Shown one piece after another: positions 1 through 64,000 of a DNA stretch of 64,000 nt (the stretch's first letter is position 1; every line of letters starts with the position of its first letter). Made by a program: the position numbers and the translations under genes. The notes under the pieces were generated by a model that did not search any database, was not told the DNA's origin, and saw only the letters and a list, made by a program, of their open reading frames with translations. Source of the stretch: a virus; the IMG/VR virus record IMGVR_UViG_3300045971_000163, positions 1 to 64,000 of that record; one strand, 5' to 3'.

Positions 1-2
1 TG

Positions 3-119
3 TCGCTGATGAGCGACGCTCAGGAAGAAATGGCGTACGGCAACGTTGAGTCTGCTCGCCAAACTATCAACCGCGCCAAGTGGATCATTGGCGAATACAT
101 GATGAAGGAACGGGCATGA
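3..119 (+). CDS. 3' end of a hypothetical protein (truncated by window edge)
   Basis: Open frame SLMSDAQEEMAYGNVESARQTINRAKWIIGEYMMKERA*; its stop overlaps the next ATG (ATGA at 116-119). Confidence 0.6.
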   Translation, partial: SLMSDAQEEMAYGNVESARQTINRAKWIIGEYMMKERA

Positions 120-343
120 ACGAACGTATTAAGGAACTTTGGAAGCAGGCAACCGAGTATGCTTTCTCTGTGACTACATTGAACGAGACTCCCAAGGAAT
201 GGGAAGAACTGAAGTTAGCCAAGTTTGCTGAGCTGATTGTTCAAGATTGTGCTAACGTTACGGTTCGCTATTTGCGCGAACTTGAAGGCGCAGATTTTGG
301 CACTAAAAAATTAATGCTTGAACATTTTGGAATTGCGAAATGA
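116..343 (+). CDS. hypothetical phage protein (MNERIKEL... type)
   Basis: ATG at 116 preceded by AAGGA; ATGA coupling with the upstream ORF. Confidence 0.7.
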   Translation: MNERIKELWKQATEYAFSVTTLNETPKEWEELKLAKFAELIVQDCANVTVRYLRELEGADFGTKKLMLEHFGIAK

Positions 344-570
344 GTGAACTGTTGATCACCGAAGAAAAGCGTAGTGACATTAGCACTGTGTACGCCTACT
401 TGGTCGTGACTGAGGTCACGGAGTTTGGGCAAGATAAGCACAGTGATCGCTTTTCGTGTTTCAACGGTGACTACCAAGTTACCAAAGAGCGTGAGTTCAT
501 CGCAGAGCTTAACGCAAAAAATCCTGGCAGGTATCACAGTTATTGTATTATGTGGGACTCGTGTAACTAA
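340..570 (+). CDS. hypothetical protein
   Basis: 76-aa ORF, ATGA-coupled to the previous gene. Confidence 0.6.
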   Translation: MSELLITEEKRSDISTVYAYLVVTEVTEFGQDKHSDRFSCFNGDYQVTKEREFIAELNAKNPGRYHSYCIMWDSCN

Positions 571-571
571 T

Positions 572-856
572 ATGAGAGACGTAGTAAAAGTTGTTATGAA
601 ATACAAAGTGCTCAGATCCACTGGCCGCTTTCAGCTGCGCGAGTACAAAAACGAGAAGAACAGAAAAGCAAGGTTTGTTATTGCTGCTACGCCGCGGCTT
701 GAAACGCTCGCTACTATAGACGAAATGGCGAAATTATTTGACCCGCATGATAACAGGAAGTTGACTAACTCTAATGTTTACATGTGGAGGTTTAAGAAGC
801 TGGAAGTAGCAGAGCAACTGCTTTTTTTGGCTTTACTAAAATTTGGGGGTGTATGA
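572..856 (+). CDS. hypothetical protein
   Basis: ORF track 425..856; likely start MRDVVK at 572, right after the previous stop. Confidence 0.6.
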   Translation: MRDVVKVVMKYKVLRSTGRFQLREYKNEKNRKARFVIAATPRLETLATIDEMAKLFDPHDNRKLTNSNVYMWRFKKLEVAEQLLFLALLKFGGV

Positions 857-1191
857 TGAGCAGCCAGTTTGCGATTATTTGGTGTAACGAAGGCCTTGAG
901 GGCATTATACCCGTGAGCGAGATTGAGAAGGATGTGATGTGGCGCAACTTGAAAGGCGAAAACGCACAATCAACAGTAGGGCAAAGTATCAACCTCGCAA
1001 TACTGCGGGCACGTTACAACACACAACGAGCATACGAAATTTATGCCATTGAAACTGAAGAGGGAATTGAAGCTGACACGCTAAGGGAGATGTTTGAAGA
1101 CGCTCCACAGCAAGCAGCAGAAACAATACGCCGCCTTGGGGTTAAAATCCACAGTGACCGGCACGAGCAAAGAAAAATTAAAATAACATGA
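853..1191 (+). CDS. hypothetical protein
   Basis: 112-aa ORF, ATGA-coupled on both sides. Confidence 0.7.
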   Translation: MMSSQFAIIWCNEGLEGIIPVSEIEKDVMWRNLKGENAQSTVGQSINLAILRARYNTQRAYEIYAIETEEGIEADTLREMFEDAPQQAAETIRRLGVKIHSDRHEQRKIKIT

Positions 1192-1760
1192 CACAAAAAT
1201 ACTTTTTTACTTCCGATAACCATTTCTCCCACAGAAATATTATCAAGTATTGCAACCGCCCGTTCGCGGATTCCGACGAAATGAACGAGGCGATGATACG
1301 CAACTGGAACAGCGTTGTGGGACATAACGACATTGTTTACCACATTGGTGATGTTGCGTTCGAGAAGGACGAGCGAAAGCTCGACAACTTGCTTATACGG
1401 CTCAACGGCGAGAAGCATTTGGTTATGGGGAACCATGACAAAAACTTTAACAAGTGGCAGCGACATTTTAGATCGCGGTCGCAAATTGGCGTGGTGCACG
1501 TTCCGCCCGAAGCAAACAACGGCGTGGCTCAGCGAATTGTGCTGTGCCACTACGCTATGCGTGTATGGGACCAAAGTCACCACGGCACTTGGCAACTGTA
1601 TGGCCACAGTCATGGCACTATGCCAGACGACCCAAACATGTTGTCTACTGACGTGGGCGTGGATTCATGGGACTTTACGCCCGTAAGCATGGAACAACTG
1701 AACGCAGTGATGAAGCAAAAAACATGGAAGCCGATGGATCACCACGGCGATAGATTGTAA
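1188..1760 (+). CDS. calcineurin-like metallophosphoesterase
   Basis: Motifs SDNH, HIGD, GNHD, CHY, GHSH. Confidence 0.9.
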   Translation: MTQKYFFTSDNHFSHRNIIKYCNRPFADSDEMNEAMIRNWNSVVGHNDIVYHIGDVAFEKDERKLDNLLIRLNGEKHLVMGNHDKNFNKWQRHFRSRSQIGVVHVPPEANNGVAQRIVLCHYAMRVWDQSHHGTWQLYGHSHGTMPDDPNMLSTDVGVDSWDFTPVSMEQLNAVMKQKTWKPMDHHGDRL

Positions 1761-1785
1761 TATTTTTCAACTGAAGGAGAGCGTT

Positions 1786-1953
1786 ATGTATGTAGGCACT
1801 GTTAAAACTGAGGCACCTTATATTGCTGTAAAGCGTGAGGAAGCTAAACGATTGCTTGGAACAAAATGGTTGCTGCATCCTGCTAACAAAGTGCAGCGTT
1901 TGACGCCATTCAGACCCATTCCTGTACAGTTAAACTTGGCCTACGATAAATAA
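1786..1953 (+). CDS. small hypothetical protein (55 aa), not in ORF track
   Basis: AAGGAG at 1774-1779; MYVGTVKTEAPYIAVKREEAKRLLGTKWLLHPANKVQRL...YDK*. Confidence 0.7.
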   Translation: MYVGTVKTEAPYIAVKREEAKRLLGTKWLLHPANKVQRLTPFRPIPVQLNLAYDK

Positions 1954-1987
1954 AACACACAGGTATGTGTTTTATAGGAGGCCAGGT

Positions 1988-3385
1988 ATGGCTTATTCAG
2001 AAAAGGTTGTGGATCATTATGAGAATCCACGTAACGTAGGATCGTTCGACAAGAATGATAGTTCAGTGGGCACTGGGTTAGTAGGTGCCCCGTCGTGTGG
2101 GGATGTTTTGAAGCTACAGATTAAAGTAGTGGATGGCATTATAACTGACGCAGTGTTTAAGGCTTATGGCTGCTTTATTAGTAACGCATTGATTAACACT
2201 CCAACACGGTCAAGAAAAATATCAGAGTTGCGGATTGGTGATGCTGTGTTAGCATGGAATGGGACAACTGTAGTTAGTCAAAAAATTAAAGAAATTATAA
2301 AACACTCAGTTCCAGTGTCTGAGTTAATGTGTGTTTCTATTGCTAGAAAAGAAGGGTCAACCACGACACCAGTTCAACTTATTGTAACAAAAGACCATAT
2401 TTTCTGGGGTGCAAATAATAAACCAGTGCAAGCAAATACTTTATGCCCTGGACAAGAGCTATATGAATTGACAGAACATGAATTGAGAGTGTTAACTAAT
2501 ATCCGGCATCGCGACGAGTTAAAGCAAAAAAACAGTAAGAGGATGTTTGAGTTTAACAAAGGGTTTGATAAAACCACGTTACCACAAAATCAACCCGGCT
2601 ATGTTTGTAAAGATGTCGAAACTGCTCGGAAACGCAAATCCATTGCAGCAATCAATAAGTGGAGTGATCCAGCATACAAAGAAAAATGGTCAGCGGGAAT
2701 GTCTGCTATTGATAGAGCTAAACCAACATCAATCGAAAACAAATTTATTAAATTATTTGAGGAAAACAATGTTGCAGCAGTGTACAGTGCCAATAAAGTA
2801 TGGATACAAACAAGCAGTGGCCCAGCAAGTCCAGATTTTATTGTGCCAGGAAAGAAAAAATGTATAGAAGTATATACCACACGAATGCCAGCATTTATGC
2901 AAGACCGATCAACAAAGTCTGATTATGTTAAAAACAGAGTAGCACAATTTGCATCAGCTGGATATGACTGCTTATGCATACCAATTGAACAATTTAGCGA
3001 GGCTCTACCAACTGTTCAAAATTTCATACACAATGGCAAAAAAATCATAAAAGTGTCAAGCAAAATACACGGGCATACATTAAATTCCTGTGAGCGTGAT
3101 GGTGATAATGTAATAGTGTATGACCTTAGATTAGAAGATGGTGCCCATGTATATTTTAGTCATGGTGTTGGATCTCATAATTGTGGATCAGCGATTGCAT
3201 CAAGTTCGTTAGTTACAGAATGGGTTAAAGGCAAATCGTTAGATGATGCTGTGATGATTAAAAATCAAGACATCGCCGAGGAACTTTGTCTCCCGCCAGT
3301 TAAGATACATTGCTCCATCCTTGCCGAAGATTCCATTAAAGCGGCGATTGCTGACTATAAGGCAAAACATGTTGTCACTCACTGA
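1988..3385 (+). CDS. iscU: Fe-S cluster scaffold IscU interrupted by an intein
   Basis: MAYSEKVVDHYENPRNVG...GAPSCGDV...KAYG | intein | CGSAIASSS...LPPVKIHC; the spliced product is 128 aa; AGGAGG RBS. Confidence 0.95.
   Translation: MAYSEKVVDHYENPRNVGSFDKNDSSVGTGLVGAPSCGDVLKLQIKVVDGIITDAVFKAYGCFISNALINTPTRSRKISELRIGDAVLAWNGTTVVSQKIKEIIKHSVPVSELMCVSIARKEGSTTTPVQLIVTKDHIFWGANNKPVQANTLCPGQELYELTEHELRVLTNIRHRDELKQKNSKRMFEFNKGFDKTTLPQNQPGYVCKDVETARKRKSIAAINKWSDPAYKEKWSAGMSAIDRAKPTSIENKFIKLFEENNVAAVYSANKVWIQTSSGPASPDFIVPGKKKCIEVYTTRMPAFMQDRSTKSDYVKNRVAQFASAGYDCLCIPIEQFSEALPTVQNFIHNGKKIIKVSSKIHGHTLNSCERDGDNVIVYDLRLEDGAHVYFSHGVGSHNCGSAIASSSLVTEWVKGKSLDDAVMIKNQDIAEELCLPPVKIHCSILAEDSIKAAIADYKAKHVVTH
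2171..3181 (+). mobile_element. intein (337 aa) with internal Vsr/DUF559-like PD-(D/E)xK endonuclease
   Basis: Starts with Cys (CFISNALINT); block B VTKDHIF; block F VYDLRLE; ends SHN followed by +1 Cys; internal PTSIENKF...SPDFIVPGKKKCIEVY. Confidence 0.92.
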
Positions 3386-3689
3386 TAGAGCGGCAAAGAA
3401 GATACAGCAAGTTATAACTAAGCGTGGTAAGGGCACAGGTATTCGCCTGGGCGTTAAAACTACTGGTTGTAGCGGGCTTGCTTATGTGTTAGAATACGTG
3501 GATACGCCCGTTGATGGTGACGTTTGTGTTGATTGTAAAGATTGTAAACTGTTTGTTGACCCAAAGAGTTGCCCTTACTTGCAAGGCATGGAAGTTGACT
3601 ATGTTCGTGACGGTATAAACGAAGGATTCAAGTTTAACAATCCCAACGAAAGAGATCGTTGCGGTTGTGGCAGTAGTTTTAGAGTATAA
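3369..3689 (+). CDS. iscA: A-type Fe-S carrier IscA
   Basis: [16 protein letters not shown]...EGFKFNNPN...CGCGSSF. Confidence 0.92.
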
Positions 3690-3700
3690 GGAGACACGAT

Positions 3701-4024
3701 ATGGTAGAATTTACTGACGCAGCATGCAGCAAAGTGGCGGAGATTATGGCTGAAGAAGACAATCCCGCGAACAAACTGCGTGTTTTCGTGCAAGGTGGTG
3801 GTTGCTCTGGCTTCCAATACGGGTTTACGTTTGATGAAGAACAGAACGAAGATGACTTTACTATCGAGAAAAATGGAGTAACCGTTTTGGTCGACGCTAT
3901 GTCCATGCAATATTTGCAGGGTGCAACGATCAACTACAAAGAAGATTTGATGGGCGCTCAATTTATAATTGAAAATCCCAACTCGGTGTCTACTTGTGGT
4001 TGTGGTTCTTCCTTCAGTATGTGA
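3701..4024 (+). CDS. erpA: A-type Fe-S insertion protein ErpA
   Basis: [22 protein letters not shown]...VDAMSMQYL...TCGCGSSF. Confidence 0.9.
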
Positions 4025-4084
4025 CATTAACTGCTAACATTATACTGCTTAGGTATTCTATAAATATTATTTATAGGAGAGAAT

Positions 4085-4651
4085 ATGTTTTTACGAGATA
4101 CACAAGAATCATCAACATTTATTAGAAAATACAAATCAGGAAAAGAAGTTGAATGCAAATCAGTGAGAACTACTCATTATTTTAAATGTGATAAATGCGG
4201 TGTAGAATTTTCTAGGCCAAAAAATGGATATACTAATTTACATACTGGCAGTCATTTTTGTACTGAATGTTATAGCAAGTCTGAAATGCAAACATTGTCA
4301 ACGCTGTCACGTAAGCGTGAATTTGAGCAAAATGGAGAAAAAGTAAAAATAGATCGTGGATATAAAGAAATCTATGTCGGCAATGAGTACCCATATCGAA
4401 ATACATTGTGGGTAAGAGAGCATATTGCAGTTATAGAACGGCACATAGGAAAAAGAATACCCGACGGATTTGTAGTGCATCATATTGACGGAAATAAAGC
4501 AAACAACAAGTTATCTAACTTGTTGTTATGTTCCGTGGCTAACCATAATAAATGTCACGGAAAAATAGAAAGGCTTGTTTTTGAATTATACGAAAAAGGT
4601 CTAGTAGATTTTGATAAAGAAAAAATGGAATATTTTTTAAAACAGGTATAA
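4085..4651 (+). CDS. HNH endonuclease with N-terminal zinc finger (free-standing homing endonuclease)
   Basis: CDKC...FCTEC; EHIAVIE...VVHHIDGNKANNKLSNL...HNKCH; TATAAATA at 4059-4066. Confidence 0.85.
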   Translation: MFLRDTQESSTFIRKYKSGKEVECKSVRTTHYFKCDKCGVEFSRPKNGYTNLHTGSHFCTECYSKSEMQTLSTLSRKREFEQNGEKVKIDRGYKEIYVGNEYPYRNTLWVREHIAVIERHIGKRIPDGFVVHHIDGNKANNKLSNLLLCSVANHNKCHGKIERLVFELYEKGLVDFDKEKMEYFLKQV

Positions 4652-4676
4652 ATATTGATTTTGGTTAAAAAAGTTC

Positions 4677-4705
4677 TTGCTATCTATATACTTTGCATAT
4701 ATAAT
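4677..4705 (+). promoter_or_regulatory. sigma70-type promoter for the ncRNA array and DUF2828 gene
   Basis: TTGCTA (4677-4682), 17 bp, TATAAT (4700-4705); a TATAAATA also lies at 4647-4654. Confidence 0.75.
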
Positions 4706-4715
4706 AGCGTGATAG

Positions 4716-4835
4716 AGAATAGGTACAGCAGTTTAAAAACAGCACTAGTCGGATAATCGCTTTAGGACTTGTCCTTTAGACTTACTGACAAACTTGAACA
4801 CCGAACCAAGTAAAAAGGGCGGAAAAACTATTCTG
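4716..4835 (+). ncRNA. structured ncRNA array unit 1 (Y-RNA-like candidate)
   Basis: Terminal stem AGAATAG (4716-4722)/CTATTCT (4828-4834); GTACAGCA follows the 5' strand. Confidence 0.65.
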
Positions 4836-4853
4836 GTAGATTTTGAAATTATA

Positions 4854-5018
4854 AGGATCGGTTCAGCAACACCATAATACTATGGGAGGGAACTACTGCG
4901 CGGTAATTGTGGAGCCTTTCGGGGCTTTGAAGCAGTTATCGACACGCTGAAAGGCAAGTATAACCTCAAGGTGAGTTTGGATTTTCTCACTTGAAACAAA
5001 AAGTACAAAACGATCCTG
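4854..5018 (+). ncRNA. structured ncRNA array unit 2
   Basis: Stem AGGATCG (4854-4860)/CGATCCT (5011-5017); GTTCAGCAA; internal AGCCT-TTCG-GGGCT and GCT-GAAA-GGC hairpins. Confidence 0.7.
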
Positions 5019-5034
5019 TTGTTTTTGTTTTATA

Positions 5035-5273
5035 AGAGTGGGTACAGCAACTCAAAAATACAGCCAATGCTATAGAATGTGGTCGGAGGACTTTATACAG
5101 TGGAAACATTGTACGCAGACGGAATAGCTAGACCGGCTAAGGACCGGGTATGTGCCACGCAGAATACAATGTGGATAGGGCATCGCCGAATCGTTTGCTA
5201 TGGTTGAGTTACAAAGCCTTAAATGGATAACGTCGGACAACCAGACAATAAAAATCGCGTAACAACCACTCTG
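5035..5273 (+). ncRNA. structured ncRNA array unit 3
   Basis: Stem AGAGTGG (5035-5041)/CCACTCT (5266-5272); GTACAGCAA; internal TACAGTG-GAAA-CATTGTA hairpin. Confidence 0.7.
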
Positions 5274-5283
5274 TTATTTTGTT

Positions 5284-5508
5284 AGGATGAATTCAGCAAA
5301 CTACCACTCTTGCCCGTAAGGGCGAATAAGGCTGCAAGTAATCGTTCGCGGTGAAAGCTAATGTACATAGAATATGTAATAGTGCTCATAGAATGTGAGA
5401 TACGCTTCCAACTAAATTTGGAATAGTTGTCAGTTAGAATAATTGGATAGGGTCGGGGCATTTTAAAAGGGCCGACCAGAATAATAAATTACTGTGCCGA
5501 TCATCCTG
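5284..5508 (+). ncRNA. structured ncRNA array unit 4
   Basis: Stem AGGATGA (5284-5290)/TCATCCT (5501-5507); ATTCAGCAA; internal GCCC-GTAA-GGGC, TACATA-GAA-TATGTA, TTCCAA..TTGGAA and GGTCGG..CCGACC helices. Confidence 0.7.
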
Positions 5509-5523
5509 TTGTATTTGATAATA

Positions 5524-5601
5524 AGGTTAAATTCAGCAATTTAAAACTGCCTCAATTGGGGCTTCAATGAAAGCAGCTATGCTCTAAATAGTGTTAACCT
5601 G
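5524..5601 (+). ncRNA. structured ncRNA array unit 5 (shortest; abuts the RBS of the downstream gene)
   Basis: Stem AGGTTAA (5524-5530)/TTAACCT (5594-5600); ATTCAGCAA. Confidence 0.65.
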
Positions 5602-5614
5602 AAAGGAAATTGAA

Positions 5615-6091
5615 ATGAACGCATTTGTAAATGCCATTGGTGAACAAATTCAACGTACCGAAAACGGTATGAAGGCTCGTGCATCCACAGCTAACGCCTG
5701 TGTTGACCTTTTCTTCGCTATCGGTGCAAGCCGTGGCAAGAACATCATCCCTCAATTCACTGCGGCATTCGTAGAGAACTCTGACCTTGCCTTGCGCATC
5801 GTTGCATGGGCTCGTGACGTTCGTGGTGGTGCGGGTGAACGTGAAATCTTCCGCTCGGTGCTTGCGCACCTTGAAACCGCTAACCCAGATGCTGCTAAGG
5901 CTCTGGTTAAGAAGGTACCTGAATTGGGCCGCTTTGACGATGGTCACTGTCTGAAAACAAAAGAACTCAAGACAGTTTGGTTTACAATACTAGGTGATAT
6001 TTTACGTGCTGGGCAAAATGCTAAAGAATTGCTGCCACAGATTGATTTGATGACTGAGGCTCAGTGCAAGAAAGTTCTAGAATCTCTTTGA
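5615..6091 (+). CDS. DUF2828/TROVE (Ro60)-like protein, N-terminal fragment
   Basis: RTENGMKA..ST..ACVDLFF..GASRG...WARDVRGGAGEREIFR...PELGRFDD; GAAAGGA RBS. Confidence 0.8.
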   Translation: MNAFVNAIGEQIQRTENGMKARASTANACVDLFFAIGASRGKNIIPQFTAAFVENSDLALRIVAWARDVRGGAGEREIFRSVLAHLETANPDAAKALVKKVPELGRFDDGHCLKTKELKTVWFTILGDILRAGQNAKELLPQIDLMTEAQCKKVLESL

Positions 6092-6731
6092 GTTTCTTAC
6101 AGTTATCACCGTGCCACCGAGTAAATAAACCGGAGCCAACATTTTCATTACAATGAGGACACGATTTCTTAATTGAACTCGGGTTATTTGATACAAAATT
6201 ACTAATAGTACCATTAAGTTTCTTAGTCTCTCGGCACTTATCAATAACTGCTGGAGATTTAGGATCTGTACCCCTAGCAACTCTGGTGTTCAATTGCTTT
6301 TCGATACTTGATTGAGTTCTAATGTTTGTGCCGTTTTCAATTCTAGTTTTATTATATTTTTCTGTACTGGCATTGGTCCAATTTTGAATAGATCCATTAG
6401 CGGTATTAGTTTTTCTTGTATTTGATCTCTTTTTAATTATTTCTTCTGTTGGTATAACACCTTGACCAGATTCTAGTATCATATTTGCCCAAGCTGGATC
6501 TTTAACGACATTCCATAAATTGCTATAATATAGACCACGTTCTCGTAAAGATTCTAATGTTTCACATTCTTCTATAACTTCAGTAATATGTTCAAATCCA
6601 TGCACTCTCAAATGTCTAAGCCAATGAAGCCCAGAACCAGTATATTTACTATGATCTTCCTGAGTAGTCATACCCAGATATTTTAACCCAGTTTTAGAAT
6701 GTGTCTTGACGTATAATTTATAAATACCCAT
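6021..6731 (-). CDS. GIY-YIG-family homing endonuclease inserted antisense within the DUF2828 gene
   Basis: MGIYKLYVKTHSKTGLKYLGMT...YTGSG; C-terminal CPHC...RWHGDNCK; AAAGGAG RBS before the ATG at 6731. Confidence 0.85.
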   Translation of the reverse strand: MGIYKLYVKTHSKTGLKYLGMTTQEDHSKYTGSGLHWLRHLRVHGFEHITEVIEECETLESLRERGLYYSNLWNVVKDPAWANMILESGQGVIPTEEIIKKRSNTRKTNTANGSIQNWTNASTEKYNKTRIENGTNIRTQSSIEKQLNTRVARGTDPKSPAVIDKCRETKKLNGTISNFVSNNPSSIKKSCPHCNENVGSGLFTRWHGDNCKKLKEILELSCTEPQSSNQSVAAIL

Positions 6732-6793
6732 GCTGGTTGCTCCTTTAAGTAATGCAATTAGAGTTTGTGGGTACGACCAATACCGCGACAAAC
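6732..6793 (-). promoter_or_regulatory. structured 5' leader RNA motif of homing endonuclease (copy 1)
   Basis: GTTTGT-CGC-GGTA-TTGGTCG-TACC-C-ACAAAC-TCTAA...CCAGC-ATG; co-varies with the copy at 19881-19937. Confidence 0.65.
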
Positions 6794-6864
6794 ATTTTTC
6801 ACCAAAATAATTTTATTTTCAATTCTTTTAGTATATAATAGTATTTATCCAAAGAGGACTTATC

Positions 6865-7950
6865 ATGTCATTTAAACAAGAACTTCGTAACAAATTAAAC
6901 CAACAATTGATCACTGCACAATCTGTCGCAAAATGGATGCCTCGTGAAAAGTCGGCAAAATCCACTGTGGCAAGAGAAATTCGTGAGTTTTTTGGCATGT
7001 CTCCAAAGTTCTATCGCCGTTCTATTGCTGAAATGTCGGATACAGTAGAGCAGAAGATGTGTGCCAGACTTTGGGATAACATCAATTATAGTCAAGTTCC
7101 ATCCGTAGCTCATTCACGCTACAAAAAAGCGTTTGGAAAGAATGGCACCACTTACGCTGAATACGTAACCAAGTTGGTTAAGGGTGATGACCCAACTGTG
7201 AAGATCAATGCTTCGGCAATCTTCCCACATGATGTGTTGAAGGGTCGTATCAACGGCTACGACATGAAGTGGGACAAGCAAGAGCTTGATGTGATCGAAG
7301 CTCAATGGGCTGCTCTGCCAAACTACATTGGTGACGCTTCGGTGTTGCCACTAGTTGACGTGTCTGGCTCGATGACTTGTACTGCTGGGCAAAAGGGTAC
7401 TACCACTTGTTTGGAAATCGCAGTGTCTTTGGGCCTGTACTTTGCAGACAAGAACAAGGGTGCCTTTAAGGATTGTATGCTGACTTTCAGCGACAAGCCA
7501 CAGTTGGTGGAGCTGAAGGGCAACATCAACGAGAAGATCAACCAAATGGTTACCACTGATTGGGGCATGAGCACTAACCTGCACTCGGCATTCAACGCGA
7601 TTCTGGCTACGGCTGTGAATCAAAAGGTGCCAGCGGCAGATATGCCAGGTACTGTGATCATCTTCTCAGACATGCAATTCAATGCCTGTGTGCATAACGA
7701 TGATTCAGCGATGGAGATGATTGAACGCAAGTATGCGGATGCAGGTTACACTGTGCCTAATGTTGTGTTCTGGAACTTGAACGCGGCATCTAACGTGCCA
7801 GTGAAGTTCGACAAGACAGGCGCTGCACTGGTATCTGGTTTCAGCCCAGCGGTTGCTACGGCAATCTTGTCTGGTAACATGGACGACTTCACCCCAGAAG
7901 CGATCATGTTGAAGGCGGTTATGGCGGACAGATATGCACTATGCGATTAA
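6865..7950 (+). CDS. DUF2828/TROVE (Ro60)-like protein, C-terminal fragment with vWA domain
   Basis: AKWMPREK...EQKMC..W..INYSQVPSVA; MIDAS DVSGSM; FSDMQF; VFWNL; VSGFSP; own AAGAGG RBS. Confidence 0.85.
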   Translation: MSFKQELRNKLNQQLITAQSVAKWMPREKSAKSTVAREIREFFGMSPKFYRRSIAEMSDTVEQKMCARLWDNINYSQVPSVAHSRYKKAFGKNGTTYAEYVTKLVKGDDPTVKINASAIFPHDVLKGRINGYDMKWDKQELDVIEAQWAALPNYIGDASVLPLVDVSGSMTCTAGQKGTTTCLEIAVSLGLYFADKNKGAFKDCMLTFSDKPQLVELKGNINEKINQMVTTDWGMSTNLHSAFNAILATAVNQKVPAADMPGTVIIFSDMQFNACVHNDDSAMEMIERKYADAGYTVPNVVFWNLNAASNVPVKFDKTGAALVSGFSPAVATAILSGNMDDFTPEAIMLKAVMADRYALCD

Positions 7951-8501
7951 GTGAGATTGCATCTGGTAGCTTGGCTAATCCCAATATACCAGATTTTTTG
8001 AATCCCGTTCATGTCTGTGACATGGATGGGTATCAAATCATGCACGATACTTGGAAAGGATATCAAGTTTTTGGTATTCTTGATGAGAATAACTTACCTA
8101 AAACATATATCATAACTTCACCAGTCAATGAGTCAACGTTGAAGTTTGTTGAAATTCACACTGTACCAGCTCATGCTGGCCAAAATTTAGGTGCAATTTT
8201 GCTATATGCACTAAAAGCAAAGCTTGGAATTAAATTGTTGTTAAGCAAAGATGAAGTTGTCAGTATCCCCGCCCGCTCATTAATAATGAAGCTAATTAAA
8301 AATAATAGACTTGCTGCAACTAAAGTAAGTGGTGAACCGCTGTCAGCAGATGAAGTTATCAATATTATGAATACAATGGGCGATTCTAATCATGAGCTAA
8401 TTCTCGAAAGTCAAGTAAGCAATCAACCTAAGTTTAACAAAGACTTAGTGTTATCTGAAAGATGGTACTTACGTAACTCAAATTCTGAAAATTATGACTA
8501 A
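7941..8501 (+). CDS. hypothetical protein, possible GNAT-like fold
   Basis: IHTVPAHAGQNLGAILL resembles acetyl-CoA-binding motif A; overlaps the upstream gene. Confidence 0.5.
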   Translation: MRLSEIASGSLANPNIPDFLNPVHVCDMDGYQIMHDTWKGYQVFGILDENNLPKTYIITSPVNESTLKFVEIHTVPAHAGQNLGAILLYALKAKLGIKLLLSKDEVVSIPARSLIMKLIKNNRLAATKVSGEPLSADEVINIMNTMGDSNHELILESQVSNQPKFNKDLVLSERWYLRNSNSENYD

Positions 8502-8530
8502 AAATAATTAACCATTATTTTTGATCCAAG

Positions 8531-8698
8531 ATGAAATTACTGTTTAAGTGCCTTGCTTGTAATAAATATTTCACCAGTCATGTTGAGCCACCTCAACGAC
8601 TGGCAAATTGTCCAACTTGTCGAACTGATTGCGCACCTCAGCCGCACCGTAAACATGAAACAATCCAAACTAAACTCCCTAAAAGAAGCATGCACTAA
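8531..8698 (+). CDS. small zinc-ribbon protein (55 aa), not in ORF track
   Basis: MKLLFKCLACNKYF...ANCPTCRTDC: two CxxC motifs. Confidence 0.55.
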   Translation: MKLLFKCLACNKYFTSHVEPPQRLANCPTCRTDCAPQPHRKHETIQTKLPKRSMH

Positions 8699-8900
8699 CA
8701 TTGCCATTGGCTATGTCGTTGGCATGTTAACCCAACTTATCCTGTATCCGCTTTACGGCATACACATTGCATTTACTACAAATTTAGCATTATCGTTTTG
8801 GTTTACGATTGTTGCTATTGCTCGCTCTTACTTTGTGCGCAGATATTACAATTATCAGTTGCATAAAAACAACAGTGTCGCGCAGCAATTAACTACTTAA
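8655..8900 (+). CDS. small membrane protein (MxQSKxxSLxEA type, DUF7220-like)
   Basis: QSKLNSLKEACTNIAIGY...ARSYFVRRYYN; two hydrophobic helices. Confidence 0.75.
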   Translation: MKQSKLNSLKEACTNIAIGYVVGMLTQLILYPLYGIHIAFTTNLALSFWFTIVAIARSYFVRRYYNYQLHKNNSVAQQLTT

Positions 8901-8966
8901 TCATTAAACTTGATAATGTGTAAAAATAATGTTATTGTTAAATACAATATCACAATGGAGATGTAA

Positions 8967-9131
8967 ATGGACAAAATCACAGAATTAGATCTTAAAAAAA
9001 ATTCTAAGCCGTTAACTAATTCAGATCTGCTGGCAGAATTATCCAATGTTGAAAAGTTAGAAGCAATACTTACGAGACTTCAGATTTTAACTAAGAAAAC
9101 TAACCCAGAATTTAATAATGAAAATAAATGA
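8967..9131 (+). CDS. small hypothetical protein (54 aa)
   Basis: GGAG RBS; MDKITELDLKKNSKPLTNSDLLAELSNVEKLEAILTRL... Confidence 0.55.
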   Translation: MDKITELDLKKNSKPLTNSDLLAELSNVEKLEAILTRLQILTKKTNPEFNNENK

Positions 9132-9405
9132 AGTAATTATTAACCCTGCCCAATCAATTTATGAACGATTAGCAGATAAATCTAATAATTTAGTTGCAAA
9201 CTATGAAAAGTTTTATAAAGACACTCAGTCACTGACACAAAATTTTACTATACCACCTAAATTTATATATCCCAGAGATACAATTTATGAGATTATATCG
9301 GAAATTAAATCAGCAGAAAAGTCACTTAGTGATATGAGAACGTCGTTGCCGCAACTATCTAAACTTTTGTCTAAACTTCTTGATTATTATGATCAGCAGT
9401 ATTAG
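9118..9405 (+). CDS. hypothetical protein
   Basis: 95-aa AT-rich ORF starting MKINEVII. Confidence 0.6.
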   Translation: MKINEVIINPAQSIYERLADKSNNLVANYEKFYKDTQSLTQNFTIPPKFIYPRDTIYEIISEIKSAEKSLSDMRTSLPQLSKLLSKLLDYYDQQY

Positions 9406-9451
9406 AAATTACGTTGCATAAAAACAACACTATTTCACAGCAAATCACCGC

Positions 9452-9480
9452 TTGACTTTGACCCAAACTTACGCTATAAT
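9452..9480 (+). promoter_or_regulatory. sigma70-type early promoter
   Basis: TTGACT, 17 bp, TATAAT. Confidence 0.85.
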
Positions 9481-9512
9481 GGTGGCAAGAGTAGAAATAA
9501 GGACAAAATATC

Positions 9513-9914
9513 ATGGAATTCGTTGTAGAAGCCAAGAGCCATTTGCGTAAAAAGTTCATCACTGCATTGCTGCCGTCAATGATCAAGCAACTTGGACTCG
9601 AAAAAAGCAAGAAGTCCGTGCTGATCATGGTAGACGAGGTGGAAGCGTTAGGCGTCACAGTCCCGTTTGAAAGTTTTGACTGCTATCTGATTGTCATTAA
9701 GCCACAGCGTATGGTTAGCATTGGTGCTACTCTTGCACACGAAATGGTGCACGTAAAACAAATGGCGCAGGGGAAATTGCGCAAAGTAACCAAGACCCAC
9801 ACAATGTGGGCAGGCAAGCGTTACACAAAAACAACGAAGTATCTCGATCAACCGTGGGAACAACAGGCATTCGCAATGCAAGAGCTGGTATTCCGTCGCG
9901 CTTTGGAAAGTTAA
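9513..9914 (+). CDS. HEXXH zinc metallopeptidase-like protein
   Basis: TLAHEMVHVKQ...PWEQQAF. Confidence 0.8.
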   Translation: MEFVVEAKSHLRKKFITALLPSMIKQLGLEKSKKSVLIMVDEVEALGVTVPFESFDCYLIVIKPQRMVSIGATLAHEMVHVKQMAQGKLRKVTKTHTMWAGKRYTKTTKYLDQPWEQQAFAMQELVFRRALES

Positions 9915-9916
9915 AC

Positions 9917-10228
9917 ATGACAACACTCGCAGATCTCAACAAATTTCAGCCAGGGCAAGGTCACTGGCCTTCCACTGCACACAATCACAGTGAAATGAAC
10001 GCCATGTTTGACATCTTGGACGCAGAGTTCAATAGCAGTGAGAAAATTTACACGGCATTTCATCGCCTGCAATGTTGCCACAGTAAGCCGCGGGGCGACG
10101 CAATGCGAGTCTTCAAAGAAGAAGCTGGCAAAGGTCTCCGGCGCAATGATTTCTTTTACAGCGAGCACCAAGTTGAATTGCTCGCGCATGCACTGTTGAG
10201 CATGTGGATTGTGAATGAGAACCGCTAA
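9917..10228 (+). CDS. hypothetical protein
   Basis: ORF track 9806..10228; likely start MTTLAD at 9917. Confidence 0.6.
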   Translation: MTTLADLNKFQPGQGHWPSTAHNHSEMNAMFDILDAEFNSSEKIYTAFHRLQCCHSKPRGDAMRVFKEEAGKGLRRNDFFYSEHQVELLAHALLSMWIVNENR

Positions 10229-10230
10229 AC

Positions 10231-10443
10231 ATGCAGATGCCGATCAGTGAGGAGATTGTTGCCGCAGTGCGTGACATTGATGCAGATGTTCAACGTGCGG
10301 AGGAGGATGTCCATAAGCTGTATTTACGCACCGGTGTCATTGACGAATTGTCACAAGAGTTCAAAACACTGCAATTTCACTGGACACGTCACGCTGGCAT
10401 GTATAGATTAGTCAAGGATTTACTCAACATTCCGCGGCAATGA
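10231..10443 (+). CDS. hypothetical protein
   Basis: 70-aa ORF tightly packed in the operon. Confidence 0.55.
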   Translation: MQMPISEEIVAAVRDIDADVQRAEEDVHKLYLRTGVIDELSQEFKTLQFHWTRHAGMYRLVKDLLNIPRQ

Positions 10444-10625
10444 GTCACGAACCTATTCCAAATCAGGGTGAAAAGTTAAAGGAAGTGCTTGATCTCGCAC
10501 AGAAATTATGCGATCATCAGCGAACATTTGACGCTTTAAGCAAAGTGCACGAAGAACCGGTGCCAGATTTTGTGAAGGCTGCTCGGGCAATTAGGGAAAT
10601 TCAGCGTATTGTCCAAAACAAGTGA
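10440..10625 (+). CDS. hypothetical protein
   Basis: 61-aa ORF, ATGA-coupled. Confidence 0.55.
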   Translation: MSHEPIPNQGEKLKEVLDLAQKLCDHQRTFDALSKVHEEPVPDFVKAARAIREIQRIVQNK

Positions 10626-10674
10626 TTTCAGCGTGAAATCATGCATTTGTTGCTGAAATACAACAAGAAACCTG

Positions 10675-10703
10675 TTGACTTCGCCGTAGATCTACGCTAT
10701 AAT
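10675..10703 (+). promoter_or_regulatory. sigma70-type early promoter with upstream GTTG-N8-CAAC (10649-10664)
   Basis: TTGACT, 17 bp, TATAAT. Confidence 0.85.
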
Positions 10704-10733
10704 AACCACATACAGCAACAAACGGAGTTAAAA

Positions 10734-10992
10734 ATGACACTTCAAAACATCAATTTTGCCGCATTGAGCCAAGCAAATCAGCAAGTGATTGCTAAATTCC
10801 AAAGCCCAGAACGCGAGTCAAGCGTGGTTAAAGGTGTGCCGTTGAGCATGCTGTCTGAAGTCCGCAACATTGTCCGCAGTGCTGCAAACGGCCGCAATGT
10901 CCGTGTCAAATTCCGTGGTCCGCGTCATTGACGCACAGGCTTTGACTTGTCTCAAGGCAGACGCTCGCTCGTTTGCTGTTTACGTTGATTAA
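10734..10992 (+). pseudogene. hypothetical protein, apparently frameshifted near 10926-10931
   Basis: MTLQNINF...KFRGPRH* ends at 10931; the +1 frame continues DAQALTCLKADARSFAVYVD* to 10992. Confidence 0.45.
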
Positions 10993-11092
10993 TAAATCGT
11001 TTGTTTGATAACAAATCGATAAAGCAATACCTGCTAAAGTAAGTTGACATTGGGTTGACTTTCAAGGGCTGGTTATTTAAGGAGAAGAGAAA

Positions 11093-11626
11093 ATGATGCA
11101 CATCAATAAAGTGACAAATGCTACCAGGGTTGGACATATCGAGCTCCATTCAACACATGATAAAAAATTAGTGTTGTTATCTGATGCAAAGATTACCCGG
11201 GATGAACTTAAAAATGAAACCGGTAGGGTATATTTTCTTACCGTCGACGGCTATATTAAGAAAATTGGTGGTAGCCAGTGCAAGGGTGGCATCCAAGGCA
11301 CAATCGGGGCATACTTGGGCGGGTTTGCTGTGGGTATGAGTCCGCGAAGTTTTTGCGGATGGCGTTACATTCGCAACGAGATTCAAGCAGGAAAAAAGGT
11401 CGAGTTTTACTTCATCCTTGCTCCCAAGACAACGGCAAAAATCCCAAGTATGAGCGGTTTTAAGCAACTTGAAATCGCAGTTGACTTCCATCAAATTGAA
11501 ACTGCCTGCGTCGAGGAGTTTGTCGCAACAGTTGGTGAATATCCATTTTTAAATATGCAAGAGAGTGGCAAACGGTGGGTTGACACCGGCCTCCTTGAGG
11601 GGTATCCTGGCATTATTAAGATGTAA
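11093..11626 (+). CDS. GIY-YIG nuclease, Hpy188I-like type II restriction endonuclease
   Basis: GRVYFLTVDGYIKKIGGS...VEFY...IETACVEEF..GEYPFLNMQE; adjacent to an MTase. Confidence 0.7.
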   Translation: MMHINKVTNATRVGHIELHSTHDKKLVLLSDAKITRDELKNETGRVYFLTVDGYIKKIGGSQCKGGIQGTIGAYLGGFAVGMSPRSFCGWRYIRNEIQAGKKVEFYFILAPKTTAKIPSMSGFKQLEIAVDFHQIETACVEEFVATVGEYPFLNMQESGKRWVDTGLLEGYPGIIKM

Positions 11627-11639
11627 TATACATTGCTCA

Positions 11640-11674
11640 AATCTGCGACTACTTTGCCAGAGTAGTCGCAGATT
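11640..11674. repeat. perfect 14-bp inverted repeat between nuclease and methyltransferase
   Basis: AATCTGCGACTACT-TTGCCAG-AGTAGTCGCAGATT. Confidence 0.85.
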
Positions 11675-11703
11675 CCTGCATTTTAAGTTATAATAAATAC
11701 ACT

Positions 11704-12720
11704 ATGAACAAAACAGATTACCTTAACTCAATTTGCAAAGAAGACGGATCGTTCAAACGATTAAGCAAGATCTCGAACTTGCGATACCCGGGTGGTAAAA
11801 CCAAAGCCATCGGGTTAATAACAGAATATCTGCCAGATGTTCTTCCCAAGAAAATATTAAGCCCGTTCATTGGCGGAGCGAGTTTAGAAATTGCGTGGGC
11901 GAACAATTTAGACGTTGATGAAGTTGTTGCATGTGACATTTTTCATCCGCTTACTAATTACTGGGAGCACCAGCTCAATGAGCCAGACAAATTAGCAGAT
12001 GAGTTAGAGAAGTTTGGATTAGGTGATCCAAATTATCGTGCATACAAACAGATTTTAAAAGATTGGTATGAAGATCCAGTTAAAAACAAGTTAACTGATT
12101 TGGAAGCCGCTGCCCATTACTATTACAATATGCAGTTAAGTTATGGGCCAATGTTTTTAGGCTGGACAAGCCCAAACAAATTAACCACGCCCAAAGAATA
12201 TGCTCGCATCATTGAACGTGTTAGGGAGTTCCGCTGCCCAAAATTACGAATTGAAAATATTCCGTTTGAGGAAAGTTTACTGAAATACCCAACGCATTTT
12301 GTGTATGCTGACCCACCATACCTATTAGGTTACGATAGTGAAGTCTTCAAGGCAATCTATCCTAATCAAGGCGGAGAGTTTCATAAAGGGTTTAACCACG
12401 AACTTTTTCGCGACCTTATGATTAATCGCAAGTCAGAGTGGATCATTAGTTACAATAATTGTGGCACTATACGAACTTGGTTTGACAAATTTGAGCAGAT
12501 TTACCCTGAATGGCAATACTCATATCAGCAAGGGGAAACTCGCAAAAAAGATGACGAGGGGAAATCAGTAAGAGGGGCGAAAAATAGCAGAAAAACCGGC
12601 AAAGAAATTTTGATCGTCAATTCAACTTATACCGCCCACACATACTCACCACCCCCAGTTAAGATAAAAAATAAAAAATCGGTTATGGCCAACCCAATGC
12701 TCGACTTGTTATTTGAATAA
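11704..12720 (+). CDS. DNA adenine methyltransferase (D12/Dam class)
   Basis: LRYPGGKT, SPFIGGAS, YADPPY, ISYN, KEILIVN. Confidence 0.92.
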   Translation: MNKTDYLNSICKEDGSFKRLSKISNLRYPGGKTKAIGLITEYLPDVLPKKILSPFIGGASLEIAWANNLDVDEVVACDIFHPLTNYWEHQLNEPDKLADELEKFGLGDPNYRAYKQILKDWYEDPVKNKLTDLEAAAHYYYNMQLSYGPMFLGWTSPNKLTTPKEYARIIERVREFRCPKLRIENIPFEESLLKYPTHFVYADPPYLLGYDSEVFKAIYPNQGGEFHKGFNHELFRDLMINRKSEWIISYNNCGTIRTWFDKFEQIYPEWQYSYQQGETRKKDDEGKSVRGAKNSRKTGKEILIVNSTYTAHTYSPPPVKIKNKKSVMANPMLDLLFE

Positions 12721-12794
12721 TTTATTTGAACAAATTTAACTGGCTCTCCCGCACCCGCACATAAATATTTTTCCACACATAAGGAGAATTATTT

Positions 12795-13031
12795 ATGTTC
12801 ATCAAAAGTGACTCAACTCACAAATCTCGTGCCGACTCAATACGCAAAATCGTGCAGGCGTTAAACGAGAGTGAAATCCAAGTAAAGAAAAAATCAAGAA
12901 AGCAATTTAAAAAATTGTCAGACGCGATCGGCGAAGCAAACATAACGCTCTTGCTTACATCCATTAAAGATAACAACGATCGCAACTATTCGAAAAGCGA
13001 ATATTTAGCAGCAAAAAGAAGGAGTGAGTAA
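12795..13031 (+). CDS. basic hypothetical protein (paralog 1)
   Basis: AAGGAG RBS; SRADSIRKIVQALNESEIQVKKKSRKQFKKL. Confidence 0.7.
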   Translation: MFIKSDSTHKSRADSIRKIVQALNESEIQVKKKSRKQFKKLSDAIGEANITLLLTSIKDNNDRNYSKSEYLAAKRRSE

Positions 13032-13034
13032 TTT

Positions 13035-13268
13035 ATGTTATCAAAATTTCGAACAACGCAAGAATCTCGTGATAACGCAACGTTAAAAATCGTTAAAGCA
13101 TTGGAATACGGTGAAATCAAAGTAAAGAAAAAATCAAAAGCACATTTTAAAAAATTAAAAAAAGCAATTGAAGAAGCAGATCAAATTCGCGTGTTAGCGT
13201 CTATACAAGACAATCTTGATCGCAGTCGCCCGAAAAGAAAATACTTTTCAGCAGCGAAAGGAGAATGA
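13035..13268 (+). CDS. basic hypothetical protein (paralog 2)
   Basis: SRDNATLKIVKALEYGEIKVKKKSKAHFKKL; aligns with the upstream ORF. Confidence 0.7.
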   Translation: MLSKFRTTQESRDNATLKIVKALEYGEIKVKKKSKAHFKKLKKAIEEADQIRVLASIQDNLDRSRPKRKYFSAAKGE

Positions 13269-13666
13269 CTATGACTAACGCAGAACTAATCGAGTGGTTA
13301 TCACAGCAAGACCCAACACTTGAAGCAGGTATGCTGTATGAAGGGTGCGGCCCACATGCATTGCCGCTATGCTTTGACATTGACAGTCTTGGGCAAAATG
13401 TTGGAGTCACCCAGGGTGAGTTGCAAGAATACAGCGATGCTACTAATAATGTCATCGCCGCAGGTCTCCAGCCAAACGAACCTGCTCTTATACTATACCG
13501 CAAAAGCCCAAATGTAAGTCGCGGAACACCTTTGACTCCGGATCAATTACGTTTACTACAGAAACAGCAAAGGGTGAAAAAGGCAAAATTGCCAAGGTTT
13601 AATCCTTTTGGTATGTCATATGGGAAAAAGCGAAATATATCAACAAATTTAAAAACAAAAGGATAA
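13265..13666 (+). CDS. hypothetical protein
   Basis: MTNAELIEWLSQQDP start; AAGGAG RBS. Confidence 0.65.
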   Translation: MTMTNAELIEWLSQQDPTLEAGMLYEGCGPHALPLCFDIDSLGQNVGVTQGELQEYSDATNNVIAAGLQPNEPALILYRKSPNVSRGTPLTPDQLRLLQKQQRVKKAKLPRFNPFGMSYGKKRNISTNLKTKG

Positions 13667-13669
13667 ATT

Positions 13670-13906
13670 ATGACAACCCTAACACTACAAGAAGTATTCG
13701 CAAAACAAGCCGAGTTAGCGACTCCGCATTCTGGTGACATATATGCTAATCCAGGAAGTCAAGGGCCAAAGAATCGCGACGAGGATATCCAAGGAATGGC
13801 TGCGTGTTCCATGTCAAACTTTGATTTGCAAACAGCCACTGAAATGGTTGACCGCAGGATTGCAAATTATGCAAAGCATACTGGGCAAGCACACCTACAC
13901 TATTGA
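13670..13906 (+). CDS. hypothetical protein (same frame stays open after TGA, to 14071)
   Basis: AAAGGA RBS; 78 aa. Confidence 0.55.
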   Translation: MTTLTLQEVFAKQAELATPHSGDIYANPGSQGPKNRDEDIQGMAACSMSNFDLQTATEMVDRRIANYAKHTGQAHLHY

Positions 13907-14157
13907 TATTATAAAAAGACCCCCAGTAACGTGCTTATGCGAATTATAAAAATCTGGGAAGATGAAGTGCCAGCGTTTTGTGAAAAATACGAAATTGACT
14001 ATTCCCACCCTAAACCAGTTTCTGAAACATTTATTCCATACGTTACAGAAAAAGTTGCAGTAGAAGCGTAAATTGTAACAAAGCCTTCGAGAGCACCCGT
14101 GCTCTTGACACGGTTAAGTGACTGAAAAGTGTTGCAGAAATGCAACACTTTCTTCTG

Positions 14158-14186
14158 TTGACAGTCAAGCATTTTGGTGTTATAAT
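14158..14186 (+). promoter_or_regulatory. consensus sigma70 promoter with upstream palindrome containing GTTG-N8-CAAC (14131-14146)
   Basis: TTGACA, 17 bp, TATAAT; AAAGTGTTGCA-GAAA-TGCAACACTTT. Confidence 0.9.
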
Positions 14187-14217
14187 ATTCACATAGCAGC
14201 AAAGAAAGGCACCGAAA

Positions 14218-14439
14218 ATGAAGTTCAAGCAAACCCAAAAGTTCCGCGTTATTGTTAAAGGTGTGTCCGTTTACGTGACTGCCAAGCAAATTCGCTGGGG
14301 CTTTGGTGACCAGATTAGCACCAACGCTGCCGTGTATGCTGCGTTTACCAGCCTTCAAGACATGAAGGCCGTGGACAATGCGACGGTTGGACTGTGCGCT
14401 CGCTACGGCGAAGTTGACGTCCAAATTGATACGTTGTAA
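14218..14439 (+). CDS. hypothetical early protein
   Basis: 73-aa ORF after a strong promoter; GAAAGG RBS. Confidence 0.7.
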   Translation: MKFKQTQKFRVIVKGVSVYVTAKQIRWGFGDQISTNAAVYAAFTSLQDMKAVDNATVGLCARYGEVDVQIDTL

Positions 14440-14448
14440 AAATACAAC

Positions 14449-14477
14449 TTGACGTAACCGCGATTTCAGTATATAAT
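14449..14477 (+). promoter_or_regulatory. sigma70-type promoter with abutting GTTG-N8-CAAC (14433-14448)
   Basis: TTGACG, 17 bp, TATAAT. Confidence 0.85.
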
Positions 14478-14514
14478 ACTCGCATAGTTTAACAAATCCC
14501 ACAGGAGTTTACAA

Positions 14515-15624
14515 ATGGCTACAGCCGCACCCGTTTCCCAGAACCGTACAGTTACCGCAATCGAAGCAAAGCGGGCCATTGTGCGTTGTTTTGCTAAAAA
14601 GCGCCCAGTGTTTTTGTGGGGCCCAATGGGCATCGGCAAATCAGAACTGGTTTCTGACATCGCTGACGAGTTTAACGGCTTGACCATTGACTTGCGTATG
14701 GCAACAATGGAACCCACGGACTTGCGTGGTATCCCGTTTTACAACAAAGAATCCGGCAAAATGGAATGGGCTCACCCAGTTGAGTTGCCCACCGAAGAAC
14801 TGGCTGCACAGTATCCAATCGTGGTGCTGTTCCTGGATGAAATGAATTCTGCTGCGCCCGCTGTACAAGCTGCCGCATATCAACTGATTTTGAATCGCCG
14901 TGTTGGCACTTACAAGTTGCCAAACAACGTGGTGATTATTGCTGCTGGTAACCGCGAAAGTGACAAGGGTGTTACCTACCGCATGCCTGCTCCGTTGTCC
15001 AATCGCTTTGTGCACTTGGAGATGCGGGTAGACTTTGACAGCTGGCAAAAGTGGGCTGTTGAACACCGTATCCACAAGGATGTGGTTGGTTGGGTTAGCT
15101 TCAGCAAGTCCAGTCTGTTCGACTTTGATGCTCGCAGCCCAAGCCGCTCGTTTGCTACTCCACGCTCATGGACCTTTGTGTCCGAGCTGCTGGACGACGG
15201 TGAAGACGACTCCACGCTGACTGACTTGGTGTCAGGTGCAGTTGGTGACGGTCAAGCTGTCAAGTTTATTGCACACCGCAAGACTGCTGGTCAACTGCCG
15301 CTCCCAATGGACATTTTGGAAGGCAAGGCTAAGGAACTGAAGATCAAGGAAATCAGCGCAATGTACTCGCTGGTTACTTCCATGTGCTACGAGTTGCAAG
15401 ACCAGCAAAAGAAACTGGCTGGCGACAAGTCAGGCAAATGGCATGAAATGTCGGATAACTTCTTCCGTTTCATGATGGACAATTTCACAACTGAGATTGT
15501 TGTAATGGGAGCAAGAACGGCCCTTACAGTTTATAATCTCCCGTTTGTTCCGGGTAAGCTGAAGAACTTCGATGAATTTCACAAACGTTTTGGAAAATTT
15601 ATCATAGCAGCAAGTTCCAACTAA
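14515..15624 (+). CDS. MoxR-like AAA+ ATPase
   Basis: Walker A GPMGIGKS, Walker B LFLDE, AAGNR, LSNRF, TPRSW. Confidence 0.9.
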   Translation: MATAAPVSQNRTVTAIEAKRAIVRCFAKKRPVFLWGPMGIGKSELVSDIADEFNGLTIDLRMATMEPTDLRGIPFYNKESGKMEWAHPVELPTEELAAQYPIVVLFLDEMNSAAPAVQAAAYQLILNRRVGTYKLPNNVVIIAAGNRESDKGVTYRMPAPLSNRFVHLEMRVDFDSWQKWAVEHRIHKDVVGWVSFSKSSLFDFDARSPSRSFATPRSWTFVSELLDDGEDDSTLTDLVSGAVGDGQAVKFIAHRKTAGQLPLPMDILEGKAKELKIKEISAMYSLVTSMCYELQDQQKKLAGDKSGKWHEMSDNFFRFMMDNFTTEIVVMGARTALTVYNLPFVPGKLKNFDEFHKRFGKFIIAASSN

Positions 15625-15639
15625 ACTTGTGTGTTTAGT

Positions 15640-15664
15640 AGGGAGGCTTCGGCCTCCCTTTTTC
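15640..15664 (+). terminator. rho-independent terminator
   Basis: AGGGAGGC-TTCG-GCCTCCCT followed by a T-run. Confidence 0.9.
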
Positions 15665-15674
15665 TTTGACTATT

Positions 15675-17513
15675 TTACCAAGTGCTGCTCAATGCAGTTC
15701 TTGTCCAAATCGGTGTTGCACCATTGAATGCCGCCGTGCAAGCGTACAAATAGTTGGCATCAACCGCAACCATACCAACCACATCTCCCGCTTTACCAAT
15801 TGCGGCTGTTGGAACATTACCTAATCTATTAGACGTATTGATCAACGTGCCGCCGTTATTTGTCAACTGGACTGTGCCTAATACTCCTGCATCAGTTGTC
15901 AATGTAGTTGCTGCGTCCATTGTAATAGTGTACCATGGATCTGCGGTACTTGCACCAATGATTGCTGCGCTATTGGTAATGATCAAGCCACTGCTGTACA
16001 ATGTAGCGCCACCAATCTGTAAGTTACAGTTGTCAATGGTCATCTCTGGGTTAGAGCCAAGGTTGCCGTTTGTAAATAAGCAAATACCGTTGCGGAAGCC
16101 AGTGATTGTTGTCGTAGCTGGGCCAAACGTTCCGCCCCACACTTGGAACCATGCTGCTCCGCCACCCTCAACTGCGGTAATATTCCATATATCAGCACCT
16201 GCACCAACATCACAATCATTAATGTCAATCTTGCTGTTACCAACTAAGTTAGCAGTAACGTTACCTTTTATTGACATACCAGTAAATCGCGTCACTAACG
16301 TGCCAGTGATTGTAACTGCGCCAGTTAAACGTGAACCTAGACTACCAACGAAGTTTAAACGAGTCTTAGTAATGGAGAACGCTTCGTTGTAAACGTGTGG
16401 TGCTAATACAATAGCAACTTCACCGCTACCAACTGTTGGTGCTGCATCAATAGCTGCCTGGATTGTCTTGAACGGAGTCAATACTGAGCCAGTTTCAACA
16501 TAGGTATCAGTGCGCTCACCGTCAACGTATATTGTTTTGGTAGTTGGTATCCATGCAGCATCACCTTTATCTCCCTTAAGTCCTTGTAGGCCAATTGCTC
16601 CGGCTAATCCATTAGATCCGGCTGGACCTTGCAGCCCAGTTGGCCCTTGGAGACCAACATCACCTTGTATTCCCTGCAATCCAGTGTCACCTCTCACTCC
16701 TTGAAATCCTTGAATACCTTGCAAGCCCTGCGGACCCATAGCACCATCGGCACCTGGCAACCCTTGATTTCCTTGCAACCCTTGAATACCTTGGTCACCT
16801 TTGCTACCGACGTCCCCTTGTGGTCCTTGAATACCCTGTGGTCCTTGAATACCCTGTGGTCCAACAATTTGTCCAATACCTACCCAAATTGTTCCGTTCC
16901 AGGAATACAAATTTCCATCGGCAGTAACAATATAAGAATCACCGGTGATGTTGCCAATAATTGGTAAATCTGCACCAACTGCCACTGAACCTTTAAAGGT
17001 AACTCCAGTGCCAGCAAGACCTTGAATACCTTGAATACCTTGAATACCTTGGTCGCCTTTTGGCCCCACTGGACCTATTTCTCCTTGAATACCCTGCGGA
17101 CCTTGAATACCTTGGGACCCAGCACTACCTGGGATGCCTGTTAAACCGATTTCTCCTTGAATGCCTTGAATGCCTTGGGCACCGTCTATACCATTGGATC
17201 CGGCTGGACCTTGCATCCCTTGAACTCCATTCAATCCATCAATGCCATTTAATCCTGCAGGGCCTTGTGGTCCAACTTGCCCTGTGTCTCCCTTTTCTCC
17301 TGCAGGTCCTTGAGGTCCAGTATCACCTTTTGGTCCAATAATTGGTGGGTTTGTAATTGTGCCACCCGTAGAAACTTCTCCACTATAAATAACCAATTCT
17401 GTTGGGGGCAACTCTGAAATTATTGGAGAACCAACAGTATTTTTGCTGTTGTGAATTTCTTCGTGCAATACCGTAAACGTGTCTGACCCACTAATTTGAA
17501 AAGAGTTACTCAT
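15675..17513 (-). CDS. collagen-like (Gly-X-Y) fibre protein
   Basis: Two long GXY tracts, then IYVDG...GSVLTPFKTIQAAI beta-helix-like domain; upstream ATAAATA. Confidence 0.8.
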   Translation of the reverse strand: MSNSFQISGSDTFTVLHEEIHNSKNTVGSPIISELPPTELVIYSGEVSTGGTITNPPIIGPKGDTGPQGPAGEKGDTGQVGPQGPAGLNGIDGLNGVQGMQGPAGSNGIDGAQGIQGIQGEIGLTGIPGSAGSQGIQGPQGIQGEIGPVGPKGDQGIQGIQGIQGLAGTGVTFKGSVAVGADLPIIGNITGDSYIVTADGNLYSWNGTIWVGIGQIVGPQGIQGPQGIQGPQGDVGSKGDQGIQGLQGNQGLPGADGAMGPQGLQGIQGFQGVRGDTGLQGIQGDVGLQGPTGLQGPAGSNGLAGAIGLQGLKGDKGDAAWIPTTKTIYVDGERTDTYVETGSVLTPFKTIQAAIDAAPTVGSGEVAIVLAPHVYNEAFSITKTRLNFVGSLGSRLTGAVTITGTLVTRFTGMSIKGNVTANLVGNSKIDINDCDVGAGADIWNITAVEGGGAAWFQVWGGTFGPATTTITGFRNGICLFTNGNLGSNPEMTIDNCNLQIGGATLYSSGLIITNSAAIIGASTADPWYTITMDAATTLTTDAGVLGTVQLTNNGGTLINTSNRLGNVPTAAIGKAGDVVGMVAVDANYLYACTAAFNGATPIWTRTALSSTW

Positions 17514-17551
17514 TTTAAATCCTTTTGTTATATTTATGCGACATTTACAAT

Positions 17552-17580
17552 TTGACTTCTACCCAGTTTTACTGTATAAT
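17552..17580 (+). promoter_or_regulatory. sigma70-type promoter
   Basis: TTGACT, 17 bp, TATAAT. Confidence 0.8.
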
Positions 17581-17586
17581 CGCAAC

Positions 17587-17916
17587 ATGAACATCGATGT
17601 TTCCCAACCGACTACTCCCAAGGCTGCGCGAATGCGGACTAAGACTGTCAAGCAGATTGTTGACATTTCACACTATCTTGACGTGCAGAAAAATCCACCA
17701 GCGCCCACAGGTGATTACTTGGTTGACATGGTGTGGTGGACTAAAAAATACGAAGAAATTCCGCTTGGCAAAATGACACGAAACCACGTGCGGAACGCAT
17801 TGCAGTGGTGCATACGCAAGCAACCATCTAACGTCACATTTACCAAGGACGGTTACACTTGCCAACAATGGATTACTGCGTTTACCGTACGCTTGTTGGA
17901 CCCAGATCTGCCTTAA
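17587..17916 (+). CDS. hypothetical protein
   Basis: Start MNIDVS placed downstream of the promoter. Confidence 0.6.
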   Translation: MNIDVSQPTTPKAARMRTKTVKQIVDISHYLDVQKNPPAPTGDYLVDMVWWTKKYEEIPLGKMTRNHVRNALQWCIRKQPSNVTFTKDGYTCQQWITAFTVRLLDPDLP

Positions 17917-17935
17917 AATAAGGCAATTTCAGCAC

Positions 17936-17964
17936 TTGACAGTGCCCTGATTTCAGTGTATAAT
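17936..17964 (+). promoter_or_regulatory. consensus sigma70 promoter
   Basis: TTGACA, 17 bp, TATAAT. Confidence 0.88.
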
Positions 17965-17994
17965 ACTCGCATGCACACAGAAAGCTCACACAAA

Positions 17995-19251
17995 ATGGTT
18001 ACATTTAACGAATACGTTATGCACGCCGTCGGCACTTCAACGCAAAAGAAGATGAAGGCTGATCCGTTGCCAACGGACCCAGAGATTGATCGTCGTACAC
18101 AAGAAAAGCTAATTACAGCCCGCATTGGTTTGCTGCTTAAGGCGCCGTTTTTTGGCAACCTTGCAACCCGCCTTATACTTAAAAACGCTGACGAGTGGCT
18201 TACCACTATTGCCACTGACGGGCGTTATTTTTACTACAATTCCCGCTTTGTTGACAGCATGAGCATCAAGCAGACTGAGTTTGGCTTTGGCCACGAAGTG
18301 TTGCACAATGTTTATGACCACATGGGCCGTTGCGGTGACCGTGACAAACGCCTGTTTAACATTGCCGCTGACTACTGCGTCAACCAGGATTTGCTGGACC
18401 AACGCATCGGCGAACGTATTACAGTTATCCAAATTTTAGTTGATGCCAAGTACAAGGGCATGTCAGCTGAAGAAGTGTACGACGATTTGTATGCTAACGC
18501 CGAGAAAATTAACATTGACGATCTGCTTAACAAGATGCTGGACGAGCATTTGGACGACAGCGATGAGAACGACGATAACCGTCCTAAATACAGCGAAGAA
18601 GAACGCCGCCAAATCCGCGACGAGATTAAAGAAGCAATGTTGAGTGCTGCTCAAACGTGCGGCGCTGGTAACTTGCCAGGTGGTGTGCGGCGTATGCTTG
18701 CTGACATGACAGAGCCAAAGATGAACTGGCGTGAACTGTTGCAGCAACAAATTGAAAGCACAGTCAAAGCAGACTACACATTCATGAAACCGTCGCGCCG
18801 CAACTGGCACATGGATGCAATTTTCCCAGGGCAAAGCAATGCAGACATGATTGACATCTGCATCAGCGTTGACTTGTCGGGTTCCATCAGCGATACACAG
18901 TGCAAGGATTTCTTTAGCGAGATCCACGGCATTATGCAGATGTATGATGCGTTTAAGATTACTGTGTGGACGTTCGACACTGCGGTTTACAATCCCGCAA
19001 CGTTTACGCAAGATAACATGGACGAGATTTTGACATACGTGCCTGAAGGTGGCGGTGGCACAACGTTTGAAGCTAACTGGGAATTCATGAAGGAAAACGA
19101 GATTGAACCTAAAAAGTTCATCATGTTTACTGACGGCTACCCGTGCGGTTCTTGGGGTGACGAAAATTACTGTGATACTGTATTCATTATTCACGGGTCA
19201 ACGACGATTGAACCCCCATTCGGTACATTCGCGTATTATGATGCGGCGTAA
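17995..19251 (+). CDS. DUF2201-type metallopeptidase/vWA protein (partner of the AAA ATPase); start uncertain
   Basis: TIATDG, HEVLH, NIAADY, DLSGSI (MIDAS), GGGGT, FTDGY. Confidence 0.88.
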   Translation: MVTFNEYVMHAVGTSTQKKMKADPLPTDPEIDRRTQEKLITARIGLLLKAPFFGNLATRLILKNADEWLTTIATDGRYFYYNSRFVDSMSIKQTEFGFGHEVLHNVYDHMGRCGDRDKRLFNIAADYCVNQDLLDQRIGERITVIQILVDAKYKGMSAEEVYDDLYANAEKINIDDLLNKMLDEHLDDSDENDDNRPKYSEEERRQIRDEIKEAMLSAAQTCGAGNLPGGVRRMLADMTEPKMNWRELLQQQIESTVKADYTFMKPSRRNWHMDAIFPGQSNADMIDICISVDLSGSISDTQCKDFFSEIHGIMQMYDAFKITVWTFDTAVYNPATFTQDNMDEILTYVPEGGGGTTFEANWEFMKENEIEPKKFIMFTDGYPCGSWGDENYCDTVFIIHGSTTIEPPFGTFAYYDAA

Positions 19252-19880
19252 GTGAGTTTGCCGGGCACACACCCAGCCGGGCATTCTTTAACTAAAAAGT
19301 TTTCAACTCCATTGTTATAGAAATGTTTTCCAGAGTTATTATCCTGACCAGGTCGGCCTTTACGCTTTAGGCTCCATTGATCCTTTAGCCACTGAGGTCG
19401 AGTTTTACCAATCTTGCTTATGCCAATCTTATGCTTATGATCATCGCTAAGAACTCTTGGTCCATAGACCGCGTTGGCTGCTTTTACCCCAGCAGAGATA
19501 GCCAGTTTATCCTTAGGAGATCGTGGAGACCCAAACATTGGATTATTGCTGCCAGTCATTGACTCAGAACAAAGTTTTCGAATCTGCTCAAATTTGCGTC
19601 CTGAAATTTTGTACCTCTGTTGATTGCTACTTGCTTGACACATTTTAGACAATGCTGATATCATTTTTCTTCGAAGTTTACCTTCAGTCATTTTAGGTAA
19701 AAGCCAATGGCATATAAAGTGTTCTCTTGCAGTTAGAGAAATTAAATTTTGATTAGTATTATTTCCGCCAAGGGATTTAGGTATAATATGGTGCCGCTCA
19801 ACATACCCGATAATTGGGCGTGATTTTGCCGCTGATATTATGTTATAATACCAGTTAGAATATTTGTTTTGTAAATACAT
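19236..19880 (-). CDS. HNH/NUMOD3 homing endonuclease
   Basis: YVERHHIIPKSLGG.N...NLISLTAREHFICHWLL; GSNNPMFG; FYNNG. Confidence 0.85.
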   Translation of the reverse strand: MYLQNKYSNWYYNIISAAKSRPIIGYVERHHIIPKSLGGNNTNQNLISLTAREHFICHWLLPKMTEGKLRRKMISALSKMCQASSNQQRYKISGRKFEQIRKLCSESMTGSNNPMFGSPRSPKDKLAISAGVKAANAVYGPRVLSDDHKHKIGISKIGKTRPQWLKDQWSLKRKGRPGQDNNSGKHFYNNGVENFLVKECPAGCVPGKLTYAAS

Positions 19881-19937
19881 TGCTGATTGTCCTTCACGAC
19901 GTTAGAGTAGTTGGATATTTCCAGTATCGCGAACTAC
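19881..19937 (-). promoter_or_regulatory. structured 5' leader RNA motif of homing endonuclease (copy 2)
   Basis: GTAGTT-CGC-GATA-CTGGAAA-TATC-C-AACTAC-TCTAA...TCAGCA-ATG; begins 5 nt after a late promoter ATAAATA (19949-19943). Confidence 0.65.
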
Positions 19938-19993
19938 ACCTTTATTTATCCATAAAACTTTAGGCAAAAACTTTTTAGTAGTATAATGTTGCT

Positions 19994-20386
19994 ATGACAA
20001 GAATAAACGTAGTGCCAGTTGAAGAACTTTGTGACCAGCATTTACTTGCAGAACACAGAGAATTGAAACGAATTCCAAACTGTTTGCTTAAAGGGATGCT
20101 CGCACCTGCCTACGACAATGCACCTATCAATTATACGCTTGGCGCTGGCCATATCAAATTCTTTGTAAACAAACTTGGGTGGCTATGGCAGCGATACAAT
20201 TTGCTGCATGCTGAATGTTTAGCACGTGGATTTAACGTTTCGTATCAATTTAGAAATATGGAACTTGCTGCACACGGGTTTAAATTAAACAACTGGGTGC
20301 CAACTGACGCAAGTTTAGAAATAAATCGCGCTCGTATTAAAGACAAAATGCCTAAAAAACCAAGGTTTACACCACATGTCACTTAA
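19994..20386 (+). CDS. denV: pyrimidine-dimer DNA glycosylase / endonuclease V
   Basis: MTRINVVPVEELCDQHLLAEHRELKRI...YTLGAGHIKFF...ECLARGF, matching T4 DenV. Confidence 0.92.
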   Translation: MTRINVVPVEELCDQHLLAEHRELKRIPNCLLKGMLAPAYDNAPINYTLGAGHIKFFVNKLGWLWQRYNLLHAECLARGFNVSYQFRNMELAAHGFKLNNWVPTDASLEINRARIKDKMPKKPRFTPHVT

Positions 20387-20642
20387 ACACGGATACGCTA
20401 ACCCACTCGCAGTGCTAAACATGCGGGTGGTGGATCACTGCCCGCCACATTTTGAGAAAATCTCGTTCAAAGTGCTTGGCTTTCAGTTCAAACCCATTAC
20501 AGACTGGATACACGAAAACACTGACGGACGATTTTGGACATCTACCAGTGTGCCAAATATGACGGTCGCGTTTGAAAATCACTCAGAAGCATCGTACTTT
20601 GCGCTGATGTTGCCTACATTTAATGTGGAGCAACAACTCTAA
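20376..20642 (+). CDS. hypothetical protein
   Basis: 88 aa; PPHF...WIHENTDGRFW...AFENHSEASYF. Confidence 0.65.
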   Translation: MSLKHGYANPLAVLNMRVVDHCPPHFEKISFKVLGFQFKPITDWIHENTDGRFWTSTSVPNMTVAFENHSEASYFALMLPTFNVEQQL

Positions 20643-20706
20643 AATTTTTCGTTGGCTATCTAGTGCAATAAATAAGTTTGCATATTACACTAATAGGAGA
20701 CACAAT

Positions 20707-21003
20707 ATGACAGAGCAAACAACTACCCCTACGCCCGCAGAATCTGCGCCAGCAGCACCAGGCTTAACTGTGCAAGATCTACTGCTTACGTTGCAAGTAG
20801 TACAGGTTGCAGCATCGCGCGGCGCATTTAAGGCTGACGAACTCACAAACGTTGGCGGTTTATACGACCGTTTATTTAAGTTTTTGGAAGCTACCGGCGC
20901 TATCCAAGCAAAGCCAGTTGAAGTAACGCCAGAAGCTGCACCAACTGAAGAAGCACCAGCCGCTGAACCAGTTGCTGAAGTAGCAGCAAAAAAGAAGAAA
21001 TAA
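20707..21003 (+). CDS. hypothetical protein
   Basis: ATAAATA promoter and AGGAG RBS; LTVQDL...ASRGAFKADEL. Confidence 0.75.
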   Translation: MTEQTTTPTPAESAPAAPGLTVQDLLLTLQVVQVAASRGAFKADELTNVGGLYDRLFKFLEATGAIQAKPVEVTPEAAPTEEAPAAEPVAEVAAKKKK

Positions 21004-21019
21004 TTAAAAAGGAAATAGT

Positions 21020-21748
21020 ATGTTGAAGCACATCGCAAAACACAACGAGAGGAAGGCAGTAATTCTGTTCCACACTATACCAGGTGAGGACCACATGTGT
21101 CTGCTTGTGTACAGTGACGTACTTCCTCGTATTATTCACGACACAGTAATGACCTGCGTAGAAAGTTTACCAGGCCAGCAAGCAACAAACTTAGCTGATG
21201 CATTACACCGTGTTATTATGGCAGACGGCCGTAACGCTCTTGAAGTGTTGCACCGTGAAGGCATGATGAAGAAGGTCCAAACTTCTCAAGTTATTATGAC
21301 CCCAACTGCTAACAGTAAGATTAGGCTTGACGAGTTGAACACAATACTTGCTGAAATGGCAAAGGGTGAAGACGCAGTTAAACGCCTTGCTGAAGTTGAT
21401 TCGCAATCTGGCTTACAAAAGAAGAAACGTGATAACTCAACCCCACCGCGTGACGTTGGACAACCAATCGCTAAGAATTTGCCATCAGTTCCACCACTTG
21501 TTGCCGCTGATGACGGAGTTTTGTCTGACGCTGCTATTGCTGCTCAACAAGTTGCTCAAGCAACTCGCATGAAAGCAGAAGCAAATTCAATGCTTGCTGA
21601 AGCTGCACGGTTAGAAGCTGATGCTGCCAAGCTGATGCCTCCAGTTGCAAAAGTGAAAGCCCCTGCCGCTAAGGCAAAGAAAGTCGCTGCACCCGCTGCA
21701 ATGAAGGCCACAGTAAATGTCAACACCAAGAAAACCGCGAAAGCCTAA
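21020..21748 (+). CDS. hypothetical protein with Ala/Lys-rich tail
   Basis: 242-aa ORF; AAGGA RBS. Confidence 0.75.
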   Translation: MLKHIAKHNERKAVILFHTIPGEDHMCLLVYSDVLPRIIHDTVMTCVESLPGQQATNLADALHRVIMADGRNALEVLHREGMMKKVQTSQVIMTPTANSKIRLDELNTILAEMAKGEDAVKRLAEVDSQSGLQKKKRDNSTPPRDVGQPIAKNLPSVPPLVAADDGVLSDAAIAAQQVAQATRMKAEANSMLAEAARLEADAAKLMPPVAKVKAPAAKAKKVAAPAAMKATVNVNTKKTAKA

Positions 21749-22055
21749 GTCACGGAAGATTAACGTAAGCGATCGTTCAAAGTGGGAAACTATTTTAAAG
21801 ACAGTCACTAAGGACGAAGTTCCTGTTGAGCTGTTAGAATCGCTTACTGTAAATTTATCTGACGGGACCGCTGTCACTATCAATATTCGCGAGCTTATTG
21901 ATAATGGCGCCACAACTACATTTATTGAAAATCAAATTAACGATAAATTAGAGTTGCATAGTGATGAGATAGAAGATATTGATTTCTTTATTTGCATCGA
22001 TTCCGTAGCAAAGGCAGTACAACCAGTTACTGACCACATTCTCAAAGACTTATGA
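21717..22055 (+). CDS. hypothetical protein
   Basis: 112-aa ORF. Confidence 0.7.
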   Translation: MSTPRKPRKPKSRKINVSDRSKWETILKTVTKDEVPVELLESLTVNLSDGTAVTINIRELIDNGATTTFIENQINDKLELHSDEIEDIDFFICIDSVAKAVQPVTDHILKDL

Positions 22056-22098
22056 AACAATAATATAGGGACTATTGGCATGTTTGGATAAATAAAGT

Positions 22099-22860
22099 AT
22101 GGACTATACTAACATTTATACCAAACTTGTCAATCGAGGTCAACACCGAGATCTTCATCCTCCGTTTGAAACACACCATATACTGCCAAAATGTCTTGGC
22201 GGTGATGACGCGTCGACTAACCTCGTAAGGCTAACCCCTGAAGAACATTATACCGCTCACCATCTATTAGCTAAAATATATCCAGAAAATAAAAAATTAT
22301 GGTTTGCTGCACATATGATGACTGTTGGCCTTCCAAAATCACGCAGAAATAAAGCGTATGGATGGGTTAAAAGAAAATTATCAGTCTCAATGCAAGGAGC
22401 AGGAAATCATATGTATGGAAGGAAACTAACTGATGAACGAAAACAGAAGAGTGCACGGGTCGGAACAAAAAATGCAATGTTTGGCAAACACCATTCAGAC
22501 GCCACAAAAAAGAAAATATCAGAAAAAAATAAAGGTGGTCCAGGATTAGTTGGAGATGCCAATGGCATGTTTGGGAAACATCATAGTGATGAATCTAAGG
22601 AAAAAATAAGCCAAAATAACCCATGGACCGGAACTGCTGGTAAAAGCATTCACCCAAATAAAGGGCGTAAATTAACTGAGTTGCAAAAAGATCACTTGCG
22701 AAAAATATTCACAGGAGTTAAACTAAGCAATGAAAGAATACAAAAGCTGCGGATACCAAAAGGGCCACAATTAGTAGTTACATGCCCACATTGTGGAAAA
22801 ACTGGTGGTGTCTCGAATTTAACACGATACCACTTTGATAACTGTAAAGGAAAGAAATGA
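22099..22860 (+). CDS. HNH/NUMOD3 homing endonuclease
   Basis: ETHHILPKCLGG.D...NLVRLTPEEHYTAHHLL; repeated MFGKHHS..K.KIS; CPHCGK...YHFDNCK. Confidence 0.88.
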   Translation: MDYTNIYTKLVNRGQHRDLHPPFETHHILPKCLGGDDASTNLVRLTPEEHYTAHHLLAKIYPENKKLWFAAHMMTVGLPKSRRNKAYGWVKRKLSVSMQGAGNHMYGRKLTDERKQKSARVGTKNAMFGKHHSDATKKKISEKNKGGPGLVGDANGMFGKHHSDESKEKISQNNPWTGTAGKSIHPNKGRKLTELQKDHLRKIFTGVKLSNERIQKLRIPKGPQLVVTCPHCGKTGGVSNLTRYHFDNCKGKK

Positions 22861-23735
22861 AGAACTATTTAGATGCATTAAGATATATACTAGACAACGG
22901 TGAAATCAGAAAAAATAGAACAGGGATAGATACAATAGGTGTATTTGGAATGCAGCAACGGTATGATTTACGCAAAGGCTTCCCTGCAATAACTACCAAG
23001 AAGCTTGCATGGAAAGCAGTAGTATCAGAGTTAAGGTGGTTCTTAAAAGGATCAAGTGATGAGCGAGAACTATGTGAAATGTTGCATGGTACTCGCGACG
23101 AAGAAAAGAAAACTATTTGGACTGATAACGCTAACGCACCTTATTGGAAGCCAAAAGCAAGATACAAAGGTGATGCTGGCCGTATTTACGGTGTGCAATG
23201 GAGGCATTGGCTAACACGCCAAAAGCAATACATTTCATCCAGTGTGTGGGAATATGTTGAAATTGACCAGATTAAGAATTTGATTGACAGTATCAAGAAA
23301 GATCCTTTTGGCCGCCGCCACATTATCTCAGCTTGGAATCCAGCTGAGTTAGACCAGATGGCGTTGCCACCATGCCACGTAATGGCGCAATTTTACGTCA
23401 ACAGTAAAAACGAGTTGAGCTGCCAAATGTATCAACGTTCTGCGGACATGCCTCTTGGCGTCCCATTTAATATTGCTAGTTATTCTCTGCTTACACATAT
23501 GATCGCACAAGTTTGCGGTTTAGGAGTAGGCGAATTTATTCATACCGTAGGTGATGCTCACATATACTTAAATCAAATTGATGCTGTTAAAGAACAACTT
23601 GCACGACAACCACTACCATTGCCAACTTTATGGTTAAATCCAAATATAAAGAACATCGATTCATTTAAGATGGATGATTGTAAGTTGATTAACTATCAAC
23701 ACCACGAACCTATACAAATTCCTTTTTCGGTATAA
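22857..23735 (+). CDS. thyA: thymidylate synthase
   Basis: RTGIDT, TTKKL, YGVQWR, MALPPCH, YQRSAD, GVPFNIASY, GDAHIY. Confidence 0.97.
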   Translation: MKNYLDALRYILDNGEIRKNRTGIDTIGVFGMQQRYDLRKGFPAITTKKLAWKAVVSELRWFLKGSSDERELCEMLHGTRDEEKKTIWTDNANAPYWKPKARYKGDAGRIYGVQWRHWLTRQKQYISSSVWEYVEIDQIKNLIDSIKKDPFGRRHIISAWNPAELDQMALPPCHVMAQFYVNSKNELSCQMYQRSADMPLGVPFNIASYSLLTHMIAQVCGLGVGEFIHTVGDAHIYLNQIDAVKEQLARQPLPLPTLWLNPNIKNIDSFKMDDCKLINYQHHEPIQIPFSV

Positions 23736-23769
23736 ATACAGTAAGAGGTACTGCTAGGAGGAAAGCGTT

Positions 23770-24588
23770 ATGCAAGGCATATACTGTATAGAGCACATTA
23801 AATCGGGGCGCAAATATTATGGGAGTTCAATCAACGTGCAAAAACGATTGAAACAGCATAAGAAAGAGCTGACGAAACAGATGCATCACAACATACAACT
23901 TCAGCGGGCTTTCGACAAGTACGGCGAACTAGCATTTACTTTTGCACTAATTGAAGAAACTGAGTTTGATTCTCAAGTTGAGTTGTTAGCGTATGAACAA
24001 ACATATCTTGATCACAATGTCGGCGGTTACAATATGGCTCCAGCTAACGGAGGCGACTGTTTAAGTAATCACCCAGAGAAAGATGAGATTAGAGCTAGAA
24101 TCATTGAGTCGCACAAAGATACCATTGCAGCTATGACAGACGAGGAAAGGAAATTGCGATGGAGCAGGGGCGGAGCAGAAAATTACAACTGGAAGAATGG
24201 CGGAGTATGTTTCAAATTATGTCCACAATGTGGTGCTAAGAAAATTAGTTCAACTGCTAATTGCTGCGGCAACTGTCGTCAACGTGTCGGAAAGAATAAC
24301 CCATTCTATAACCAACATCATACTGAAGAAACGAAAGAGCATTTACGAAAGATAAACATCGAGAATAGTTGGATTAGGGGAATTGACCCAACTCTTCTAC
24401 CTTACACTATTCAATATGAAGTAACATACCCCACAGGCGCAATTAAACAGGTAGCAGGGCTAAAGGCAATCGCTCAAGAATTTGATGTTAGTATCGCGAA
24501 TGTTCATGCTACGATTAAACGAATCGCATCGGGCAAGATTCCGCGTCGTGGAAAACTTGCTGGAGTATCTATTAGGAAGATTGCATGA
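23770..24588 (+). CDS. GIY-YIG homing endonuclease with NUMOD3
   Basis: GIYCI...KYYGSS...RLKQH...GYN; NPFYNQHHTEETK; TATAAATA at 23731-23738. Confidence 0.88.
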   Translation: MQGIYCIEHIKSGRKYYGSSINVQKRLKQHKKELTKQMHHNIQLQRAFDKYGELAFTFALIEETEFDSQVELLAYEQTYLDHNVGGYNMAPANGGDCLSNHPEKDEIRARIIESHKDTIAAMTDEERKLRWSRGGAENYNWKNGGVCFKLCPQCGAKKISSTANCCGNCRQRVGKNNPFYNQHHTEETKEHLRKINIENSWIRGIDPTLLPYTIQYEVTYPTGAIKQVAGLKAIAQEFDVSIANVHATIKRIASGKIPRRGKLAGVSIRKIA

Positions 24589-24884
24589 GCTCAGTTTTAG
24601 ACGTACTTGATAAATTTACAGCGGTAGTGAACATGCACGACGTTGTCATCAAAGAAATCGACATCGAGTTCTTTAGATTGTTTGTGGGCAATACTCTCGA
24701 TGATGCCCACGAAGAGCTGCGTTACCTGGCTAGTGACGCACACCCAATTGGAAAATGGTGTAATGAGCGTGGCATTAAAATGACTGAACTAGTGTTAACT
24801 AAAAACTCGGAACAATTGCATAAAGTTGTACTATACGCTACAATGGATGATATTCAGATGACTGAATATGCATTAAGGTTTTAA
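24585..24884 (+). CDS. hypothetical protein
   Basis: 99-aa ORF, ATGA-coupled. Confidence 0.6.
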   Translation: MSSVLDVLDKFTAVVNMHDVVIKEIDIEFFRLFVGNTLDDAHEELRYLASDAHPIGKWCNERGIKMTELVLTKNSEQLHKVVLYATMDDIQMTEYALRF

Positions 24885-25832
24885 ATGAACATTTTGGTTA
24901 CTGGCGGGGAAGGCTTTATTGGCCATAATGTAGTACACACGTTAGAAAAAGATAATCACCGTGTCACTACATACGATAACCATACCACGTATGGTATCTT
25001 AGATTCTGCTGAAGTAAAGCGTCTGCATTCTGAGCGTAGGCAATTTACTAAAGGACCATGGATTACAAGCGACATACGAGATTTGCGCCACCTTGAAGCG
25101 GCAATGCTAGTGGCAGAGCCTGAGGTTATTGTCCACATGGCAGCGTTTCCACGAGCCAAAGTGGTTAACGCAAAACCAGTTGAAGGCTCGGATGTGATGA
25201 GCTCTGCATTGATGTCGTTATTGATGCTTAGTAAAATGCACCATGTTAAACGTTTTGTTTACATTAGCAGTTCAATGGTGTATGGCGACTTCGACACTGG
25301 AGTAACAGAAGATGCTGTATGTAATCCTAAAGGCACTTATGCTATATTGAAGTATGCTGGTGAATTGTTGGTGCGAGATTATTGCACGACGAATAATATT
25401 GAATATGTCATTGTACGTCCCAGTGCAGTGTATGGCCCTCGTGATGTAGAAGATCGCGTGTTAAGTAAGTTTTTGATGAATGCACTACGTGGTGAAGATA
25501 TTGTTGTCAAGGGAGTAAACGAGGTACTGGACTTTAGTTACGTTGACGACGTTGCGGCGGGCATTGCGTTAACAGCTACGCATAAAAATGCACCTGGCAA
25601 TGTGTTTAACATTACACGCGGAGTTGGGTTGATGTTACTTACGGCTGCAAAAATGTGTGTCAATATAGCCAACTCATCATCTAAAATCATCGTAGCAGAC
25701 AAAGACGAATCTTTCCCAAGCAGAGGTGCGTTATCAATCGGCAATGCGTCTAGTAAACTGGGGTATGCCCCACAGTGGTCGCTAGGACACGGGCTAGAAA
25801 AATACTATGAGTGGATACAAAGTACCATTTAA
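24885..25832 (+). CDS. NAD-dependent nucleotide-sugar epimerase/dehydratase
   Basis: GGEGFIG, ISSSMVYG, YAILK, RPSAVYGP. Confidence 0.92.
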   Translation: MNILVTGGEGFIGHNVVHTLEKDNHRVTTYDNHTTYGILDSAEVKRLHSERRQFTKGPWITSDIRDLRHLEAAMLVAEPEVIVHMAAFPRAKVVNAKPVEGSDVMSSALMSLLMLSKMHHVKRFVYISSSMVYGDFDTGVTEDAVCNPKGTYAILKYAGELLVRDYCTTNNIEYVIVRPSAVYGPRDVEDRVLSKFLMNALRGEDIVVKGVNEVLDFSYVDDVAAGIALTATHKNAPGNVFNITRGVGLMLLTAAKMCVNIANSSSKIIVADKDESFPSRGALSIGNASSKLGYAPQWSLGHGLEKYYEWIQSTI

Positions 25833-26907
25833 CGGATTAGGCAGGCAGTACGCTTCACTTAAAGAAGAGTTGCTGCATGCTGCTGATTTAGTGTACTCAA
25901 GTGGTCGAGTACTAGATGGTGAGTACACTGCTAAGTTTGAGCAAGCGATTGCCACACGTACAGATCGCACGTATGCAATATCTGTTAGCAGTTGCTCACA
26001 GGCGTTGTTAGTGTCAATGATGGCGTATGCTGGCCACGACACTAGTAAAAAGGTTGCAGTACCTGCATTAAGTTTTGCAGCCACCGCTAACGCCAGCGTA
26101 TTAGCAGGGCGTAATATTCAATTTATTGACACTGACACAGACGGTATCCTAGATATAAGTAAACTTGATGGATCGCATATTGGTATTATTTTGTATGTTA
26201 ACTTATTTGGTAATGTCATTGACTACGATAAGCTAAAATTAGTAAGCGACTTTTTCAATGATAGTATCCCTATTATCGAAGATGCTGCTCAAAGTTTTGG
26301 TGCCTACTATAAAGGTAAGCCTAGTGGCAAGCTAGGAGACATTAGTTGTTTATCTTTTGATCCCACTAAAAATTTACCTAACTATGGTAGTGGCGGAATG
26401 GTGCTAACAGATAATGATGACGTTGCCGCGTATGTAAAAAGTTTTAAAGACAACGGCAAACAATCTAGTCACTGGATGGTGGGCACAAACTCCAAAATGA
26501 GCGAGGCTGACTGTGCACAAATGTTAGTTAAGTTGAAATATTTTGATCAGTGGCAGGCACGTAGAGCTAAAATTGCTGCGTACTATGCAGACAACCTAAG
26601 CGACATTGTTTCTGTGCCAGAGTACTCGTTTGATGTAATACCGTCGTGGCACAAGTATGTTATTACTACAGTTGATAATCGCGATGACCTAGCCAGCAAA
26701 TTATTAACGTATGGAGTCGAGACAAAAGTTCACTATAAAACATTGATGCCTGACATGCCTGTATTCCGCTATGATGGTAACATACCATTCCCTGCCGCAG
26801 ATGCAATATCCAATACTGCGCTAAGTTTACCTATCTATCCCGAGTTAACCGACGTAGATGTTGAGCATGTAGCAGCATCAATACGCTCCGTATTTCTCAA
26901 CAAATAA
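25807..26907 (+). CDS. DegT/DnrJ/EryC1/StrS sugar aminotransferase
   Basis: IIEDAAQSFG, SFDPTKNL..YGSGG, LSLPIYP. Confidence 0.92.
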   Translation: MSGYKVPFNGLGRQYASLKEELLHAADLVYSSGRVLDGEYTAKFEQAIATRTDRTYAISVSSCSQALLVSMMAYAGHDTSKKVAVPALSFAATANASVLAGRNIQFIDTDTDGILDISKLDGSHIGIILYVNLFGNVIDYDKLKLVSDFFNDSIPIIEDAAQSFGAYYKGKPSGKLGDISCLSFDPTKNLPNYGSGGMVLTDNDDVAAYVKSFKDNGKQSSHWMVGTNSKMSEADCAQMLVKLKYFDQWQARRAKIAAYYADNLSDIVSVPEYSFDVIPSWHKYVITTVDNRDDLASKLLTYGVETKVHYKTLMPDMPVFRYDGNIPFPAADAISNTALSLPIYPELTDVDVEHVAASIRSVFLNK

Positions 26908-29900
26908 CGCATTCAGCCAGTCCCACTCGAACGACAGCATCAGTTTTTCCATATTGCCGTTAACTGAGTCGTAGTATTCTCTCGCATCGTTTGCACCGCT
27001 AATACTCCACTTTGCGTTCTTACCTTCAGCAATCGTGCACCATGTTAGTAAGCGTTGTGCTGAAACGTCATCAGTTGTGTCACACAGTTTAATGCATTCA
27101 CGGAATGCCGTGCGCCACGTAATGATAGGTGACACGTTGTAATGTGCTGTTGCTGATAATAGCGGCACTACCTCGTGCTTTTGACTCAGTGTAAAATCTA
27201 ACCCATACTCGACAGTAGCAAGCGTCAGTGCCTTATTGTATGCTAACACAGCCATGTGCCCATACTCTAAACCGTTTACTGGATTGTGTGCGTGGAAGAT
27301 ATAGTGTTTTGGCTCTTGAAGATAGTCTGGTTGCCAATCCCAATTAAACTCTGGATTGACTTCTAACTTAGCAAATACAGCATAAAACCAAGGTGTGGTG
27401 CTCACTGTTGCCGCTGCTTTATACGCTGCCGCTCGCCCGTTAACGTCCTTTACCCAATGTATTTTTCTGTCTTTCGCAACACATTTTACCAAATGATTGT
27501 ACCAGCGTTCAGCGTCAGGCTCCCCGTTAGAAATATACACGATATCTAGCGCGGAATCGCGTATAAACTGCTCTTTGTGTGGCAAAATGTACGGATAATC
27601 GTACATTTGCGTGTCGATAAACTGCTTTGCGTCACGTGGCACTACTGTTACGCTGCCGCTCTGTGAAAAAGTGTGTAGAACCCTGTCTTTTTTACGCCAA
27701 ACTGAAGGTGAAAACTTTGCTGTATTTGCTATACTGTGATGCCTAAATATCGTGAATGGCCCGTTAAAGTCGTGTGCTTTTACTGCATCAACCAAACTGT
27801 CTGATGCGTAAACCACCTCGTCCATTGGCAACCGTGGCACTATTTGATCAGTACAATAGTTAACAGTAGTAAACCAGTCCAGTAATTCGATTGTATCCAT
27901 CTGCTCTTTAAACGTAGGCACATGAATGTAAAATGTGTCGCCGAACTTTTGATCATCTGATGAAAATACGTGCAGCATTTTTGCTTGCCATGGTTCTGGT
28001 TGCCACGTAAAGTCAAACTTACTGTAATCGCATATTGAGTTAGTGACCCAAATGTAGTCAGTGGTCGCAGTTGCTATCAACCTGCGTAGCGTTGCTAAGT
28101 AACTGTCAGCAAAGCGGGCAACTTTTACATCAGGATAACGCTTCTTCATTTTATCAAGAACAGCCGTAGATCCGTTGTTCAAGTGATCAACGAAGTAAAT
28201 GTCGTAAACGTCGTCTGGCCTGTATACTGGCTGGTCTTTTACAAAGTTCAAGTTTGGAAACTCTTCCAAAGTTTTAGCCCACTTAGCATGCCGTGTAAAC
28301 TCGTTCTTGTTAATCAAGAATGTGTCACTCCACTTTTGCCACTGTGACGCAAACACATGAGTCATAAAGTTTTGCCATGGTTGCGCATGCCACTCAAAGC
28401 TAAAGTTATCGTATACGTTCTCAGAACTAATAACCCAAAACTTCTGTGTTTCTGATCTTACTACACATCGCTTTATAGTTTCCAACCACCCATTCATGTA
28501 GCGTATCTTCTGTATGTCAGGGTACCTTAATTTAAGTGCATCAAATCTCGTTGCTGATGTTTTGTTATTCATGTCAACAAAGAACATGCTTACGGCCCGC
28601 ACGATAGACTTATCAATATTTCCTGTGTTGTCGCCAGCGTTTAACCTAGCACCTATTTTACGCTTTAATATGGGTACTTCAGTTTCAAACTTTAACTCCG
28701 TTGCGCCTGGCACTGTGTATAGCAAGCCGATAGACATTTGATACTCTGAGCTAAAGTGGTAAACATATGGCGCTTCTTTGGGATGCGGTAACCAGCTAAA
28801 ATCTATTAGCCCGCTGTTTACTTCTTCAGGTACAGTCCAGTTTAATCTTGTTGGTGTCAGCGTTGCTGCAAAATCCGTAACATACTTTTTTTCTGTTCCA
28901 CCGGGCATCCTATACTCAACTGTTGGCATGTCGGCGGCGCCATACCATTGATTACCAAACACGTAGATGTATGCTGGCTCAAAGGGATTAGGCACCCATG
29001 CTGCTAACGTGGTAATATCCACATTCTCAACTAGTAACTTCCAGTATTTGCTATTCTTTTTAACTGTTACTATTTTCTCGTCGCAATATTTGTACTCAGT
29101 TGCACCAGGTTCAAAATATTCAACAGTTGGCATTTCAATGGCACTGTACCATGGGTTGCCAAAGACGTAGATATACGGTGGTTCAAAGGGATTAGGTGCC
29201 CATGTGAAATCAATATCCCACTCTGCTTCTTTACGCAATGTTTTCCAACGTGTAGGCTCTGGCTTATGCTCAACTGTAACTATTGCGTCAGTGACATACT
29301 TTCTCTCAGTAGCGCCAGGTACGTGATACTCAGCAGTAGGCATTTCAACAGATGAGTACCATGGGTTACCAAAAACGTAGATGTATGGCGGTTCAAAGGG
29401 ATTAGGTGCCCAGTTGGGATCTGGTTTCCATATTGCTTCAGGCTTAAGGTATTTCCACAGCGACGGGTCTACTGCGCACGTTAACGCTTTTTCGTCGCAA
29501 TACTTTCTCTCAGTAGCGCCAGGTACATGATACTCAGCCGTAGGCATTTCAACAGCACTGTACCACGGGTTGCCAAAGACGTAGATATATGGAGGTTCAA
29601 AGGGATTAGGTGCCCACTGATAATCAACAACCCAGTTTGCTTCTTTTAGTATTTTCCAATGTGCTTTGTTTGGCTGAACTGTTAGCACTTGTTCATCGCA
29701 ATACTTTCTCTCAGTAGCGCCAGGTACATGATACTCAGCCGTAGGCATTTCAACAGCACTGTACCACGGGTTGCCAAAGACGTAGATATATGGAGGTTCA
29801 AAGGGATTTGGACACCAGTTAGGATCAATGTTCCATTCTACATTTGTTTTTAATATCTTCCAGTTAGTTGAGTCAGCATAACGGCGTAAATACTTTCTAT

Positions 29901-30177
29901 CGTAATAATGCTCAACTAACTCTAAATCTTCTTTGGGTGCAAATACGGCGCTGAAATTCTCGCCAAACTGTGAATATAATAAATGTATATGTGTGTGATG
30001 ATATTCCCATGGGGGTGGTATAACCCCAAAATCAAAATCACGCATATCTTTACTACCGTCTACAAACCAAAAGAACTCAGTTCGTGCTTGTTTCTTAGCA
30101 TCAGCAAGATCAACTGCTGGCTTTTCGTATGGGAATAGGTTGGGTGCGTGGGCACTAGTGTAGAACAGATCAAACAT
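26878..30177 (-). CDS. large repeat-containing glycosyltransferase-like protein
   Basis: Five to six ~67-aa W.PNPFEPPYIYVFGN.WY repeats; C-terminal domain (HNPVNGLEYG, WRTAFRECIKL) paralogous to 52685..53641. Confidence 0.65.
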   Translation of the reverse strand: MFDLFYTSAHAPNLFPYEKPAVDLADAKKQARTEFFWFVDGSKDMRDFDFGVIPPPWEYHHTHIHLLYSQFGENFSAVFAPKEDLELVEHYYDRKYLRRYADSTNWKILKTNVEWNIDPNWCPNPFEPPYIYVFGNPWYSAVEMPTAEYHVPGATERKYCDEQVLTVQPNKAHWKILKEANWVVDYQWAPNPFEPPYIYVFGNPWYSAVEMPTAEYHVPGATERKYCDEKALTCAVDPSLWKYLKPEAIWKPDPNWAPNPFEPPYIYVFGNPWYSSVEMPTAEYHVPGATERKYVTDAIVTVEHKPEPTRWKTLRKEAEWDIDFTWAPNPFEPPYIYVFGNPWYSAIEMPTVEYFEPGATEYKYCDEKIVTVKKNSKYWKLLVENVDITTLAAWVPNPFEPAYIYVFGNQWYGAADMPTVEYRMPGGTEKKYVTDFAATLTPTRLNWTVPEEVNSGLIDFSWLPHPKEAPYVYHFSSEYQMSIGLLYTVPGATELKFETEVPILKRKIGARLNAGDNTGNIDKSIVRAVSMFFVDMNNKTSATRFDALKLRYPDIQKIRYMNGWLETIKRCVVRSETQKFWVISSENVYDNFSFEWHAQPWQNFMTHVFASQWQKWSDTFLINKNEFTRHAKWAKTLEEFPNLNFVKDQPVYRPDDVYDIYFVDHLNNGSTAVLDKMKKRYPDVKVARFADSYLATLRRLIATATTDYIWVTNSICDYSKFDFTWQPEPWQAKMLHVFSSDDQKFGDTFYIHVPTFKEQMDTIELLDWFTTVNYCTDQIVPRLPMDEVVYASDSLVDAVKAHDFNGPFTIFRHHSIANTAKFSPSVWRKKDRVLHTFSQSGSVTVVPRDAKQFIDTQMYDYPYILPHKEQFIRDSALDIVYISNGEPDAERWYNHLVKCVAKDRKIHWVKDVNGRAAAYKAAATVSTTPWFYAVFAKLEVNPEFNWDWQPDYLQEPKHYIFHAHNPVNGLEYGHMAVLAYNKALTLATVEYGLDFTLSQKHEVVPLLSATAHYNVSPIITWRTAFRECIKLCDTTDDVSAQRLLTWCTIAEGKNAKWSISGANDAREYYDSVNGNMEKLMLSFEWDWLNALFVEKYGAY
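28700..29870 (-). repeat. intragenic tandem repeats with ~201-bp period
   Basis: 29495-29607 is identical to 29696-29808; more diverged copies flank them. Confidence 0.85.
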
Positions 30178-30213
30178 AGGTAGCATAAATACTTATTAAT
30201 TGTACTGCATCAT

Positions 30214-30954
30214 ATGAAATTAATCTACCTTATTCTTACCGTTTTTCTTGTCTCAGCCAACGCCCAAGTTGCCGATTCTTGCGACAGTATGACTCCTTTT
30301 GGCAAGCCCGTAGTTAAAACCGTTGAGAAAGCCACCCGTCTTTGCCGAAAAATGTACGTGCTTGAACACTCTCCATCACGCCATACTGCGTTTTGGTCGG
30401 CAGAGCACTTGATTGGTACAGAGCAAGGTACTGGGGCAGATCGTGTGAATGCGTTTAAAGCTGACCCAGACTTACCAATAACGGAAGCTGCGCGTCCGTC
30501 AGACTACGCTGGTTCAGGCTACGATCAAGGTCATATGTCTCCGGTTGGTGACATGCACAAAGATGCTGAAGCAATGTTAGAAAGTTTTTACTTATCCAAC
30601 ATGGTTCCTCAAATTCCAATGAACAATCGAGATGGATGGAATCACTTAGAGTATTATGTGCGTGGGTTAGCAATGAAAAATAACAATGTGTATGTTATTA
30701 CTGGACCTGTGTATCAATGTATTACGTGCGTTACCATTGGAAAAACCAGAGTTATGATACCTACACACATCTACAAGATTGTGTACATTCCATCACGCAA
30801 ACTAGCAATATCATTTTTAGTTCCTAATGTTCCATTTACAGACAAAGACATTCCTAAATATATTACTACAGTAAATGCAGTACAGAAAGCAACAGGGATC
30901 AAGTTCTTCCCAATGCTAACTGTACCTGTGGATGACGCTAAAGCAATGCTTTAA
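30214..30954 (+). CDS. secreted DNA/RNA non-specific endonuclease (NucA/EndoG family)
   Basis: Signal peptide; DYAGSGYDQGHMSP, SFYLSNMVPQ...NRDGWNHLE, VITGP. Confidence 0.9.
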   Translation: MKLIYLILTVFLVSANAQVADSCDSMTPFGKPVVKTVEKATRLCRKMYVLEHSPSRHTAFWSAEHLIGTEQGTGADRVNAFKADPDLPITEAARPSDYAGSGYDQGHMSPVGDMHKDAEAMLESFYLSNMVPQIPMNNRDGWNHLEYYVRGLAMKNNNVYVITGPVYQCITCVTIGKTRVMIPTHIYKIVYIPSRKLAISFLVPNVPFTDKDIPKYITTVNAVQKATGIKFFPMLTVPVDDAKAML

Positions 30955-32468
30955 CTTAGCACCGTAATGCCGTATAGTTCTTGAAATCTGTCGGCATCAG
31001 CCCTATCGTTTACCATTGGTTCACCTCGTATGTTCAACGAGGTATTTAACAACATAGGGCAGCCGGTTCGTTTATGCCATACTTCCAATAACTGACGTAT
31101 GCCAGATGTGCATGCTCGCGACACTGTTTGTACACGTGATGTTCCATCAACATGTATAATAGCAGGGAATTTGTCAGGTTTTAAACAAGTTGCTGTTACT
31201 TGCATGTAAGGACTTTCATCCCAGCCCTTAGGCATTGCGAAATACAGATGTGCGTACTCTTCTAAGATAACCGGTGCAAACGGCCTGAACTTTTGCCTGC
31301 GCTTTATTGCATTTACTTTGTCTTTAATCTCACCACCACGCGGGTCAGCAAGTAAACTTCTATTGCCTAATGCACGTGGCCCAAACTCTGCCCTGCCACT
31401 GGCTACCCCAACTATCTTATCAGTGAACAACTTTTCAATCAGTTGCGCCACTGGGTACTTACCTGGTATGTCGGTTCCTAAGTAAGGACTTACCCAGTTT
31501 AATCGCTTTTTATACGCTAACGCTGCGGCACCAAGTGAGCTGCCAGCATCGCCGGGATTAGGCATGACCCAAATATTGTCAAACCAGTTACCAAGGTACC
31601 TATTAGCAGAGCAGTTTAACGCTACACCACCAGTATACACTAAATCACGGCTCCAGCGAAACTGAGCTGCTTTAAGCATAATCTCGTTTACTAACTGCTC
31701 AGTGACAAACTGTGTTGATGCTGCTATGTCAAAGTTATTTTGCTCTTCTGTCTCTTGTGTTGAGTCTAAATAATCTTCGTCAACGCCGCAATGCATATTC
31801 AACCGCATGGTTGCTGTGCTAGCATCAGAGACTAGCTCGTGCTTTATCCTGCTTGTGTAGTGTGACGAGCCGTAGCCGGCCATGCCCATGAGAATGTATT
31901 CTTCATCAAGCGGGCGGAGGCCAACACGTTTTGTCATAGCACTGTAAAATAGTCCAATGCTGTGAGGGTAGCGTTGTCCCCATAGTCTAACATATTGTGC
32001 CTTGCCCCAGCGATCATACTCTGCGCCATAAATGCTTATTGTGTCCCATTCCCCAATCGCGTCAATCACCACTACTGTTGCCCGTTGGAAGGGGCTAGTT
32101 TGGAAGGATGCGGCTGCGTGAGATAGATGATGCGGCTGGTGAACAAACTGTGTGAGCGGTTTGAACATTACCTCTGGGCAATGGTTAGCGAGATATTTTT
32201 TAATCGTTATGTCGCTAAAATCAAACGCATCAGCGTATTGCCCAGCATATAACTGCCGCGTCTTTTTCAGCCACGGACGCTCGTAATACGATACAATGCT
32301 TGGCGGTCCATGCGACAATGCCTCTTGCATGAGCTCAAGACAAAGGTGCTCGTCGTGTTTCTTTTTGCTGTATCGCTCAGAGTGTCCGGCAAATAAAATA
32401 TTGCCTTTACTATCCACAACGCTTACCGCAGCGTCGTGAAAGCCAGCACTAATACCAAGGACTTTCAT
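30951..32468 (-). CDS. carbamoyltransferase (NodU/CmcH family)
   Basis: FHDAA, HHLSHAA, DAIGE, GGVALNC, EFGPRALGNRS, FRPFAP, LNTSLN. Confidence 0.95.
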   Translation of the reverse strand: MKVLGISAGFHDAAVSVVDSKGNILFAGHSERYSKKKHDEHLCLELMQEALSHGPPSIVSYYERPWLKKTRQLYAGQYADAFDFSDITIKKYLANHCPEVMFKPLTQFVHQPHHLSHAAASFQTSPFQRATVVVIDAIGEWDTISIYGAEYDRWGKAQYVRLWGQRYPHSIGLFYSAMTKRVGLRPLDEEYILMGMAGYGSSHYTSRIKHELVSDASTATMRLNMHCGVDEDYLDSTQETEEQNNFDIAASTQFVTEQLVNEIMLKAAQFRWSRDLVYTGGVALNCSANRYLGNWFDNIWVMPNPGDAGSSLGAAALAYKKRLNWVSPYLGTDIPGKYPVAQLIEKLFTDKIVGVASGRAEFGPRALGNRSLLADPRGGEIKDKVNAIKRRQKFRPFAPVILEEYAHLYFAMPKGWDESPYMQVTATCLKPDKFPAIIHVDGTSRVQTVSRACTSGIRQLLEVWHKRTGCPMLLNTSLNIRGEPMVNDRADADRFQELYGITVLS

Positions 32469-32566
32469 TTATAGATAAACGGGTCCATTTTGCGAAGTTT
32501 CTTCAACTTCTTGCGATATGCTATCTCAAGTTTAATCTTGTTGATCAGTCGTTTAATCCAGCCCAT
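32465..32566 (-). CDS. 33-aa basic peptide ending DPFIYK, not in ORF track
   Basis: MGWIKRLINKIKLEIAYRKKLKKLRKMDPFIYK*, ATGA-coupled to the carbamoyltransferase. Confidence 0.65.
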   Translation of the reverse strand: MGWIKRLINKIKLEIAYRKKLKKLRKMDPFIYK

Positions 32567-33257
32567 GTTGTTTTCCTTGTAAATATTCTGCTAACTCTTC
32601 GGGTGTTCCTACCTGTTCTACTTTGTCTACATATTTAATCTTAATTCCCAAATCCAGTGCATAATTGTACACAGGTGCAACATAAAACTCATTGTTAGTT
32701 CTATCGTTCGCAGTTACCATCTTCTCGTATGCTGCTAAGTAATCACCAAACTGTTTCCAGTAGTACATGCCAGCAGTGGCACAATTAGATATCTGTACTT
32801 TTTCAGCAACCTTAGTTACGTTGCCGTTTGCGCCTGTGGTGCAATATGACCACTTGTCGCCATAACCTGGAAAGCAGAATATAGTACCGTTTGCAGTCAA
32901 TGACTCAACGTCTCTGTCCCAATGTAATAGTTGGTCACTATTCACAATTATTACTTCATCGTCGACACTTACTTCCTCAACAGCTTTGCTCACTGTAGTC
33001 GCGGCACCATCTGTCAATCCGTCAATTGCGACAATGGAGAAGTTTTTAACAAACTTAGCAAATACTTTCTTTAACTTATATTTTTCAATGTGCTCGCGTT
33101 GGCATAAGAATACATGATGCAAATTAAGTAATCCTAAATGCTCAACCACATGTTGAATCATTGGCTTATCTAAGAATGGGATTAACGGTTTGGGTAAGTC
33201 GTAACCCACAGTAGTAAACCTACTCCCCAGTCCAGCCATTGGAATAATAATTTTCAT
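32553..33257 (-). CDS. sugar-phosphate nucleotidyltransferase-like protein
   Basis: IIPMAGLGSRF...PKPLI; NSDQ; VAEK; NNEFYVAPVYN; GTPEEL. Confidence 0.85.
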   Translation of the reverse strand: MKIIIPMAGLGSRFTTVGYDLPKPLIPFLDKPMIQHVVEHLGLLNLHHVFLCQREHIEKYKLKKVFAKFVKNFSIVAIDGLTDGAATTVSKAVEEVSVDDEVIIVNSDQLLHWDRDVESLTANGTIFCFPGYGDKWSYCTTGANGNVTKVAEKVQISNCATAGMYYWKQFGDYLAAYEKMVTANDRTNNEFYVAPVYNYALDLGIKIKYVDKVEQVGTPEELAEYLQGKQHGLD

Positions 33258-33850
33258 AATGATAGATATTTTAAGTTATTTAATTGAGTGACGTTATACG
33301 TTTCAAATCCAGCTACTGCCGCAGCATTTAGTGTAGGATGAAAATCGTCTACTACCAATATTTCGTTACGTGGCAAGTTGACCATTGCGGCGATATATTC
33401 AAATGCTTCAGTGCTTGGTTTATTTTTAAGCCCAGAATCATTACCAATCACCAGTTGTCCAGTGTGACCTAAGTTGAAATGGTCTAGTATCATTAATATG
33501 TAATCCACTCTGGCATTAGACACATACGATACGGTAATGCCTCTCTCAAGCAATTTCGTAATAACTGGTATTGTGTGTTCATTATATTCAATAAATTCCC
33601 GGTAATACTTGAGCATGTTAAACTTCCACCTTAGGAACTTTACTCGTTGTTCTGGAGTAAGCGTAATACCTTGAGACTCTTCTAGAAATTTTAACTTTGC
33701 GGTAGTTGGAATAGGAGCGTCAATGAAAATGTCAGTCACTGGAGCAAATCCAAACTTTTTCATAGTTACTTCCATGGAAATATGATTGGCTTCTTTACTA
33801 TCAACCAATACCCCGTCAATGTCGAAGATGACGTGCTTTATATTAGACAT
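33254..33850 (-). CDS. HAD-family phosphatase
   Basis: FDIDGVLVDS, VSN, NKPS, VDD. Confidence 0.88.
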   Translation of the reverse strand: MSNIKHVIFDIDGVLVDSKEANHISMEVTMKKFGFAPVTDIFIDAPIPTTAKLKFLEESQGITLTPEQRVKFLRWKFNMLKYYREFIEYNEHTIPVITKLLERGITVSYVSNARVDYILMILDHFNLGHTGQLVIGNDSGLKNKPSTEAFEYIAAMVNLPRNEILVVDDFHPTLNAAAVAGFETYNVTQLNNLKYLSL

Positions 33851-34716
33851 GATATTTTCTTAGCAACGTTTTTATATACCATTGGTGTAAAATGGCCATC
33901 ATAAGAATGGGTCTTTACTGTTGGGCCATATTCTCCGTCAGCTACCATCATAATACCTGGCCAAAATCCCGTCAACATGTCTGTATACCGTGTGTATGTG
34001 TCGTCGACTTCTATTTGTTCCTCACTCCCAAATGTCACCATCAATGGAGTAAAATTGTTTAATTTAGCTATTCCATATACCCAGGAGATTTCTTTGAAAT
34101 AATAGTGATTGTTTTCTTTCTCACCCCAATGTAACATAATTAAATCATGCAGTATTTTTTCAGAGTTCGACAGTTCTGCGGACCGTTGTCCAGGGTTAGC
34201 CATTGCGTATCCTTGACAAGACAATAGCTCGTGTCTATGATGATATGAGTTCCCAAGTATTACTGTTATTTTTTTATTAGGTGCTAAGTTTTTAACTGTA
34301 AGGCTCCACTCGACTAATACACGGGCTGCACGTTCAACACTTCCACCAGGAATAGACAGGTTCAACACCTGTAACTCTGGTCTAAGAATTTGAAGCTGCC
34401 CGGGCCATGACAATCTTCGTTCTAACTCCCATAGAGTTAAATGTTGTTCTCTAGATTCATTCGAATTTTTGAACTTAAACAACGTCGAGACTCGAGTGTT
34501 AGTATCTAATAGAACATTTTCTCTTGTTGTAAGATCGCCAGGATATCCTACTAAGGTATAATCGGCAGTGCCATGACCATGTGAAAAGCTATCCCCAGCA
34601 CAAATTACCAATGGTGAATCATTGCAAAATAACGTCTTAGACTTATTAACAATTTCGTGTGCTGATCGGTCTCCGTTAGTAAGTTTAGGATCAAAATTTA
34701 ATTCAGCAAATTCCAT
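33838..34716 (-). CDS. SGNH-hydrolase-like protein
   Basis: AGDSFSHG, NLSIPGGS, DGHF. Confidence 0.6.
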   Translation of the reverse strand: MEFAELNFDPKLTNGDRSAHEIVNKSKTLFCNDSPLVICAGDSFSHGHGTADYTLVGYPGDLTTRENVLLDTNTRVSTLFKFKNSNESREQHLTLWELERRLSWPGQLQILRPELQVLNLSIPGGSVERAARVLVEWSLTVKNLAPNKKITVILGNSYHHRHELLSCQGYAMANPGQRSAELSNSEKILHDLIMLHWGEKENNHYYFKEISWVYGIAKLNNFTPLMVTFGSEEQIEVDDTYTRYTDMLTGFWPGIMMVADGEYGPTVKTHSYDGHFTPMVYKNVAKKISCLI

Positions 34717-34725
34717 GTACTCACC

Positions 34726-35967
34726 TTAGACTGGTCGAGTATTACCATAATGCACCAATGTGCAACCCCATGACTCAACCACGTCGTGGTCTAAGTATCG
34801 CCATGGATCAACAATGATACTACCGGCCTCAAATGTGCAATAAAAGTCTTGATGATCAGCTTGCTTCATCGTAGTATTACCGTAAGTAGTAGGTGCATGG
34901 TGCGCCATTAAAATAACACCTTTAACCGAGGAATGAATATCGTCCGTCAATGGGTCAATGTAATCGAGTTCAATGCCTGCTTGCTCAACATAATGTCCAA
35001 CCAGCAAACTATAGCTACCATCAATGTAAGTAACATTTGGTTTGAACGCCTTGCCGTGAATCCATACTGGAAGGTTATGTTGTTTAGCTAATTTAATTAA
35101 TTTGTTAGCCATGTTCTCTGCTTGCACTTCACGAGCTCGCATAACCATTTCAAACATGTCGTAGCCTAGGTCAAGTTTTTCTGCCATCCAGCGTAACGCA
35201 ATGTTGTCACGTGGGTGGCATCCACCTGCGTCACCCAATCCTGCTTTCAGGTATGCTGGGCCAGTAATACGGTGTGTAGAACGTGCTAGTGCGTTTGTAA
35301 CAACGTCAACGTTCATGTTGCCGTTCTTCTCTGCTACGTCTTGGATCATGTTTACAATACCAATCTTAGTGCTGATAAATGTGTTATAGAAGATCTTAAT
35401 GCCTTCAGCTTCGTCCCATGTGCCAACTTCGTAGCGTGGATCGTTAACCATAAATGTCTTGTAAAAGTCTGTCAGTATTTTTGCGTCATGTGTAACGTCG
35501 CCGTCCTCAGTCCCAATGATTACCATTTCAGGGTTAACCATATCCCATGCCACACTGCCCATGGCAATCAGGTATGGGTTGTAAATGAAACGTGCGTTAG
35601 TGATCAACGGGCGAAGTTCGCGGCGTGTGGTGCCTGGTAGCACAGTGGAGATAAGAACGACAAGTTGATTTTGTGTTACGTATTTGTTAACGTCGTCAAG
35701 CACGCTCTTGACAATGTCGTAGTTGAAGTCTTTTGGCTCAAGTTCCATACAGGGAATGTGTCCGCCGTATTCTGTTACATGTGGTGTAGGAACAGCGATG
35801 AAAATTAGCTCACGACCCATTACTGCGTCTTGTATCGTAGACATAACGGTGATCTTGTTGCTTTCGACCGTGTTAACATCGTAGCCCGCAACATCGTAAC
35901 CTGCGTCTGCCATAACTTCAGCAGCGACCAAACCCAACTTGCCAATACCAATAAACCCTACTTTCAT
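34726..35967 (-). CDS. UDP-glucose/GDP-mannose 6-dehydrogenase family
   Basis: GIGKLG, IAVPTP, STVLPGT, YNP, GGCHPRD, AFKP. Confidence 0.9.
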   Translation of the reverse strand: MKVGFIGIGKLGLVAAEVMADAGYDVAGYDVNTVESNKITVMSTIQDAVMGRELIFIAVPTPHVTEYGGHIPCMELEPKDFNYDIVKSVLDDVNKYVTQNQLVVLISTVLPGTTRRELRPLITNARFIYNPYLIAMGSVAWDMVNPEMVIIGTEDGDVTHDAKILTDFYKTFMVNDPRYEVGTWDEAEGIKIFYNTFISTKIGIVNMIQDVAEKNGNMNVDVVTNALARSTHRITGPAYLKAGLGDAGGCHPRDNIALRWMAEKLDLGYDMFEMVMRAREVQAENMANKLIKLAKQHNLPVWIHGKAFKPNVTYIDGSYSLLVGHYVEQAGIELDYIDPLTDDIHSSVKGVILMAHHAPTTYGNTTMKQADHQDFYCTFEAGSIIVDPWRYLDHDVVESWGCTLVHYGNTRPV

Positions 35968-36058
35968 GTGCTCTCCTAAATAAGTATGTATATTATTTAT
36001 TCTGTATCTGCTGTCAAGATTTATTTAACAGTGTTGTAAAAAAGCAACAAACCATTTG

Positions 36059-36087
36059 TTGACTTTTGATTAAATTCATGTTAAACT
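36059..36087 (+). promoter_or_regulatory. sigma70-type promoter with upstream GTTG-N8-CAAC (36033-36048)
   Basis: TTGACT, 17 bp, TAAACT with extended -10 TG. Confidence 0.7.
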
Positions 36088-36119
36088 ACCGGCATTGTAA
36101 CAAGAAAGGGTGATTTACC

Positions 36120-37781
36120 ATGAAGGTGCGTTTACTGTTAACTGGCGTTTCAATTGCTGTTTTAACAGCATGTGGCGGGGGTGGTGGAGGCAGTGCGCCG
36201 AGTGCTGCTGCTATTGCCACAGTGGGCACAAATTCTTCGCCGGTGGTGACCGCACCAGTAGTTGCCCCTGCTGTAGTAATCAACCACACCTACACCTATG
36301 CGGCGACACCACCAATTCCGCAGCCAACGCTAAATGGCCACTCCTTATCTGCTGGCGACTACAAGTCTACGCACAATTTAGGAACGTGGGAAGTTGCTGA
36401 TTTGCGTGGCATTGGGCGCGAAGACGTTATTTACGTGCCAACATTTGCACCTCAATATATGCCAAAGCAACCGCTGGAAATTTGGTTGAACAATGGTGAC
36501 GGTACTTGGGACGTTGACGGTGCTAACAAACTAATCGTAGGTGGAGCCCCGAGAATGGGCGCATCCTTAGTAAGGACAAGCGACTTAAATGGTGATGGCA
36601 GACCTGACATTTTAATTGCAGAAGGCATTGAGTTAGGTTCTTGTGGTTCTTCAGCAGACACTAATCATGAACTCTGCTACGGCGGAAATATAGTGTATTT
36701 GGAAAGCCAACCAGACGGCAAATATATTAACGCAAGCTCGAAATTTGCGACAGTAAACATTCCCAATGGGAATGTAGTTATTAGCTCATTGAATGGTGAC
36801 GGTATTAATGACATACTTGTAAATCAAGATGGTTCACTGCGTTTGTTTAAGAACGACGGGCATGCAAACTTCACAGAGCAAACAGACAAGTTACCGTTAG
36901 AAATTCGCTATATTGCAGATCCACTAAAAACTGGCACACGGTGGGCAGCAACAAATGGAGTGGCACAAGGCGTTGGCACTTCAAATTTGATCAAACTACG
37001 TGCAAACAGCAAACCCGTAATTGTTACAGGCAGTTATGGTTGGGACTGGGGCACTGACGAACCTGGTGCGATACGGTTTACAACTGGCACTGACAGCATT
37101 AGGTTTTTCGAGCAAGATGCAAACGGAAATTATGTTCGTACCGCAATGATTGTAGAAGAAAAAACACGAGGCAATGCTTGTGGTATCAATTCGATCGTGC
37201 CAATGCAGGTAAGCAATGTTGCTGGGCGAGAAGAGGTATTTATAAACTGGGAACCAACGACTGCTAATACTCCCAGCACTGCAATTCTTTGCTCTCCTAA
37301 AATCTACACCAGCACAGGTAACGCAGACACTGCGGTGTTAAATGTCACTGAAATGATCAACATGATCAATCCAGCGGATGTGACGATCAACTTAGGTGGA
37401 AATGAGCTAACATTTCCGACCCCTAGTCGAGCAATAGACGTTAACAACGACGGATGGGCCGACATTGAACTGCGTCAGGTCGCCACTATTGATAATATCG
37501 CAAATGGCTACGCTACACGGTTATATAACAATGGTGGAACCAGTTTTGGGATTAAACCGTTAGTCATTGGTGGCGTAACGCAAACAGGAGCAACACTTGC
37601 CGCATTGACTGGCACCGATACTACCAGCAGAGTAATGGCAATGCGTATTAAATACGGGCCTAACAAATATGGTTTTGTGTTGCTTGAAGGTTCAAATTTT
37701 GAGGACTCTAAGATTGATGCAAATACTGGGGTTCGTGTTTGGAACACTATGCGGCTGCACAGTATTTTGAAGGTTGACTAA
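36120..37781 (+). CDS. lipoprotein with FG-GAP/VCBS-like repeats
   Basis: Lipobox LTAC-GGGGGG; DLNGDGRPDI, LNGDGINDI, DVNNDGWADI. Confidence 0.8.
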   Translation: MKVRLLLTGVSIAVLTACGGGGGGSAPSAAAIATVGTNSSPVVTAPVVAPAVVINHTYTYAATPPIPQPTLNGHSLSAGDYKSTHNLGTWEVADLRGIGREDVIYVPTFAPQYMPKQPLEIWLNNGDGTWDVDGANKLIVGGAPRMGASLVRTSDLNGDGRPDILIAEGIELGSCGSSADTNHELCYGGNIVYLESQPDGKYINASSKFATVNIPNGNVVISSLNGDGINDILVNQDGSLRLFKNDGHANFTEQTDKLPLEIRYIADPLKTGTRWAATNGVAQGVGTSNLIKLRANSKPVIVTGSYGWDWGTDEPGAIRFTTGTDSIRFFEQDANGNYVRTAMIVEEKTRGNACGINSIVPMQVSNVAGREEVFINWEPTTANTPSTAILCSPKIYTSTGNADTAVLNVTEMINMINPADVTINLGGNELTFPTPSRAIDVNNDGWADIELRQVATIDNIANGYATRLYNNGGTSFGIKPLVIGGVTQTGATLAALTGTDTTSRVMAMRIKYGPNKYGFVLLEGSNFEDSKIDANTGVRVWNTMRLHSILKVD

Positions 37782-37798
37782 CTCAGTGATTAAACTTG

Positions 37799-37824
37799 AA
37801 AAGCGGGGCTGTTGCTCCGCTTTT
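37799..37824. terminator. bidirectional rho-independent terminator
   Basis: AAAAGCGGGGC-TGTT-GCTCCGCTTTT between convergent genes. Confidence 0.8.
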
Positions 37825-37834
37825 CCTTGCCTAA

Positions 37835-39055
37835 TTATTCAAGTGTTACGTTTAATTTTGATAGCACAGATTCAAACTCATCAATGATGAAGTTTACACA
37901 TTTTCCTTTTCTTTGAATTAGCATATCTCTATTTTTTATTAACCGTGGCATTAACTCATCTCGTAATGATGTGCATGCTTCGATAGTGTACTTGGCATTG
38001 ATGCGTAAAATTTCAGCAAACACTGCTGTAAGCCTATCTTTTCCAGAAACAATTGAGTCATACGAATGGTCTATAATATCATCAAACACATCAAATCCTG
38101 AATCACGCAAATATGCAATAATACCAGCACCGCCATTAATAATAGATAAATGATAGAAATAAAATGTCTTGTACACTTTGTCAGTCGGAAATACATACGG
38201 AATACCTTCAAATTGACTGTTATAATCCATTTGGATAGTTTCGTTGACTATTGAGAAAAGACTATATCTAAAAAATGGTTCTATTGATGAGCCAATGACA
38301 GGATTTGTATCATTGACTGATACTGACTCGTCTACATAGTCAAGATACACTGGTGAGCCAACTCTAGCAAAGTCATCCTCTGTAATGCTTCCGTTGGTGC
38401 ATTGTCTAGTTTCAGCAATAAGATCAGGAGTTAACTTCATTATATATGAATAATAACTTTCATTAGAAATGCCAGTCTTACACAAAAATGATACCATTGC
38501 TGCTCTGTGTGGTTTTGACACTCTGTTTAAACACAAAAATTTTTTCTTAAGGTCTTCAGTTGAGGGATGTGGGAAATTAATTTCAGTAGTGTATACTTCG
38601 CATTGCGGATATCGTAAAATATTTATTTTCCCGCGCCCGCCAAAATACCCTTTACTAAACATTGCGTCATATACAGCCGTCGCATTTACTGCTCCAGTAA
38701 CATAAAATATGGATTGCGTGGGGAAAAGTCTTTTATCTGCCCATTTATGTATATCTTGTAAAATATAAAAATATGCTTCCTTTTGTAAACTTATAAGTAC
38801 GCCAGCAGTACCATTCTGAATCCGTTGTTCTACATCAATAGGTATAAATTGTCTGTCTAAATAATCCATAAATATATCACTAGTATAATCATAGTTAAGT
38901 TCATAAAGTATAAATTTAAATGAGTTAGTCAATAATTTATACTTGTAATCAATTACTGGTATTTCATAATTGTGCAGAAGTAATAATTCGTCAGATATTG
39001 ATTTGTAGGCAGCACCTGGCGAACTATTTTGTATTATTGCAATACGATTATTCAT
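37835..39055 (-). CDS. hypothetical, putative glycosyltransferase-like protein
   Basis: KKFLCLNRVSKPHR...SIVNET...TDKVYK...GFDVFDDIIDHSYD. Confidence 0.55.
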   Translation of the reverse strand: MNNRIAIIQNSSPGAAYKSISDELLLLHNYEIPVIDYKYKLLTNSFKFILYELNYDYTSDIFMDYLDRQFIPIDVEQRIQNGTAGVLISLQKEAYFYILQDIHKWADKRLFPTQSIFYVTGAVNATAVYDAMFSKGYFGGRGKINILRYPQCEVYTTEINFPHPSTEDLKKKFLCLNRVSKPHRAAMVSFLCKTGISNESYYSYIMKLTPDLIAETRQCTNGSITEDDFARVGSPVYLDYVDESVSVNDTNPVIGSSIEPFFRYSLFSIVNETIQMDYNSQFEGIPYVFPTDKVYKTFYFYHLSIINGGAGIIAYLRDSGFDVFDDIIDHSYDSIVSGKDRLTAVFAEILRINAKYTIEACTSLRDELMPRLIKNRDMLIQRKGKCVNFIIDEFESVLSKLNVTLE

Positions 39056-40391
39056 TGTGATATACCTGATTTATTAAATCAACTATTTTACTATCGAGTG
39101 CTGTGTTTTGTATAAGTAATGTATAGTTATGCTCTAATATATCACGGCATAATGCTGCCTGATCCATAAACAGTTGATAATTATATGCATATCTCTTTAT
39201 ATTATCTACTATAATACGATGTCGATCAAACATGTTATCGAACAGGTCGTATGATTCGTCAAATAAAGTGGGGAACGTTTTAAACCCCATATCACGCAGC
39301 ATTTGCAAATTTCCTTTATCGCCAACGAGCATAAATGGACGTTTATAAAATATGGATTTGAATGTTTTTTCACTTATTACCGGAGACGAGCCGGGAAAAT
39401 TAGTAAACCCACCTGTCTCAGAAATCAAATCAAAACAAGTGTCATATATCCATTTATCATTGTATAAAAAGTTTTGATCTTCGTTGCTGAATAAAATGTC
39501 ATCGTCAATACGCTTTGGAGGCAAAATTGTTGTTGCTACTTCATGAAAAACTGCGTAATCTTCGTCATTGGCTGGTAGCTGCTTTCCTTCAAGCATGTCA
39601 AATCCATAAATAGCACATCTAGTGTCACGTTGATTTTCAGTGAAATTCACTATGCCTGATATATCTGTCATAAAACTAACCCTAGCATGTTTAACTAAAT
39701 CGGCAATTATTAGACGACGTAGGAAAAAGATACGATGCCTCCTCGGTTGCATATTTAAATGTAGGAACAAATATTGTTTTTGTTGTGCAAAATATTGGCC
39801 TAGATCAACTCGATGACTAGTTTGTTTCAAATATGAGCGGCGATCGTGTATTGCTCGCAACGGTAAATTAACTGATACCACTAACGGTGGGCATCCATCA
39901 TGACTCTTATTTGCAGAGGACACTAATATACGTCCAGAATAATTTGGATTAAAACAAGTTAACATGTCTGAAACCATAGCTAACGCTTGCGTCCCAAATC
40001 TAGGAAATTCGTAAACCTCTAACGAATAATCATATAATATAGAAATATTATTGTTAACGATTTTTGAAAATTGACTTTCTGTCAAATGATATAGATAACT
40101 ATTTAACCCTACATCTAATTCAGACTTACATGGAATTAGATATATATAAATTTTATCACTTGCAATTATTGCGTCATCCAATAATTCATATGAAATATTG
40201 GTAGATTGGATAATAGGTGATCTATGAATATTTTCACCTGGCATATATTTGCCCAAAAATGCATTCATCCATTCACGTGACTGGTTCATCCTTGTCGGAA
40301 ATATATCAGTCATTGTTTCATATGCAGTTTTTATGTAAATTTCACCGTCTAATGCTTTAATTGAGTCTACTAAAAATACTATTGGTTTCAT
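39048..40391 (-). CDS. hypothetical, putative glycosyltransferase-like protein (paralog of the previous gene)
   Basis: FLHLNMQPRRHR...LISET...SEKTFKSI...GFKTF..LFDESYD. Confidence 0.55.
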   Translation of the reverse strand: MKPIVFLVDSIKALDGEIYIKTAYETMTDIFPTRMNQSREWMNAFLGKYMPGENIHRSPIIQSTNISYELLDDAIIASDKIYIYLIPCKSELDVGLNSYLYHLTESQFSKIVNNNISILYDYSLEVYEFPRFGTQALAMVSDMLTCFNPNYSGRILVSSANKSHDGCPPLVVSVNLPLRAIHDRRSYLKQTSHRVDLGQYFAQQKQYLFLHLNMQPRRHRIFFLRRLIIADLVKHARVSFMTDISGIVNFTENQRDTRCAIYGFDMLEGKQLPANDEDYAVFHEVATTILPPKRIDDDILFSNEDQNFLYNDKWIYDTCFDLISETGGFTNFPGSSPVISEKTFKSIFYKRPFMLVGDKGNLQMLRDMGFKTFPTLFDESYDLFDNMFDRHRIIVDNIKRYAYNYQLFMDQAALCRDILEHNYTLLIQNTALDSKIVDLINQVYHNE

Positions 40392-42298
40392 TTTATTCCT
40401 ACTGTTGTTTTTCCAAAATTTCTGCGCCTGCTAAAGTATATAAGCTCTAAAAACTTAGCGAAAGTCATGTCTTTTGCCTCAGTGAAGTCAAAAGTGTAAT
40501 GCTTACGTGGCACTAATGACTCTCCTTGTAAGTATCCTAACACATCGTACTCTACTTTCGCAACCACTGGGTATTCAGAAAGCTTCTTGTGCTGTACAAT
40601 GTAGTTACGGTGCAATACGCATACAGACTGATATAGTCCAGGCGTTAGTCGGAACTGCTTTAAGTATTCATCAATGAGATCAAACATGTGGTCATATTTG
40701 TCCTCCGTGTGAATATTAATGGTAGTACGGTGTATTAAATTCCACCCGTGGATCGGAATATTACCTACTGACGGGTGATTGATTCTCCCATCAATCATCC
40801 AGCGTGAATAGTATTGCCTCGTATCGTCATGCTCTTGCTTAAACCATGGATCACGCATAAGAAATTCATAAAGCCCAGTGTAAAAATCTTCGTACGATAC
40901 ATCCAAAAACTTACGCATAAACCTTGACGCAAAGGTAGTCAGACCGTTAATATGCAATGTGTTAACAAACCAGCTAAAGCATTGCGCATCTAACATGTCG
41001 TCCAATGGCATTACCCGTGTTGAGACCACAACGTCTACTCCTTCTGCTAACACATCGTCGTTATAACTGCCGCTCATATAATCGTATACTGTGGTGGACT
41101 TAATCTTGTGTAATATACGTTGCCCTGTATTCATTTCAGCATTCTCAAGTAACTGTGCTTGGAATATTTCAATTCCAGTGTGGTTGCCTGCTTCAAATAG
41201 TTGCCATAAGTTATTTTTCCACGACGCTAATGTCTCTGCCGGTAGTCCCAAAATTAGCTCAGTATTAACAGGCACACCTTGCTTTTCAGCCATTGCAAAT
41301 ACCTCACTAATTTGATGCATGCCTAAATTCTTACGCTTAATTGCATCTAAGACATCGCCATTCAAACTCTGCACTGATAATGTCAGCCCGTGATTAAAGG
41401 TAGGCGAGTCAAATAGTTTCTTGACAATGTTAATTACTTCAGCCTTTTGCATCTTCGCCCAGCTTGCATTAAATGTATATGGATAACCGTACTCTGTCTG
41501 CAATGCAATAATCTTGTCTGCTATTAAATTATCACGCTCTACGAACATGCCAAAGTTTGCGTCACAAATGCTCATGTGCCCGCAGTTGTGTGCTGCCATC
41601 CAATCAAGTTCAGTGTATACTCGTTCTAACGCAAATTTCTTAACTTTGTTGTAGGTCAAACTCCCCCAGTCGCAAAACGTACATTGATATGGGCAACCAC
41701 GGTTAGTCTCAAGAGTGGAGTTCCATTCGACGTCTGGATTGTCAGCAATAATTTTATCAAATATACCTGTTGTATACGGGCTTGGTAAGTCATCTAAATT
41801 TTCAATACGTTCTGCATCACCAGTGTTTATCACTGTGCCATTATTGTTGATCAGCAGCCCTGGCACCGTAATAATAGTATTGGTAAGGTATGCCTCAAGT
41901 AAACGTTGAAACGTTATCTCACCCTCACCTTTAACTACGATATCCATAAACGGAAATCGCTCAAATATTGCTAAGTCAGTAATCGGTGGTTCTGGCCCAC
42001 CAAACATTATTACAGTATTTGGTGATGCTGCTTTCAACCGTCGTGCTAATTCATAGTTATAGTTTCTGTTCCAAACATACGTGCTAAATCCAACTATATC
42101 CGAGCCCAGTAAGTTTGCTAGCGCGATATCCAAATCTTCACGTTTCCACTGCAACGTTTTTAACTCAAAATTTTCACTGACAATTACTGATTGCTTGGCA
42201 TAAGCCCACAACACGCCAGCACTATAGGGAAGATAGTGAGCATTTAGCTCTTTTGGCCCTTGTTGGAAATTTGGCTGGACTAGACTTAATGAGTACAT
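40388..42298 (-). CDS. cobalamin-binding radical SAM protein
   Basis: N-terminal B12-binding region (GFSTYVWN, FGGP, GEGE); ETNRGCPYQCTFCDWG; ILGLP.ET. Confidence 0.9.
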   Translation of the reverse strand: MYSLSLVQPNFQQGPKELNAHYLPYSAGVLWAYAKQSVIVSENFELKTLQWKREDLDIALANLLGSDIVGFSTYVWNRNYNYELARRLKAASPNTVIMFGGPEPPITDLAIFERFPFMDIVVKGEGEITFQRLLEAYLTNTIITVPGLLINNNGTVINTGDAERIENLDDLPSPYTTGIFDKIIADNPDVEWNSTLETNRGCPYQCTFCDWGSLTYNKVKKFALERVYTELDWMAAHNCGHMSICDANFGMFVERDNLIADKIIALQTEYGYPYTFNASWAKMQKAEVINIVKKLFDSPTFNHGLTLSVQSLNGDVLDAIKRKNLGMHQISEVFAMAEKQGVPVNTELILGLPAETLASWKNNLWQLFEAGNHTGIEIFQAQLLENAEMNTGQRILHKIKSTTVYDYMSGSYNDDVLAEGVDVVVSTRVMPLDDMLDAQCFSWFVNTLHINGLTTFASRFMRKFLDVSYEDFYTGLYEFLMRDPWFKQEHDDTRQYYSRWMIDGRINHPSVGNIPIHGWNLIHRTTINIHTEDKYDHMFDLIDEYLKQFRLTPGLYQSVCVLHRNYIVQHKKLSEYPVVAKVEYDVLGYLQGESLVPRKHYTFDFTEAKDMTFAKFLELIYFSRRRNFGKTTVGIK

Positions 42299-42336
42299 GT
42301 GTTAAACGATAAATAATATTTATCGCGCATAAACTA

Positions 42337-42804
42337 ATGACCATTTTAATTGCCCACCGCGGCAACATCAACGGCCCACAGCCAGAAAAGGAAAATACAC
42401 TCAAATATTTATTTGATGCTGTTGAGGCTGGGTATGATGTTGAAGTAGATATATGGCTAGTTGGTAACCAATGGTTTTTAGGTCATGATGAACCGCATAT
42501 TCCAGTGCACGATATTGATCTTCATTATTTAGCACCCCATGCGTGGTTTCATGCTAAAAACTATGCTGCGTTAAGCGAGTTAACTCACATTGAATGTCAT
42601 GTGTTTGCCCATGAGCAAGATCCGTTCGTAGTTACTAACAAAGGTTGGATATGGTCCCATAAAGGCTGTGTTAACCCGCATGGCATAGTGGTAATGCCAT
42701 CGTTAGAAACAGAGCAGCACCTTATACTAAACTGTGCAGGCGTGTGCCACGACTACTTGCTAGACGTTGAGAAAATTCTCGCTAACAATCCGCATAACGT
42801 CTGA
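42337..42804 (+). CDS. PLC-like/GDPD-like phosphodiesterase
   Basis: IAHRGN...EN...DVEVDIW...LGHDEP...HAKN. Confidence 0.75.
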   Translation: MTILIAHRGNINGPQPEKENTLKYLFDAVEAGYDVEVDIWLVGNQWFLGHDEPHIPVHDIDLHYLAPHAWFHAKNYAALSELTHIECHVFAHEQDPFVVTNKGWIWSHKGCVNPHGIVVMPSLETEQHLILNCAGVCHDYLLDVEKILANNPHNV

Positions 42805-43767
42805 CGTTGCAGAAATCCGTATCAGTAACTTTCTGCTTACTGGCGGTAGTAATACATCGCGCTTAAACGTTAGCCCAGCTTCTGTAAATTTTGCAAAGTA
42901 ATCATCCTGCGGTACATGCACCCAGTTGCCGCCAATGTTCCACGGATAATGCCGTGCTATCTCTTTGCGGTATGCTATTGTGTTACCAACATAGTTGTCA
43001 TGAAGTTCAGCGTTTTGTAATACCCATTGCGTAAATTTCACACTCGCGCCAGTAATGGGGAACATAGGCCGCATCTTAGCCATGACTTGAATAATCTCTT
43101 TCTTCGCTATAGCGTAGCCAACTCTTGCTCCGGCACCACCAAACGATTTGCTCAGACTATAGGCAAAAATATAGTTCTTGTCTAACTTGTCGTGTACGTT
43201 AAGAGGTGTACAACCAAAGTCTGAGTATACTGAGTCAACCACTATAGGTACTTCGTAACGTTCCAAAGTTGCAAACAAATCAAGTGACGGTGAGTCACCA
43301 ACTGGTGAGTTTGGATTTGTCATCACTACAAGGCTAGGCTTTGTACAGGGAAAGTTAGTGTCGTGTGTTAGTGTAAGCCCGTCGTATTTCAACAGCACCG
43401 GCTCGCATGCGTTTTGTGCTGTGTATACATCGTACATTGGAAAGTGATACTCAGGCATGATTACTTGTGTATTGTGTTTAGTAAAGCACTGAAACGCACA
43501 AAAAATCACGCCGTCTGCTCCTGAAAACAGCATAATATTTTCAGGCTTTACATTGTGTCTATCCGCTAATGTTTGCTTTAGCACGGAGTCATTGGGATAA
43601 TTTATGAAATCCTCTTGCGTTAGTGTGCACATAAACTTATGCCAGTCTAAAGCGTCAAACGGAACAGTTCGCTCACATGCATGTAACCGTTTACCGATGG
43701 TAGCATTACCAATCGTGTTTACCGTATTCATACGGACTACCTTGTCTAAATGCTTATTGTACTTCAT
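42760..43767 (-). CDS. PLP-dependent class I/II aminotransferase (HisC-like)
   Basis: NPNSPVG, VVDSVY, SLSKSFGGAGARVGY. Confidence 0.85.
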   Translation of the reverse strand: MKYNKHLDKVVRMNTVNTIGNATIGKRLHACERTVPFDALDWHKFMCTLTQEDFINYPNDSVLKQTLADRHNVKPENIMLFSGADGVIFCAFQCFTKHNTQVIMPEYHFPMYDVYTAQNACEPVLLKYDGLTLTHDTNFPCTKPSLVVMTNPNSPVGDSPSLDLFATLERYEVPIVVDSVYSDFGCTPLNVHDKLDKNYIFAYSLSKSFGGAGARVGYAIAKKEIIQVMAKMRPMFPITGASVKFTQWVLQNAELHDNYVGNTIAYRKEIARHYPWNIGGNWVHVPQDDYFAKFTEAGLTFKRDVLLPPVSRKLLIRISATSDVMRIVSENFLNV

Positions 43768-44666
43768 AATATTTGTGACAAGAATTTTGGCAGCTCTTTA
43801 TAGCTACAATTTTTACAATGCTCAGTGGGGTGGTTTGATGCGCAACCCGACGCAATGGTACGCATAGGAACTGACGAGTGAATAAGTTGTAGCGGCTGTT
43901 GGAACAAGTTACCAAGAGGTTTTGCTGATGTGTTCATGCAGCATACCTTTACATTACCGTCTACTGTGACATACAATCCTTTTTTTACCCAAAAGCAATC
44001 ACTATAGTTCCACGGTGTTTTACCTTTGAAATATTGCTTATATTGTCTCAAGTGATCTAACTGTTCTTCAGTGAACCCATTAAGTAAGCCAGTCACTGAT
44101 TTATCCTCGTCCCAGTTTTGTACAAAATTGATGCGTAACCCGTCTAGAGAATACATGTCAACTATTGCTAGTAATATGTCAATGTCAAACACATTTTGCG
44201 GAGTAACAGTAAAGTTAACAGGAAACACACAATTAACTTCTTGTTTAACTGACGCTAATGTCCGTAAAAATTTGTGTAGTTTATCCCAGCTTGAGCCAAA
44301 CCGTATATCTTCGTAGTTTTCCTTGCCACCGTCAATGCTCAAGTAGCACATATCCAAATACTTTACTGCATCTATAAACCTCGTAGTGAGTGCCACTTGA
44401 CAGTTAGTCGCAGATATTACAAATGCTTTTGGAAATGTTTCACGGAACCGTCGTGTAATCGTGTTAAAATGTGGGTGCATGAATGGCTCGCCCATTCCCA
44501 TCAGTTTTGCTTCAGTGATAGGCTGCTTCTCTATTTGCTTTAGCAGCAGATCAAACTGCTCTACTGTCATGTGCGTAGAGCCGTTGATTACTTCTTTACG
44601 GTTGCAAAACTTACAGTCTACATTGCAGTAAGAAGTCGTTTCAAGATAAGCGTATGATATGTTCAT
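43764..44666 (-). CDS. radical SAM/SPASM protein
   Basis: CNVDCKFC, GMGEP; C-terminal CFW...VCC...CKNC. Confidence 0.9.
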   Translation of the reverse strand: MNISYAYLETTSYCNVDCKFCNRKEVINGSTHMTVEQFDLLLKQIEKQPITEAKLMGMGEPFMHPHFNTITRRFRETFPKAFVISATNCQVALTTRFIDAVKYLDMCYLSIDGGKENYEDIRFGSSWDKLHKFLRTLASVKQEVNCVFPVNFTVTPQNVFDIDILLAIVDMYSLDGLRINFVQNWDEDKSVTGLLNGFTEEQLDHLRQYKQYFKGKTPWNYSDCFWVKKGLYVTVDGNVKVCCMNTSAKPLGNLFQQPLQLIHSSVPMRTIASGCASNHPTEHCKNCSYKELPKFLSQIL

Positions 44667-45676
44667 TAGTTAATTTCAAACGGTATATCGTATGATATAA
44701 ACTTTTTAATCCATAGTACCATATTTTCTACATTATCGACATCTTTTTGCCATTGCTCTTCTAATTCTTGCAATTGTGCTACCGTGTTGTCGTCACTGAG
44801 ATCAATGAAATTTAATTTTCGTGCGTCAAGTATATGAGTTGGGCGAATAATTATGTCAGTGACATTCATAAAATGCATTGGAGCGACAGATATTCTAAAA
44901 AGTTCTAAATATTGTAAAACCCACAAGTGCAGCGATGGCGTAAATAACTGCATTCCGCCGCCAGTAGCGCATATATATCTAAACATTAGGCCATATGCAT
45001 AAAAAGCAGTTCTCCCAAAAACATTAAATTGATCAACGAATTGCTCAAACTTAATTACTTGTTTTTGTTCATCTTGACTCCAAAATGCCTGCATTGGTGT
45101 ATATGTAGTAGCAGCTTGTCTGTATACGGTATTCTGTGATACCCCGTTAATTGTGTGAAGTACACTCATACTATTAATTTGAAGGAGCATGTCAGGACGG
45201 GTTAAAATTATTACATCGAATTTAAAATTGCCCTCCTTTTCAAATTGCCTCATTGAATCAAATGATTTTTCATGCAAAAAAGCAACATATGAAAATTCTT
45301 CAACGGTAGGTGGTTCTCCCATTGTTGTGAAATGATTAACGATGTTAACCGTTGACACTACATTTATTTTAATACCTGCAACTAAATCAGTGAATTTGTC
45401 CCCAATGATAGTTAGCAATAACTTTTTTGTAATGCCAGTTTCTAAAAAACTATTAATTTTTTTCGGAAATATCGAGTAAGATTTATCCCAAGTAATAATT
45501 GAAATATAAATTTCTAAATTTGGTAAGGGGAATCCCTCACTTTCAATATTATGCTGCCGTATTATGCTTTTAATAAAGTCAGCATGCGAGTGTACAGCGT
45601 TTCTGTATTCTCTTAATTGGCCAACAAAAGTTAGTAAAATGCGATTTGGTTGCACGTTATCTTCATGTGTTTCCAA
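44666..45676 (-). CDS. hypothetical protein (GQLR...RPD motif, possibly sugar-modifying)
   Basis: FVGQLR; FDVIILTRPDM. Confidence 0.55.
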   Translation of the reverse strand: METHEDNVQPNRILLTFVGQLREYRNAVHSHADFIKSIIRQHNIESEGFPLPNLEIYISIITWDKSYSIFPKKINSFLETGITKKLLLTIIGDKFTDLVAGIKINVVSTVNIVNHFTTMGEPPTVEEFSYVAFLHEKSFDSMRQFEKEGNFKFDVIILTRPDMLLQINSMSVLHTINGVSQNTVYRQAATTYTPMQAFWSQDEQKQVIKFEQFVDQFNVFGRTAFYAYGLMFRYICATGGGMQLFTPSLHLWVLQYLELFRISVAPMHFMNVTDIIIRPTHILDARKLNFIDLSDDNTVAQLQELEEQWQKDVDNVENMVLWIKKFISYDIPFEIN

Positions 45677-46160
45677 AATTTATCCCCCTAATCATATTTT
45701 GGCTATTAAAAATATTTGCTATCAATTGATCATGCGAGTCCGGCGGCGTTCTAACTAAAAGTTGAAACAAAATCAACATTGCTCCAGTGGACCCATTAGC
45801 AGTAATAATGCCGGTGGGAAATGCGGCCAACACCCCACCATTGTGTAATTTTGATGCATGCAAACATCTTTCAGTGACGTTACCGGAAGGCGCTATTAAG
45901 GATTTAGATCTAATAACGTTGTGTTTATTAAAACATATAATAACTTGTTTATAATGAAAATGAGCTACACTTTTTAGAAATTCTGCTATGTCTACTTCCA
46001 TATCAACAAATTGATTAGATTCCGTTAACATGAAAATTTTTTCAGTTATGTAATTAATCCAAAGTAAATCTGTCGGAAATTCAGTAAAATCTTCACCAGT
46101 GGGGTCTACCGTTTCTAATACTATTTGCAATTCTATAGTTTTTGTGATAAAATTCTTCAT
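45663..46160 (-). CDS. hypothetical protein
   Basis: 165-aa AT-rich ORF in the operon. Confidence 0.55.
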   Translation of the reverse strand: MKNFITKTIELQIVLETVDPTGEDFTEFPTDLLWINYITEKIFMLTESNQFVDMEVDIAEFLKSVAHFHYKQVIICFNKHNVIRSKSLIAPSGNVTERCLHASKLHNGGVLAAFPTGIITANGSTGAMLILFQLLVRTPPDSHDQLIANIFNSQNMIRGINFGNT

Positions 46161-46163
46161 TAA

Positions 46164-47015
46164 TCAAAATCGTTGTATTAAATAATCTGCAATTGTTTTC
46201 TGACCATGCTTGTTATAGTGCCCACCAGCACATCGTAGATGTGATATTCCGAGGTTATCTCCCAAGTCTTCAAAATCTTCTGGAACAACGTCAGGTAATA
46301 TATTTCCATATCTTAAAATATCATATACTAATTGTTTCGTTGATGCTTGCACTTGCATTTTTCGGAAAATGTGCGGCACTGTAGGTATCAAATTTAAAAA
46401 TATTACTTTTTCTACATTATTTACTTTTAACAAATTTGCAGTGTCAACTAATGTCATTGCCCAACTTATTAAAAAATTAGTTACATTAAAATGTGTAATG
46501 AATTCTCTAGCAAATTCCTTTGAAAAATCATTTTGACTGTTTTCTACATTCCCGGGAAAAATTGAGCGCGAAGTAAATCTGCTTAACACAAATTCTAAAT
46601 CATCATTGCGATCTGTCAGCATATTTATCCACACATCGTTGTGCTCTAATAATTGCATAACTCGTGATGGAACTGTTACTCCAACAATCCACGCCGTATC
46701 TTTTGGGTCTACGCTCTTCTTCTTTAGTGATTCAATCAGCAAGTATGTTTGCAGTTTAATTCCTTCTTGACTCGCTCCTGACTGCGCGAAGTTTATATAA
46801 TCATACCCTAACTCTTTAGCCATCAATGACGTAAACCGCATGGTATCAAGTAACTCAAAATACCGGCGAAACATTGCTTGATCAACTGGAATATCAAATT
46901 CCAATGTGGTCATTTCGTCGTGTTTAAGATGCGAAAACTCGTCAGGATAATGTGTGCGTACAAGTTCAGCGCCAAAGATAAAACTATCCCCAACCGCGCA
47001 TAATGTTTTAGCCAT
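46164..47015 (-). CDS. SGNH-hydrolase-like protein
   Basis: VGDSFIFG, NFAQSGAS, GGHYNKHGQ. Confidence 0.6.
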   Translation of the reverse strand: MAKTLCAVGDSFIFGAELVRTHYPDEFSHLKHDEMTTLEFDIPVDQAMFRRYFELLDTMRFTSLMAKELGYDYINFAQSGASQEGIKLQTYLLIESLKKKSVDPKDTAWIVGVTVPSRVMQLLEHNDVWINMLTDRNDDLEFVLSRFTSRSIFPGNVENSQNDFSKEFAREFITHFNVTNFLISWAMTLVDTANLLKVNNVEKVIFLNLIPTVPHIFRKMQVQASTKQLVYDILRYGNILPDVVPEDFEDLGDNLGISHLRCAGGHYNKHGQKTIADYLIQRF

Positions 47016-48213
47016 GTAATAACCTCGCGAACTCGGGAAAAGTTTCCGCAAACGATGTATGACGCGATGCGTCTAATGCTGTATTAAACTGCAAGCCTTG
47101 TTCTAGTATATCGGTTCCTTTGCTACCGTTAAACATGTTAATCAACATATCTATTTTCCAGCCATCAAGCCCGTTGCATTTCAATAAAATTTCTCCCGTT
47201 AATGCTGCGGGCAGTGCACTCACAGATAAAAATGCTGGATCGTGTACGAAGTTCATGTGTACATGCAACCCACGAGCTTTCATAAACTCATGAAACTCTG
47301 GCAAATAATACACGTTCATCCAACTTACAGTTTGGCATACGCTTGTGTTAATCCACGGTATTGACTGTAACTTATCTAAGTTAGTAATAACATCATCCCA
47401 CTTAGTGCCACTGCGTATGTATTCATTACGGTTACCCAAGTCGTCAATGCTACATGATACCTGTACCGTTTTAAAGTAACTCCATAACTCAATCAAGTTG
47501 TCAGGCAAGTTGGTCATGTTTATGTTGTACCACAGTGTAATCTGCTTGTTCAACCCCCTATCAATTAAGCGTTCCAAATAATGCCAATGCTTTTCGACAA
47601 GAGTGGGTTCGCCACCGTTGATATACAGTAACTCAACGTCTTTGCTATGCTCTAATAAATCGTCCCAGAAAGCTTCACTTTCTGTCCAAGAAGCGTTGAT
47701 TTTCGCATCGTATTGTGTCACAAACTTCAGTTCTTGCTGTAGTTTCTTATACTCTGGAGCCCACTGTGTACTTGATGCTGGATTACATGTTCTGCATTTT
47801 ACATTACACAGATTACCTAAGCGTAGTTCAACAAACTTTAAGTTGACTGGTATTGTGCCGTCTGCTTGCGTTATAGCACGAGCCATATCTTCAGTGAACC
47901 CAAGTTTTTCGTTTTCCTCAATGCGTTTACTTCTTACTCCATTTGCTTCCTCACGATAGCACCGTAAACATGCACGAGGAGTTTCATTATTCAGCATTTG
48001 TAAGCGTGTTTGTTTATAGTAGTCGCTATTCATAATCTCGACTACCTTATTCTCGTTCAAGTTAAGATGTATGGGGCTATTTTTGGGATTACCATCAACA
48101 AAATTTCGAGCACTGTTCCTTGAATAAGTAAAGTCACTCACGCAGCAAAGCGTGACGCCACCATGCGGGTGCGTTGCTAAGTGTATCCACGGTAAACTAC
48201 AGTAAGTGCTCAT
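47008..48213 (-). CDS. radical SAM protein with N-terminal twitch/SPASM-like domain
   Basis: CSLPW...CC; CLRC; CNVKCRTC; GGEP. Confidence 0.9.
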   Translation of the reverse strand: MSTYCSLPWIHLATHPHGGVTLCCVSDFTYSRNSARNFVDGNPKNSPIHLNLNENKVVEIMNSDYYKQTRLQMLNNETPRACLRCYREEANGVRSKRIEENEKLGFTEDMARAITQADGTIPVNLKFVELRLGNLCNVKCRTCNPASSTQWAPEYKKLQQELKFVTQYDAKINASWTESEAFWDDLLEHSKDVELLYINGGEPTLVEKHWHYLERLIDRGLNKQITLWYNINMTNLPDNLIELWSYFKTVQVSCSIDDLGNRNEYIRSGTKWDDVITNLDKLQSIPWINTSVCQTVSWMNVYYLPEFHEFMKARGLHVHMNFVHDPAFLSVSALPAALTGEILLKCNGLDGWKIDMLINMFNGSKGTDILEQGLQFNTALDASRHTSFAETFPEFARLLHG

Positions 48214-49616
48214 ATGTTATTCCACCATTCAAGCAGTTTTGGGTTCTCTGCGTAAATATCTTCTATTGTACACGATGCCTCTCGTATCTCAGCAAGTTTT
48301 GACTGCCAACCCTTACCGTTTTTAGCACCTTGCTTGTATTCATTCGGGTATGCTTCTTCATGTGTTGGACGTGTCTTCATTGACTTGAGCGTATTGACTA
48401 GCGACATTTGTTTATGTGACGCTTTTGGTTCCATGTACGCAAGTAAGTCGTTAATCATTTCATCAAGTATTGCCCGCGGCCATGCCATGGGCGTAAACAT
48501 TATGTCAGCATGGAACGCGAACATTATTTTCGTCTCAATCCGCACATCAAGCTCTTGGCTTAGATCAAAAAACTCTTTGAGGCTAAACATGCCAGGGCCA
48601 GTGATGGTCAAATCCAAAATCATTTTGCTGTGGCCACCAGGCAGTGTTGTACCTTGCGTAAAGTTGTCTATCCAAGTTGCCCAGTTTAACCCAGTGCGTA
48701 TAAACTCTGCTATCTCGCCCACACCGTCCATGCTCGCGCACATCATCCAGTCTTTGAAGTGAGGCAGATAGTCATACAAGTTTTTGCCCTTATAACTCAC
48801 TCTGCTTAGGTTGGAGTTGTATCGTAGGTAGCAGTTTTTAGCAGACCCATTGCGCACCATTTCCTCTAATGCCCACCAGTGCATTTCATACATGAGAGGC
48901 TCACCGCCTACCCAATATATTTCCTCTACTATACCTCTGCTAATAGCATCCCTAAACTCAGGCTCAACTACCTCTTGCTGAAACGTTTGCATTGCAGTTT
49001 TTACTTCAGGAATCATAAACGGCTGGTTCTTAGGGTCCCATAAGTTGTGCTGTTTCTTTTCTACTTCCCAGCTTGAGCTAAGTTGTTCTCCACACATACG
49101 ACACTTAAAGTTACACAGGTTACTGTAGCGATAGTCAAAGCTAATGGGCTCCATTGTCGTGTGCCCAGTTTCGTCTGTACTGTCAAAGCATTGCTGTATT
49201 TTGTTGTTAAACAAAAAGCCGGTGAACCACTTCCTGTAAGAGCTGATGCTAAGGATGTCGTCATTACATACATCGCATTGTGGAATACGTTCACCAGCCA
49301 TTAGCTTTTTGCGTATGTCTTTCATGTACTCACTATTCCAATGCTCTTTAAGTGACACTGGATTGTAATCAGATAAAGCTGTCTTAGACTCGGTTACTGC
49401 ACCATACTTTGCATCGTTTGACGAGTCAATGTATTGCTTTTGGAAGCTATGCTCTTCACGTGACGCACAGCAAAGCCTACGTTCAGATTGTGGACTGATG
49501 TAAGTATGTGTCCATGGTGCAGTGCAGAACACCTTGTTAGGTGAGTCCGGACTGCATTGACCGTTTGCCCAAATTGGGATAACCTTGTATTGCTTTACAG
49601 CTTTTTTCTTAGCCAT
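48210..49616 (-). CDS. radical SAM protein with N-terminal twitch/SPASM-like domain
   Basis: CTAPW...CC; CDVC; CNFKCRMC; GGEP. Confidence 0.9.
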   Translation of the reverse strand: MAKKKAVKQYKVIPIWANGQCSPDSPNKVFCTAPWTHTYISPQSERRLCCASREEHSFQKQYIDSSNDAKYGAVTESKTALSDYNPVSLKEHWNSEYMKDIRKKLMAGERIPQCDVCNDDILSISSYRKWFTGFLFNNKIQQCFDSTDETGHTTMEPISFDYRYSNLCNFKCRMCGEQLSSSWEVEKKQHNLWDPKNQPFMIPEVKTAMQTFQQEVVEPEFRDAISRGIVEEIYWVGGEPLMYEMHWWALEEMVRNGSAKNCYLRYNSNLSRVSYKGKNLYDYLPHFKDWMMCASMDGVGEIAEFIRTGLNWATWIDNFTQGTTLPGGHSKMILDLTITGPGMFSLKEFFDLSQELDVRIETKIMFAFHADIMFTPMAWPRAILDEMINDLLAYMEPKASHKQMSLVNTLKSMKTRPTHEEAYPNEYKQGAKNGKGWQSKLAEIREASCTIEDIYAENPKLLEWWNNI

Positions 49617-51153
49617 TTTTTCCTAATGTATCGTTTGCAGTATCCCAGCCGTGGCCGTTATCTGTATCGTAATCTTCAGTAGTTGCAGGGTCGCCAGCGC
49701 GAGTACGCTCTGTTTCACTTGCGTATACTTGAGTAAGAATCTCAGTCGCAGTTGGTGTTTCAACATCAATACTATCTAAGAAGTCTACGAACTCTTTAGG
49801 GAAAGTAGCACGGAAGTCTTTGCCGCGACGAACGTCGTATTGTAAGTAAAAGTTCTTGAAGTCGTTGTATAACTTAGGAGTCTCTGCCGTGTTCTTATGC
49901 GGAGTTTTAACTACGTCTAAGTAGTCAACTAATCGTAATGTCTGAGCACGTTCCCAGTCGTTAAATATTTGTTGCCCGGTGTGGTCCTTTTCATCAGCAG
50001 TAATCTGCACGTTGTACCAGTCTTCTAACTTCACTTTGTACTTGTGTTTGATCTCTTCTGGTAGTATTGCGCAGGCTTGGAAGCTAGGGAATCGCAAAAT
50101 ATTAAGCGACATTGCACACCATTGCGCTCCATGCTTACGCTTAATAGCCAACATGTCGTCCATAAACTCAGTGATGCTTGCGAGGCAAAGGCTATTGATA
50201 GTCATCATACAATGAAGTCTACGGACGTTACCCTCAACAATAATGCGCTCAATGTTTGCTAACCATTGCTGATAATCCATACCATCGCGAATATACTCGC
50301 TGTGAGCACCAATGCTTTCATTACTTGTATAAATGTCAAACTGTGGAACATAATGGCTCATTGTAATGAGCTTGTCCAACAACGCTTTCTTGGGAACAAG
50401 ATTGGAGTTAACTGCATAGCGCATTTTTGCTCCTTTTTCAGGGTTTGCCTTAAACCAGTCAAACAACTTCCATACAGAGGGAGCCATGAGGGGTTCGCCT
50501 CCTGTAATCCGAATCTCTTCAAGATTATCTGACAGGCTGCTATTCCACCATTTCCAGAAGGCTTGGATGTAGGGATTGTCGTCGTCTTTTTCGGCGGCGT
50601 TTTCTGCCCACGGTGCTGTATCAATGAAGTGCCCTCGTCCATCAGATACGATGTTACGATAGGGACCAAACTTTTTAATGTCGCGTACCCAAGCAGTGCT
50701 AAAGGCAGGATTGCAATAAGAGCAAGAAAAATTGCAAGTGCGCTCAAAGCTAATTTCCAACGTCTTGAGATCGACATCCGCGTCCCACGGCATTTGTGTT
50801 GATTTGGTAATGTCTGCATCTTCGTAAATCTCTGTCTTAAATACACGGTCGCTAACATTATCACGATCCATATCCTCCACTTTCCAGCAGTATTCGCATT
50901 CGTGCGGTCGTGTGCCTTCTAACATCATCTTACGCATTTTCTTCTTGTGTTGCGTATTGTGGATGGCAGACGGGTTGTCTTTAATCTCGTCCAGATCAAT
51001 TTTGTGGGCTGGTGGGTGGTGACAACTTGTCGTCTGTCCATGCCCCAACCATATTGTTGCGTTATACCATTTTGCTGAACAGTACGAATCAGAAATAGGG
51101 TCAATGACCCTAACCTTAAACTCTTTTAGACTCTCGTTTGCTTTGCGACCCAT
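49609..51153 (-). CDS. radical SAM protein with N-terminal twitch/SPASM-like domain
   Basis: CSAKW...SCHHP; CEYCW; CNFSCSYC; GGEP. Confidence 0.9.
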   Translation of the reverse strand: MGRKANESLKEFKVRVIDPISDSYCSAKWYNATIWLGHGQTTSCHHPPAHKIDLDEIKDNPSAIHNTQHKKKMRKMMLEGTRPHECEYCWKVEDMDRDNVSDRVFKTEIYEDADITKSTQMPWDADVDLKTLEISFERTCNFSCSYCNPAFSTAWVRDIKKFGPYRNIVSDGRGHFIDTAPWAENAAEKDDDNPYIQAFWKWWNSSLSDNLEEIRITGGEPLMAPSVWKLFDWFKANPEKGAKMRYAVNSNLVPKKALLDKLITMSHYVPQFDIYTSNESIGAHSEYIRDGMDYQQWLANIERIIVEGNVRRLHCMMTINSLCLASITEFMDDMLAIKRKHGAQWCAMSLNILRFPSFQACAILPEEIKHKYKVKLEDWYNVQITADEKDHTGQQIFNDWERAQTLRLVDYLDVVKTPHKNTAETPKLYNDFKNFYLQYDVRRGKDFRATFPKEFVDFLDSIDVETPTATEILTQVYASETERTRAGDPATTEDYDTDNGHGWDTANDTLGKNG

Positions 51154-51155
51154 TG

Positions 51156-52685
51156 TTATCCTTTAGTGAATGCTTTCATGCACTCGATGTAATATTTACG
51201 CATTTCAGGGAACACTTCCATAAATTCTGTGTTGCGCCTGTTATCGTACTCAGTTATGAACTCGTAGAATGTCACTTTGTTTGTTAGTGTTTGCTGTGGT
51301 GGCAATTCCTGTTCCATTATAGCAAGATCACGTTTAACTTTCAATATCTCATATGGTTTGAATCCCTCAAACGTTGTAGAGTAATCGTCTTGCTGTACAT
51401 TCTCTTCCATAAACGCGAGCACTTCCTTTACTTGTTCAATGCCCCATTGTCCAGCATTTTGAATACTGAACCACGGAGGGTATCTCAAAATTGGTATATC
51501 GAACCAAATACGCTGATGCTTTTTAATCGTTACAGGCGGATGTTTGAAATCACCATTATCTGGCGGGTATATAACATAGTCCTCTTGCACACGACCACCA
51601 AACTCTTTGCGCAAGTCTAAAATCATTTGCAAAAACTGTCGCAGCGATGGAATACTTAGCAAGGTAAACGTGTTGATGAAACTAATACTTGAGTATTTTG
51701 TTTCACGCAAGTAAGTACGCACGTTAGCTAACATTTGCTCAAAGTCTAATCCAGTACGCATATACTCTGCTTGCTTACCATATCCGTCCACGCTGACAAA
51801 CACCATAAAGTGTTTGTATGCTGGCGCCACATACCAGTTATTTTGCGAGTTCTCGTTGAAGTTTTCTTTGTCTTCCCAAATACGAACTTCCTCTAATGCT
51901 TGCACTTTGCTTATAAACTTGGTAAACAGTTTCTGATCTGGAGGGCAAAAGTTGCTCGTAATAGATAGCTCAAGTTGTCCATTTGGATGTTCGTTTACAT
52001 AGTCAAGAACTTTAAAAGTGTTCTTGTCCATCAACGGCTCGCCACCCGTCATTCGGAATACTTTTAGCTGCCTATATATTGTAGGCCACCATTCCCAAAA
52101 TGCCGATACATACGGATTGTCTTTGTTTGCTACTTTAAGCGGCATCATACCGCGCTTGGCTAATGCGTCTATGTTATTGTGCGCACCAGTGCTCAACATG
52201 TAGGGACCAAACTTTTTAATCTCATCTTCCCATGTTGTGGACAAGTGTGGAGAGCAGTACATACATTTAAAATTGCATGCTTGGTTGAAGTTTACCTCTA
52301 CATAACGAGGGGTAACGCTTTCATCTATAGTGCCGCTTGCTACTTCGTTAAAGGTGGGCGCTGCCCACCATTCACTAGAACGGTAATGACGGTCAGATAA
52401 ATGGTCTCCTGCGTCCTCTACTTTCCAGCAGTAAGCACAGCCAGGTGGTCGCTCGCCAGCGATCATTTGCTTACGCTCGTGTATTTTTATTTTTGTATTG
52501 TGTAGCGCAGATGGTGATGCTGCTAACTCGTCTAGCGGAATAAGGTGCGCTGGCGGGTGATAACATGATTGTGTCATGCCTGCTGGCAAGTTGATGCTTA
52601 CTTGCTGCCATTTTGCTAGGCAGAGTGAAGGCGACACTGCATTTAACTTGGTTCGCATTTCTGCGGCAGCGTCATTATATTCCAT
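51156..52685 (-). CDS. radical SAM protein with N-terminal twitch/SPASM-like domain
   Basis: CLAKW...SCYHP; CAYCW; CNFKCMYC; GGEP. Confidence 0.9.
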   Translation of the reverse strand: MEYNDAAAEMRTKLNAVSPSLCLAKWQQVSINLPAGMTQSCYHPPAHLIPLDELAASPSALHNTKIKIHERKQMIAGERPPGCAYCWKVEDAGDHLSDRHYRSSEWWAAPTFNEVASGTIDESVTPRYVEVNFNQACNFKCMYCSPHLSTTWEDEIKKFGPYMLSTGAHNNIDALAKRGMMPLKVANKDNPYVSAFWEWWPTIYRQLKVFRMTGGEPLMDKNTFKVLDYVNEHPNGQLELSITSNFCPPDQKLFTKFISKVQALEEVRIWEDKENFNENSQNNWYVAPAYKHFMVFVSVDGYGKQAEYMRTGLDFEQMLANVRTYLRETKYSSISFINTFTLLSIPSLRQFLQMILDLRKEFGGRVQEDYVIYPPDNGDFKHPPVTIKKHQRIWFDIPILRYPPWFSIQNAGQWGIEQVKEVLAFMEENVQQDDYSTTFEGFKPYEILKVKRDLAIMEQELPPQQTLTNKVTFYEFITEYDNRRNTEFMEVFPEMRKYYIECMKAFTKG

Positions 52686-53641
52686 TACCAACCCTCAAGT
52701 TTCCTAATTACTGAAATCTCTGTCGTCATCAGTGCTAGGTTTTTGTGCCCTGTTGCGTAGTGGTGCTTGAAAAACTTTGATTGGTCGTAGTCGTAGTCAA
52801 CAATAGGCAGCGACAATTTTTGTTGTAACCCGTTCCATATGTCGCATTGCAAACTTGACCAATCACGAGAATCTATTTCTTGAAATTCAAACTCTACATC
52901 TTCCCACAGTTCTTCTAGTTTAGCAAAGTCTTGTACATCACGGTAGTCCCAGTCTTTGCCAAGCATAGTTAAGTAAGTGCCGTATCGTGCGCCCCACATC
53001 GCGTAGTTACCGTTCGTTACATCAGCACCAACACTCTGCCAGATACATAGATGGTCGTAGTTACGATTATGTACTTTTTCCTCAAACTCTTTGAGCGTGG
53101 GTTTTGCTCCACGGTCGAGGCACATTTTTACACCTTCCCTGAAGCCTGCTCTCCATGCTTGGAACGGTGAAGCGTTAGGGTAAGTGGTTGAGTAGCAGTT
53201 GTGCATGGCAATGTATTTTGGATCATAGCAAAACTCAACCGCAGTGTCATCACTACCATTGCTAGCCTCATGTGTTTTCATGTTGTAAACAAACTCTTTG
53301 CTCCAGCATGACATGCCACCGTTACCGTACATTAGTCCGTTGATGTGGTTACGGGCTTTCCAGCGAAATGCTTTACCCTTGTCCTCTACATCGTCTAGTG
53401 TAAGTTGTAGGTTAAAAAATTCTGCGTCAGGTAGATTATCGCCGTCAATGAGCACAAAGTAATCTGTGTCGCTTGCATCTGCCGCTGCCTTGTGCGCTGC
53501 ATCACTACCCTTAACCCCGTCTACTCGTTTTGCCCACGGCACCATGTTTTGAATCTTAATCCAAAACTCTTCTTTTTTCGGCTCATCAAACGTAAGGAAA
53601 ACGCAATCCAAATCCGCAATATCAATAATCTGTTTAGTCAT
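52685..53641 (-). CDS. glycosyltransferase-like protein (GT-A)
   Basis: FDEP, GVKGSDAAHK, IDGDN (DxD), NGLMYGNGG, AWRAGFREGVKM. Confidence 0.65.
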   Translation of the reverse strand: MTKQIIDIADLDCVFLTFDEPKKEEFWIKIQNMVPWAKRVDGVKGSDAAHKAAADASDTDYFVLIDGDNLPDAEFFNLQLTLDDVEDKGKAFRWKARNHINGLMYGNGGMSCWSKEFVYNMKTHEASNGSDDTAVEFCYDPKYIAMHNCYSTTYPNASPFQAWRAGFREGVKMCLDRGAKPTLKEFEEKVHNRNYDHLCIWQSVGADVTNGNYAMWGARYGTYLTMLGKDWDYRDVQDFAKLEELWEDVEFEFQEIDSRDWSSLQCDIWNGLQQKLSLPIVDYDYDQSKFFKHHYATGHKNLALMTTEISVIRKLEGW

Positions 53642-53990
53642 ATTTTATGTCGCTGTAATATTCGTGTTCAAAATCTTCGTCTTCTTCAAGTATCAACGCA
53701 GCATGTTTCTTTGCTACCTTATACTGATCGCCGCCTTGTGCAAGCTTTTTATATTTTGGCGACCTGTCAATCAATTTCAACTTGCCGTTCCGTACACAAT
53801 ACTCAAAAAAGTTATCGTACTCAACTCGTGTCACCACAATGTAGTTACCAGATTCTGGATGTTGCTGCATACAGCACATTATGATATCACCAGCATCATT
53901 ATAGTAAACTCTGTACTCTAACTCAAGTGGTTTGACTGGTTCTATTAGCTCAAATGCTTTTATTAGCTCATCTAAAGAGTTCATGCTCAT
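53634..53990 (-). CDS. hypothetical protein
   Basis: 118 aa; EYRVYYNDAGDI. Confidence 0.65.
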   Translation of the reverse strand: MSMNSLDELIKAFELIEPVKPLELEYRVYYNDAGDIIMCCMQQHPESGNYIVVTRVEYDNFFEYCVRNGKLKLIDRSPKYKKLAQGGDQYKVAKKHAALILEEDEDFEHEYYSDIKYD

Positions 53991-54822
53991 ACTCCTTAAT
54001 AATATCGTCCGTTACCCATTCTTTTTCGTGGTAGTGTACGGGATGATATTGATTTACAGTGCCAATACGCAACATTGGCAAATCAAGTTCAAATGTCGTA
54101 GTTTCGTGCCATGGTTTTTCTGGCCATTGATTGATAGCTGATTTCATGTGTACAAAGTTGATGAATTCTGCTGTAGGCAATGTACATTGTTCAACACCTA
54201 GCAGTTTAGCAGTTAACGCATACACCACATCAGTAGTTGGATGTGGATCTCTACAGTTTTTTAGTGTGTTGCTTACTGTATCCCAGTTTTCAAAAATCAT
54301 TCTCGCTACATTAAAAAATGTCGTTGAAAGTCGTGTGTATCTAAAATACATTAGCCCATTGTAAGTATCTGGCAACTGGTTGTCGTCAAATACACGGCGA
54401 TATTTTCTGCTCGTTGCTGTTTTTTGCTGATAGTCTTTACATCCAGTGCTTAACACTATATCACGCAACCTAAACGCATGCCACCAATGCGAAATACTTC
54501 TGGTGAATAAAATGTCGCTCTCTACTTTTATCGTTTCTTTAAACGGCGTTAGGTCGCCCACTTGCCACTCGTTGGACAACTTCCATTCTTCGTCTTTAGC
54601 AGTGTCGTTATCAATCAAAATAACATAGTCAAACACTTTCCTATGTTTGTTTGTTACTTCTTTCATTGTCTGCTCGTCAACTAGCACAGCATACTTTTCT
54701 GTTGGCATCGTTAGCTTAATGCTCATTGCTTGTAAGTATGCCAGCCGCAGATAATCTGTGTCGCTATTGTTTTGCGCAATAGTCACAAATCCTTTTTGCT
54801 CTTGGTGTGGTGTTATCCGCAT
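53968..54822 (-). CDS. glycosyltransferase-like protein (GT-A/GT8-like)
   Basis: DYLRLAY, TPFKETIKVESD, FVHMK. Confidence 0.6.
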   Translation of the reverse strand: MRITPHQEQKGFVTIAQNNSDTDYLRLAYLQAMSIKLTMPTEKYAVLVDEQTMKEVTNKHRKVFDYVILIDNDTAKDEEWKLSNEWQVGDLTPFKETIKVESDILFTRSISHWWHAFRLRDIVLSTGCKDYQQKTATSRKYRRVFDDNQLPDTYNGLMYFRYTRLSTTFFNVARMIFENWDTVSNTLKNCRDPHPTTDVVYALTAKLLGVEQCTLPTAEFINFVHMKSAINQWPEKPWHETTTFELDLPMLRIGTVNQYHPVHYHEKEWVTDDIIKEYEHELFR

Positions 54823-55574
54823 ATTCGTGTTATGAACCGTAAATGTGCATCGCTTAACAAATACTGTTTGTCAATGACATGTATATTTTGTCTCGCAATA
54901 GCGTGTGCTTTATTTTCCTCTTTTACTATTAGCAAGTTACCCTTTACTGTAATGCTAGACACTTTGTCTTTAATCGTTAACATTGTAAAGGGTAGCTTAC
55001 ACTTTTCTTCCGTTGCGTATCCGTTTAGAACATGGTTGGCAATGGTGAATGCGTAGTCGTTGCGGAAGTTTGATTGATCAATCTGAAACAGTTTACAGTA
55101 ATACGCATAGTTACGCTGGACTTTACCCGCTAGATCAAATAGTTGCTTTGCTTTTAGTGTTTTCTTAAACGCTATCACCGTTGCCCACACATAGGGCAGG
55201 CTAGTAATGCCCATTGTGTATGTTGCGTCAGTGGCAAGCATCTTGTTATCGTGAACGATTTGATAATCTTCTAAAGTGTTTAGTATTTGCACTAACGAGT
55301 CATCTAGCATTAAGTAGTCGCTGTCAATGAGCAATGTTTCATCATACGGGCTTAACTCAAATGCGTTAAATCTGTTGCCGTTACGCCATTCTGTGCCGCC
55401 CTCATACTCACCTATACGCTTGTTTTCTAGTGTATTTTCTATATCTTCGTCAGTGATGATTGTGGTAGGCAGGTTCAGTGTGCTTTTAACTAGTTTTGCT
55501 GCTCGTGCTGCTATTTCCACATAGTCTACTGTGGGCGTATTAAACGCAAACATCACTACACCGCGTGTGCTCAT
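54813..55574 (-). CDS. glycosyltransferase-like protein (GT-A/GT8-like)
   Basis: SPYDETLLIDSDY, WATVI, FRNDYAF. Confidence 0.6.
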   Translation of the reverse strand: MSTRGVVMFAFNTPTVDYVEIAARAAKLVKSTLNLPTTIITDEDIENTLENKRIGEYEGGTEWRNGNRFNAFELSPYDETLLIDSDYLMLDDSLVQILNTLEDYQIVHDNKMLATDATYTMGITSLPYVWATVIAFKKTLKAKQLFDLAGKVQRNYAYYCKLFQIDQSNFRNDYAFTIANHVLNGYATEEKCKLPFTMLTIKDKVSSITVKGNLLIVKEENKAHAIARQNIHVIDKQYLLSDAHLRFITRICG

Positions 55575-55885
55575 AGTTTCCTCAACTTCTTAAGCTCTGC
55601 GTGTTCTGTGTGCCAGTAGTTCATTACCTTTTGATAATGTTGCTGTGCTGTTACTAGAAAAACTTGCCTGCCAACCTCAATAGGATTGTTATAAGTATCC
55701 TCAATGTAAAGTGTATCTACTGGCCAAGTTGACACAAATGCTAGTAACTCTGGTGTGATTTTGAATAGCCCACCGTTATGAGCAAAATGTAGATCAGTTT
55801 GGATTTTTTCTCGTAAAATAGTTTTGTTGGTTTGGTAATCAGTTGCTAACTTTATTTGTGCAACTAATGTTTCGGTTTCACTCAT
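55571..55885 (-). CDS. hypothetical protein
   Basis: Likely start MSETET at 55885; GGLFKITPELLAF. Confidence 0.65.
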   Translation of the reverse strand: MSETETLVAQIKLATDYQTNKTILREKIQTDLHFAHNGGLFKITPELLAFVSTWPVDTLYIEDTYNNPIEVGRQVFLVTAQQHYQKVMNYWHTEHAELKKLRKL

Positions 55886-55899
55886 TGTGTTTTGTCCAT

Positions 55900-55929
55900 A
55901 AAAATAGGTAAGTTGTGACACTTACCTAT
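55900..55929 (-). terminator. putative rho-independent terminator after the tail genes
   Basis: ATAGGTAAGT/ACTTACCTAT 10-bp stem followed by a T-run on the - strand. Confidence 0.6.
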
Positions 55930-55973
55930 ATTTTAGCATGGAAGCTGGTTATGCTTCAACTATTTTGGCTGTA

Positions 55974-56843
55974 TTAAGTTAATACTGGTGTGCCCCACAC
56001 GTTTGTTAAGTTTGTGGTTTCTGGGTAGATTGCATAGGCTGTTACTGTGAGTGACAGTACCACTGTACCACCAAAAGAATTATCAGCTGGAATAGTTAAC
56101 GTTGCGTTATGCATAACTGATGCACCGTTTGCCCCATTTGTGGTATCTGCCACTGAGGCTGAATAAATGGATTGGCTAGCTGATGTAGTTGCATATGGTG
56201 CTGCTGAAGCAGTAGTTGATACTAACGACGATACAGTAGTTAATCCGCGATAGCCAACGGCTGTAATATTGTTTGTTGCATTATTAACAGTAACATTGAG
56301 TGCAGAAAAATCATTTTTTGCTGCAATTGATCGCGCTGTGCCAGAAGAATCAACTGCCGAGCAAACAAATTGTATTCTGCCACCACAATTAAAAAATAAT
56401 CTTGCTTGGTTTGCTGAAGCAAAAGTAACTGTACTGATAACAGATGGTGTTGCTGCTGCGGTAGCAGCAATATTAACTGACCCTGTTTTAGTGCCCAATG
56501 ACACCGTTGCCCCACTGGATGCATAATTTGCTCTATTAGTATACGCCGTATTCACCGCAGCTTGTAATGTACTTAAATATGTAATTGTATTACCGGCTGT
56601 AGGTGCTGAAATACCAGATCCAGCCCCAGCTTGGTGAGTAAGTATACTATTAAGATTATTAATCAGTGATGCCCATTGTACTGCGGTTACTGTGTCAGTA
56701 CCAGCAGTTACCACTGGAATTGCAGTTTGACCATAACCAGCGGCGCCACTGCCAGTGGACCAAACCGTGTTTAGCTGATTAGTGCCGTTAATTAAATTGT
56801 TGTAATCTGATGCCTGAATCAGGCCGCCTGATGCGTATGTCAT
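55974..56843 (-). CDS. virion structural (tail-associated) protein
   Basis: MTYASGGLIQASDYN...GYGQ...ARLFFNCGGRI; Thr/Ala/Ser-rich. Confidence 0.65.
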   Translation of the reverse strand: MTYASGGLIQASDYNNLINGTNQLNTVWSTGSGAAGYGQTAIPVVTAGTDTVTAVQWASLINNLNSILTHQAGAGSGISAPTAGNTITYLSTLQAAVNTAYTNRANYASSGATVSLGTKTGSVNIAATAAATPSVISTVTFASANQARLFFNCGGRIQFVCSAVDSSGTARSIAAKNDFSALNVTVNNATNNITAVGYRGLTTVSSLVSTTASAAPYATTSASQSIYSASVADTTNGANGASVMHNATLTIPADNSFGGTVVLSLTVTAYAIYPETTNLTNVWGTPVLT

Positions 56844-56861
56844 AATATTAAATCCTTGATT

Positions 56862-58808
56862 TTATGTATTTATCTTAACAATAGCATTAATTAACTTTTC
56901 TAATGCATTATCGTTCGTTTCCAACGCACGGCCAATCACGTTAAATGCAGTTAATTCTGCCATTTCTGCTGCCCTTGCTACGCCGTTTCCAGCACTTACT
57001 AACCTGTCGCCTTTTTTCACTGTCCCAACCACCCTAACTGGCGCTTTACCAGCCAAAACTACTGCGGGATGCGTTTCGTTACTACCAGATTCCGCATTCA
57101 TTAAATATGCTGGATTCGTAGATACAACACCAAAAATTTTCTCGCTGCTATCACGTAGTTCCATTGTAACTTCAGCAGTTCCGCCAATGGTCAACACCGT
57201 GCCAGGTACATACTCTGCGTCAGCCGCAAAGCGTTCTGCCAAGTCAGCGTAGTTTGCTGTTGACGCATTACCATTAAACGTCGTAGCATACACTGCATTG
57301 AACTTTAAACCACTGGAACCAATGTTGTATACATTGTTAAACCCTGCGGCTGGGATAATATTTCCAGTAATTGCTGTTAAGTTTACTGCTCCAGCACTAA
57401 TTCCGTCAACATACCCTTTCGTAGCAATAGTAGTAGGTACATCGCCTGTAACAGGGGTTATAGTAGTTGCTTTACCTGTGGTGCCATCAATGCTAATAAC
57501 GTTGGTAGGCACACCACCAACTTTAACAGACAAGTACATTGACTTCCCAGATACATCACTAACTAAATTTACTGCGTTTGAGTTGACATTAACTTTAAAG
57601 TCTGCTGATGCGCCAATAGAAATACCAGTATTAGTAGTAATACTTGGGGCAACCGTAAACACTGCGTTAGCTGCGTTATCTAATCTAGCGTAGCTAGTTG
57701 CTAACACACCAGATAACCTAGAAGAGTCATACGCTAACCCTGTGAAATTTGTAGCATATATATTAGCAAATGATGCTGCTACAGAACCCAAATTGTATGA
57801 TCCTGTGGTTTGCGGTAAAATAGTGCCAGTAATTTCGTTAGCACCATCTCGCATTAGCGCCGCGCTAGTTGAGCCAGAAGTAACACTATCAAGATACCCC
57901 TTAGTTACGATTGTAGCTGCTGGGTCCGACACTGTCGTAGTCTGTGCACTTGCTTTGCCTGTTGTGCCATCTAACCAGATAAGTTTAGTTGCTGTACCGC
58001 CTACTGTAGCGTACAATCCCAAATCACAGCCTGTAATATTGCTAATTAATTGCGTATCTGTGTTGGAAGTTTTTACTGTGAAGTTACTGCTTGCACCAAC
58101 AGTTAATCCATTGTTTGCAGTAATTGCCAACGCACCAGTCAACGTACCAGGTACGTCAGTACGCAAGTAGTTTGCTGCTATAATTCCACCCAATTTGGCA
58201 GCATTGTCCGTCAAACCATAGTAGCCTAAGCTGTTTTCTGACGACAAGTTAAAACCTGGGTTAATAATGCTGAAACCAGGGATTGTTGTGATAGTAAACG
58301 ATGGGTCTTTGCTTAGGATAGCGACTACAGTGTTGAACACTGTAAATTTAATAATAATGTGTGATTGTCCGCCGCCTGCTTCAAGGATGCTATCCGCAAC
58401 CATACCAGTTTGCCCAGTGTTAGCACTGTTCATTGGGCCAATAATTTTCCATTCTGTGCCCGCATACGCTTTCAACTGTAAATTAACTGGGTCCCACCAA
58501 ATATCACCAGCCATTGGGTTGGTTGGTTGCGTTGGAGTAGAGCCTGATACTGTTTTCCAGCCAGAGTTAGACCTGATACTAAGGCGTTTGTTTGTGGTAT
58601 CCCACCATAATTGACCTTCAACTGCGGCGCGAGGTTCTGTACTATTAGCAAAGTTCTCTAAGATTTGAACAAAATTCTCGTTCAAAAACTTACCGTAGCC
58701 TGGGTAATTCTTGCCAATTAGGGTCAAACTTGACGCTGATTCATCCACTTGCCCGTCTGGGACAGTAACCAGTGGTTGACCATTAGAAAGTGTTATATTG
58801 TATGCCAT
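56862..58808 (-). CDS. tail fibre/baseplate protein with C-terminal autocleaving chaperone-like domain
   Basis: Shared N-terminal LIGKNY.GYG..NENF..LENFA..GQLWWD; C-terminal NYADLAERF...GVVSTNPAY...IGRALE. Confidence 0.75.
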   Translation of the reverse strand: MAYNITLSNGQPLVTVPDGQVDESASSLTLIGKNYPGYGKFLNENFVQILENFANSTEPRAAVEGQLWWDTTNKRLSIRSNSGWKTVSGSTPTQPTNPMAGDIWWDPVNLQLKAYAGTEWKIIGPMNSANTGQTGMVADSILEAGGGQSHIIIKFTVFNTVVAILSKDPSFTITTIPGFSIINPGFNLSSENSLGYYGLTDNAAKLGGIIAANYLRTDVPGTLTGALAITANNGLTVGASSNFTVKTSNTDTQLISNITGCDLGLYATVGGTATKLIWLDGTTGKASAQTTTVSDPAATIVTKGYLDSVTSGSTSAALMRDGANEITGTILPQTTGSYNLGSVAASFANIYATNFTGLAYDSSRLSGVLATSYARLDNAANAVFTVAPSITTNTGISIGASADFKVNVNSNAVNLVSDVSGKSMYLSVKVGGVPTNVISIDGTTGKATTITPVTGDVPTTIATKGYVDGISAGAVNLTAITGNIIPAAGFNNVYNIGSSGLKFNAVYATTFNGNASTANYADLAERFAADAEYVPGTVLTIGGTAEVTMELRDSSEKIFGVVSTNPAYLMNAESGSNETHPAVVLAGKAPVRVVGTVKKGDRLVSAGNGVARAAEMAELTAFNVIGRALETNDNALEKLINAIVKINT

Positions 58809-58858
58809 TTAGATCTAAACTCCAATTTGTGTATCTTACTCTTATTTATCCGCGGATA

Positions 58859-59788
58859 TTAACTTATTGTTCCTAAACGTGTGCCAACTGCATTCCAAGT
58901 AACTAAACCGTTACCAATAACTGCTGAGCCTGCTGCTCCACCAGCATAATTAGCTCCAGGACCCCCGATCCTACTTACTAAAGGTGCCCCAGTGCCCGGA
59001 GCACCTGGTTGACCCAAATCTCCACCTTTACCGCCAATACTGTACCAGCCAGAGTTATTACCCAACCCGCCCGTTGTTGCGGTTCCAGCTATTCCGTCTC
59101 CACCATAATTAGTAAATCGAGTTGCAAAAGTATTTGGCCCGTGTAATCCACCTGCTCCTGCAATAATGCCAGCACCGCCACCGCCTGGTGCGCCTGACAA
59201 TTCCCAATATCCATTATCGCCACTGAGTGATGATCCTCCGCCACCACCACCACCTGCCATTGTCCCGTTATTTGTGACTGTTACAGCAACTGATGTTGAA
59301 AATGCTGCCCCACCTGGCTGCCCAGGCCCAGCACTCCAAGTATCAGTACCACTACTTTGTGCGTATGAAAACCATTGGTTTGCGCCGCCAATACCACCTT
59401 TTCCAACAATGTAGCCATTGTTAATTAAAGATACTCCGCCAGGAAAAGACCCAGCTATAAACAAAGCTGGAGTAGCCACAGTGTTACTCATAATGATAAC
59501 CCCAACATTAATAGTAGCAGCCAATGGAGTAGCACTATTCCATCCAGCCGCTATCGCCATTGCTCGCAAATCTAAATTAGCTTGATTTGATGAAACTACG
59601 AGTACAAACTGATTTGCTGCTCCGTGAAACTGTGATAACGACATGGTCCCTGATAATGGGACATTTGGGGCACCGGCACCAACAATTCCGCCATTACGAT
59701 GGTACGCAGAAAAATTTACTGCACCAGATTTAGCAAATTCTGTTCGCAATGATGAGAAACTTAAAGTACCGGTGGTTGGTAGAGTCAT
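58859..59788 (-). CDS. glycine-rich tail fibre tip/adhesin-like protein
   Basis: MTLPTTGTLSFSSLRTEF...SLSQFHG; NNGYIVGKGG and GGGGGGG segments like T-even gp38 adhesins. Confidence 0.7.
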   Translation of the reverse strand: MTLPTTGTLSFSSLRTEFAKSGAVNFSAYHRNGGIVGAGAPNVPLSGTMSLSQFHGAANQFVLVVSSNQANLDLRAMAIAAGWNSATPLAATINVGVIIMSNTVATPALFIAGSFPGGVSLINNGYIVGKGGIGGANQWFSYAQSSGTDTWSAGPGQPGGAAFSTSVAVTVTNNGTMAGGGGGGGSSLSGDNGYWELSGAPGGGGAGIIAGAGGLHGPNTFATRFTNYGGDGIAGTATTGGLGNNSGWYSIGGKGGDLGQPGAPGTGAPLVSRIGGPGANYAGGAAGSAVIGNGLVTWNAVGTRLGTIS

Positions 59789-59790
59789 AA

Positions 59791-61887
59791 TTAAACAGAT
59801 CCCGCGCCAAATAGTGCTGTAATGTCACCCGCCACAGTAAAATTACCGGTTGAGTCTAACCTAGCTTTATTTGCCCCACCAAATGCAAAATATAGTGAAG
59901 AGCCTGAGGCTATGATGGACCATGAGCCAGACTGCAATTGTGATGCAATACCTGACGTTGGACCTGCTGGCCCTGTGGCACCTTGAGGTCCAGTGGCACC
60001 TGGAGTACCTGCTGGCCCTTGAGGTCCAGTGGCACCTTGAGGTCCAGTGGCACCTGGAGTACCTGCTGGCCCTTGAAGTCCAGTTGGGCCGATGACTCCA
60101 GTGGAAGGACCTGCTGGTCCCATTGGGCCCGTTGGGCCCATTGGTCCGACTACCCCAGTCACTGGACCTTCTGGCCCTGTGGCACCTTGAGGTCCTTGTG
60201 GGCCAGTGGCACCTTGAAGTCCGCGTGGCCCAGTGGCACCTTGGGGGCCTACTAGGCCTTGGGGGCCTGGGGTTAGCGACATAGTGTTTATTTTATCAAC
60301 AACAAATGCTGTCGTTGCAACAGTAGTACCGGAACTCGTAGCCGGTGGAGTAGGTGCAGTTACAGTTCCGGTAAATGTTGGATTGGCTAGCGGTGCTTTA
60401 AGTGCTAGTTCAGTATTGGTTGTGTTTGCTACTACTGCAACTGAATTAGATATCGCAGTAGCCACAAAATTAGTAGTAGCTAATTTGTCTGAGTTATCTG
60501 ATGCTACTGGAGTTGGTGCAACTGGAACTCCAACAAAAATTGGCGAGTCCAATGGTGCCTTAGTTGCAAGGGCTGCGGTATTATTAGATGCAAAATTTGT
60601 AGCGTTCCCAAGTGATGTTGCTATAGCCCCTAGTGTTTGTAATGATGATGGTGCAGTACCTTTCAATGCTGCTATAGCGATGTCAGTATACACATTTGCG
60701 CTAGATGTGCTACTATCTATGCTGTTAGTAACAAACAACTTATTCGCAACATCTGTATTAGCAGTTGGCGCCACCGTAACTGTTGCATTTGTAAACGAGC
60801 CAGATGTTGCAGAAACATTATCTCCCATGAACAATGAAGCGTGAATATTAGCAAACCGCATACCAACAGAACCCAAACTACGGGTATTGGTAGTATTTGG
60901 TAATAAGTCTGCTTTAATGCTTACACTACCATCATCTTTAATAAAGTTTAAAGCTCGTGTTGTCAACGTAGAATCTACATAAGCCTTATTTGCAACACCA
61001 TCATTAGAGTCTGGTTGCAACGGAACAAATACTTTGCCCGTGATGCCCTCAACACGCAAAGCTGTACGTGTAAGACCGCCAGTATTAGTATGAATAACTA
61101 TGTCTTGGTCTTGTACATTGCTGTTTAGTGTTACTTCATTACCACTAGTACCAATAGTAAAATTATTGTTAGTGCCAACAGTTAACCCAGTGTTACTCGC
61201 TACTGTCAGTGAAGCATTAGTGGTACTTGGGATATCAGAGCGTAAAAAGTTTGCTGCTGCAACATTACCTAAGTTTAACGCATTATTTGCGTTACCGTAG
61301 TATTGTGCTGAATAAGAGGATAAATTAATACCTGGATTTATCGTAGTAAACCCACCAATGTTATTTGTTGTAAACTGCGAATCCTTACTAATAATAGCAA
61401 TAATGGACCCAGCAACATAAAGTTTAACTATTTCGTGATTTGCCCCATATATATCGGTCACAGTTGCAGCAATCGCTCCGCCAATGCCGTTTGTGGCTTT
61501 ATATGCTGGTCCAACTGTAGTCCAAGCCGCGCCATCGTATACGTTAAGTTGCTTACCTGTAGTATCCCACCAAAAGTCACCCTCGACATTCACTGATGGC
61601 GCTGTATTGCGCGGCCCTGATCCACTTATTACTTTCCAATCAATTCCATTGCGGACTTTCATTGCTTTAGCAACAGAATCCCACCATAATTGACCCTGTA
61701 ATGGATTAATAGGCGGGGTTGTATTTGCAAAGTTTTCCAAAATCTTAACCATGTTTTGGTTTTGCAATGGGCCATAACCTGCAAAGTTTTTACCAAACAG
61801 TGTTAAGCTTGTATATGATGAATCTTGGCTACCATCATTAATAGTAACTAGAGGTAAACCATTAGATAATTTTATATTGTATGACAT
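59791..61887 (-). CDS. tail fibre protein with collagen-like segment
   Basis: Shared N-terminal domain; KAPL.SP.F.G.P.APT repeats; GPQGATGP repeats. Confidence 0.8.
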
Positions 61888-61898
61888 CTTTTTATTTC

Positions 61899-62882
61899 CT
61901 AAAATCGGCCAACTGCAATAGACACTAATCGTACACCTGAAGTTGAACTATCTTCCAAACTCTTTCCTATTACACAACCAGGGACCCATTGGCTTGCGTT
62001 GGTTAATGCGGTTGCTACCCCTGCTATTGTGGACTGTACTAACAAATCACCCTTATTAACTACCCCAGTTACTTTGCATCGTGTCTTTCCTAGCGTTGTT
62101 ACTGGTACAAAAAATACAGTACCTGCTGACGTATACGCAATATTTTCTGTGATAACCCCAGCAATTTTTGTGTTTAAGTACAAATTACTAGTAGTTACTT
62201 CGTATGCACCTCCAAATACTACTACGCTACCTGCTTCGTATGCTGCATCAGCGTTGTATGTTTCTGATAGTTTTTCGGATGCAGTAGCAGTTCCATTAAA
62301 TTTTAATGTGCTTGCCAGTGTAATACCAGGCAGTAGTTTAGAAAATCCTGACACGTTATCTGATATTTCAAACGCTGCACCAGTATTAATAATAGCTGCA
62401 TTGTGCCCATCAACTTTTATAAGTGCTACATTATGGTTAGTTCCACCAGCATCGCTTAATAATACTGGGTCCATACCGTAATAGTTTTGCCCCTTCCTGT
62501 ATGATGGGCCAACTAGTAACCACTCTGCTCCCGTATAAACCATAAGCTGGTGTGTGTCTGTGTTCCACCATTGATCCCCGTCAATGGGGTTAATAGGGGT
62601 AAGGTGGCCAACTGCTGAACTAGAGCATGGTTTGAACCTATTGCCGTCAAAAAAGTTTAATACTTTACCGTCTGAATCCCACCATAACTGTCCAGCTATA
62701 GGATTCAGTGGCGGTGTTATATTTGCGCTATTTTCTAGTAAGGAAACAAAATTGTTGGCTATTAGTTGTCCATAGTTATTAAAGTTTTGGCCAACCAATG
62801 AAATACCTAGCGAATTGTTAACAGTGCCTTCGTTAACGATTGCGTATATTTTACCATCAGTATGTGAAACGTTGTATGCCAT
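61899..62882 (-). CDS. tail fibre/baseplate protein paralog
   Basis: Shared N-terminal domain (GQLWWD); C-terminal KGDLLV...VIGKSLE. Confidence 0.7.
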
Positions 62883-62887
62883 GTTCT

Positions 62888-63502
62888 TTATCCAATAAAG
62901 TTCAAGTTAGTCAACGTGCTAATACGTATAGTGTAATCAATTTGGATCAATCGATTTAGTGATTTTTGCACTGGGTGGAATATAACATGAGTAAGTAACT
63001 TGCCTTGACCAGCTGCATTTTGTTTAAATCCTTTGAGTCCAAGCTCGTCAAAAACGTATGAGCCAGATAAATTCTGGCTATTGTCAAATGCTGCTTGGTC
63101 GTTAGGCTCGCCGTAATCTAGTAAACAAGAAACCAAAATATCAGAATAGTTCTTGCCGACTATAGGGCGAACTTCCATCTTGTTTCGCAAACTATCTGGA
63201 TTAAGCAAATTGTTATCGTCTACAATTTTGTAGTATGTTGGGCTGTATAAATCAGCGTTCACACCTTCAGAATTTGGTGGCAAATACGCAATAACGCCTG
63301 TTGGATCAATGCTTGTTCCACCGTTGCCAAAATGCATTTCTGATATGAAACTATGCCCTTTATTAGATAAACTGTAAGCTAATGCTTCTGAAAAATTTTC
63401 AAAATGTATGGCATTATCCTTATCCACAAAAACCTCTTTGGTCTCTGGATTCCAAATCTTAATGTGTCCTTTAACCCCAAGTGTAAAATTCATTTCATTC
63501 AT
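62888..63502 (-). CDS. virion structural (baseplate-region) protein
   Basis: NAIHFEN...FGNGG...LDYGEP...FDELGL...THVIFHPVQKSLNR. Confidence 0.65.
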   Translation of the reverse strand: MNEMNFTLGVKGHIKIWNPETKEVFVDKDNAIHFENFSEALAYSLSNKGHSFISEMHFGNGGTSIDPTGVIAYLPPNSEGVNADLYSPTYYKIVDDNNLLNPDSLRNKMEVRPIVGKNYSDILVSCLLDYGEPNDQAAFDNSQNLSGSYVFDELGLKGFKQNAAGQGKLLTHVIFHPVQKSLNRLIQIDYTIRISTLTNLNFIG

Positions 63503-63675
63503 TATGCTCTTCCTTCGACTAAGGTTTCACCAGTGTTTTTATCAAAAATCTTAAATTTTGCGTCAATGCTAATACCTGACACATCGTCTGGTGCTTTTTT
63601 AGGCAGAGTTTCTGACAGAAATTGCTTGCCGTTCTCAACTTTTACAGTATCAGTTAATATGCGTTTTTCGTTCAT
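63502..63675 (-). CDS. small protein (57 aa), not in ORF track
   Basis: MNEKRILTDTVK...IDAKFKIFDKNTGETLVEGRA*; TAATG-coupled; ATAAATA just upstream. Confidence 0.65.
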   Translation of the reverse strand: MNEKRILTDTVKVENGKQFLSETLPKKAPDDVSGISIDAKFKIFDKNTGETLVEGRA

Positions 63676-63695
63676 ACAGTTATTTATCTATTATT

Positions 63696-64000
63696 TCAGC
63701 CTATAATATAGGAATCAAACGGGTCTATGTCGTATGGGTGTACTGGAGTACCATATTCTCCAAATCCATCGTCGTCAAACCTTGTATTGTTTGCGTTCGG
63801 ATCAATTCTACCACCCAAATCACCAGGAGCAGACGGCAAGAACGACCTTCCAGCATGTAAGAATCTTGCTTGAATTGTCCCGCTATCAAATAAACCAACC
63901 CCGTCCACAATACGGTCTGTAGTAGCGTATGGAACAGCGATAACGTTGTCAGCGTTTGGCACTGAGTCGTTTAACCAAGTCCGTTGTGGGACCGCAGTAT
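63696..64000 (-). CDS. 3' end of a structural protein (truncated by window edge)
   Basis: Open frame ...GLFDSGTIQARFL...YIIG*. Confidence 0.55.
   Translation of the reverse strand, partial: TAVPQRTWLNDSVPNADNVIAVPYATTDRIVDGVGLFDSGTIQARFLHAGRSFLPSAPGDLGGRIDPNANNTRFDDDGFGEYGTPVHPYDIDPFDSYIIG

What the first reader, a model, noticed from the sequence alone, without database searches (positions are those of the whole stretch)
5615..7950. DUF2828/TROVE-like gene split into two separately translated ORFs by an antisense homing endonuclease, with no intron or intein
The N-part ends ...LGDILRAG plus QNAKELLPQIDLMTEAQCKKVLESL*. The C-part begins MSFKQELRNKLNQQLIT plus AQSVAKWMPRE and has its own RBS (AAGAGG) and a TATAAT at 6834-6839. 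From my recollection of the family, LGD.LR is normally followed within a few residues by AKW.PR, so both halves appear to have gained amphipathic extensions. The endonuclease 3' end overlaps the N-part by 71 nt. Both halves have intact frames. Established precedent: phage Aeh1 nrdA is split by mobE and reassembles after translation. Inference: the extensions form a helical clasp that reconstitutes the ring.
Basis: partly seen in the sequence, partly recalled or inferred. Interest (0 to 1): 0.7.

Follow-up and report, generated by a model that had tools for sequence, protein, structure and literature searches.

The report
Endonuclease-split phage Ro60-like gene
A phage gene for a ring-shaped, Ro60-like RNA-binding protein is cut into two separately translated genes by a selfish homing-endonuclease cassette that also supplies a conserved short peptide on each broken end. 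This is a known kind of "gene in pieces", seen here in about sixty related lineages.

Summary
ORF 5615-6091 (+, 158 aa) and ORF 6865-7950 (+, 361 aa) are the two halves of a DUF2828/DUF7788 (Ro60-like TROVE + vWA) protein that is one 470-aa chain in relatives. A GIY-YIG-type endonuclease gene lies between them on the opposite strand (6021-6731) and overlaps the N-half by 71 nt. No intron or intein signal was found.

- At least 59 clusters of N-halves carry the same about 25-aa acidic tail. Split C-halves carry the same about 21-aa basic leader.
- All nine distinct split loci I could read have an endonuclease in the gap, of three different kinds. One lies in sense orientation.
- In this window, the outer parts of the gene are about 95% identical in DNA to an unsplit allele. 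The central stretch, about 5900-7160, is only 51-71% identical, so the cassette was imported by recombination.
- Split alleles are scattered over the gene tree.

AlphaFold2 predicts helical extensions. The break maps to about residue 140 of Ro60, inside the ring. That the tail and leader reassemble the ring is inferred, not shown.

The closest precedent is Aeh1 nrdA-a/mobE/nrdA-b. This scan has already found the same split Ro60-like gene on other DNA. It is a new member of a known kind.

The parts
5615..6091 (+). N-half of the Ro60-like (DUF2828) gene, 158 aa. Residues 1 to about 133 are homologous to the N-terminus of unsplit relatives.
   Evidence: ORF. Pfam DUF2828 E=2e-11. PHROG 850 positions 1-139. 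83-89% identity to the N-termini of unsplit relatives. AlphaFold2 model is an alpha-solenoid, mean pLDDT 86.6.
6014..6088 (+). C-terminal tail of the N-half (aa 134-158), absent from unsplit homologues. Consensus: [AG]Q.A[KE]..L..[IL][DE].[ML][ST][ED]..C...L.
   Evidence: Conserved in 62 aligned split N-halves: L140 95%, E148 92%, C151 98%, L155 95%. Conserved residues use different synonymous codons in 8 loci. Predicted as a continuation of helix 116-145 plus helix 148-157, pLDDT about 90. Acidic: mean net charge -2.4.
6021..6731 (-). Free-standing homing-endonuclease gene, 236 aa: a GIY-YIG-like N-domain, NUMOD3-like repeats and a C-terminal CxxC...H...C zinc finger. Its last 23 codons are the antisense of the tail.
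   Evidence: ORF and AAGGAG ribosome-binding site. PHROG endonuclease hits on aa 171-233. Relatives at 33-41% identity, two of them with Pfam NUMOD3. Nearest ESM Atlas clusters are SegE_GIY-YIG/GIY-YIG/NUMOD3, score 0.96, TM up to 0.93. No Pfam hit for this protein itself.
6758..6788 (-). Conserved 31-nt element in the 5' leader of the endonuclease gene. Its function is unknown.
   Evidence: An exact pattern match also lies upstream of the antisense HNH gene at 19902-19932, and in locus L139 upstream of its endonuclease. None is expected by chance. The predicted fold is not unusually stable (z=0.61).
6834..6857 (+). -10-like TATAAT (6834-6839) and Shine-Dalgarno AAAGAGG (6851-6857) serving the C-half.
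   Evidence: Read from the sequence. TATAAT lies 26-45 nt upstream of the C-half ATG in 5 of 7 antisense-type loci, and L058 has a full TTGACA-17-TATAAT. The generic promoter scan does not list it.
6865..7950 (+). C-half of the Ro60-like gene, 361 aa: the rest of the helical ring plus a vWA domain with the MIDAS motif DxSxS.
   Evidence: Pfam DUF7788 E=1e-46 and DUF2828 profile positions 269-399. AlphaFold2 mean pLDDT 88.7. Matches phage and cellular Ro60 structures: 9kop Z 15.9, 9l5y Z 14.7, and 1yvr, 2nvo and 9nen at Z 11.5-14, with model residues 1-358 on chain residues 140-492.
6865..6927 (+). N-terminal leader of the C-half (aa 1-21), absent from unsplit homologues. Consensus: M..[AS]K..L[KR].KLN..L......[AS] before KW.PR.
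   Evidence: Conserved in 16 split C-halves. Basic: mean net charge +2.25. Predicted helix 3-17, pLDDT about 70.
5900..7160 (.). Mosaic tract: the cassette (tail, endonuclease, promoter, leader) plus about 110 nt and about 235 nt of flanking gene sequence of foreign origin.
   Evidence: DNA identity to the unsplit allele L002 is 91-98% at 5625-5835 and about 95% on average from 7169 on, but 51-71% across 5895-7139. At protein level, C-part aa 22-100 is closer to the distant split locus L139 (70%) than the rest of the C-part is (56%).

Best explanation
This is a 'gene in pieces'. A phage Ro60-like gene (DUF2828 helical ring plus vWA domain) is fractured inside its helical ring, at about residue 133 of about 470, by a mobile cassette.

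Reading along the + strand, the cassette contains:
1. About 25 codons of acidic helical tail and a stop codon, which end the N-half.
2. A free-standing GIY-YIG-type homing-endonuclease gene on the opposite strand, with its own conserved 5' leader.
3. A -10-like promoter element, a ribosome-binding site and an ATG.
4. About 21 codons of basic helical leader, which start the C-half.

Shown:
- The two halves are separate, intact ORFs.
- The extensions are specific to split alleles and are under protein-level selection.
- The cassette recurs in many lineages with exchangeable nuclease modules.
- In this window the cassette sits in a recombination tract of foreign origin.

Inferred:
- The endonuclease cuts cassette-free alleles during co-infection, and repair copies the whole cassette in (homing with co-conversion).
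- The two polypeptides associate after translation into a Ro60-like ring.
- The tail and leader act as adaptors, through helix packing and opposite charge, that compensate for the break. [quoted passage not shown]
For: Split and identity:
- ORFs. PHROG 850 breaks exactly at profile position 139. Pfam DUF2828 and DUF7788.
- Unsplit 470-474-aa relatives reach 87-89% identity.
- The C-half model matches Ro60 structures from chain residue about 140 onward.

No splicing:
- No Rfam family at E<=1 and no intein family.
- The conserved tail residues are encoded by different synonymous codons. Leu140 uses CTG, TTA, CTC and CTA. Ser147 uses TCN and AGC.

Recurrence:
- At least 59 of the 120 listed N-half-sized clusters end with the tail motif.
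- Pairwise identity in the tail (0.44) equals that of the neighbouring body segments.
- Nine distinct loci (window, L058, L128/L137, L133, L134, L139, L140, L154) all have N-half, endonuclease, C-half in that order.
- The nucleases are of three kinds that share a C-terminal zinc finger. L154's kind hits Pfam SegE_GIY-YIG, and L133's carries an HNH-like motif that I identified by eye.

Mobility:
- The mosaic DNA identity profile.
- P0125 has the same N-body (90%) but a different tail version (44%).
- The split state needs 14 changes for 17 split taxa on a 99-taxon tree, against a shuffled mean of 16.4.

Adaptor idea:
- Helices are predicted.
- Tails are acidic (95% carry a net negative charge) and leaders are basic. 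The Aeh1 tails are also oppositely charged, and the Aeh1 tails are essential (PMC3045599).

Own expression signals.
Against: - No complex could be modelled, because only single chains can be folded here. Association of the halves, and any role of the tail and leader in it, are untested.
- In Aeh1 the tails were not needed for the a/b heterodimer, only for the higher assembly, so 'clasp' may be the wrong picture.
- The leader is weakly amphipathic. It superposes on the part of phage Ro60 that holds the RNA-contacting Lys141 and Lys142, so it may serve RNA binding instead.
- The endonuclease of this window has no Pfam hit. Its activity and target site are unknown.
- The tree test uses a biased sample and a recombining gene.
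- DNA of the closest split relatives (P0002 and P0123) could not be fetched, so no dN/dS was computed.
Confidence: 0.78

Rival explanations
1. The insertion killed the gene. The two ORFs are decaying remnants, and the 'extensions' are only read-through into inserted DNA up to the first stop codon.
For: In this window the tail is the antisense of the endonuclease 3' end. On its own, that looks like accidental read-through.
Against: Both halves are intact in all nine distinct loci and in about 60 protein clusters spanning 38-87% identity. Invariant core residues, including the MIDAS motif DxSxS, are kept. The tail is as conserved as the body and shows synonymous codon turnover. It is also conserved in loci where only 14-30 nt overlap the endonuclease.
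Confidence: 0.03
2. The intervening DNA is removed by RNA splicing (a group I or II intron with an antisense ORF) or by protein splicing (a split intein), giving one polypeptide.
For: Endonuclease genes often live in introns and inteins. 'Fractured genes' with split inteins around an endonuclease are known (PMC2677866, listed).
Against: No intron family at E<=1 with permissive filters. The ORF is antisense. The sequences an intron would remove are conserved as amino acids. The C-half has its own ribosome-binding site and ATG, and in most loci a -10 element. The extensions are 25 and 21 aa, against about 100 and 35 aa for split inteins. There is no Cys/Ser/Thr at the junctions and no intein Pfam hit.
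Confidence: 0.03
3. The halves do assemble, but the tail and leader are not a clasp between them. The basic leader rebuilds part of the RNA-binding surface. The acidic tail caps the exposed solenoid end or mediates dimerisation or partner binding.
For: The leader superposes from about residue 140 of phage Ro60, where Lys141 and Lys142 contact the Y-like RNA. In Aeh1 the tails were dispensable for the heterodimer. The tail carries a 98%-conserved cysteine of unknown role. The N-half folds confidently on its own with the tail packed (pLDDT about 90).
Against: Both extensions always occur together, and only in split alleles. Their charges are complementary.
Confidence: 0.15
4. The tail and leader are not foreign DNA. 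They are diverged duplicates of the helices either side of the break, so the fragments overlap after a small tandem duplication at the insertion site.
For: tblastn extends the N-half alignment through the tail into the next segment of some unsplit genes. It also extends the C-half alignment through the leader into the preceding helix. Both ends carry a GQ.A.K-like copy of the junction NGLAAK. The leader model sits where a native ring helix sits.
Against: Profile-profile comparison finds no significant match of the tail or leader to the adjacent segments. The tail's best match has P=0.013, to residues 80-101. The leader's best match has P=0.43.
Confidence: 0.25

Closest known systems
Aeromonas phage Aeh1 nrdA-a / mobE / nrdA-b, 'genes in pieces' (Crona et al. 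2011, PMC3045599; the 2007 Friedrich et al. paper is cited from memory)
   Same: A free-standing homing-endonuclease gene splits a conserved phage gene into two separately translated ORFs. No RNA or protein splicing is involved. Each fragment carries a short terminal tail that is absent from unsplit homologues, and the tails are oppositely charged. In Aeh1 the tails are essential for activity.
   Different: - The host gene is different: a Ro60-like RNA-binding ring, not ribonucleotide reductase.
- The endonuclease here is GIY-YIG-type and antisense, whereas mobE is HNH-family.
- Aeh1 is a single phage. Here the same tail and leader recur in about 60 lineages with three kinds of nuclease, and the cassette can be seen as an imported tract.
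- Tail function is untested here.
Phage T4 topoisomerase genes 39 and 60, split by mobA (as discussed in PMC3045599; review PMC2988022)
   Same: An endonuclease-associated split of one protein into two genes, with tail-like extensions on the fragments.
   Different: T4 gene 60 also needs ribosomal bypassing of a 50-nt gap. There is no sign of that here, and the host protein is different.
Ro60 of Thermus phage phiLo (PDB 9KOP and 9L5Y; PMC12135203), and cellular Ro60/Rsr (1YVP, 1YVR, 2NVO, 9NEN)
   Same: The fold of the host protein. The C-half model superposes on residues about 140-492 of phiRo60 (Z 14.7-15.9) and on the same part of Xenopus, human and Deinococcus Ro60, including the vWA/MIDAS domain. 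phiRo60 has Y-like RNAs encoded upstream.
   Different: Those proteins are single chains. Sequence identity is only 13-18%. Pfam files this protein under DUF2828/DUF7788, not TROVE. RNA binding is untested here.
'Fractured genes' with split inteins flanking an endonuclease gene (Dassa et al. 2009, PMC2677866)
   Same: The layout is gene half, endonuclease gene, gene half. It was also found mainly in environmental phage-like DNA.
   Different: Those halves carry split-intein halves and are joined by protein trans-splicing. Here the extensions are far too short and have no intein motifs.

Membership tests
Genes in pieces made by a free-standing homing endonuclease (Aeh1 nrdA/mobE type) | The host gene is a single ORF in close relatives and the break is clean | tested here: met
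   Unsplit 470-474-aa relatives reach 87-89% identity. PHROG 850 profile: positions 1-139 in the N-half and 139-475 in the C-half.
Genes in pieces made by a free-standing homing endonuclease (Aeh1 nrdA/mobE type) | The intervening ORF is a homing endonuclease that is not housed in an intron or intein | tested here: met
   No Rfam family at E<=1 and no intein family. Nearest ESM Atlas clusters are GIY-YIG/SegE/NUMOD3. NUMOD3 is found in relatives. Every split locus has an endonuclease in the gap.
Genes in pieces made by a free-standing homing endonuclease (Aeh1 nrdA/mobE type) | Terminal tails on both fragments that are absent from unsplit homologues | tested here: met
   Alignments. Only 2 of about 129 unsplit representatives have any large insertion at the junction.
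Genes in pieces made by a free-standing homing endonuclease (Aeh1 nrdA/mobE type) | The fragments are translated separately, associate, and need the tails | not testable with these tools
   Only indirect evidence: own ribosome-binding site and ATG, purifying selection, helical predictions and opposite charges.
Genes in pieces made by a free-standing homing endonuclease (Aeh1 nrdA/mobE type) | The endonuclease promotes spread of itself and its flanks (homing or co-conversion) | tested here: inconclusive
   Mosaic tract about 5900-7160. Split state scattered on the tree. These are footprints of recombination, not proof of endonuclease-driven homing.
Ro60 / TROVE-vWA RNA-binding ring proteins | Helical (HEAT-like) ring followed by a vWA domain with a MIDAS motif | tested here: met
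   C-half model against 9kop, 9l5y, 2nvo, 1yvp and 9nen: Foldseek E 1e-6 to 1e-5, VIA Z 11.5-15.9. DxSxS is invariant. The N-half alone gives only generic alpha-solenoid matches, with 2nvo at Z 6.5.
Ro60 / TROVE-vWA RNA-binding ring proteins | Sequence membership of the TROVE family | tested here: inconclusive
   Pfam gives DUF2828 and DUF7788, not TROVE. A profile search against PDB sequences gives only weak hits to TROVE proteins (E=0.007) and Ro60 (E=0.12).
Ro60 / TROVE-vWA RNA-binding ring proteins | Binds Y or Y-like RNA | not testable with these tools
   No Rfam or tRNA hit in or near the locus. The upstream ORF-free region was not analysed here.
GIY-YIG homing endonucleases | GIY...YIG catalytic domain recognised by family models | tested here: inconclusive
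   The motif GIYKLYV-(10)-KYLG and conserved W..H, E and N positions are visible. There is no Pfam hit for the window protein or its closest relatives and no PDB sequence hit. ESM Atlas features score 0.96, and structure gives TM 0.79-0.93, to SegE_GIY-YIG/GIY-YIG clusters.
Group I or group II intron | Conserved catalytic RNA core; the removed sequence is not constrained as protein | tested here: not met
   No Rfam match at E<=1. The tail and leader are conserved at the amino-acid level with synonymous changes.
Split intein ('fractured gene') | N-intein of about 100 aa and C-intein of about 35 aa, with splicing-block residues at the junctions | tested here: not met
   The extensions are 25 and 21 aa. 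There is no intein or Hint family hit. No Cys/Ser/Thr follows the junctions.

The most novel reading that the evidence does not exclude
The tail, endonuclease, promoter and leader form one self-contained 'split-and-rescue' module that spreads by homing among Ro60-like genes of many uncultured phages. The adaptor peptides and the expression signals for the downstream half travel with the element and have stayed conserved. Meanwhile the nuclease module has been exchanged several times: two GIY-YIG types and an HNH type here, and a LAGLIDADG type in another note of this scan. This would be the first family-scale natural evidence for the idea, proposed from the single Aeh1 case, that a mobile endonuclease carries its own antidote to gene fragmentation.
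Probability: 0.55. Interest if true: 0.65.

Novelty: new member of a known kind. Interest (0 to 1): 0.5.

Why it matters
Crona et al. (2011) proposed from one phage that tails acquired with an endonuclease insertion may be a general way to neutralise gene fragmentation without splicing. They noted that such tails would be hard to recognise.

This locus belongs to a large natural series that could test the idea:
- The same break point, and the same acidic tail and basic leader, occur in about 60 sequence clusters.
- The nucleases are interchangeable.
- Unsplit alleles about 95% identical outside the cassette are available as controls.

The series gives conserved positions to mutate, including a 98%-conserved cysteine. 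It offers natural 'before and after' allele pairs for homing assays. It also shows that a Ro60-type ring can be broken inside the ring, which is relevant to how Ro60 rings load RNA.

I found no paper that mentions DUF2828 together with phage.

Tried and rejected
- Megablast of the locus against 50,697 phage records found no match. Cultured-phage relatives are all below 60% protein identity, and the ones I checked are unsplit.
The contigs of the closest split relatives (P0002 and P0123, 86-87% identity) could not be fetched, so no dN/dS was computed. I used codon tables across eight distant loci instead.
- The metagenome scan with the N-half returned mostly unsplit genes and added only one new split lineage, L154/L155.
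- I considered that the tail and leader are diverged duplicates of the flanking helices, because tblastn extended through them. hhalign gave no support, so this is kept only as a minor rival explanation about origin.
- Foldseek and VIA-align on the N-half alone gave only generic helical-repeat matches.
- A profile of the endonuclease family against PDB sequences gave no hit. Pfam gave no hit for the window's endonuclease.
- The predicted fold of the endonuclease 5' leader was not more stable than shuffles.
- ARAGORN found no tRNA or tmRNA in the window.
- The gene's neighbours are not shared with the near-identical unsplit alleles L002, L003 and L142. The 'same backbone' argument therefore holds for the gene, not for the phage genomes.
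Full report
**1. What is there**

The window is the first 64 kb of a 104-kb IMG/VR virus record. CheckV rates the record about 29% complete, so it is probably part of a very large phage.

The finding covers three ORFs:
- 5615-6091 (+), 158 aa.
- 6021-6731 (-), 236 aa, counted from the ATG behind AAGGAG. The ORF listing extends it to a TTG at 6791.
- 6865-7950 (+), 361 aa.

The minus-strand ORF overlaps the first ORF tail to tail by 71 nt. AAAGAGG lies 7 nt before the ATG at 6865, and TATAAT lies at 6834-6839.

**2. One gene in two pieces**

Pfam finds DUF2828 in both plus-strand ORFs: profile positions 1-81 in the first and 269-399 in the second. It also finds DUF7788/vWA in the second. PHROG 850 ('RNA-binding protein') matches ORF1 residues 1-133 to profile positions 1-139 and ORF2 residues 14-358 to positions 139-475.

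A search of 5.8 billion proteins found unsplit relatives of 470-474 aa at up to 87% identity. Their sequence runs ...LGDALR-NQNGL-AAKWTPR... straight through the break. In about 129 diverse unsplit representatives, the spacing from the GRxDD motif to KWxPR is 27-36 residues in nearly all. The 25 residues after LGDILR in ORF1 and the 21 residues before AKWMPR in ORF2 are therefore extra.

**3. Not an intron, not an intein**

- A permissive Rfam scan of 4000-10000 gave nothing at E<=1.
- The intervening ORF is antisense.
- No intein family is hit. The extensions are too short for split-intein halves and lack junction nucleophiles.
- Most tellingly, the extensions are conserved as protein. In eight loci, conserved tail residues are written with different synonymous codons. 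Leu140 uses CTG, TTA, CTC and CTA. Ser147 uses TCA, TCT, TCG and AGC. Cys151 uses TGC and TGT.

**4. The split form is a widespread, conserved architecture**

Searching with the N-half in its own length class returned 257 proteins. Of the 120 listed, at least 59 clusters (at 90% identity) end 0-22 residues after the tail motif. The rest are fragments of unsplit genes cut by contig ends.

In an alignment of 62 split N-halves (38-86% identical to the window's), several tail positions are highly conserved: A136 87%, L140 95%, D144 85%, E148 92%, C151 98% and L155 95%. Mean pairwise identity in the tail is 0.44, the same as in body segments 81-133. Split-size C-halves (355-365 aa) share the leader M..[AS]K..L[KR].KLN..L...KW.PR.

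I could read DNA for nine distinct split loci: the window, L058 (identical to L059-L061), L128/L137, L133, L134, L139, L140 and L154/L155. All have N-half with tail, then an endonuclease ORF, then C-half with leader.
- The endonuclease is antisense in all but L134. There it is in sense orientation and overlaps both neighbours, as in translational coupling.
- Three kinds of nuclease occupy the gap:
  - Type A resembles the window's (window, L134, L139; 34-40% identical).
  - Type B is SegE-like GIY-YIG (L058, L128/L137, L140, L154). L154 hits Pfam SegE_GIY-YIG at E=9e-6.
  - The L133 type carries an HNH-like motif, which I identified by eye.
- All share a C-terminal CxxC...H...C finger.
- The window's and L058's enzymes are barely alignable (22% identity, E=0.11).

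**5. The endonuclease**

The window's protein has no Pfam hit, and its family profile finds nothing in PDB sequences.
- It does show GIYKLYV-(10)-KYLG and conserved W..H, E and N positions.
- Two relatives carry NUMOD3 (E=2e-8).
- PHROGs labels its C-terminal part 'endonuclease'.
- The nearest ESM Atlas clusters to its first 100 residues are SegE_GIY-YIG, GIY-YIG and NUMOD3 families, by features (0.96) and by structure (TM 0.79-0.93).

I call it GIY-YIG-type, but formal membership is inconclusive.

**6. The cassette was imported**

I aligned the DNA to the unsplit allele L002. The window is 91-98% identical over 5625-5835 and about 95% on average (75-100% per 60-nt window) from 7169 onward. 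It is only 51-71% identical across 5895-7139, wherever the two can be aligned at all.

Protein-level comparisons agree:
- N-half residues 1-105 are 96% identical to L002, but residues 106-133 are only 64% identical.
- C-half residues 22-100 are relatively closer to the distant split locus L139 (70%, against 56% for the rest of the C-half). They share its EKS.K insertion and FYRRS motif.
- The split protein P0125 has the same N-body (90%) but a different tail version (44%).

On a tree built from the C-half outside the tract (99 taxa, 17 of them split), the split state needs 14 changes. Shuffled labels need 16.4 on average. Split alleles are therefore scattered, not one clade. The sample is biased and the gene recombines, so this result is indicative only.

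The neighbours of the gene differ between the window and L002, L003 and L142. The comparison is therefore between alleles of a gene, not between phage backbones.

These are the footprints expected of homing with co-conversion. Endonuclease-driven spread itself is inferred.

**7. Expression signals travel with the cassette**

TATAAT lies 26-45 nt upstream of the C-half ATG in 5 of 7 antisense-type loci. L058 has a full TTGACA-17-TATAAT. The generic promoter scan of the window was not above chance.

A 31-nt element lies in the endonuclease's 5' leader (6758-6788). It recurs upstream of a second antisense endonuclease in the window (19902-19932) and upstream of L139's enzyme, although the two GIY-type proteins are under 40% identical.

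**8. Structure**

N-half with tail, AlphaFold2 using 62 sequences:
- Mean pLDDT 86.6.
- An alpha-solenoid whose last body helix runs on without a break through the junction (residues 116-145).
- A turn at M146-T147, then a short helix (148-157). The tail has pLDDT of about 90.

C-half, AlphaFold2 using 140 sequences:
- Mean pLDDT 88.7.
- The leader is a helix (residues 3-17) with pLDDT of about 70.

The C-half superposes on Ro60 structures:
- Thermus phage phiLo Ro60: 9kop Z 15.9 and 9l5y Z 14.7, with model residues 1-358 on chain residues 140-492.
- Xenopus and human Ro60 from chain residue 145.
- Deinococcus Rsr.

The break therefore lies inside the helical ring at about residue 140, not at the ring/vWA boundary. 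The N-half alone matches only generic helical repeats, with Rsr at Z 6.5.

Tails are acidic (mean net charge -2.4; 95% are negative). Leaders are basic (mean +2.25).

**9. How it most likely works**

Shown:
- Two intact, separately startable ORFs.
- Extensions specific to split alleles and under purifying selection.
- A recurrent cassette sitting in a recombination tract.

Inferred:
- The halves associate after translation into a Ro60-like ring.
- The tail and leader compensate for the break.

The model is Aeh1 NrdA-a/NrdA-b. There, tails that arose with the mobE insertion are essential and oppositely charged. However, they are needed for higher-order assembly rather than for the a/b heterodimer (PMC3045599).

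One alternative I cannot exclude is that the basic leader rebuilds an RNA-contact surface. Lys141 and Lys142 of phiRo60 contact the Y-like RNA (PMC12135203), and the leader superposes on that region.

**10. Origin of the extensions**

tblastn extended the alignments through the tail and leader into the neighbouring helices of some unsplit genes. Both ends also keep a GQ.A.K-like copy of the junction. This suggested an overlap duplication. Profile-profile comparison gave no support (tail P=0.013, to another helix pair; leader P=0.43).

Two unusual unsplit representatives, P0256 and P0271, have 20-70 extra residues at the junction, parts of which resemble the tail and leader. They may be re-fusions after loss of the endonuclease. 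I did not follow this up.

**11. Comparison and novelty**

This is the same kind of event as Aeh1 nrdA/mobE and T4 gene 39/60 with mobA.
- New here: the host gene (a phage Ro60-like ring), the antisense GIY-type enzyme, and above all the scale. About 60 lineages share one tail and leader pair with interchangeable nucleases, and near-identical unsplit alleles exist for comparison.
- I found no paper containing both 'DUF2828' and 'phage'. The phiRo60 paper does not mention an endonuclease and uses the word 'split' only once, in a passage not shown.
- Other windows of this scan have already reported the same split Ro60-like gene on other DNA, with HNH, GIY-YIG and LAGLIDADG enzymes. Those notes agree with this reading but are not independent evidence.

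Verdict: real, and a new member of a known kind. Interest is moderate (0.5).

No multimer prediction was available.

Noticed in passing
window 6758-6788 (-) and 19902-19932 (-); L139:6402-6432 (-): A conserved 31-nt element (TCGCGRTAYTGG...TAYCCA...ACTCTAA) lies in the 5' leader of both antisense endonuclease genes of the window and of L139's enzyme. A small stem co-varies (GGTA/TACC against GATA/TATC). None is expected by chance. The predicted fold is not unusually stable. It could be a shared regulatory site for homing-endonuclease genes.
   Followed up: partly
window 19236-19880 (-): A second antisense free-standing endonuclease (HNH motif ERHHIIP...N...H, 214 aa) sits between plus-strand genes and overlaps the 3' end of the upstream gene by 16 nt. 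This is the same layout as at the Ro60-like gene.
   Followed up: no
window 4085-4651 (+): An HNH endonuclease (Pfam HNH_3, E=5e-12), 188 aa, lies about 1 kb upstream of the split gene. This genome region is rich in homing-endonuclease genes.
   Followed up: no
window 4716-5601: About 0.9 kb with no convincing ORF lies directly upstream of the Ro60-like gene. Rfam (E<=1) and ARAGORN find nothing there. Thermus phage phiLo Ro60 has Y-like RNAs in the same position (PMC12135203).
   Followed up: partly
L134:8568-10912: The one split locus in which the endonuclease is in sense orientation. Its ATG lies 8 nt before the N-half stop, and its stop overlaps the C-half start, as if the three ORFs were translationally coupled.
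   Followed up: partly
L133:4400-5086 (-): The gap holds an ORF with an HNH-like motif (EGHHIVP) in place of the GIY-YIG domain, but with the same C-terminal CPHC...H...C finger as the GIY-type enzymes. This looks like a swap of catalytic module on a shared DNA-binding module.
   Followed up: no
L142:3249-4001, L149:5413-6234, L168:2991-3566: Unsplit alleles often have a type-A-like GIY endonuclease gene immediately beside the Ro60-like gene, upstream or abutting its stop. This recalls mobE, which is intergenic in most T-even phages and intragenic only in Aeh1.
   Followed up: no
proteins P0256 (498 aa) and P0271 (541 aa): These are rare unsplit family members with 20-70 extra residues exactly at the break point. 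Parts of the extra sequence resemble the tail and leader. P0271 also has a GIY..-like stretch. They may be re-fusions after endonuclease decay.
   Followed up: partly
window 6940-6957 (C-half aa 27-32): A 4-residue insertion (EKSAKS in place of KG) just after KWMPR is shared by a subset of split alleles (window, P0002, P0012, L058, L134, L139) and is absent from the close unsplit alleles. It is a marker of the imported tract.
   Followed up: partly
window 7941-8501 (+): A 186-aa ORF overlaps the C-half stop by 10 nt. It has no Pfam or PHROG hit.
   Followed up: no
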